Numbered from the whole stretch's first letter, positions 1 through 63,763 are shown. The stretch is 63,763 nt of DNA, filler included, from Collodictyon triciliatum (GCA_043381765.1; 29 parts of 29 records of this genome joined end to end with filler, not necessarily neighbours in it); one strand, 5' to 3'. The notes: generated by a model from the sequence alone, not told the origin. Numbers and translations: made by a program.

Positions 1-113
1 ACAAAAAACAAAAAACAAAAAACAAAAAACAAAAAACAAAAAACAAAAAACAAAAAACAAAAAACAAAAAACAAAAAACAAAAAACAAAAAACAAAAAAC
101 AAAAAACAAAAAA
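1..113. repeat. (ACAAAAA)n heptamer microsatellite at a contig end; representative of many simple repeats (AAT, GTTT, GAAAA, CTTT, GTAT, ACATAAA, GAGATA, GTTCTCTT) at contig ends
   Basis: Perfect tandem repeat read directly from the sequence. Confidence 0.95.
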
Positions 114-151
114 CATGAAGTCAATAACAGGGCAAAAGGAAAAAACAGAAA

Positions 152-547
152 TTGAAAGCATGTGCAACGAAGTTTGCCAATACTAATTTATGTCCAATTC
201 ATAAAATAACACTCTGCGGACGATGCACTCTTGAAGCCTTAACTGTACTGAAGAACAATAAACACGACCATCCAAAATTTAAGGAAACCAACGGCTCAGA
301 TATGAATGCGTGGAAAATACTCTATCAAGGAATTCATCGACTCGTCTATGATATTTTCAGAGATGAGAAAATCTTGCCATGGTCTATAGCGGCCCAATAA
401 AATGTGAATGAAGTATTTATTGGCAGATGTTGCTGAAGTTGACGGTTGTACACAAGCAGAAATTATTCGTTCTTCCTTGCAGTAAATTATACGACCATGC
501 TTGAGAGTATCTCCAAGATTATATCTATAGATGGCTGTCATGGTTAA
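152..547 (+). pseudogene. Probable degenerate Mutator-like (MULE) transposase fragment
   Basis: One frame reads YSFFLAVNYTTMLESISKIISIDGCHG* (DGCH at 530-541), resembling the MULE first catalytic Asp motif (V/I)ISIDG(T/C)HL. Upstream AWKIL...KILPW resembles the preceding MULE segment. Stops and frameshifts are present. Confidence 0.4.
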
Positions 548-617
548 ACATCAAGAAATAGAAACAGATGTGATATATGATAAATATCTATGTTGGATTT
601 ATTATTAATCAATCATG

Positions 618-667
618 CCAACATCTTCACCATCCTGCACAAAATTGAATGGAAGAATAAAAAAAAA
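618..667 (+). mobile_element. Family-B non-LTR retroelement 3' tail (50 bp) with an 18-bp perfect target-site duplication
   Basis: TATTATTAATCAATCATG at 600-617 and 668-685 flanks CCAACATCTTCACCATCCTGCACAAAATTGAATGGAAGAATAAA(A)n. The core is shared with 3853-3977 and 6672-6818. Confidence 0.8.
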
Positions 668-2035
668 TATTATTAATCAATCATGACAAACCAGTGCAGT
701 ACCAAAAAAAAACCATTCATGAACCATTCATGAGGCTCAAAAAATAGGATAATGGCTATTTAAAGTGCTTTAGTTGTTATAAATATCACGAGCTAATAAT
801 CAAACACACATAGCATGTACTCAAGCGTAAAAACGATACACATGAGAACCATCTGTACAAATATTTAGCCAAAAAAATTCAACCATCACAACTACAAGAA
901 TCGTCATTTGGTGTTCCTTGCTTACAGTTACTAGGGTCATGAAACAAATGTTGAAAAAAACACTCCATTATTGCAATTAAATTGCACCATTTCAACTCCG
1001 CCACATCCGATATAATTGGGATATTCCCTTCATGAACCTATGATACACTGAATTTCTATTGTAATTCTGAGTTATCCAGTTTTCCAATATTCCCATGGGC
1101 ATGAAAATCTTATAGATGATGAGTTACCCTAAAACCCTGCTATGGTCTATTTTTTTCACATCCAAAGCTATGTTATATGGAAGGTTTAATCGCGGTTCTG
1201 ACAAAGTGGTATCCGAGGGCATCCAACAAACATCTCCATCCGTGGAGAATATGCTTTTTGATGAGCAATACTCGAGATATGAATTGTATTTCATAACTTA
1301 CTGGTAAACATACTATGCAGAAGCTATGGGACAGTATGATTCCAAGGATAGTTTTTATTTCCTTTGTCTGTCGTTGCTTTGTATCGCGTGGACAATCTTG
1401 CTATTCATGATTCTTGATGAGTACGGCTGGCGGAATTCCACAAGCCAAATTCTCTCTGTCTTTATTTCGTAGATGTTTCACGACTCATGTTGAGAGAAGC
1501 AGAGTCTTTAAGAAATAATCACAGGCCCATCTAATCACGATTCTGCTATTACAGGGAACATGTTTTGCATATGGAAATTGCCTTTTGAATTGCCTGATTC
1601 CTGCCGCCCAAACCTACCAAGCCGTCTTCTTCTGCGTGGGTGTTGGCGCCCTTGATGACCATTCCATCATTTCCGTGCACATAGTCCTTCACAAGGCTGT
1701 TCATTTTGGAAGAACCTCGGCCCACCCAAAGCACAAATGGAAAGGACACCCAGAAACAGACACCAGCCTTTGCCACGAAGAGAAGAGAAAACAGAAAACG
1801 GCATGAAAAAAAAAGCCAAGCTCTACGCATACATGCCATTTTAAATACGCACACCAGATACAAATCCGGAATTCATATGTTCCCACAGCCACCGCACTCT
1901 TCCCAACAACTGAAAACCATATTCTTGAAGTGGATTCCAATGTTGAAAGAATCAAAAACAAAAAACAAAAAACAAAAAACAAAAAACAAAAAACAAAAAA
2001 CAAAAAACAAAAAACAAAAAACAAAAAACAAAAAA

Positions 2036-2135
2036 NNNNNNNNNNNNNNNNNNNNNNNNNNNNNNNNNNNNNNNNNNNNTTAATTAATTAANNNNNNNNN
2101 NNNNNNNNNNNNNNNNNNNNNNNNNNNNNNNNNNN
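2036..2135. other. Artificial contig linker (N44-TTAATTAATTAA-N44); first of 28 copies, recurring about every 2.13 kb
   Basis: An identical all-frame-stop 12-mer sits centred in N runs near 2080, 4215, 6350, 8485 ... 61683. Flanking segments are nearly equal in length and mostly end in microsatellites. Confidence 0.97.
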
Positions 2136-2964
2136 AAAAAAAAAAAAAAAACAAAAAAAAACAATAAAAAAACAAAAAAAAAACAATAAAAAAACAATAA
2201 AAAAACAATAAAAAAACAATAAAAAACAATAAAAAAACAATAAAAAACAATAAAAAAACAATAAAAAAACAATAAAAAACAATAGATCAAACATTTGGAT
2301 GATACTGTGTTTTCTATGAACAGACTCTAAACGAACATAAGAAAATGGGAAAATGTTCATAAGATAACATAACATAATTAAGCATAACAAACATGTATCT
2401 GGGGTTCGGAGTATGTGCCAAAGCAGCATTACATCCTTTGAAATGGTAAACATTTGAAACGACTAATCATAATTCAAATAAAACCTAAATGACTAAACGT
2501 TTGAATTACAGATATTTAATTATAAATTGTAGATAATTGATCATATACACTGGTTTATATGTTTTTGATATTGCCTAACGGGATTATCGGTTCCTGAATC
2601 CGAAAAAATGTGGGGCCAAATTGAAGCATAATTCTCGGCTGGGCGTTGGTGCGCAGTTAGTAAAGTGACAGGCTAGGATTGCATGCATATGAGCGATTCG
2701 GTGTCATTCACAACAATTGTATGAAACTTCTTAAAATTGTATTTTATTGACGATATTGATCGACATGCAGAAAGGAAAGCATAAATATGAATAATTTCAT
2801 GTAATTCAGATATCAACGCAGAAGCGCAATTAAGCTGGTTAGAAGGAGAACGTACAACAAACGTATTAGTTATGAGACGATGATGAACTAATTTTAAATA
2901 ATAAGAAACATAAACATAAACAGAAACAGAACAAGAACAAGAAAAATATTAAGAATAAGAAAAG

Positions 2965-3071
<107 letters not shown>

Positions 3072-3852
3072 GGAAAAGGAAAGAGGAAAAGAATAAGAGG
3101 AAATGAATAAGAGGAAAAGAATAAGGAAAAAAGAAAAAGAAAAGAAAAAGACGAAAAGGAAAAGGAAAAGGAAATGGAAAAATTCAATTCTTACTCTTTT
3201 CCGTGATTTCGACGAGATCCTCAAAGGACACGGTGTGCTATCAGCGATCGCCTCGAACAGTTGCTGGGAAAGCCCAAGGTTGGCCACGCGGTCGACAACA
3301 GTTTCTTCTCCATTGTATTTCACTGCACAATAAAGAGAGTATTTATGCTGATGTTATTTGGGGCTCTTCACAACACGCTGGCTTTGAAAGCAGATATGCA
3401 GCGATTCAGTCTGCTTCGTCTCTGGCTTTCCTGCTTTGTGAGTTGCTGCGATTTCCTGTTTGATATTTTGTGATTCTGCTTGATCGAGGTAATCGCTTTG
3501 ATCTGGAAAGACTGAAGATTCATAGAAATACAGCTTATTCGGTGGATTGAGATTCGTTATATAAGGGAGGAAGCGCATCCACAACGCCACTAAATCTTCC
3601 ATTTTTCTATTTCTTTTTTTCTTTCCTTTCTGGTTTTTGAATGAGTGTTGGCTGGTTCTTCGATTGGTAGATGCAATAGTGTTTCCTTGGGATTGAGGAC
3701 GGCGATGCATTCCTTATCAACATGGGCATCACGAAGAAGACCAACGGCTGCATAACAGGCGCGGGCGGGAGGTTTCTTGGTGAAGACTTGCGAATGGCAG
3801 TTATATGCTGTGTAAAGATATTCATCCTCACCTTGTCTCTCTCATGCAAGCA

Positions 3853-3977
3853 CATGATGCAATTAATAATTACCGACTACTTCTCTGCCACCCGGCCACC
3901 AAGTAGCGTCCATGCAAGCGATGCTAGCGAACCAGCCAACATCTATCATCCTGCACAAAATTTGAAAATTATAAAAT
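3853..3977 (+). mobile_element. Family-B dispersed repeat (3' end of a retroelement)
   Basis: CATGATGCAATT..TTACCGACTACT..CACCCGGC..AAGTAGCGTCCATGCA..GCCAACATC..CATCCTGCACAAAATT is shared with 6672-6818 and 618-667. Confidence 0.7.
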
Positions 3978-4386
3978 TAAGCGTGTGGAATGGCTTTAAC
4001 CATCGGGACTCAACTAAAGTGTACAGCTGTATTAGCGAGAGTATTTATAGGTATACTTATAATCCATTTCCTTACATCGTAATCAACGCCTTACAATATC
4101 GCGTAATCAATCATATATGTTCATAATATACATTTTCCACAAATAATAGCCTCTCAAGTCGACGAATATGNNNNNNNNNNNNNNNNNNNNNNNNNNNNNN
4201 NNNNNNNNNNNNNNTTAATTAATTAANNNNNNNNNNNNNNNNNNNNNNNNNNNNNNNNNNNNNNNNNNNNTTTCTTTATTCCATTGCATTTGGAGGTGAT
4301 TTCATTTTCGATTTATTTTATGTGTAGTGACATATCTCCCAGCTTTTATCCTTCAGATTATGAAGAAAAAAGTTTATGTGTAGGAA

Positions 4387-6305
4387 TCACTCGTTCGATG
4401 CAGACGATACACAAGACTCGTTGATTTTCCAGCTCCCGCTCTCCGTAGATTCACTTTTGATTGAAGATTCCAGAGCGGTATTCTCTTCTAAACCTAAAAC
4501 GCTATTCGCCCAGACATAATCATCAGGTTTCCGAGACAATATCCGTTTTGCATTGGTACCCGATACCAGCTTTTTGCGTGGAGTTAGCACTGAAAGTAAA
4601 TCGTCAAAGGACTCATCATCCTTTCTAAAGCGTAAAGATTCGGGTTCGTTGTTCCCCAAATCATCCAAAACGCGACAATAAATCGACCCGCTATGACTGG
4701 CTCCGCAATCAGCGGAGTTGGAAGGAGGCCTAGTTATAAGTAGACTCTGTAAAAACAAGAAAAACTATAGGTTTTCAGATATAATAAATCCATTTCGGAA
4801 AGATGAGCTGTAGGTTAAATTAATTTGGTAAGAATAATTAATGTTGATATGGTCATGAATGAAAAATAATAATAAAGATACAAAGAAAAAACCTAAATAG
4901 ACTTTTATGAAGGATGTCGAAGGGGGTTTTCATAATCTCCTGTCTTTCGTCCCACTCTTCTTTTCCTGGACTCTTCATCTTCTCAAATTTGCTTTCAAAC
5001 GAATTTGATTCCAGGTCTAAAGATCCCATGGTAATGGCATCCTTGTCAGAGCTCAGGCTCTTTGGTGCAGGAGATGCGGGAGATGCTGCAATAGTTTCAA
5101 GACTAGGGTTAAATCGCATTTGATATGGTGACGTTTGCTTAAAGAAGAATCCATTTTGGACCCTTATTCCAGGAGAACTTTCGCGTGCATTTCCTCTGGG
5201 TGATTGTGTAATATTGTTTGTTGGTGCTGATCCCTTTTCTATTGTAGGAAGTGAAATGGAACGTCCATCGCGTTGGTTTTGATTCTGGTCCGGTGCTTTA
5301 GATTTAGAAAATCGCAAGGGCGACTGTTTTAGAGAGAAACTCTGCTTCTCTGTGACACTTCGCATAGTTCGAACTGGCGATGCTTTGTTTGACTGATTTA
5401 AAGCGGATTTCTCATCAGACGTCGCTATCAGCGGTGGCGATGAAGTACTGTATACATGGGAAAGATATTATATTTATACAATCTAAGTTAGTGGCTCAAT
5501 AAATGTCAACTACAATCTATATTCCATTCTATTATCACTTTGGTAACGTCAGCGCCAAGTCGGTCATAATCCCAGATTTTATAAATCTGATGTTAAAAAA
5601 ATAATATTTTAATATCACTTGACAATAAAGATGTCTGTACTTATGTATATGAATTACAAATTTATCTTGTCTTTTAAATACATACAATACCTTGAAAAGC
5701 TGTACTTGGATAAGTGATTCCAAGCAATTTTGTAGGAAGTATCGAATACGTGTGGGGATATGTCTCTCGATTGTGAATTTGTTTCCTAAATAAGAAGATA
5801 TATATATATATATAAAAGACAACATTATTTTGCTTTATTTTACAAAGACATAATTACAATGAAATTCCTAAGTATTCACAAAATAAATAAAATTACACAG
5901 TCTACCTGAGACGATTTACCAGAATGAAACTTTTCGTCTAGGATTGCCAGCAACTCAGAGGGAAAATGAAGTCTACATCTCAAGGGCTCTTTCATGAAGT
6001 TCTGTTCGTATTTAAACATTATTAAGGAAATATCCCACATATTACTTTACTAATTTGAGAGGACTTTACTCGATATATGTCCTCCGCTTGCTTTGCTGCT
6101 GTATCTTTTTGAGTAGATTTTTTCATATCTTCAACAGCATCGCAAAACAAGAGAAGCTCATTTGAACCGATCTATGGGTACAGTTATTATATGAATGGGT
6201 GATGCATTCTATGTATAAAATAAGAATGAATTCAAACTGAGAGCAAATATCTTTCGAATATTTTATGGCCCTTAGGATTTTTCGTTAGGTCAGAGAATGA
6301 CATCT
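4387..6305 (-). CDS. RGS (regulator of G-protein signalling) domain protein with a Ser-rich C-terminal region; multi-exon, partial
   Basis: Spliced exons give SFSDLTKNPKGHKIFERYLLS|IGSNELLLFCDAVEDMKK...KQAEDIYR|...VFDTSYKIAWNHLSKYSFSR|FIKS, following the RGS helix pattern. GT-AG introns. Confidence 0.75.
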
Positions 6306-6671
6306 NNNNNNNNNNNNNNNNNNNNNNNNNNNNNNNNNNNNNNNNNNNNTTAATTAATTAANNNNNNNNNNNNNNNNNNNNNNNNNNNNNNNNNNNNNNN
6401 NNNNNGTTTGTTTGTTTGTTTGTTTGTTTGTTTGTTTGTTTGTTTGTTTGTTTGTTTGTTTGTTTGTTTGTTTGTTTGTTTGTTTGTTTGTTTGTTTGTG
6501 TGTTTGTGTGTTTGTGTGTTTGTGTGTTTGTGTGTTTGTGTGTTTGTGTGTTTGTGTGTTTACTTGGCTCTTTTAGCCAATCTCGAAACTCAACAAGCAT
6601 GATTCACAGCAACATTCTTTTCCTCTCGTTAAGGGCACAGTGTAGGATGACCCAGGCTACAGGCCAAACTG

Positions 6672-6818
6672 CATGATGCAATTCCTGATTACCGACTACT
6701 ACTCCGTCACCCGGCTACTAAGTAGCGTCCATGCAGACGATGGCCAGCGAACCAAAGCCAACATCCTCACCATCTCGCACATAATTCAAAGGAATGTTAA
6801 TAATAATGATAATAATGA
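6672..6818 (+). mobile_element. Family-B retroelement 3' end with an AAT-rich tail
   Basis: Homologous to 3853-3977 and 618-667. It abuts the family-A LINE tail on the opposite strand. Confidence 0.7.
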
Positions 6819-7720
6819 TTTTTCCCTTTATTCGATTCAAAGTGCAGCGAGGTTATGCCATACAGAGGGGCGGGATGGGAGCGCATGGTAGAGAGCAACC
6901 GCGAGTAGAAGAACACTACTGTGGAGAGGATAGCACTGGAAAGAAATCAGTGCTAGCGAGTTGGTCAGGTGGGCGACCCAACTGGTTGATTAGCTGCGTG
7001 GGTAGCAGGGGTTGGATGTGCTGTGGGAGATATCGCACGGCACATTCCCACATCTCTCTTCACTCGCGGTCAGAGTAGCGAAGAATGCGGGCGTGTTTCA
7101 GCAAGCTGTTCAGGAAGCTGTATTGCACGAGGCTTTCCAGCCTGGATACACTGATATCTCGTTCAGGTGAATCATTAGAGCGAGAGAATGCATGCACACT
7201 CCATAGGGACCACAGCATATGTCCCCTTGTGACTGTCCAGAGTATTCTAGAGTCGTGGGTCATTTGGTATTGTGGGCCAAACAGGATTCTGACGCGCTGA
7301 GTCGGTTGGGAGCATAATCAAGCCCAGAGAGCATCTTGTGGATAGATTCTGTCACTTTTTGAGCGAAGGGACATTGCACAAATGTGTGCTCAATGGATTC
7401 ATCACGGTTGCTGCAAAGTGTGGATTGTTGGGAGACTTTGCCAGCTTTTGCCCCGCGTGTGCCTATCCATAGCTCCCTATTGGTGATATTAAGCATTAGA
7501 GAGCGATGATTTGGAAGGACTTGCGGGGTTCGTGATTGTCTCCAGCTCGCGGTGAGCGGGGTGTGGGTGATGCCCAGTGTTTCTCCCCACCGTTGATATT
7601 TTGACATTTTGTAGGGATTCGGGCTGATGATTTTATATCGAAAGAATTTGGGGTAGGACATATCCATCGAAAACTGGATAGACTGCTCACCGTTAGACGA
7701 GCGTGCGTTCATGAGGCGAA
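6819..7720 (-). mobile_element. Family-A L1/Tx1-like LINE, degenerate ORF2 C-terminus (zf-RVT) and 3' end
   Basis: LCSNRDESIEHTFVQCPFAQKV is a zf-RVT-type Cys/His motif, followed by ILWTVTRGHMLWSLW. It ends in GCACTTTGAATCGAATAAAGGGAAAA. Frameshift and stop present. Confidence 0.8.
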
Positions 7721-8292
7721 AAAAGAAAAATGGCGACTGGATGTCGTAAGGGATTAAAACGTCCCCTATCTTTTGCTTTCTACCTTGTTTTGTTACCCAC
7801 ATTCCATACAATTCTCAATCACCAACGAAAATCCAAAATTAATGAATTTACTCCGCCCTCCCCTTTGTTGTCCGCTAATTCCTTTCAAATTATTTTAAAC
7901 GTTGCCAACACTTTTTATCCAGACTTTGAATAGAAGGATGAAAAAGAACTTTGTTGCTCTGTAAAAAACCTGCGGAACGAGTCCAAATTTTCGACAACAT
8001 GATTATAAATTCCACATTTGAACAACACATCTGCAAAGTGTCACCGCTATATCGGACAAGCTCGTTTTCAACCGGCAGGAAACCAATCTTTTGAAGAGAG
8101 TCACCTCGAAGTCGACTCTGAAGTGTTCTGCTATTCGACCAGACCGCAAGACGAAAGTCGGACAAACAAACCAAAAAAAAGCCGTGTAAGAAGCCCAAGA
8201 ACCCTGAGGAGGAAGGGATGTGTTGTCTACCTTACATTCCACTAGTAAATTGAGAGCCTCTTTCTCATTATTTTATCTTTTCTCATCATTTT

Positions 8293-8320
8293 CTTTGAAT
8301 CGAATAAAGGAAAAAAAAAA
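8293..8320 (+). mobile_element. Family-A LINE tail-only insertion (28 bp) with an 18-bp TSD
   Basis: CTTTGAATCGAATAAAGG(A)10 is flanked by ATCTTTTCTCATCATTTT (8275-8292) and ATCTTTTCTCAACATTTT (8321-8338). Confidence 0.8.
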
Positions 8321-9550
8321 ATCTTTTCTCAACATTTTATCTTTCTTCTTTTGGCACAACAAACAAAAACCCAAGCAAAGAGGAGGTGACTCAGCAACCA
8401 ACCGATGGATTACATTAAGATCTCAGAAGGCTCAGACGAANNNNNNNNNNNNNNNNNNNNNNNNNNNNNNNNNNNNNNNNNNNNTTAATTAATTAANNNN
8501 NNNNNNNNNNNNNNNNNNNNNNNNNNNNNNNNNNNNNNNNGAGGTATTTTAATCTTAAATCTATGCACAATCACAAAAACTCATAGACATACATATAATT
8601 ACATTCTCATTAATTCTACTATTAACTGATTCAAAGTCCTTTTTTTTTCTTCATCTACTTATTTAACCGCACAAATAGCTTCAAACACACTCGCTTCCCG
8701 TCTTTGGCTCATTGTGCAGCCTCACATGAATACATCTATTATCTGCTATTCTTTTTATCCTTACTTTTTTCTCTCTCTATCTCTCCTTATTGGTCTCTCG
8801 TGAAGTCATCCACATGACAGGTTTCATATATACATTTTTCCCCAAAGAGCAAATGTCCAACGCCCATTCCCCTTTGAAGCCTGTATGCCAAAATCAACCA
8901 GTTTCAAAATCCAATATAAAATTGAATTAAATTAAAACTCATCAAAAGGAACGAACAAAGAAAAAGAAAAAAGTGTTGACTAATATAAATAACGCCAATA
9001 ACTTTAATTTTTTTTTGTTTTCTTCTACCACCGAATGTAGCTTGTAGAGTTCGATATACATTTTTCTTTTAATAGGGGTCCATTTATTTCCAGAAGCATC
9101 ATATGAGACTGTATTTTTTTTTTTGGTTTTTTGCAGGGCGAATTATTCATATTTTTCTCATCTCAGTCCGTTCCATTCTTCAACTTTCTTAACCTTAACG
9201 TCGAATTCTACTACCTAAAAAATAAAGGCACACTTACCAACGAGATGAGAAATGGCACCGATTTATGAATACATGCAAGGTTCCATATCCACCGAGAGGA
9301 TTACAATATTTCGAACAAAAAAATAAGATACGAAAGAGGTAAAAAAAAAAAATCAAGAAAGCCTATGACGAGGTACTCAGAAATTGATGAATACCAATCA
9401 ACAAACTGCAAAGAGGATGCAATATACATTTTAATAGCTACATATCGTGTATAAATATCACTCTTAAGAAGGAAGAAACGCACGGGCATTATGCAGCGAC
9501 AATTTAGTCGAGGGCAGGGCTTGAATGAGGCTATAGATGCACATTAGAGT

Positions 9551-10343
9551 TTAGTAATAACCACCACAAACTACGACATGTCGATGCAAAACAGAGCCTA
9601 CTGCAGCGCCTTCGCCCGGGGAATCGACGCCGTCATGTGAAGACGCTGAGCCTGGATGAGTCTGTGCAGATTGTGGGGTGTCGCTGAGAAAGCTGAGGAA
9701 TTCGTCGTTGGACATTTGCTGTATTGTTGATGAGGCGGCATTCGCTGGAGGCGCCTGCAGCTGGCCGATCTGGATTGAGCCGATTAATTCTGCCAACATG
9801 GCATCTGTGACTGCAATATTCGCTGCATTAGTGGCGGGATTGGGGTTTGTGTTTGAAGGTGTTGCTTGTGTGCTATTTCTCTGGGGCGGACTTGAGGCGG
9901 AGGCCGAAGATTTATTCCCCACAGGCTCGACAAGGTCGTTGCTAACGATGGTAATTCAACGGAGATACAGATTTTAAATGTTCACATCCCGACAGATACA
10001 ATAATAAAATGCACAAGCAAGAAGAAAAATGAATATAAATAAATAAAAAAAAAAAAAGAGGAGGATAAATATGACATACACATAGATTCTGGAGAGTTCT
10101 TGAAAGAAAATATACATACCTTTGGAACCTAACTTCAAGACCAGAGCCAAAGTAATCAAGCATGTCATCATACTCTTCATGTGGAACACGATTTGATTGA
10201 TGCTGCAGAGGTGTTGATACAGCAAGGCTTTGCCTCGACTGAGTTCTGGGTTCTGTGCCTACTGCACTAGGCGTGTGTTGTCTTTGTGCATATGGGTTTG
10301 AAAACCGCGCCCCAGACTGGGAAGTTGTTTGAGTTTGTGGCAT
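9551..10343 (-). CDS. Hypothetical low-complexity (S/T/Q/P/N-rich) protein; at least two exons, boundaries approximate
   Basis: Two GC-richer open frames (9551-9922 and 10120-10343) are separated by an AT-rich intron-like stretch with a GT donor. No domain recognised. Confidence 0.4.
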
Positions 10344-10674
10344 TCTTTGTCCAGAGCTTCTCGTTTGACCGAAAAATTGAATTGGAATGTCAGACTCATC
10401 TACCTCGTGCTCATATGCAGCTGCAGCGCTTTGTTCGAGTTGCTAAACGTTTGATAATGGGGTCCAGATAAAAACAAAAAGAAAAAAAAGAAAAAGAAAA
10501 AGAAAAAGAAAAAGAAAAAGAAAAAGAAAAAGAAAAAGAAAAAGAAAAAGAAAAAGAAAAAGAAAAAGAAAAAGNNNNNNNNNNNNNNNNNNNNNNNNNN
10601 NNNNNNNNNNNNNNNNNNTTAATTAATTAANNNNNNNNNNNNNNNNNNNNNNNNNNNNNNNNNNNNNNNNNNNN

Positions 10675-11763
10675 TAATGTTTTGATTTGGTTTCCTGTCA
10701 CTATATCCCAAATACATATTGTTTTATCACCACTTCCAGAAGCCAACCACTTTTCACCATTCGGTCCTTGAATACTACAAACACTACTGACATTACTTGT
10801 ATGACCTTCCAATTTTTTGATTTGGTTTCCTGTGGTTACATCCCAAATACGAATTGTTCCATCATTACTTCCAGAAACCAGCCAATTTTCACCATTCGGT
10901 CCTTGAATACTGCAAACACTATTGACATTGCTTGTATGACCATATAATGATTTGATTTGGTTTCCTGTGGCTACATCCCAAATACGTATTGTTTTATCAT
11001 GACTTCCAGAAGCCAACCAAATTTCTCCATTCGGTCCTTGAATGCTGCAAACACAATTGACATCTTTTGTATGACCTTCCAATTTATTGATTTGGTTTCC
11101 TGTGGCTACATCCCAAATACGTATTGTTTTATCATGACTTCCAGAAGCCAACCATTTTTCACCATTCGGTCCTTGAATACTGCAAACACTAGTGACAGCA
11201 TATGTATGACCTTCTAATTTTTTGATTTGGTTTCCTGTGGCTACATCCCAAATACGTATTGTATTATCACGACTTCCAGAAGCCAGCCAATTTTCATCAT
11301 TCGGCCCTTGAATACTGCAAACACTAATGACAGAATCTGTATGACCTTTTAATGTTTTGATTTGGTTTCCTGTGGCTACATCCCAAACACGTATTGTTCC
11401 ATCATAACTTCCAGAAGCCAACCAGTTTTCACCATTCGGTCCTTGAATACTGCAAACACTATAGACACCATCTGTATGACCTTTCAATACTTTGATTTGG
11501 TTTCCTGTAGCTATTTCCCAAATACGTATAGTTTTATCTTCACTTCCAGAAGCCAGCCAATTTTCACCATTCGGTCCTTGAATGCAGCAAACACTCATGA
11601 CATAATTTGTATGGCCTTCTAATGTTTTGATTTGGTTTCCTGTGGCTACATCCCAAATACGTATTGTTTTATCACGACTTCCAGAAACCAGCCAATTTTC
11701 ACCATTCGGTCCTTGAATGCTGCAAACACTAGTGACAGCATATGTATGACCTTCCAATTTATC
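10675..11763 (-). repeat. Coding tandem repeat, 135-bp (45-aa) unit, at least 8 copies
   Basis: The unit recurs every 135 nt with high DNA identity (for example GATTTGGTTTCCTGT and ACCATTCGGTCCTTGAAT). Confidence 0.95.
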
Positions 11764-12521
11764 ATTCAGAATTCCAAACTTCACATTATTCATATTTGCT
11801 TTATCAAAAACACAATCACCAAGCATCGAATTCGTGAAATCAACACCATCCAAGTTGGCACCAGGGAGGATTGCACCATCAAGGATTGAGTTACTGAGAT
11901 TTGCATGTGGAATTTTGATGTTTGATAAATCCATCCCACCGAACGAAATATTCATGAAATTCAAAACTGTGATTGCATTAGATGCAACCTTTGCTTTGCT
12001 CTCATCAGTTTTTGACATGTAGACAATTCTGAATAACGATGCGATGATTTGCTCACGATTCCATTCTTCATCTAGTTTTGCATCATCAAGAGTTTCACTG
12101 ATGAATTCCTTGACTCTTGTAAACTCCACAGGCTCTTTGTTGATTCCAGTTTCCTTTGAATGGACGGACAAGTATTCGCACGAGTTTAATGTTCTGGGGT
12201 GAATCCATCCGAGTTTATCTGCGAATCTGTCTCTCATCTCAGCCCAGAATGCGACGCCAATTTCATACAGCTTGTTCTCTTTGCAGTATTGATGTACATT
12301 CTCACAAGCCACCCAGCAGTCCCAGTTTTCATAGGATGACTTTTCACCATGTCTAACAGCAGCTGTTTTGTAAAGCTGAATGGTGGTTTCATGCTCTTTC
12401 TTGTCCTTCATAAGTTCCGCAATCCTTGTACATTGTGAACCATCTTTCAGTGACATGTTTGTCTTTGTCTCCTTTCTGATAGCAGCTGCCTTTTGGAAGT
12501 ATTCCACGACTTGGTCCAATC
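10675..12521 (-). CDS. TPR-like + pentapeptide-repeat + WD40 protein (C-terminal part of a STAND/NWD-type protein); long exon truncated by the contig end
   Basis: Helical segment with GWIHPRTL, then ASNAITVLNFMNISFGGMDLSNIKIPHANLSNSILDGAILPGANLDGVDF (pentapeptide repeats), then 8 near-identical WD40 repeats GHT..V.SVCSIQGPNGE.WL.SGS.D.TIRIWD. Confidence 0.9.
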
Positions 12522-12808
12522 TAAATGCATGCACATTAATTAACAAATATGTAGGGTTTTACAAGTATTAATCAAATTATTCGATTTTTTTAACAAATAG
12601 AGAAATAATCTTTTAAGCTCAAAGTTTGTTCGGCCAATATATTCCAGGAAGCTAGCATTATCAACATCAGAAACATTAAATCCCTTCATATCGATGTTGA
12701 AATCCTCGNNNNNNNNNNNNNNNNNNNNNNNNNNNNNNNNNNNNNNNNNNNNTTAATTAATTAANNNNNNNNNNNNNNNNNNNNNNNNNNNNNNNNNNNN
12801 NNNNNNNN

Positions 12809-25613: not shown

Positions 25614-27023
25614 AGTTACGAAAGTTAAAAAAAGAGCCATCTTCAAGAAACTCGAAATACCGGAATAATACATAGAATGGCTATAACGCATTTGCATCAT
25701 ATCATTCCCAGCGATATTGTAAAAGGGATCGAATATGATGTCAAAGTCAATCCAAATAAGTACATTTCATGTTTGATTTACATGAATCGCATTTTTGAGG
25801 CCATTGGAACCAAACTGTTTCAATCAATCTCTATAAGAACTAATAATATACCATGTCATGTTACTCCAGGTACTGCATGTTTGATAGATAGATTAGTATT
25901 GTCTGGAAAAGCATTTTTACTGAAGAATATACCAGGATGCAAAGAGACACTATGAGATGACTTCTTTGAAATGAAGAATATGGTCTTTCATCAAAGAGAC
26001 TACAATTTTAAATATGATACAAACAGACGGCTTGGCAGTGCCATCATTGTTTGAAAAGAAAGGTATTTCAAATTCAAAATTCCAATTTAATCAAAAACCC
26101 ACCAAGAGTATGTTTATATGAACTTACCGAAGAGCAGCTATCTTTATTAGCGACAAAAAAGAAAGTCAGAGGGGACACAAGCAAGTTTAATTTGATTTAC
26201 GTGGTGGGTGAGGCAGGTAAGAAATTACGTTATACGGCACACCAAACAAGACATGATAGCAAATCCCTTAAAAATCACAAAATACTCTTGCACGAGAAAA
26301 AAAAAATACAATGCTTCAGAGATATGCATGGCAACAGATTTACAAAGTGCTGTCTCTTTTGTCACATGACTTTTGAAGAGAATCAGCGGTTTGAGACATC
26401 AAGAATATCTTTAATCGATTTAGAGACAGAACTGACTAAACATAATTCATGCATCGTCGATTAAGAAAAATTTCGAAAATACGTACCTATGAAATCAAGA
26501 TACCAGATAGAACTTTGCAGATTTTATGAACAAGTAACTTTCCGGAAGATGAGATAGAGACAGTATGTTAACACAAAAAGAAGTGAACCATGATTTATGA
26601 ACCGAATCGAAAAGACATTTGGCAAGGATGTTGTACTGGCGTATGAGACTGGAGCAGAAAATGTCAGATGAGGTATTTGATGCCACCAATCGGAAGGGCA
26701 TTACGAAAAATATTATCCAAATGTTTTGAAACGGTTAGTGTAGATGAATTTAGAACCTCCAAGATGTGCTGCAACTGCGAAAAATAATTGGAATGTATGA
26801 AACTGAAAGGAAATTCAAAAAAAAATTGTATAAATGTCTCGTATGTAAAGAAGGCAATCGCTCAGAAAGCAAACAAAGTGCATTCTTGAAAAGGCAGTTT
26901 ACTAGCGCTAAAAATATACTGAAGTATTTTCAATCATTCAAAAAAAAAAAGCATACATATTTCCCTAAAAAACAGGCTGTCGGGTCTTCCCTGGCAGCCT
27001 TCGCCACTACACAATCTTTGTGA
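25614..27023 (+). pseudogene. Fanzor1 (eukaryotic TnpB-like RuvC RNA-guided endonuclease), degenerate and 5'-truncated by the contig end
   Basis: Ordered motifs across frameshifts: YDVKVNPNKY..IYMN..KLFQ..IRTNNIP; IQTDG; RuvC-I KVRGDTSKFNLIY..KKLRYTAHQ; FMNRIEKTFGKDVVLAY/DWSRKCQMRYLMPPIGRALRK; RuvC-II VSVDEFRTSKMCCNC; LYKCLVC; RuvC-III-position FLKRQFTSAKNIL. Confidence 0.88.
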
Positions 27024-27081
27024 AAAAAAGTGGTGAGACCTTGGATACTAGCGCACCAGTTTTACCAATCGATAGATGGTA
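26974..27081 (+). ncRNA. Candidate Fanzor omega RNA scaffold
   Basis: Back-to-back hairpins overlap the ORF 3' end: 26974-27000 (11 bp, 2 G-U), 27001-27036 (8 bp with 1 G-U plus an inner CACAA/TTGTG stem), and a weaker one at 27063-27081. Confidence 0.55.
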
Positions 27082-28208
27082 TACTCCTTCTAGTACATAA
27101 TATAACACCACGCGCCTGGGGAATATGTTTAGATGCATCAACCACCATATTCTCCCAATCACATACTTCGCTGGGGTTTAAGATACACGCAACGCAGACT
27201 TTGGTGGCCATATTCTCCCTCAGTGCCTTCCCTCAGGGACATAAATCCACATATGGATATGATACAGAACAAGATTTGTTCCTGGAAGACTTTGTCGGAT
27301 TCGACTCCACATTAAAACCTTTTCATTGAAATGTTGATACTTTGCTCCGCGCAACAGAACCACAAATAGTTCGATACGAAGAGAACAACTCTAAATTACC
27401 ATCAGAAACAGCCCCACTCGAACAACACCAAAAGGCCGCCCCGATCCAATCCCCGTTTGCAACAGACACGGGCTGCTTCGCTCTGTCTCGCCCTGCCTGG
27501 CTGCCTCAGATCGCCAGCTTATCGCACTCACACAATTAATAAAAGAGAGAAAGAAAGAGAAAGAAAGAGAAAGAAAGAGAAAGAAAGAGAAAGAAAGAGA
27601 AAGAAAGAGAAAGAAAGAGAAAGAAAGAGAAAGAAAGAGAAAGANNNNNNNNNNNNNNNNNNNNNNNNNNNNNNNNNNNNNNNNNNNNTTAATTAATTAA
27701 NNNNNNNNNNNNNNNNNNNNNNNNNNNNNNNNNNNNNNNNNNNNTTGTTTGTTTGTTTTCATTTTCATGTATTTTCTTCTCCTTTTTTTCTTTTTAACAA
27801 GTGAGACATAATTGATGCGATTTGCGGGGATAAAGGATGTGGCTGGTTTTGAGCAGGAATGATACTTTGCTGTTAGGTCGCAGAGGGGTTAAATGCAAAA
27901 AAGAAACGTCTCTTGTCGTTCACCAGAAGTGAATTCTCCAAAGGATTCCAAGATACTTGCGACGCTGGATGAATCTACAAATATTAAGTTAAGACGTAAA
28001 ATAATAGAAATTAAAAAGAACGGAGTGTCAATTGAATGATGGATGAAAGACTTGAGCTCATGAAACATATTTCATTTTTTATGGTTACTCTGATGATTAC
28101 TCCTGATAGTTTATGCACAAAGGTTGTATGTCACGTATATATAAACCTGCTGGTATTGGTATTATGGAGCATGTTTCTGGTGTCCAAATATAAATCTGGT
28201 CATTTGTC

Positions 28209-28252
28209 AACGGCATAACCTCGCTACACTTTGAATCGAATAAAGGAAAAAA
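28209..28252 (+). mobile_element. Family-A LINE tail-only insertion (44 bp) with a perfect 17-bp TSD
   Basis: AAATCTGGTCATTTGTC at 28192-28208 and 28253-28269 flanks AACGGCATAACCTCGCTACACTTTGAATCGAATAAAGG(A)n, which matches the end of 57436-57650. Confidence 0.9.
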
Positions 28253-28493
28253 AAATCTGGTCATTTGTCGTTGACACACACATGCGATGGTCAGTCTTAT
28301 AGATAAATAATCAAGAGAATTTATTTATTCCTTCTTCCGACACATGTGGATGTCTTCTTTGAGAGCACATAAACACTGTTTTTCCTCTGCAAAATATTGA
28401 GGTTTCTGGTAGGCAAACCAGGTCTTATAAAAGGACATGATTGTACGAAGCAGTCAGAAAAATGCGGGGAATGGAAAATGTGATATAATAGGG

Positions 28494-28572
<79 letters not shown>

Positions 28573-29681
28573 TTTTTGATATTTTCTAAAATTTTATTTG
28601 TGCATGCAGACATAAAGAACACTGCCATACAAAACCATGGGTTGTTCAAGTAAAGAAGAGCACTTACCAGAAGGAATGAGAGAATGTCCCTTTCATAAAC
28701 ACTATTCAGTAGCAAAAATTACATGAAGAAGGGTGTGCCTACAAAAAGAAAAAGACCCAAAAAGATACCCAGCCATCCCTTAGCGTGAATGCTTTAAACT
28801 TTGGTGTATGCCACTGGGATAAAACTTTAATTTTGTTAAAATTTAAAAGTTAATCAAGTATGAATTATATATGGGAGTGGAGTATTGATTGCATTGCCAA
28901 AGGCACGCTCAAGTTCAGAATATCGCAGAGATATTTCAAGTTAGTACTGTCTATATGGCGAGGATAATTATGCGCGATGATACTACGATACTCTCTAGAA
29001 CACGGATTAAAGTCTTAAAAGCAGAAAAACGGAAAATAAGATAATAAAGAGTTGCTCTGTCAACAATTTAAAGTTCATATTTGTGATAGGTTTCGTGCTG
29101 ATTTATTTTGTTTGAATCAGTTCTCCTCTGATATTATCTCGAGCCTTGTACTTATATTCTCTGCAAGTTCGTCGACATCCTGTAGTCCGATTGTAAATTA
29201 TACAAAAAAAACTTCAACTGGTCATGTGACAAGCAGTATAGATAAAAGTAAATCAAGCAAAGCCTAAAATTATCATGCATTCCAGTAAGTAAAAAAGATA
29301 TACATCAGTCATCTCAAAGTGGACATATGGCTTTGTTCCAGTATATTCTTCGTATGTACATCCCATCTCCTCCAAAATGCGGTCTGTATGATATTGCATG
29401 TGTCTGGTTTTCTCCATCAATTTGAATCGGAGTTGGACGTACACCTACCAAGGTATTCAAGATAGATATGAATGTCAAGGCACTTCGAAGGGAAGCATAT
29501 TTGACTCAAGCATAAAGTCATAAAAATGTGATATTGATAAATATTCAGCATACCAAAGGCTCAACCGTAAACAATGACTTCAATTCCGTTTGAAAGGATG
29601 TTTTACATATGTCCGCCATCCTCTATCAAAAAGCAGATCAATTTATTGTTATTGTTTATTTTTTTCCTTTATTCGATATTG

Positions 29682-29775
<94 letters not shown>

Positions 29776-30681
29776 NNNNNNNNNNNNNNNNNNNNNNNNN
29801 NNNNNNNNNNNNNNNNNNNTTAATTAATTAANNNNNNNNNNNNNNNNNNNNNNNNNNNNNNNNNNNNNNNNNNNNGCACAAAATCAATTCAGTTAAAATT
29901 AAGCATCTACCGAGACCCTCGAAATGTGCGCATTGTGGCAATCAGACACATCAAGTTTTTATTTATTTTTACAAGTGATTTGAGGTAAAACTATGAGAGC
30001 TGATTTTGCGAGTTCGAAAGGACGGCCGTATAGCCATTTCGACTGAAAGTCAACATATCGGCCCCAAACAACGTGGTTACCGCCGCAGGTGTGGACAGTA
30101 TGCTTTTTTGAAATGCATGTTTGATGGAATGTTTATAGGGTGGGTTCTTTCTGGGCCGAGGCAACGTCTTGTTTGCAATTTTTGAATTTTTGGATTAATG
30201 TTACAAAATTAAAAATAAAATTTAAATTGATTACGGGAATAGAATGAGATTATGAGGTCTTTTTTAATCTTGTTATATATATTCTAATCGTACTATAATA
30301 TTATTCAGGTTGCTTCTTGGGTTCATCAAAGCTCCTGGTTTCGTCAACCCATATTTAATTCGATGGTTGTCTGTGCAATAAACTGCTATAAATGGGTACA
30401 CTTTCGTTGTACAAAAAGTGTTTTGCCTTGAAAGGGATAAAACCAAGTTCGTCACAACCTTTGTAATAAAGTTAATCCATTTACTGGTTGAATGAGACCG
30501 AAGAGAAAGGAAAAGGATAAAAAGAAAAAGAAAAAGGAAAAAGAGAAGCACCATCTTTTGAAGCACCTCTGTTTCAAGCCTCTATTGAATGATTTTTATA
30601 TAAAAAAATCATCCATCTTACATCACGAGAAGAAATGATAAATATTTCCAAATTTTTTTTTTCATAAAAAACGACGCCCGC

Positions 30682-30726
30682 TGTTGTATCGTTAACTCCA
30701 TAATACATATAGTTAACGATACAACA
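30682..30726. repeat. Perfect 16-bp inverted repeat with a 13-nt spacer
   Basis: TGTTGTATCGTTAACT (30682-30697) and AGTTAACGATACAACA (30711-30726). Confidence 0.9.
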
Positions 30727-31706
30727 ACACTTCAAACAGCACCACAAGAGAGATGAAAAAAAACCATTTTTTGATTACCTGTCATATCGCTAGTACCCAT
30801 GGATGAATGATTAGATACATCCTATTTTAAAAGAAATTAGGGGCAAATANNNNNNNNNNNNNNNNNNNNNNNNNNNNNNNNNNNNNNNNNNNNNNNNNNN
30901 NNNNNNNNNNNNNNNNNNNNNNNNNNNNNNNNNNNNNNNNNNNNNNNNNNNNNNNNNNNNNNNNNNNNNNNNNNNNNNNNNNNNNNNNNNNNNNNNNNNN
31001 NNNNNNNNNNNNNNNNNNNNNNNNNNNNNNNNNNNNNNNNNNNNNNNNNNNNNNNNNNNNNNNNNNNNNNNNNNNNNNNNNNNNNNNNNNNNNNNNNNNN
31101 NNNNNNNNNNNNNNNNNNNNNNNNNNNNNNNNNNNNNNNNNNNNNNNNNNNNNNNNNNNNNNNNNNNNNNNNNNNNNNNNNNNNNNNNNNNNNNNNNNNN
31201 NNNNNNNNNNNNNNNNNNNNNNNNNNNNNNNNNNNNNNNNNNNNNNNNNNNNNNNNNNNNNNNNNNNNNNNNNNNNNNNNNNNNNNNNNNNNNNNNNNNN
31301 NNNNNNNNNNNNNNNNNNNNNNNNNNNNNNNNNNNNNNNNNNNNNNNNNNNNNNNNNNNNNNNNNNNNNNNNNNNNNNNNNNNNNNNNNNNNNNNNNNNN
31401 NNNAGTCGGGTTGCGATTAAAAAAAAGCAAGGGTAAAATTATTTTTTCAAATAAATTTTGGATGTGGGATGAGTTCGCAGTGAGCACCACAGGAAAGTGA
31501 GGGGCGCAAATGAAAAGAGAATAAGACAAGGCTCTCTCTGGATCATCCGAATAAATGCGTCTGTAACCTCCCTTAAAGTAAGTAAAAGGGTATTAACTTA
31601 ATGGCTTATGATGTTAGAAATTAAAATATTTATCGAAAAAAAGTTGTTTTCATATGCACTTCAAACTTTATCGCCAGTAAGAGTGAATAAATAAATAAAA
31701 ATACTC

Positions 31707-31808
31707 GAGAAAACCGTCTTCGCCTCTAGGACAGAAATGAGCTGTGGACAAGACAGTGGAAACCTCCAGATTGTGTGGTTGAAGTTTTTTGTTTTGGGTG
31801 GAAGGAAA
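31707..31808 (-). mobile_element. Fragment of the ORF1-like repeat, downstream part
   Basis: Close match to 43398-43500 (AAACCG.CTTCGCCTCTAGGACA.AAATGAGCTGTGGACAAGACAGTGGAAA). Confidence 0.75.
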
Positions 31809-33321
31809 GAAAAGAAAAGGAAAAGGAAAAGGAAAAGGAAAAGGAAAAGGAAAAGGAAAAGGAAAAGGAAAAGGAAAAGGAAAAGGAAAAGGAAAAGGAA
31901 AAGGAANNNNNNNNNNNNNNNNNNNNNNNNNNNNNNNNNNNNNNNNNNNNTTAATTAATTAANNNNNNNNNNNNNNNNNNNNNNNNNNNNNNNNNNNNNN
32001 NNNNNNGGAAAAAGGAAAAAGGAAAAAGGAAAAAGGAAAAAGGAAAAAGGAAAAAGGAAAAAGGAAAAAGGAAAAAGGAAAAAGGAAAAAGGAAAAGGAA
32101 AAGGAAAAGGAAAAGGAAAAAGGAAAAAGGAAAAAGGAAAAAGAAAAAGAAAAAGAAAAAGAAAAAGAAAAAGAAAGCCACAATACCAACTTCTAGGGCG
32201 GTCAAAGAAGACGAGTTTGGGTTGTGCAGTCCCAGGTGAAACTAGAAGCACGCACGAGCAGGAAGGCCGACGCGCCTGCAGCAAAACCTACGTCCACAAG
32301 TCCCTCGTCAATAGTGCGATCGACTCTCCTCCTTCCCCTGCAAATGCCTTCCAGCCAATGCCTTCCTCAAAGGCCGGGTCAACATCGACGGCCTCCTCTG
32401 TCCTTCCGGTCGGCCTTTTCTCCTTGGCACTCTGATCAGAGAGCGAAAAGTGGACGGAAGCAATTCGGGTTTCATGTAGAATAATGCTATTTTGCGAGGT
32501 TGGTGCGGCCTAAAGAGAAAGTAATTCCTTGTGCCATACGCGCTTATGGTAAAAAGTTGGAACATTTGTCTGTTTAGGTTAATTTCCAGATAAGACACAA
32601 TCGCTGTAATTGGGAAAACGACAACCCCGAAATGGAGAATCTGGCAGCAACCTTCACGGAATCGAACTCAACGCGGCTTGAAGTGTTGACAGGCACGACG
32701 CAATCAGATCTCAACTTCAGCTGATTCAACCTAATAATAATATTTAAGCTTAATATGTATCTTTAGATAGCGACTGTATTATAATTTGAATATTTGAATA
32801 GTAGACAATGAAATCCAGAAATAGAAATGACTATTGCACAAAGTCTGTTGCTCGATGCCTTGCTGTGAGTTAAAAAGGCGATGTCAAATCAAGCTATTTG
32901 TCTTTCATATATGATTCACAGGATTTAGAAGATAATGTGATAGCTTTCATTACAGGAGGGTCCTTTCTTCCTCTCAGTAACTATCATATTCCTGCACAAT
33001 ACAAAACAGTCATCGAGATTACGCATTTTCAAACATACCGATGCGGGTAGATTGCACAAACATATTTGAAGCCTCATTATGAATTTAACTCCAATGAAAG
33101 CCAAGTGGACAAAACCTGCATGAATATGCATGAATTAAAGAATAATTGAATTTGAAGAACAAGAAAAAATAGGAAAAATGTCGTCCTTCGTCTTCATCAT
33201 GATAGAAGCTGTATATGAAGATAGACACCCCCAAAGAGTCTGGTATCCCATCCATCTCATTAGAAAACGAAAAAATAGATGAGCCCAACTCTTACAAAAA
33301 ATATTATAGCTGCTAGATATT

Positions 33322-33511
33322 TGTGGGAATGTGGCATGATATATCTCCCACAACACATTCAGCCCCTTTTATCCACGCAACCAATCAACCAGCTGGGTCA
33401 CCTACCCAACCAACTCGCTGTCGCTGATTCTTTCCCAGTGTTAGCTTCTCCGCAGTTGCATCTCCTAATCACAATTGCTCTCCGCCATACGCACCTAACT
33501 CACCCCTTTGT
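33322..33511 (+). mobile_element. Family-A LINE 3' fragment, diverged
   Basis: WECGMIYLPQHIQPLLSTQPINQLGHLPNQLAVADSFPVLASP is homologous to the 3' ends at 42820-43000 and 57436-57600. Confidence 0.8.
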
Positions 33512-34260
33512 TGGAAGTCTCTTGCTTGAATGGAGAAGAGGAGAACTATTCTATACGCCATATACATATGCTCGATGTCATGTGCTATGAACCCACCCAA
33601 CAAAGCAGCAACATCTCACCTGCGCACAGTGGAATAAAATCGCCCTAATTATCCTCTTTTGGCATGGATAATCTGTAAATGAATACTCAGCGGCACAAAT
33701 CCACATATAGTTGAATATCCGTATAATATACACCGTATAATTATAACGGTATTATGATGTCCTCTTCGTGTCATATTGGGCCTGCAAACCGCCTTCGCTC
33801 ACAACAGCCAGCTTTCTGTCACGGGCAAGATTCAAACGCCAAGAGGGAATTACATACAAGAAGGAATAGTCAAATACTCGAGGTTTGATCGAAGCTAATA
33901 GATGAAAACCATTAAGGAACGAAAGAAAACAAACAAACAAACAAACAAACAAACAAACAAACAAACAAACAAACAAACAAACAAACAAACAAACAAACAA
34001 ACAAACAAACAAACAAACAAACAAACAAACAAACAANNNNNNNNNNNNNNNNNNNNNNNNNNNNNNNNNNNNNNNNNNNNTTAATTAATTAANNNNNNNN
34101 NNNNNNNNNNNNNNNNNNNNNNNNNNNNNNNNNNNNTGTGTGTGTGTGTGTGTGTGTGTCTGTGTGTGTGTGTGTGTCTGTGTGTGTGTGTCTGTGTGTG
34201 TCTGTGTGTGTGTTTGAAGTTAGACTTGAGCTTAGTGTACAGAAGAAAGATTTAGCCTAC

Positions 34261-35177
34261 ACTGTTGCCCCGTGGAAGAAAAAATGATCTCGTTCTTTCT
34301 GCATATCAAGGAAAGTGGATGACATGAATACCCTGATGACACCTTCATCAACCACACGGGACGGAAGATGATCTGAGACACAATATCTTTTGAATCTTTG
34401 TTCTTTTTCGGCCTTAATTACTTCCAGCATATTCCTCTCATCTTCCAAACGGAGCTTCTCAGCTTGTCTCTCCATATCTTCTCTCATCAGCTGTTGTTCT
34501 CTAAACAGTTCAGTTTTCTCCTCTTCTTCTTTGCGCGCATTCAGCAGCTCCTCTTCTATTTTCATAATTTCTGCCCTTCTGAGCTCCTCGATCTTCTCTT
34601 TTTCCTTGGCCAACGAAGCAATTTTTTCCTCCAGTACTCTTTTCGTCTCTGTATATTCCTGCAAGAGTTTCTCTTTCTCTGCGTGCTGTGTTCCTTCCTT
34701 TGATTCTGCAGCAGACTTCAACTCCATGATGGAAACTTCCAGCCCTTTATTTTCCTTCCGCAGATTATCTAGCGTCTCTTTCAAGGAAACCAGCGAAGGT
34801 GATGGTGGATCAGTTTGGACATATTCCTCTACAGTACAGATGCTTTTTTTTCTGTTGGGTAGGAGAACTGGACGCAGCGCTTGTTGCTGTTGTAGTTCTA
34901 AGTGTATTTTTTCCTCTTGTTGTTGAATCATATCTTGGCTCTCCTGCAGTGCTTTTTCCTGCTGCTTGATTTTTTCTTCCAGCTGGGATATTTGCTTCGC
35001 CTTGTTGGCATTTTCTTGCTCCAGACTTTGATTACAACTTTCCAAGGCACGAATAGCCTTCAGTTGGGTCACGCGTTCTGCTTCAGCCTTTGTCTCCTTT
35101 GAGGACGGCGACGCGGAGACACGGCGCTGCTCGGGCGCAATTGCTCGTGGGGTAGGAACTGAACTGGCACAGCCCAT
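34261..35177 (-). CDS. N-myristoylated coiled-coil + DUF4062 protein (TEP1/NPHP3-like STAND N-terminus), first exon
   Basis: Starts MGCASS (myristoylation/palmitoylation consensus), has a long E/K/Q coiled coil, then VIRVFMSSTFLDMQKERD, the DUF4062 opening motif. Confidence 0.85.
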
Positions 35178-36350
35178 AATACTGAGGCTCCTTCCCCTGT
35201 ATCCTGCTGCTGTTGTGTTGCAAGCTGATTTTTGCAAAGGTTATTATATAAATGTGTGCTTGCTACAATTCTTTGGTTTCTTTGCTTACTCTGGTTTTTT
35301 GTTTTGTTTTGTGTGTTTGGTTTCTTTGGTTTCTTTGGTTTCTTTGGTTTCTTTGGTTTCTTTGGTTTCTTTGGTTTCTTTGGTTTCTTTGGTTTCTTTG
35401 GTGTCTTTGGTGTCTTTGAACCGTGCAAGCGATCAGGATTAGAGAATGGAGTTGTTGGTGAATGATTTAAAATAAGGCCTTTTACTGGAGAGAACGGACA
35501 GGGAGTGTTGCCTGGTTGGAAATGAAAAAAAAAAAACACCGTATGAACGGAAACGGTCAAGAAAATATGGGCTCTACCAATTTTGGAGTNNNNNNNNNNN
35601 NNNNNNNNNNNNNNNNNNNNNNNNNNNNNNNNNNNNNNNNNNNNNNNNNNNNNNNNNNNNNNNNNNNNNNNNNNNNNNNNNNNNNNNNNNNNNNNNNNNN
35701 NNNNNNNNNNNNNNNNNNNNNNNNNNNNNNNNNNNNNNNNNNNNNNNNNNNNNNNNNNNNNNNNNNNNNNNNNNNNNNNNNNNNNNNNNNNNNNNNNNNN
35801 NNNNNNNNNNNNNNNNNNNNNNNNNNNNNNNNNNNNNNNNNNNNNNNNNNNNNNNNNNNNNNNNNNNNNNNNNNNNNNNNNNNNNNNNNNNNNNNNNNNN
35901 NNNNNNNNNNNNNNNNNNNNNNNNNNNNNNNNNNNNNNNNNNNNNNNNNNNNNNNNNNNNNNNNNNNNNNNNNNNNNNNNNNNNNNNNNNNNNNNNNNNN
36001 NNNNNNNNNNNNNNNNNNNNNNNNNNNNNNNNNNNNNNNNNNNNNNNNNNNNNNNNNNNNNNNNNNNNNNNNNNNNNNNNNNNNNNNNNNNNNNNNNNNN
36101 NNNNNNNNNNNNNNNNNNNNNNNNNNNNNNNNNNNNNNNNNNNNNNNNNNTTTCTTTCTTTTCTTTCTTTTCTTTCTTTTCTTTCTTTTCTTTCTTTTCT
36201 TTCTTTTCTTTCTTTTCTTTCTTTTCTTTCTTTTCTTTCTTTTCTTTCTTTTCTTTCTTTTCTTTTCTTTCTACTTTCTTTTATTTATCTGTTCAGCCGT
36301 TCTATTATGCCTTTAAATAAAGGAAATATATATTTATTCAATTCCCATAG

Positions 36351-37185
36351 GACCCGATGGACTGCGATTACGTAGAAGATTCCACAGGTGGAGGTTTATC
36401 TTATTTATGGTATCGAGTAATTTTTTTTATTGTTTTCTTAATCTTTTTCTATGCGTTTCTAAAGTCTCCTATTTATAACAGGGCAACTTATCATTCTTGA
36501 AACAAAGAAAAATAAGGTTTGATGTTTCCCGTTTATTTTTGTAGACTTGCCTGCAAACTTTCGCTGTATTACTATATCGAATTCTACTTTATTATGCATA
36601 TATTGTGAATACGTGGTCATTTGTTCAATAGAGGTGATAGAAATGTGATAAAAATCCACAGGAGAAGCTGTTATCGAGGTCATCCTTAGCATCGAATGCA
36701 TCGAGATATGCTCATTCATCTTCAATTATTACCCATCCGAATAGCAAAAGCAGGTATGCAAATCACACACCATTCGAATTCGCGGATAAGGGTCCTGAAG
36801 AGGGGACACTGAATGTCGTTTTGAGGTTTGTTGATAGACAGAAAAATATTCATGAGCGCATAGCCCACATGATATCTTATAAAGCCATTTATTGAATGAC
36901 AAACAATACCACAGATATGTCCAAATGGCGTCAAATGCGTTGGGCGTTTTCATATTAGCTTATTTGATGTACCTTCTTTATTTTGCTGTGAAGACAGATA
37001 TTGATATCAAAATATCAAAACATATGCAAGGTAAATACATGGAAGATATATATGACATATTCGAAACCATATCAGCCGCTCTTTTTTTTTTCTTTTTTCT
37101 TCCTGTTTATAAACTCTCATTTTGCGACAAGATGTTTGAAAGTTTCATCTCCCATATACAAAGATTCACTATGACTAACGACTAA
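36351..37185 (+). CDS. Hypothetical membrane protein, 3' exons; boundaries uncertain
   Basis: AG/GT-bounded segments and a terminal frame with two hydrophobic stretches (ALGVFILAYLMYLLYFAV; ISAALFFFFFLPVY). Confidence 0.35.
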
Positions 37186-39154
37186 ACAAATGCATGGTCT
37201 AGTCATCCAGGAGGAGATATTGATGTGCCAGAGGGAGTTTGAGAATAATAACTGCCTCTCTATGGTCCATATGCAGAGTGAGCTTGTTTCAAAATGCCAG
37301 ATGTGGAACAGGTATTTTTGAACCCATGTAAAATAATTAAATAGACAAGGAACCATTCTGATGCAGTACTATCAGCATATGTTGACTTATTTGTTTGAAG
37401 ACGGCATCCAGGCATATATTCATATTTTTTTTGTGTGTCTCGCTACTTCGAGAATCAGTTGTTTACTCAAAACTTTAGTTATGTATGCAATCACTTACAT
37501 GCTTAAATAAAAATTAGTTGTCGATTGCAAGACCCTCATTCTGTCCCGATGTAACACTCCCAACAAATATATATCATATGACTAGCATACATTTCTCAAA
37601 GGTGGTGCGGGATTTAATCTTCTAACTAGAATACTAAATTTAACTTTCCTCCGAAAAAAAAAAAAACATCGATGCTTATGGCAGTGGGGAAATCAGTGCG
37701 CGGTCAATATCAGACATAATTAACAACCTTATCGAACCTCTATCGACCAAAAGCTTGGTAAGTTGTGGTCTTGGTGACTTTTAATTATGAGAAATTCGTC
37801 ATTACCTTCAGCAATTTAACAAGAGTAATGTGGGAATACTGTTTTTTTTATAAAAAAAAAAAAAAGTACTGATATTCAGTAATAATAATTTTTCACACTT
37901 CATCTTTGCTTTCTTTTTTTCTTTTTTCTTTTTCTTTTTCTTTTTTCTTTTTCTTTTTTTCTTTTTTCTTTTTCTTTTTTCTTTTTCTTTTTTCTTTTTC
38001 TTTTTTCTTTTTCTTTTTTCTTTATCTTTTGTCTTTTGTCTTTTGTCTTTTGTCTTTTATCTTTTGTCTTTTGTCTTTTGTCTTTTGTCTTTTGTCTTTT
38101 GTCTTTTGTCTTTTGTCTTTTGTCTTTTGTCTTTTGTCTTTTGTCTTTTGTCTTTTGTCTTTTGTCTTTTGTCTTTTGTCNNNNNNNNNNNNNNNNNNNN
38201 NNNNNNNNNNNNNNNNNNNNNNNNTTAATTAATTAANNNNNNNNNNNNNNNNNNNNNNNNNNNNNNNNNNNNNNNNNNNNAATAAAAAAGAGAGAGAAAT
38301 AAAAAAGAGAGAGAAATAAAAAAGAGAGAGAAATAAAAAAGAGAGAGAAATAAAAAAGAGAGAGAAATAAAAAAGAGAGAGAAATAAAAAAGAGAGAGAA
38401 ATAAAAAAGAGAGAGAAATAAAAAAGAGAGAGAAATAAAAGGGAAAGAAAATGCCAAAAAGAAAAGAGGCAGATCTTTTTCAAGTCCACCGCGAGGGACT
38501 TCATAACGACAGGAAAAGACCAAGCAAGACACAACTCTGGCGAACCCCACATCCACGAGTCGAATCCAACTTTGTTTGTGGCCGCCAAAGCCGCACAAGA
38601 TTTAACAAAACCAAAAAAAAAAAAAAACACGCAATATTACATGCGAATTATAATGACATCACATTTTTGGTCATTCATTTCTTTTCTTTTGATTCCGCAC
38701 AGAATATGGTTGCCAAACACTTGTCTTGCAAATGGTCCGTGTGGCTTAGAATCGCAGAAAGATATTCAATCATGTGATGCAGCGAATGATAGCAATTAAA
38801 GATAGTTCGCTTTGGAACACGGTAAAGTGACCATATTTCGTTCTTAATGAATGCATTTACATCATCCGATTCACCCAGTCCAAAGAGAAGCATAGGAAAA
38901 AAAATGTTGGTAGATGGAGTTGAATCGATGATTGCAAACTCCGCCGTTACAAACAAATAAGAGATATCCTCTTGATACATATCAGTAGATAATAAGTTCT
39001 TTTAATCATACTGGTACATTTCACCATTAATCCACTCTGGCTGCATATAAACAATGCGATACAGGTTTTTTTTTATGAATAAATTAAGCTATTTTGTCAT
39101 TAAATCACCATTTTTCTTTTTCTTTTTTTAGTTTTATTAATCTGTATTTGCTTC

Positions 39155-40144
39155 TTATTCATTTGCAACAAATCTTCTGATTTTTTGAAGCATGGAGTCT
39201 TTGTTAGGGTCATACGGATTGTTCTATCGACATAAAAAACAACAAATTAGACATCATTCGATTGCACCGTCAGACATCAGATGAGGTTATGTTATCTTTT
39301 CGACTTTGACACATCTATCACAGTCATTTGCAAAGCCTCATATTGACTGGGAGTCTTAAACATTCAAACTTATACAAAGAGAAGCCGAAAAATAAAATAA
39401 TTACTTTGCTGGGAATTTCTAGAATAGTTGGGTAGAGTTGGCTATAGGTGTTCAGGGTTTCTCTCATGTCATTTGCTATCTATTCACGCAGTTTCAGAGT
39501 TAAATTAATTTTACAATATTTATCATATTGATAAGACAATCGGTTCGTAGTTCATGAGCTCAGCTTTAAAATAAAAAGATAAGAAATAATGACGGATAAA
39601 AATATATAAAAATATATTCACATACAAACTGGCTGATAAGAAGAATCGATATGTCTCTTCTGGTAACCATTTGGTCGAATGCTGTCTCAATATCCGATAG
39701 CGAAGTATCTGCCGATTATATATCAATAAGTGTATCTTCACATTTTGAAATTTCCTCAAATACCCAACAAAACTCTGGAAGAAAAAAAATCTCTCCACTT
39801 ATTCATTTCAAATGTTAAAGAGGTACATTGTAATACTTGGGCATAAAAGAATGTTCATATGGCAAATGACTCAAATACATGCTTTGTGAAATATTATTCA
39901 GAAAGATACCAAAGAAAAAAAGCAAAAAAAGCAAAAAAAGCAAAAAAAGAAAAAGAAAAGAAAAGAAAAGAAAAGAAAAAGAAAAGAAAAAGAAAAGAAA
40001 AAGAAAAGAAAAAGAAAAGAAAAAGAAAAAACAGAGTTCATATAATTGTGTAAACTTACTTGAATTCACAATAAAGAAGTTGCTTCTATTATGCGCACGC
40101 TCGGTTTGCCCGATTCCTGCAAGCAGAAAACCCGTCACTGTGTC
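39155..40144 (-). CDS. ATP6V1F: V-type H+-ATPase subunit F; 4 exons seen, 5' partial
   Basis: DTVTGFLLAGIG..NFFIVNS|..IETAFDQMVTRRDISILLISQF|IANDMRETLNTYSQLYPTILEIPSK|NNPYDPNKDSMLQKIRRFVANE*. Confidence 0.95.
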
Positions 40145-41263
40145 CTTCAATTTTAATTTGTCAGTGAGCTATTAAAGAAATGATCAGATGTTATTGCGAG
40201 TAGAATGAAGAAGAAAGAAAAAGAAAAAAGAAAAAGAAAAAAGAAAAAGAAAAAAGAAAAAGAAAAAAGAAAAAGAAAAAAGAAAAAGAAAAAAGAAAAA
40301 GAAAAAAGAAAANNNNNNNNNNNNNNNNNNNNNNNNNNNNNNNNNNNNNNNNNNNNTTAATTAATTAANNNNNNNNNNNNNNNNNNNNNNNNNNNNNNNN
40401 NNNNNNNNNNNNACATAAAACATAAAACATAAAACATAAAACATAAAACATAAAACATAAAACATAAAACATAAAACATAAAACATAAAACATAAAACAT
40501 AAAACATAAAACATAAAACATAAAACATGGAAGGCCAAAAAAAAGCACCAACGAAAGCGCAATATCCTCTCCTTATTCGATTCAAGGGAAGGTGTTATGT
40601 AACGAAATGACAATATTAGTAAAGTCATTATTCGCCCTTCCTGCAGCCGAGTCGCCCATGTCCAGTCGGCAAATGCACACCCATATCACGGCGCCACAGC
40701 CCTGCTGGTTGAAACAACGCGGGGCTGTCTAATTTCTCAGTTTTTTCATACCATATACGTATCGATATTTTCCCCCTTTGTGCTCTTGTAAGACAGATCA
40801 AAAACACCTATTGGCAGTTCACAAACCCACGAAAAATAGAAAGAAAGGAGAAAAGAAAGAAAGAAAAAGAAAAGAAAAAGGACAGGAAAAAGGAAAGGGA
40901 AAAGGAAAGGGAAAAGGAAAGGGAAAAGGAAAGGGAAAAGGAAAGGAAAAAGGAAAGGAAAAAAGGCCGATTAAAAAAAAAGAGAGGCATTCACACACTT
41001 TGACTAAACTTATTTTCCCACCGACGTGGCATTCAATCCCTTTTTTCTCCTTCCTCTTCTTATTGAGCCGCTTCCTGAAAATTATCATGTTCTCGTCTCA
41101 CACCAAGCAGAGACTCTGTCCCACTCGATAAAACCGCATAAAGTCGATTTAATTAAGCTCTTTGCACCTCACAACATAGCAAATAGCAACAAGGCCTAGA
41201 GTTTGATCAGCCTCCAAACCCTACAAAAGCAACCGGCAAAAGAACCGAGGTCTTCTTAGGACA

Positions 41264-42302
41264 ATGGGCGATCCTGCACAACCATCATCGAACCAGCAGC
41301 TAGGAGTCTCTGCGATTCCCCCAGATTCAGCTTCAGCACCAGCTTCAGCACCAGCTTCAGCACCAGCACCAGCACCAGCACCAGCCTCAACCTCAACCTC
41401 AGCCTCAGCCTCAGCCTCAGCCTCAGCCTCCTCTTCAAACCCGAGTTTAACCATGACGTCACCTCCAACACACAGACATCGACGCAACGGACAATTATAC
41501 AAACTCACAGTCGACCTTCTAAAGACATTCAAAGATATCAACCATGTAAGATTTTTATTCTTCCTTTCAACTTTGTGCAAGATGTTGGGATGATGATTTT
41601 TTCTTCTTAAAATTACCACATCCTGTCAATTTTTTTTATCTAACAAAGTTCTCTCAGTTGGGTCAATATAAAAGAAACATCGAAGAGGAAAAAATAGGAT
41701 CTCTTACATTGTCCTCAATCTTCCATATTGGGCTTTTTTTTTTAATCTTACTTACTCCAGTTTTGCTGTTCAATAGAACTATTACGCCAACAGACAACGA
41801 AAGAAAACAACGGATGCAGTTGTTGATAGTTCCAAAGGAAAAATTTATAACAATGGCCACGACGACGAAAGTTTTAACTACATAGTCATCCCAAAGGAGG
41901 TGATTGCTTCTTATTATCTTCCTTTTTACTCTTCATTGGCAGTGATTCTCGCCAGCTTCGGATTATACGTGCTCGTTCACCTCAATAATATATTATCTTT
42001 TATATTTTGTTTCATTCTTTGAATCGAATAAAGGAAAAAAATGTTTTGTTTCATTCTAATCGAACTGTCCATTTTGGGTTAAAAAACTATCAATTAGATA
42101 TTAAATGAGGAATATGAAGTTCAGGAAACCATAGGAAAAGGTTCATATGGTCAAGTAGTTCGTGCAATAGACATACATTCTAAGATCGAAGTTGCAATTA
42201 AAATTATCCGTTCAAAGCCACATTTCCAAGCACAAGCAAAGGTAGAAATAGGGATATTAGAGAAGCTCAGCAAGGAAGACCCTGACAACAAATATTTTAC
42301 AG
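41264..42302 (+). CDS. DYRK1: DYRK1/minibrain-type dual-specificity kinase, N-terminal exons
   Basis: LYKLTVDLLKTFKDINH|NYY..; DH-box-like IYNNGHDDESFNYIV; YEVQETIGKGSYGQVVRA..VAIKIIRSK..QAKVEIGIL. Confidence 0.88.
42019..42040 (+). mobile_element. Family-A tail-only insertion (22 bp) with a 17-bp TSD, inside a DYRK1 intron
   Basis: TTGAATCGAATAAAGGAAAAAA lies between ATATTTTGTTTCATTCT (42002-42018) and ATGTTTTGTTTCATTCT (42041-42057). Confidence 0.8.
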
Positions 42303-42541
42303 GTAATATCACCACCATGGTTATGTATGTATGTATGTATGTATGTATGTATGTATGTATGTATGTATGTATGTATGTATGTATGTATGTATGTATGTAT
42401 GTATGTATGTATGTATGTATGTATGTATGTATGTATGTATGNNNNNNNNNNNNNNNNNNNNNNNNNNNNNNNNNNNNNNNNNNNNTTAATTAATTAANNN
42501 NNNNNNNNNNNNNNNNNNNNNNNNNNNNNNNNNNNNNNNNN

Positions 42542-43054
42542 TGCTCTCTGAGCTTGATTATGCTCCCAACCGACTCAGCGCGTCTGACATCCTGTTTGGC
42601 CCACAATACCAAATGACCCACGACTCTAGAATACTCTGGACAGTCACAAAGGGACATATGCTGTGGTCCTTATGGAGTGTGCGTGCATTCTCTCGCTCTA
42701 ATGACTCGTTCGAACGAAAATCAATGTATCCAGGCTTGAAAGCCTCGTGCAATACAGCTTCCTGAACAGCCTGCTGAAACACGCCCGCATTCTTCGCTAC
42801 TCTGACCGCAAGCGAAGAGAGGCGTGGGAATGTGTCGTGCGATATCTCCCACAGCATATCCAACCCCTGCTACCCACGCAACGAATTAACCAGTTGGGTC
42901 GCCCACCTGACCAACTCGCTATTACTGATTTCTTTCCAGTGCTGACCTCTCCTCATCGGTATCTTCTTCTACTCGCCTTTGCTCTCTGTTATGCGCACCT
43001 ATCTCGCCTCTAGCGTGGCATAAAATCGCCGCACTTTGAATCGAATAAAGCAAA
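42542..43054 (+). mobile_element. Family-A LINE 3' portion
   Basis: Collinear with the reverse complement of 6819-7330 (DYAPNRLSASDILFGPQYQMTHDSRILWTVTKGHMLWSLW). Ends GCACTTTGAATCGAATAAAG. Confidence 0.85.
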
Positions 43055-43397
43055 TAGAAGGCTATTTTATGTTGAATTAAAAACAGGATGGCAACAAAGT
43101 AAACAAAATAAAACACTCCAATTACAAAGACTTAGTAACTCACCGCGAACCTGAACCAAATTCCTGTCATTTGGATGTAAAAAGGGAATGTTGATGGATC
43201 TGGCAAGGATTCTATCACACTCATGAATATCTATTTTTGTCATTTTTTTTTGATAAATCAAGGTTAAAAATCATTTGTAAAGCCCAACTAGTGTGTAAAT
43301 ATAAGTTAATCATTATCACTCACTACTGTACGTTGCGTTCGATTCATTTACACATTTTTTGATTTCATTTCCAACAGTTTATTGAGAAAACATAACC

Positions 43398-44570
43398 GAG
43401 GAAACCGCCTTCGCCTCTAGGACAAAAATGAGCTGTGGACAAGACAGTGGAAAACCCCGGATTGTGTGGTTGGAGATTTTATGTTTTGGATGGAAGAAAA
43501 AAAAGTAACAAGATAGAAAGGAGAGAAAGTGTTCTCACACGCAAACTATTTTACCCGAGGTGATTCAGCTCCAACGTGATTTCTGTTTGTGTTCGAGACT
43601 GACAGAAGAGCGGATAAAGTTGTTGGGTCGATGAAGGTACGCACATGGCAGTTACTTCTCAAATCGATTCCGACGAGTCCTTTCAACCATATATCTCAGA
43701 CAAGATGTACATCCTATTTCATTCCACTGGATGAGTCTTTTGAGGGGACAACGGGTCGCTTTCCTTGCGTTTCTTGCTGGGTGACTCTGACAAAAAGCGA
43801 TACATCGTTGTTTGTCTGGTATTCACGGAAGTGGCGCTTGACCGTCCCCTGGTTTCGGGACCATGCGTAGCCGGCAGTGGACTTTGCTTTACCGGAGTAT
43901 TGATACGCGTTTGTGGCTTTGAAACATACGCTCCTGCTTGCTCGGACTGTCATTAATGTGTGAAGTTCCAAGCTTGGATTCAACTTGTGCTGTTAGCTCA
44001 TGCTCCTTGGTTCTCGGCGCGACGGGATGGGGCGGGGTAAATGGACTATCTTTGGTGGGCGCTGGTTCTTTTGATGCCTTCGCTTTGGAGTATCCTTTCG
44101 GATAAGTAACGAAGACTGCCTTGAGGCCTCCTATGTTAACCATATTCACGTCAGTCTTAATTATTATTTTAAGGGGGGATTTATTTTGGGGTTTAGCGAT
44201 GCGCTGCTCTTGGGTTTTGCGATGTGCGGGCTTGTCTGGTGTTGGCGGTGGATGGCTCGAGTGATATGATTCTGAAGAGGAACCGAGATTTCCTTCCATG
44301 TCATCGTCTCTGTCTCTGTATGCACGTATCTGCTGTGAGTCTTGCGGGTTCAGTTGTTGCCTGGCCTTGGCTTCCTTGACCCCGTTGCTGCTTATCTGCT
44401 TGGCGGGTGTATTCTTTTTCGGAGCTTTTACTTGTCGTTCGTTGTTCGCGGCTGGCGGACGCTCTTTGAGGATGCGCTTTGGACACTTTTTACCCATGAC
44501 CGTAAACTTTGCATGGAGCCGGTTCATGTGACAAAGAAGCTTCACCACGGCCGTGTCTGTGAAAAAGCCT
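43398..44570 (-). mobile_element. ORF1/gag-like dispersed repeat, copy 2
   Basis: Homologous to 23481-24480; both encode VNMVNIGG.KAVFVTYPKGYSKAKA. Independent frameshifts in each copy. Confidence 0.7.
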
Positions 44571-44926
44571 NNNNNNNNNNNNNNNNNNNNNNNNNNNNNN
44601 NNNNNNNNNNNNNNTTAATTAATTAANNNNNNNNNNNNNNNNNNNNNNNNNNNNNNNNNNNNNNNNNNNNATGCCCAAGAACCAAAGAAGCTAGAGCGAG
44701 CTTCATGTTGTAATTCAAATGGCCCATCAAACCTGACTGTTGCTCCTCCTTTGTTATATCGTGCATCAATCTGAGAAAGATATGAAAAAGGGAATGATTG
44801 TAGTTGCAAATTAAACAAACAAACAAACAAACAAACAAACAAACAAACAAACAAACAAACAAACAAACAATTCACCATGTGCACCAAAAATGATTTTTCT
44901 CAGAGTTGTATACTAATGTTATCGCT

Positions 44927-46680
44927 TTACTTGGTTCTAGCAGGGATTGGAATAACTCCTCCATATCTCAAGTATGAAGCAATCATCAACGAGTGTGCCC
45001 AGTCCATGTAGAAATGATTTGATACTTTTGTACATAGCTGCATTAAATCATTAATCATTCTTCTACCGGAACCACAAGGACCAGCGATGAACCTCCAGAA
45101 AGCTTCAAGCAAGAAGCAGCTTGACTGATTTAGATTTATAACATCGGGATAAATTTTTCATAAAAAATAACCATATTTTTTCCCCCTTAATTCGATTCAA
45201 AAAAATAATCACAAAAAATAATTTCATTCATTCAAAGATAACAAATTTCGGTTTAAATTTATTTTTAATAGACATTTACTTTCGTCCATCGATCAGCCGA
45301 TTCCTCAGCTAAAAGGATTGCTGATGACACCGATGATTCAAATGAAACAACATCTCCGGACAATAACTCGGCTGCAGCCGCAGTTAGAAAAGCACAAGAA
45401 CAATCCGATTGATACCTACATTTATTTGCTTACTTTTTCTCTCTGATTTCTCTTGATCACTTATTCATTGTGCAAGGCTTAGAAAAAGAAACTTGCGAAT
45501 CGTGGCCAATGTCTCTTCACATAAATATGCTTACACTTATTACTTAAATTTATGTTAAGTTACTTCTTGTTTGAATCGGCCTGTCGGACGTTTTCTTCAG
45601 ACTTTGATCTGTAAACTCTATTATTTTATTTTTTTATTTTGTCAATATATATATATATATTTCCAATTTAAAAAAAAAGAGAGAGAGAAAAGACTTTAAT
45701 TCATTTAATATAATACCTAAAGGTTGACCATTCAAACCGCCTAGATGCCATATACCCTGCACTGCTCATTATCCGGGCGGATAGAGACGGAATACTTAGT
45801 GACTCAGCCACTCTTAAAGATTCGATACAAAAGTGATTGGATAATCTTCTCTCCCCTTCCATATGCATTATCAGAGCCAATCTCTCCAACGAGAGGCAGG
45901 CGATGAGAGATTTTTTTGTCAGATTTCTATTTGCAGCAGTAATCTGGGGTGATTCATATGCGTCAATCATAAGGTTTGTTGCAGCTCCTTGCTGCCCTGG
46001 GATAACACGACTGAATATGACCGAATCTGCCATGGAGCCTCCATCCATTGTACCCGACATAAAAGTCAGGGAAAATATTCGGCTTCGCCTTTGCTGGTTG
46101 CGCGTCTCCTGAAAAAAAATATTACACACTTCTTTAATCCACTTCCTGGCATTACTCTTGAGAATATCTTTTCTGGTCGGATTTGTCTCGAATCCGATGT
46201 TTTCGATGCACCCAAGGAAGTACCTAATAAACACAGGTACTTCAGTTAAAGAAATAAATATAAAATTCAAAGCACTAATCATTATTGGAGGAAATATCTA
46301 TTACTTCTTTTCTTTTTATTCTCCCTGTCGATTTTCGAAATTTAGGAAAACATAAAATACTTTTTTGATTCTGCGTAGTTGCCCATTAAGAAAAGACATT
46401 CACCGACATGATAATGCAACTGTATCATAGTTGTTGCTTTTTTCGATACTTCGGACTTTTCAACAACTTCTAGAGCTATGGTGTAATTCTAAAAGCATTC
46501 CAAATGTTTTAGACAGTGAGAGTAGTAGATTGGTAGGAAAAGTTACCAATTCATATATCTTTCATGTTAAATGCTGTTTCTTTTTTTAGCTATATTGGTT
46601 ACCGAAAAAGCCTCCGCTGGTAGCTGCCTTTGAAAGAGAGTGTCCCCTGACAATGTATAGTATTCTAGACAGGCGATGAT
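44927..46680 (-). CDS. Large helical/TPR-like protein, multi-exon internal fragment; reminiscent of STAND/soluble adenylyl cyclase C-terminal regions
   Basis: Exons bounded by AG/GT include LIACLSLERLALIMHMEGERRLSNHFCIESLRVAESL..ARIMSSAGY and AILLAEESADRW. The family assignment is weak. Confidence 0.5.
45176..45200 (-). mobile_element. Diverged family-A tail-only insertion in an intron
   Basis: T-run-CCCCCTTAATTCGATTCAA is flanked by imperfect AAAAAATAACCATA / AAAAAATAATCACA. Confidence 0.5.
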
Positions 46681-46954
46681 TCAGTTATACATACATACNN
46701 NNNNNNNNNNNNNNNNNNNNNNNNNNNNNNNNNNNNNNNNNNTTAATTAATTAANNNNNNNNNNNNNNNNNNNNNNNNNNNNNNNNNNNNNNNNNNNNAA
46801 AAAGAAATAAAAAGAAATAAAAAGAAATAAAAAGAAATAAAAAGAAATAAAAAGAAATAAAAAGAAATAAAAAGAAATAAAAAGAAATAAAAAGAAATAC
46901 AAATAAAACAAAGATATCAGAAGACTATATCACTCCTTTTTTTTTTTATCACAG

Positions 46955-48670
46955 GTTATTCAGTCGAGTTCATCGATTACAAGGAGGGCACCGGTGCGAT
47001 GATAACTGCACTCAAGAAGGGCGATGTGGACATGATTGTGGCGCTCACGGAGGGTCTTGTGGCAGGTGCCCATCAACGTCTCATCACTGTCTCAAAAATA
47101 CAAACATAACATCGCAACATCATCAACTCTTTGATTTGAACACCTGAATCGCTTTCCTTTCGACCTTCTAAACATCTCTTCTTTTTCCTTTTTTTTTTGT
47201 TTCCAATAATTTCTCCGTTCATCATCCAAGATATCGCAAAGGGCTCAAATATACGACTACTCGGGACATATGTTGAATCTCCCCTCTGTTGGGCAATTAG
47301 TGTTGGTGCAAATTCGCCGTATCACTCCATCGAGGACCTCCGCTCGCAGGTAACAATGCCGCCTTTCAAAACGAACATTTTTTTTTTATAAAAAAGGGAC
47401 AATACAACAGGAACGCACATAACTTCATACTCGGACTAAATTCATTCATGTTTATTTTCACATACCCAATAGAAATTCGGAATCAGCCGGTATGGAAGCG
47501 GCTCGCACTTGATGTCGTTTGTCCTTGCCAGCCAGCGTGGTTGGGACCCGCGTTCCGAGGTTTCGTTTGTCCCCATAGGCGACTTCAAAAGTAAGGGAGT
47601 TGAATACAAAACTTATGAGGATAAAGTATATTTTCAGCATAAATCATCTTGGACATATTCTGCAAAGCCAATCAATAGTGCATCAAGTATATCGATCACG
47701 TCTATATCTACATGTCATTTTTATCTTATTTAGTCACTGCATAAAAAAAAAAGCCCTATCCAACCACAAGCCTAAAATATTTACTATTTGCTTCATCGAT
47801 TGACAGGCCTACGCGATAGTGTGAATTCGGGAACTGCTGCAGCATTTCTTTGGGAAACATTCACAACAAAACCGTTCCATGATTCTGGGGTGGGCTTTCC
47901 TTAATGATTACTTCGAGCTGAGCCCGTGAATCAAGCCCGATGAATACTCACTCATGCATGAAACTTTGCTCAACTTGCATTAATATTGAAGGAGATTCGT
48001 CGTATTGGGGATGTTACTACGCCTTGGCCATGCTTCATGATAGCCTCGCGGAGGGACATTGTCGATGAAAAGGAGTTGGCATTGAAAGGTAAATGGAAAA
48101 GAAAAAAAAAAGGAAGACATGCTATTTGAAGATATTGCTGAATTCTTTCGATCGATACCTGATACGCACATATTTGTTGCTTTTTGTGATATTGTAATGA
48201 ATCACTTTCAGATGTATTGGATTCAATCCGAGAGTCATGTGTTCAATTCCATAAGCTTCCAGACATGCACGTCCAAATCGCAGAGAAATACGGATTGAAA
48301 GTGGAAGATGCTCAAAAGTAATACTTTGCAAAATTTACATGCCTTTGACTTTACAATCAGATTCCATGAGAACATTATTCAAATTCTCTCAGATTTTACC
48401 CACTGAATTCACATTTTACTACTGTAGAATATACTATTTGCTTGAAAATTCAACACTTAACGTCTTTAAATTCTTGGAAACAGGTGGTATAAAGACGTCA
48501 AGATTACAGCAAGTTCTTTCATATCTGAGACCGCTCTGAAACGCACAGTTGAAGCTCTTCGTCAAACAGGAGTCCTTGATGAGAGCATTGCATCATCGGT
48601 GACGCTGAATTCCCTCCTTGATGAACGCATTGCATCAATTCGGAAAGACATTAAGAGCGTCAAACTGTAA
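46955..48670 (+). CDS. SsuA/THI5-like type-2 periplasmic-binding-fold protein (Ca3427-like); multi-exon, 5' partial
   Basis: EGTGAMITAL..DVDMIVALTEGLVA|DIAKG..LLGTYVESPLCWAIS|KFGISRYGSGSHLMSFVLA|..AFLWETFTTKPF|EIRRIGDVTTPWPCFMIA. Confidence 0.85.
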
Positions 48671-48694
48671 GCCATTCACTACTTCAACGAATTT

Positions 48695-48742
<48 letters not shown>

Positions 48743-49192
48743 AAACACACAAACACACAAACACACAAACACACAAACACACAAACACACAAACACACAA
48801 ACACACAAACACACAAACACACAAACNNNNNNNNNNNNNNNNNNNNNNNNNNNNNNNNNNNNNNNNNNNNTTAATTAATTAANNNNNNNNNNNNNNNNNN
48901 NNNNNNNNNNNNNNNNNNNNNNNNNNGAAAAAAGAAAAAAGAAAAAAGAAAAAAGAAAAAAGAAAAAAGAAAAAAAGAAAAAAGAAAAAAGAAAAAAGAA
49001 AAAAGAAAAAAGAAAAAAAGAAAAAAGAAAAAAGAAAAAAGAAAAAAGAAAAAAGAAAAAGAAAAATAAAAAAAGAAAAAAGAAAAATAAAAAAAGAAAA
49101 AGAAAAAAGAAAAAAAACAAACTTTATTTTTGAGAGTTTGCGCAGAGCTGCTGGGTGAGAAGCCAGGATGTAGGATCATTCAAGAAAAGATC

Positions 49193-49885
49193 CTACCTGG
49201 ATAGGAATATCATTAGAATTCCTCCACCGCCATTTCCTCCACTACTCTCACCGCCGCCACAAAATGCAGACGTGCATACCCCGAGAAAGAAAAGTGCACT
49301 CATACATGCTATCGGAAAGGTGGCGATTAGCAGTATAATAGAGGAAGCCATTGTTGTCCGGAGAATGTGGAGAAACTCTCCACCAAACTTGATAGGGATT
49401 GGGCAGCCAGTGTCCATCTTACCGTCCGCAACCTCCATGTTTATGTGGACTTGAATCACAATAAAGGCCCAAACCCCGATAATGGCTATCCCACAAAGAG
49501 AGGACAAGATGGAGAAACAATTTACTTCAGTGATTGCATTGAGAACGAGAAACAAAAATATGGCCGCGATGACACCCAACATGATGAAGTTGAACTCGGC
49601 TTGGGTTCTGTATTCGTAACCAATTCCGACTTGGTCTGTGCATTCTTCGTCGGGAATCTGAACATCAGTGGCTTTGGAGCAGTCGGATGCATGGTAACAT
49701 TCCATCGTGCTGTTTTTGAAGCACGATATGCGATATGTGGTGCTTAGGTCGCAGTTGTCCACAGGAAACTCGGTGTCCTTTACCATCCCTGGGATGCCCA
49801 GAGCAATAACGAGGATAAGCAGCACGGAGCTGGTGATCATGATCCTCTTCGGGGTCCACTCCGTCTTCATGTCAAGGTCAGACAT
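49193..49885 (-). CDS. Four-transmembrane protein with a Cys-rich first loop (claudin/tetraspan-like topology)
   Basis: About 230-codon open frame with 4 hydrophobic segments and 5 Cys between TM1 and TM2. Confidence 0.7.
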   Translation of the reverse strand: MSDLDMKTEWTPKRIMITSSVLLILVIALGIPGMVKDTEFPVDNCDLSTTYRISCFKNSTMECYHASDCSKATDVQIPDEECTDQVGIGYEYRTQAEFNFIMLGVIAAIFLFLVLNAITEVNCFSILSSLCGIAIIGVWAFIVIQVHINMEVADGKMDTGCPIPIKFGGEFLHILRTTMASSIILLIATFPIACMSALFFLGVCTSAFCGGGESSGGNGGGGILMIFLSR

Positions 49886-50731
49886 TTTCTCTTGTCTGCA
49901 CAAGGAAAAAGATAAATAAAAAAAAGATTATAATAATTGGATGCCAATTGGCTGTGTGGAAGCAATTCTATCTACGATGAGTCTTTCTGGGCTCTCTCGC
50001 GATGATTTGTCATTCTCTCATTCCCTCTTTCACTTATGCAAATGTGGGCTACATCGTTATTGGTGCAGGATAAGGGTAGGATTCTCTCGATGGCTTGTGT
50101 TGTACTTTGTCAGGCGGGATTGATTTTGTGATACACGATTAGATTGTGTCTACATGCGTTCGTGTGAATATATATACCAGTCGTGTTGCATCCTGTTCTC
50201 TGATTGAAGTAAATGTATGCTTTTCCTATTTGAATGTGTCATGAAATGATGTTAATGTGGTTGTTCTCTTTTATATAAGAGAATAACGCCTGCTGGTGGG
50301 GTACATTAAGGAATTGTATGTGGAAGTCTATTGCGCATGTATGATTTTCAAGTATATTGGCGAAGCTAGTACTACATATATATGCACATTTCATGAGTAA
50401 TTTTTTTCAAGCCTTTTTTTTCTTTTGCTCGTCCCTATAAAAATGTTGTACTTATATCTGTCCCTTATGAAGAAAATATTGTTATGTGAGGCGACTTAAG
50501 GAATTGATTGTCAAAGGCTGGATTGAATCCAAGTCATGGGGCGTTAGTAGCTGCAGTCCCTTTGTGGATTGTAATTATCCTAGACCCAGGCGTGGGCTGA
50601 GACTGAGCCCTGAATTCAGAACTTGCAACAGTGAACTCACTGGCACCTGCACTCGCTTCTGGACAATAAGGAGGGAGAAAGAGAAAGAGAAAGAGAAAGA
50701 GAAAATAAGATGCAAAAAAAAAACAGGGGCA

Positions 50732-61839: not shown

Positions 61840-63605
61840 TAAAGAACTTGGGCGTTGTCTTTTCCGACGTCAAGAATACGTGTGTGCTCGATGATTACCC
61901 AGCAGGTATAGTCATCTACAGGGGTCAATGACGCAAGATTTGCGGGAACTGGTGCCGCGTTAGCTGCGGTGACAACTGAAGCGTGTTTGCAAGACCCGGC
62001 AAACTGAAGTCCGACTTGCACAATACCTGAGTTGCTGCTTGCGTTGTATCCCGAAAGCTCAAATTCGTCCGAGTAATCTGAGCGGGTCATACTCCACCCC
62101 AATGCAAACAGAGTCGGAGTTTTCCAATAATACTCTTCACACATGAGTGGATTTGTGTTATTTGTACCAACAATTGTATTTGCCGTGACAATCATTGCAT
62201 TCTGAACGGCTTTATTGCTGGCATAATTAAATCCTGCGCCTGTTGTCGGTAAAGTCAGTTGAGTTATTCCAGTATTTGATGCGTCACCGACAGTCATTTG
62301 TAGTGGTTGAGTAACCTGTTGACCGAAGTTGACCTGTCCCAGCATCTCGGCACTTGTGTTATATCCCAATGCTTTCATTAAATAATTAAGAGCTTCAGGT
62401 TGCTGACACAAAGCTTGACCCATTGTTGCACTCGCCAGAAAATTGCTTCCTGCTACTGCACCAGTAGTATTTTGGCCAGCGGCCGGTACATTGGCATAAC
62501 CGGGATTTGATAGTTGAATAGGAACTGATGGTAGCACTTTACCATTGACTGTAAGACGTGCTTGTGATAATCCTTCAATTGCATGCATTCTATCCGTACC
62601 TAGATATCCAAGATTACCCTGTTCACAAGCTCGGGTAAATATAAGATAAATTGCATTTATATTTGAGTATTGAACGGAAATATTTTGTGTAACCCATCCT
62701 GATGTCCTTCTTGGAATATTAAACTGAGTCATAAAATATGTTTCAATTGGAATCTGTAAATTATTATTTATCAAATATTGTGAAAGAGCATTGTTATATG
62801 ATGGCTCCGTTTGAATATAATTAATATTCATTTTTATATTACTTAAAGTATAACTAAGAGTTGTATCAGTTTCACTAACAAAATCATTATAGTCTATTCC
62901 TCCAACAGCGGCTGCTACGTCGTTGTATGTTATCATACCATGACTAAAGCACTCTGATGCGGGTGACATCCAAATACGGATTTCCAATGAATTTGGACCT
63001 AGTAAATAAGCAGGCAATAAAGTTTTTATATTCATCAATCCAAGATATCTAAGCGGAAATCCAATTTGAATAGTGTTACTTGTTGTGCCAGCTGCTCCAA
63101 CTAAAAACAATCTGGACCTATCTAGAACAGACTGACCAATACCCATTCCTCCACTCATCAGATTTACCCAATTTTGGTTATTACACCAATTGTGCTTAAA
63201 AGTTTCCAAATATGAATAGTTGTCGATTCTTTCCAATTCACTGCCATTTAAGTATACTGCAATTCTATAAATAAAACTTTCATAACTTTCACACGGACAC
63301 AATATTGGAATTGTTTTAGCAGCAGCAACTCCGCTAATAACACTTCTTTTTAATCTATCCTGAGCAGCAACTGCATCGGCATCTAGTCCTTTTACAGTCA
63401 AATCAGCCACAATATGGGCGCTATCCATCTGTATACTCCATTCATTATCAATTGGAATCCTAAAAACAATTTGAGGGCCAGATGAATAAGTTGCTGTCTG
63501 CTCCGTTCCATTTGACGGCAGTACTTGTCTCATCTGCTTTTCCAAAATAGTCTTCTTTTTTGACGATACATTTCTAAACTGTAGCTCCTCCGGTAGTGAA
63601 TCCAT
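61836..63605 (-). CDS. Double jelly-roll major capsid protein of Polinton-like virus type, 589 aa, complete and intronless
   Basis: LPEELQF..VLPSNG..QIVFRIP; SFIYRIAVYLNGSELERIDNYSYL; IGFPL..GL..LLP..LEIRIWM; YTLSNIKMNINYI; second barrel INAIYLIF..LTVNGKVLPSVPI..LMKALG..FALG..LSGYN. Beta-rich pattern typical of PLV capsids. Confidence 0.8.
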   Translation of the reverse strand: MDSLPEELQFRNVSSKKKTILEKQMRQVLPSNGTEQTATYSSGPQIVFRIPIDNEWSIQMDSAHIVADLTVKGLDADAVAAQDRLKRSVISGVAAAKTIPILCPCESYESFIYRIAVYLNGSELERIDNYSYLETFKHNWCNNQNWVNLMSGGMGIGQSVLDRSRLFLVGAAGTTSNTIQIGFPLRYLGLMNIKTLLPAYLLGPNSLEIRIWMSPASECFSHGMITYNDVAAAVGGIDYNDFVSETDTTLSYTLSNIKMNINYIQTEPSYNNALSQYLINNNLQIPIETYFMTQFNIPRRTSGWVTQNISVQYSNINAIYLIFTRACEQGNLGYLGTDRMHAIEGLSQARLTVNGKVLPSVPIQLSNPGYANVPAAGQNTTGAVAGSNFLASATMGQALCQQPEALNYLMKALGYNTSAEMLGQVNFGQQVTQPLQMTVGDASNTGITQLTLPTTGAGFNYASNKAVQNAMIVTANTIVGTNNTNPLMCEEYYWKTPTLFALGWSMTRSDYSDEFELSGYNASSNSGIVQVGLQFAGSCKHASVVTAANAAPVPANLASLTPVDDYTCWVIIEHTRILDVGKDNAQVLY

Positions 63606-63632
63606 ATTCTAAAAAAGAAAATAATTTTCTAA

Positions 63633-63763
63633 CTAGTAACCAATTTTATTTCTGATATTGTCGTCGTATGATTTTATGACTTTTCCCAGGGATTCGTTTC
63701 GTTGTGCAGCTCCGCGAATTACAGGCGCGTATTTATTTACTTGGTCAACACCTTTTTTAAATT
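63633..63763 (-). CDS. 3' end of an ORF upstream of and co-oriented with the capsid gene
   Basis: Open frame FKKGVDQVNKYAPVIRGAAQRNESLGKVIKSYDDNIRNKIGY*, ending 27 nt before the capsid ATG. Confidence 0.5.
   Translation of the reverse strand, partial: FKKGVDQVNKYAPVIRGAAQRNESLGKVIKSYDDNIRNKIGY

What the first reader, a model, noticed from the sequence alone, without database searches (positions are those of the whole stretch)
25614..27023. Fanzor1 RNA-guided nuclease relic in a protist genome
Seen: an intronless, frameshifted reading frame with, in order, TDG, a RuvC-I-like GDTSKFNLIY, (G)DWS..MP..G..LRK, VDEFRTSKMCCNC, a second CxxC and ..SAKNIL. Established: this is the TnpB/Fanzor RuvC plus zinc-finger layout, and from memory the TDG and GDWS segments match Fanzor1 proteins of giant viruses and protists. 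Inference: this copy is dead (stops, frameshifts, RQ where the catalytic RD is expected). The genome may still hold intact relatives, a possibly uncharacterised Fanzor family with its own TAM and carrier transposon.
Basis: partly seen in the sequence, partly recalled or inferred. Interest (0 to 1): 0.8.

Follow-up and report, generated by a model that had tools for sequence, protein, structure and literature searches.

The report
Dead Fanzor1 nuclease gene copy
This stretch is a broken, non-functional copy of a Fanzor1 gene, a transposon-borne RNA-guided DNA cutter already known from microbial eukaryotes and giant viruses, so it is real but ordinary.

Summary
Window 25621-27011 (+) aligns, frameshift-aware, to residues 177-642 of an intact 648-aa metagenomic protein, P0001: 267 of 460 codons are identical. 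P0001 and its family profile match only the three solved Fanzor1 proteins. That profile hits the window only here, in five colinear pieces.

The copy is dead. It has 7 frameshifts and 6 in-frame stops, the RuvC-III Asp is Gln, one zinc ligand is Gly, and the first ~176 codons are cut off by the contig edge.

The window is a chain of about 30 unrelated 2-kb contigs, so only 2031 bases (25614-27644) are true context.

Public runs hold many related short contigs covering 25614-27109 and none covering 27110-27381. This points to a multi-copy repeat with its right end near 27077-27095. Several of those copies lack this copy's lesions.

The nearest other kin fetched are Fanzor1 genes inside two-gene Tc1/mariner-type transposons on giant-virus contigs, a known association.

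Left end, TAM, guide RNA, copy number and host identity could not be determined. It is a new member of a known kind, of low interest.

The parts
25621..27023 (+). Fanzor1 pseudogene. It corresponds to residues 177-642 of the intact relative P0001, up to the first stop after the last aligned codon (TGA 27021-27023). The N-terminal ~176 codons are missing because the contig begins at 25614.
   Evidence: Frameshift-aware alignment: 267 of 460 codons identical. Profile hits. tblastn.
26023..26031 (+). T-D-G motif (P0001 T312-D313-G314), retained.
   Evidence: T312 is invariant and D313/G314 are >=90% conserved in 33 relatives. Alignment.
26174..26176 (+). RuvC-I catalytic Asp codon (GAC), retained. 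The surrounding GxDPGK has become RGDTSK.
   Evidence: D364 is invariant in 33 of 33 relatives. Alignment.
26644..26646 (+). Frameshift that destroys the Y-G-D-W-S motif. This motif sits where canonical TnpB has its RuvC-II Glu.
   Evidence: Other copies in three runs have an extra G behind 26644, which gives AYGDWS (table 4).
26746..26748 (+). Alternative RuvC-II Glu codon (GAA) in VDEFRTSK, retained. It is followed by the first zinc pair C..C at 26767-26778.
   Evidence: E555 is invariant in 33 of 33 relatives. The alternative glutamate of Fanzors is described in PMC10530073 (passages).
26844..26855 (+). Second zinc pair position, C-K-E-G. The second ligand Cys is replaced by Gly (GGC 26853-26855).
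   Evidence: C587 and C590 are each Cys in 30 of 33 relatives. Alignment.
26892..26903 (+). RuvC-III motif, degenerate: R-Q-F-T where the family has R-D-x-N.
   Evidence: R603, D604 and N606 are invariant in 33 of 33 relatives. Other copies read AAT (Asn) at 26901-26903.
27024..27095 (+). Non-coding tail of the repeat unit, with the approximate right end of the element at 27077-27095. Candidate remnant of the guide-RNA (omega/fRNA) scaffold and transposon right end.
   Evidence: Related contigs of 4 runs cover bins up to 27109 and none covers 27110-27381. Loose ends lie at 27089 and 27095. 26900-27095 folds with z = -3.66, and 0 of 200 shuffles fold as well. There is no covariation evidence, and the sister-clade RNA model does not hit here.
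27096..27532 (.). Flank outside the repeat unit, GC 0.47 against 0.35 for the relic.
27533..27644 (.). Purine-rich microsatellite with an 11-base unit, at which the contig ends.
   Evidence: By my reading of the printed ends, 24 of the 31 N-free pieces of the window end in such short-period repeats.

Best explanation
Window 25621-27023 is a decayed, non-functional copy of a Fanzor1 gene.

Shown: Fanzor1 is the eukaryotic/viral TnpB-derived nuclease with a RuvC fold plus a zinc ribbon, and this copy descends from that family. It cannot make the protein. Its 5' third is absent from the contig. The rest has 7 frameshifts and 6 in-frame stops. One catalytic residue (RuvC-III Asp to Gln) and one zinc ligand (Cys to Gly) are lost.

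Inferred from the literature, not tested here: in intact members the protein binds a guide RNA transcribed from the 3' end of its own element. It cuts double-stranded DNA next to a short target-adjacent motif, using Asp (RuvC-I), a relocated Glu (RuvC-II) and Asp (RuvC-III).

Inferred from read and contig evidence: the copy belongs to a multi-copy repeat family whose right end lies about 55-75 bases after the stop codon. Other members in public runs are better preserved.

Inferred, about 70% likely: the copy sits in the nuclear DNA of a microsatellite-rich microbial eukaryote rather than in a free virus. It was once carried by a DNA transposon. By analogy with its nearest fetched kin, that transposon was perhaps of Tc1/mariner type.

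The confidence given is for the core claim, a dead Fanzor1 copy.
For: Identity:
- One protein among 409 candidates matched the longest frame piece: P0001, 648 aa, E 2.2e-51.
- P0001 against the PDB: Fanzor1 of Guillardia (2.1e-28), Parasitella (2.7e-24) and Spizellomyces (3.7e-23); the next hit is at E 0.38.
- A 33-sequence profile against the PDB matched only those three, at 8.5e-99, 1.2e-97 and 1.6e-69.
- The same profile against the six-frame window gave five colinear hits confined to 25659-26972.
- 150 of 153 fetched family proteins hit the contig by tblastn at E<=1e-3.

Decay:
- Frameshifts at 25681, 26010, 26119, 26297, 26361, 26645 and 26818.
- Stops at 25666 (TAA, aligned to Tyr), 25953 (TGA/Trp), 26462 (TAA/Tyr), 26555 (TAG/Trp), 26591 (TGA/Ile) and 26785 (TAA/Gln). 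The same stop codon aligns to different residues, so no recoding explains them.
- Four frameshifts are mirrored by indels in other copies: +G behind 25678, +AC behind 26013, +G behind 26360, +G behind 26644 (table 4). They are therefore indels, not introns.
- A 216-base contig of run X2 matches 26405-26620 with 0 differences, including three of the stops (table 8). Those stops therefore exist outside this assembly.

Family and copies:
- 126, 11, 39 and 247 contigs of four runs lay on the stretch at 80-99+% likeness.
- Of the 40 best-supported differences listed (of 462), 13 are synonymous and 27 are not. Of the 27, 13 change the window's residue into that of P0001, 3 go the other way and 11 are neither.

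Host-like setting:
- The contig ends in a purine-rich microsatellite, as do 24 of 31 pieces of the window.
- Other contigs carry WD40, protein-kinase, RNase H1 and zf-RVT domains.
Against: - Pfam gives no hit above threshold. The best is PF07282 at E 0.01 and 16.4 bits against a cutoff of 26.3, on one of five pieces. Even intact P0001 reaches only E 0.11.
- The relic's own pieces hit solved Fanzor1 only weakly: E 0.015 and 0.03.
- No whole genome is held. Copy number, intact copies in the same genome and host placement are untested.
- Depth figures from contigs are not copy numbers.
- The frameshifts at 26297 and 26818 lie beside A-runs and could be assembly errors.
- The closest fetched kin besides P0001 are on giant-virus contigs, so a viral or endogenised-virus origin of this contig is not excluded.
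- The covariance model of the sister clade's 3' RNA module finds nothing in the relic's tail. The best hit anywhere in the window has E 0.47 and lies elsewhere.
Confidence: 0.9

Rival explanations
1. The contig is part of a giant virus, either co-sequenced or endogenised as a viral fragment. The relic would then be a dead Fanzor1 element of that virus rather than a transposon of the host genome.
For: In the tree, window+P0001 falls in a 13-row group with all 9 IMG/VR Fanzor1 rows (SH-aLRT 94). Those loci have giant-virus-type neighbours: an mRNA capping enzyme/methyltransferase fusion, a ribonucleotide reductase small chain and a large helicase. Another contig of the window encodes a virophage/polinton-like capsid candidate, so virus-related DNA is in the assembly. 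The relic's GC (0.35) differs from its flank (0.47).
Against: The viral rows were fetched with patterns taken from this very clade, so their clustering is partly built in. The group's support is below the star threshold. Seven frameshifts, six stops and a long microsatellite within 2 kb are unlike the compact viral loci seen. Many diverged copies (80-99%) within single runs suit a genomic repeat. The contig ends in the same kind of microsatellite as most other contigs.
Confidence: 0.2
2. The gene is intact in the organism. The breaks would be artefacts of a poor short contig (indel errors, collapsed repeat copies), or would be read through by an unusual genetic code, introns or programmed frameshifting.
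For: It is a 2-kb unplaced contig of a repeat family, where collapsed or chimeric assembly is common. Two frameshifts (26297, 26818) sit beside A-runs. Other copies lack several of the lesions.
Against: The six stops are substitutions, not indels. TGA aligns to both Trp and Ile, and TAA to both Tyr and Gln, so no single reassignment works. Other contigs of the window have 590- and 643-codon open frames in the standard code. Invariant residues are also replaced (D604Q, N606T, C590G, P365T). An independent run holds 26405-26620 letter for letter, with three of the stops. The frameshifts are 1-2 base offsets with no intervening sequence, so they are not introns.
Confidence: 0.04
3. The relic is a domesticated or non-coding remnant kept for a function other than the nuclease. 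For example, it could serve as a source of a guide-like RNA (a 'ghost locus') for intact Fanzor copies elsewhere.
For: The 3' part 26900-27095 folds much better than shuffles: z = -3.66, with 0 of 200 shuffles as stable. The tail up to ~27090 is shared between copies. Saito et al. mention omega-RNAs from 'ghost loci' (PMC10432273, passage).
Against: There is no covariation evidence and no RNA evidence for this. The stability rests on one sequence. The sister-clade RNA model does not match. Sharing of the tail between copies is expected for any transposon end.
Confidence: 0.06

Closest known systems
Fanzor1 nucleases with solved structures: Spizellomyces punctatus SpuFz1 (8gkh, 9ceu-9cez), Parasitella parasitica Fz1 (9cf0-9cf3), Guillardia theta GtFz1 (9cer-9cet)
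   Same: The family profile built around the relic's closest relative aligns to them over nearly the full length: profile positions 5-605 of 614 on SpuFz1, E 1.2e-97. They share the T-D-G motif, GxDPG (RuvC-I Asp), YG(D/N)W at the canonical RuvC-II place, the relocated Glu in DE..TSK, the zinc ribbon and RDxNxAxNI. The intact relative is 648 aa.
   Different: The window copy is a pseudogene lacking its first ~176 codons. It has 7 frameshifts, 6 stops, RD changed to RQ and one zinc Cys lost. P0001 is only distantly similar to the solved proteins in pairwise search (E 1e-23 to 1e-28). No guide RNA or TAM is known for this subclade.
Fanzor1-bearing Tc1/mariner-type transposons of giant viruses and protists (PGv-1, PUl-1 and relatives; Bao and Jurka 2013, PMC3627910, passages read)
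   Same: The nearest fetched kin besides P0001 are 9 IMG/VR loci, 41-47% identical to P0001. In L001 and L004 a DDE_3 + HTH transposase is read divergently from Fanzor1; L005 keeps only a 140-aa transposase remnant. In all 9 loci the ~30-base terminal sequence ending in GGTGTAA is found inverted on both sides of the Fanzor gene, which is compatible with a TA target duplication. In L001 the element spans 4638-7951.
   Different: No transposase, left end or inverted repeat can be seen for the window copy, because the contig is cut inside the ORF. Its tail shows no significant match to the sister clade's terminal module. blastn found no DNA similarity between the contig and any of the 21 fetched loci at E<=1e-5.
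TnpB (IS200/IS605, IS607) and Fanzor2
   Same: Same RuvC + zinc-ribbon core. Same general logic: a transposon-encoded nuclease guided by an RNA from the element's 3' end.
   Different: At E<=1e-3 the family profile matches no solved TnpB, Cas12 or Fanzor2 chain. The canonical RuvC-II Glu position is occupied by G-D/N-W, and the Glu sits ~34 residues downstream. PMC10530073 describes this rearranged site for all Fanzors and for a subset of TnpBs.

Membership tests
Fanzor1 | Full-length sequence homology to established Fanzor1 proteins | tested here: met
   The profile of 33 relatives matches SpuFz1, PpFz1 and GtFz1 at E 1.2e-97, 8.5e-99 and 1.6e-69. The same profile hits the window in 5 colinear pieces. 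The relic's own pieces hit only weakly, at E 0.015 and 0.03.
Fanzor1 | RuvC-I catalytic Asp | tested here: met
   GAC at 26174-26176 aligns to D364, invariant in 33 of 33 relatives. The neighbouring invariant Pro is lost (Thr).
Fanzor1 | Relocated RuvC-II Glu next to [TS][TS]xx-CxxC (PMC10530073; motif of PMC3627910) | tested here: met
   GAA at 26746-26748 in VDEFRTSKMCCNC aligns to E555, invariant in 33 of 33 relatives.
Fanzor1 | Complete C4 zinc ribbon | tested here: not met
   The first pair is present (26767-26778). In the second pair C587 is kept, but C590 (Cys in 30 of 33 relatives) is Gly at 26853-26855.
Fanzor1 | RuvC-III R-D motif | tested here: not met
   R-Q at 26892-26897. D604 and N606 are invariant in 33 of 33 relatives; here they are Gln and Thr.
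Fanzor1 | Uninterrupted coding sequence of a ~600-700-aa protein | tested here: not met
   7 frameshifts and 6 in-frame stops. The N-terminal ~176 codons are absent at the contig edge. It is therefore a dead descendant, not a working member.
Fanzor1 | Guide RNA (omega/fRNA) encoded at the 3' end of the element | tested here: inconclusive
   The tail up to ~27090 is shared by copies and 26900-27095 folds with z = -3.66. There is no covariation or RNA data, and model R1 of the sister clade's module (18 pairs, 14 with compensatory changes) does not hit it.
Fanzor1 | Residence in a transposon with definable ends, target duplication and TAM | tested here: inconclusive
   The right boundary is only approximate, at 27077-27095, from where related contigs stop matching. 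The left end is off the contig, so no TIR, TSD or TAM can be read.
Fanzor2 / TnpB | Closer similarity to TnpB/Fanzor2 than to Fanzor1 | tested here: not met
   Only Fanzor1 chains appear at E<=1e-3 in the PDB profile search. NCBIfam gives no TnpB model hit for any piece.

The most novel reading that the evidence does not exclude
The relic is one worn member of a recently active, multi-copy Fanzor1 transposon family in a freshwater microbial eukaryote. Copies up to 99+% alike are found in several public runs. The family would be sister to Fanzor1 genes riding Tc1/mariner-type elements in giant viruses. Under this reading, the same organism still holds intact ~650-aa nucleases with an undescribed guide RNA and TAM, and the family moved between virus and host.
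Probability: 0.35. Interest if true: 0.4.

Novelty: new member of a known kind. Interest (0 to 1): 0.22.

Why it matters
It matters little on its own. Fanzor1 genes are known in thousands of variants, with up to 122 copies per genome (PMC10530073, passage), and dead copies are the usual fate of transposon genes.

The finding has two modest uses:
- It flags a subclade (P0001 and the better-preserved copies seen in public runs) from which an intact, compact RNA-guided nuclease could be recovered.
- It adds one more case of close kinship between Fanzor1 of a eukaryote-like genome and Fanzor1 of giant viruses. This bears on the old suggestion that such viruses spread these elements (PMC3627910, passages).

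Tried and rejected
- Whole-genome search for other copies: no genome is held. Within the window no second copy exists.
- Pfam and NCBIfam on the five frame pieces: only a sub-threshold PF07282 hit.
- Rfam on the whole window: no match.
- IMG/VR scan with P0001 alone: 36 pattern matches, none confirmed. A 3-sequence alignment then worked.
- Metagenome pattern scan: 12 loci, all of the more distant sister clade (41-55% to P0001). None shows DNA similarity to the window contig: the blastn output at E<=1e-5 was empty, and the script then stopped on the empty line. Element ends could therefore not be defined from full-length close copies.
- RNA model of the sister clade's 3' module against the window: 32 hits at E 0.47-9.9, none in 26900-27100. 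My by-eye resemblance between the two tails is therefore unsupported and dropped.
- Expression: no RNA holder is listed among the 16 runs. X10 is only guessed to be RNA.
- Habitat: the holders are freshwater, lake or riverine metagenomes with small word shares of 0.05-0.11. Laying four of them showed that they hold related copies. I name no sample or organism.
- Alternative genetic code, introns and programmed frameshifting: rejected (see rivals).
- RIP-like directional mutation: the kinds of change against other copies are balanced. In X10, A>G 46 plus T>C 44 stand against G>A 35 plus C>T 38, so there is no clear bias.
- The first tree run did not finish. A faster model was used.
- No structure prediction or complex prediction was run; neither was needed.
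- Supplementary tables of the Fanzor papers, which list loci and hosts, were not seen. They may already contain this subclade.

Full report
**What the window is.** The 63,763-base window is not one locus. It is a chain of about 30 contigs of ~2.03 kb each, sorted by length. They are joined by 100-base spacers: 44 N, TTAATTAATTAA, 44 N. The finding lies in one such contig, 25614-27644 (2031 bases). Only that stretch is true context, and the neighbouring contigs are unrelated pieces of the same assembly. No whole genome is held for this window.

**The observation.** I searched a public protein collection with the longest frame piece (26090-26653, stops read as X). One protein among 409 candidates matched: P0001, an intact 648-aa metagenomic protein (E 2.2e-51, 57% identity). 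Its 90% cluster has 3 members, all from metagenome sources, and none has a functional name.

I wrote a frameshift-aware protein-to-DNA alignment. It places P0001 residues 177-642 on window 25621-27011, with 267 of 460 aligned codons identical (58%). As a chance control, I built a profile from 33 full-length relatives, with no window sequence in it, and searched all six frames of the window. It hits five colinear pieces between 25659 and 26972 (i-Evalues 4.7e-31, 1.2e-3, 2.8e-40, 3.6e-18, 5.9e-8). Nothing else scores better than 0.05.

**What family it is.** P0001 matches the three solved Fanzor1 proteins: Guillardia theta (2.1e-28), Parasitella parasitica (2.7e-24) and Spizellomyces punctatus (3.7e-23). 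The next PDB hit is at E 0.38. The 33-sequence profile matches the same three at 8.5e-99, 1.2e-97 and 1.6e-69, covering positions 5-605 of 614 on SpuFz1. It matches no TnpB, Cas12 or Fanzor2 chain at E<=1e-3.

A full scan of 1.84 billion representative proteins with P0001 finds 3147 relatives at E<=1e-3 and 537 at E<=1e-30. Of the 153 proteins fetched, 150 hit the contig by tblastn.

Weaker results should be stated too:
- Pfam sees almost nothing: PF07282 at E 0.01, below threshold, on one of five pieces, and E 0.11 on intact P0001.
- The relic's own pieces hit solved Fanzor1 only at E 0.015 and 0.03.

The identification therefore rests on the intermediate relative and the profile.

**Why it is dead.** The alignment needs seven frameshifts, at 25681, 26010, 26119, 26297, 26361, 26645 and 26818. 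It crosses six in-frame stops:

| Position | Codon | Aligned to |
|---|---|---|
| 25666 | TAA | Tyr |
| 25953 | TGA | Trp |
| 26462 | TAA | Tyr |
| 26555 | TAG | Trp |
| 26591 | TGA | Ile |
| 26785 | TAA | Gln |

. The same stop codon stands for different residues, so no recoding explains them. Other contigs of the window also have 590- and 643-codon open frames in the standard code.

The state of the conserved residues (33 relatives):

| P0001 position | Role | In the window |
|---|---|---|
| D364 (33 of 33) | RuvC-I Asp | kept, 26174-26176 |
| E555 (33 of 33) | relocated RuvC-II Glu | kept, 26746-26748 |
| G521 (33 of 33) | G of Y-G-D-W | lost to the 26645 frameshift |
| P365 (33 of 33) | next to RuvC-I Asp | Thr |
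| D604 (33 of 33) | RuvC-III Asp | Gln, 26895-26897 |
| N606 (33 of 33) | RuvC-III motif | Thr |
| C590 (30 of 33) | zinc ligand | Gly, 26853-26855 |

The first ~176 codons are missing because the contig starts inside the gene.

**Other copies.** No public run holds the contig as a whole. Fifteen runs of 12 studies hold 5-11% of its sampled words. I laid four of them on the contig: three freshwater metagenomes and a coded 'organism A'. They gave 126, 11, 39 and 247 short contigs at 80 to 99+% likeness. These cover every bin from 25614 to 27109 and none from 27110 to 27381. That is the picture of a multi-copy repeat whose similarity stops shortly after the gene. Loose ends at 27089 and 27095, and pieces ending at 27077, put the right boundary at about 27077-27095. 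That is 55-75 bases after the stop codon at 27021-27023.

Four of the seven frameshifts are mirrored by indels in other copies:
- +G behind 25678
- +AC behind 26013
- +G behind 26360
- +G behind 26644; this last one restores A-Y-G-D-W-S.

The stop at 25953-25955 reads TGG in others.

Only 40 of the 462 differences are listed, so the following rests on a subset. Of those 40, 13 are synonymous and 27 are not. Of the 27, 13 turn the window's residue into that of P0001 (for example K-H-F and T in Q-M-K-H-F-M-P-T, and Asn at position 606), 3 go the other way and 11 do neither. So better-preserved relatives exist in nature. Whether any is fully intact, and whether it is in the same genome, cannot be told from 150-400-base contigs.

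One 216-base contig of run X2 equals 26405-26620 without a difference, three stops included (table 8). Those stops are therefore not private errors of this assembly.

**Host or virus.** The relic has GC 0.35 and the flank 27096-27532 has 0.47. The contig ends in an 11-base purine-rich microsatellite. By my reading of the printed ends, 24 of the 31 N-free pieces of the window end in similar short-period repeats. Other contigs carry WD40 repeats, a protein-kinase exon, an RNase H1-type gene and a zf-RVT retroelement fragment. This fits a microsatellite-rich eukaryotic genome in which the relic is one repeat among many. 'Protist' is consistent with this but not shown.

A viral or endogenised-virus origin keeps about one chance in five, because the next kin are viral (next section). 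Another contig also encodes a virophage/polinton-type capsid candidate.

**Relatives and carrier.** With patterns from a three-protein alignment, IMG/VR yielded 9 loci encoding uninterrupted Fanzor1 genes 41-47% identical to P0001. They lie on contigs of 14-255 kb, two of them named as giant-virus MAGs. Their neighbours include a capping-enzyme/methyltransferase fusion, a large helicase and a ribonucleotide reductase small chain.

In a quick LG+G4 tree of 74 rows, window+P0001 are sisters (SH-aLRT 100). They fall with all 9 viral rows in a 13-row group (94, below the star level). The viral rows were fetched with this clade's own motifs, so their clustering is partly built in.

In L001 and L004 the Fanzor gene sits beside a divergently read DDE_3 + HTH transposase; L005 keeps only a 140-aa remnant of it. 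In all 9 loci the same ~30-base sequence ending in GGTGTAA lies inverted on both sides of the Fanzor gene; in L001 the element spans 4638-7951. This is the Tc1/mariner-Fanzor1 arrangement described in 2013 for giant viruses and oomycetes (PMC3627910, passages).

A metagenome pattern scan added 12 more loci of this sister clade. Across 11 of these loci, a ~175-base module spans the gene's end and terminates in the right inverted repeat. It is conserved at the nucleotide level whether or not it is coding. RNAalifold predicts 18 pairs in it, and 14 of them show compensatory changes. This is as expected for the guide-RNA scaffold (PMC10530073, passages).

A covariance model of that module does not find the relic's tail. 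blastn finds no DNA similarity between the contig and any fetched locus. The carrier and the RNA of the window's own subclade therefore remain unknown. The tail 26900-27095 does fold well (-49.2 kcal/mol, z -3.66, 0 of 200 shuffles as stable), with two hairpins around the stop codon. That is one sequence and no covariation.

**How it works.** Nothing about function is shown for this copy. It is a fossil. For its intact kin I rely on the literature. Fanzor1 is an RNA-guided double-strand DNA endonuclease of eukaryotes and their viruses (PMC10432273, passages; PMC11423790, listing and start of abstract only). It has a rearranged RuvC site in which the canonical RuvC-II Glu is lost and a Glu about 45 residues away takes over. 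It is often multi-copy and transposon-associated (PMC10530073).

**Verdict.** The thing is a new, dead member of a well-known kind. Other notes from this scan describe similar dead Fanzor1 copies elsewhere and judged them ordinary; I did not test those. I did not see the papers' supplementary tables, which may already list this subclade.

Noticed in passing
window 61836-63608 (-), in a separate contig 61739-63763: A 590-codon open frame with no Pfam hit. By language-model features its nearest clusters are viral capsid proteins (score 0.98). They are mostly Preplasmiviricota, some carrying Capsid_N or Sputnik_MCP domains. This is a lead for a virophage- or polinton-like virus capsid gene, either integrated or co-sequenced.
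   Followed up: partly
L001 4638-7951; likewise L002-L009 and metagenome loci L010, L012, L013, L018-L020: The sister clade's Fanzor1 genes end in a ~175-base conserved module that runs into the transposon's right inverted repeat (ending GGTGTAA). RNAalifold predicts 18 pairs, 14 with compensatory changes. In L001 the transposase frame reads through the left inverted repeat and stops at its last three bases. This is probably the guide-RNA scaffold of a known Tc1/mariner-Fanzor1 element type.
   Followed up: partly
window 23602-24210 (-) and 43889-44614 (-): Two different contigs carry long frames with near-identical stretches (for example V-N-M-V-N-I-G-G-.-K-A-V-F-V-T-Y-P-K-G-Y-S-K-A-K-A in both). 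This is another repeat family of the assembly. It was not identified.
   Followed up: no
window 10675-12558 (-): An open frame running off the contig end encodes at least eight near-identical WD40 repeats behind a non-repeat N-terminal part.
   Followed up: partly
window 17075-19106: The whole 2-kb contig is a satellite of 6-base units (GAGACT/GAGATT-like), open in all six frames.
   Followed up: no
window 7260-7814 (-) and 53418-54155 (-): A zf-RVT domain, pointing to a non-LTR retroelement fragment, and an RNase H1-type gene with an N-terminal Cauli_VI domain. Each lies in its own contig.
   Followed up: partly
whole window: By my reading of the 30-base ends printed, 24 of the 31 N-free pieces begin or end in short-period, mostly A/G- or T/C-rich repeats. 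The assembly breaks at microsatellites, which suggests a very microsatellite-rich genome. Two pieces also contain internal N runs of 554 and 561 bases.
   Followed up: partly
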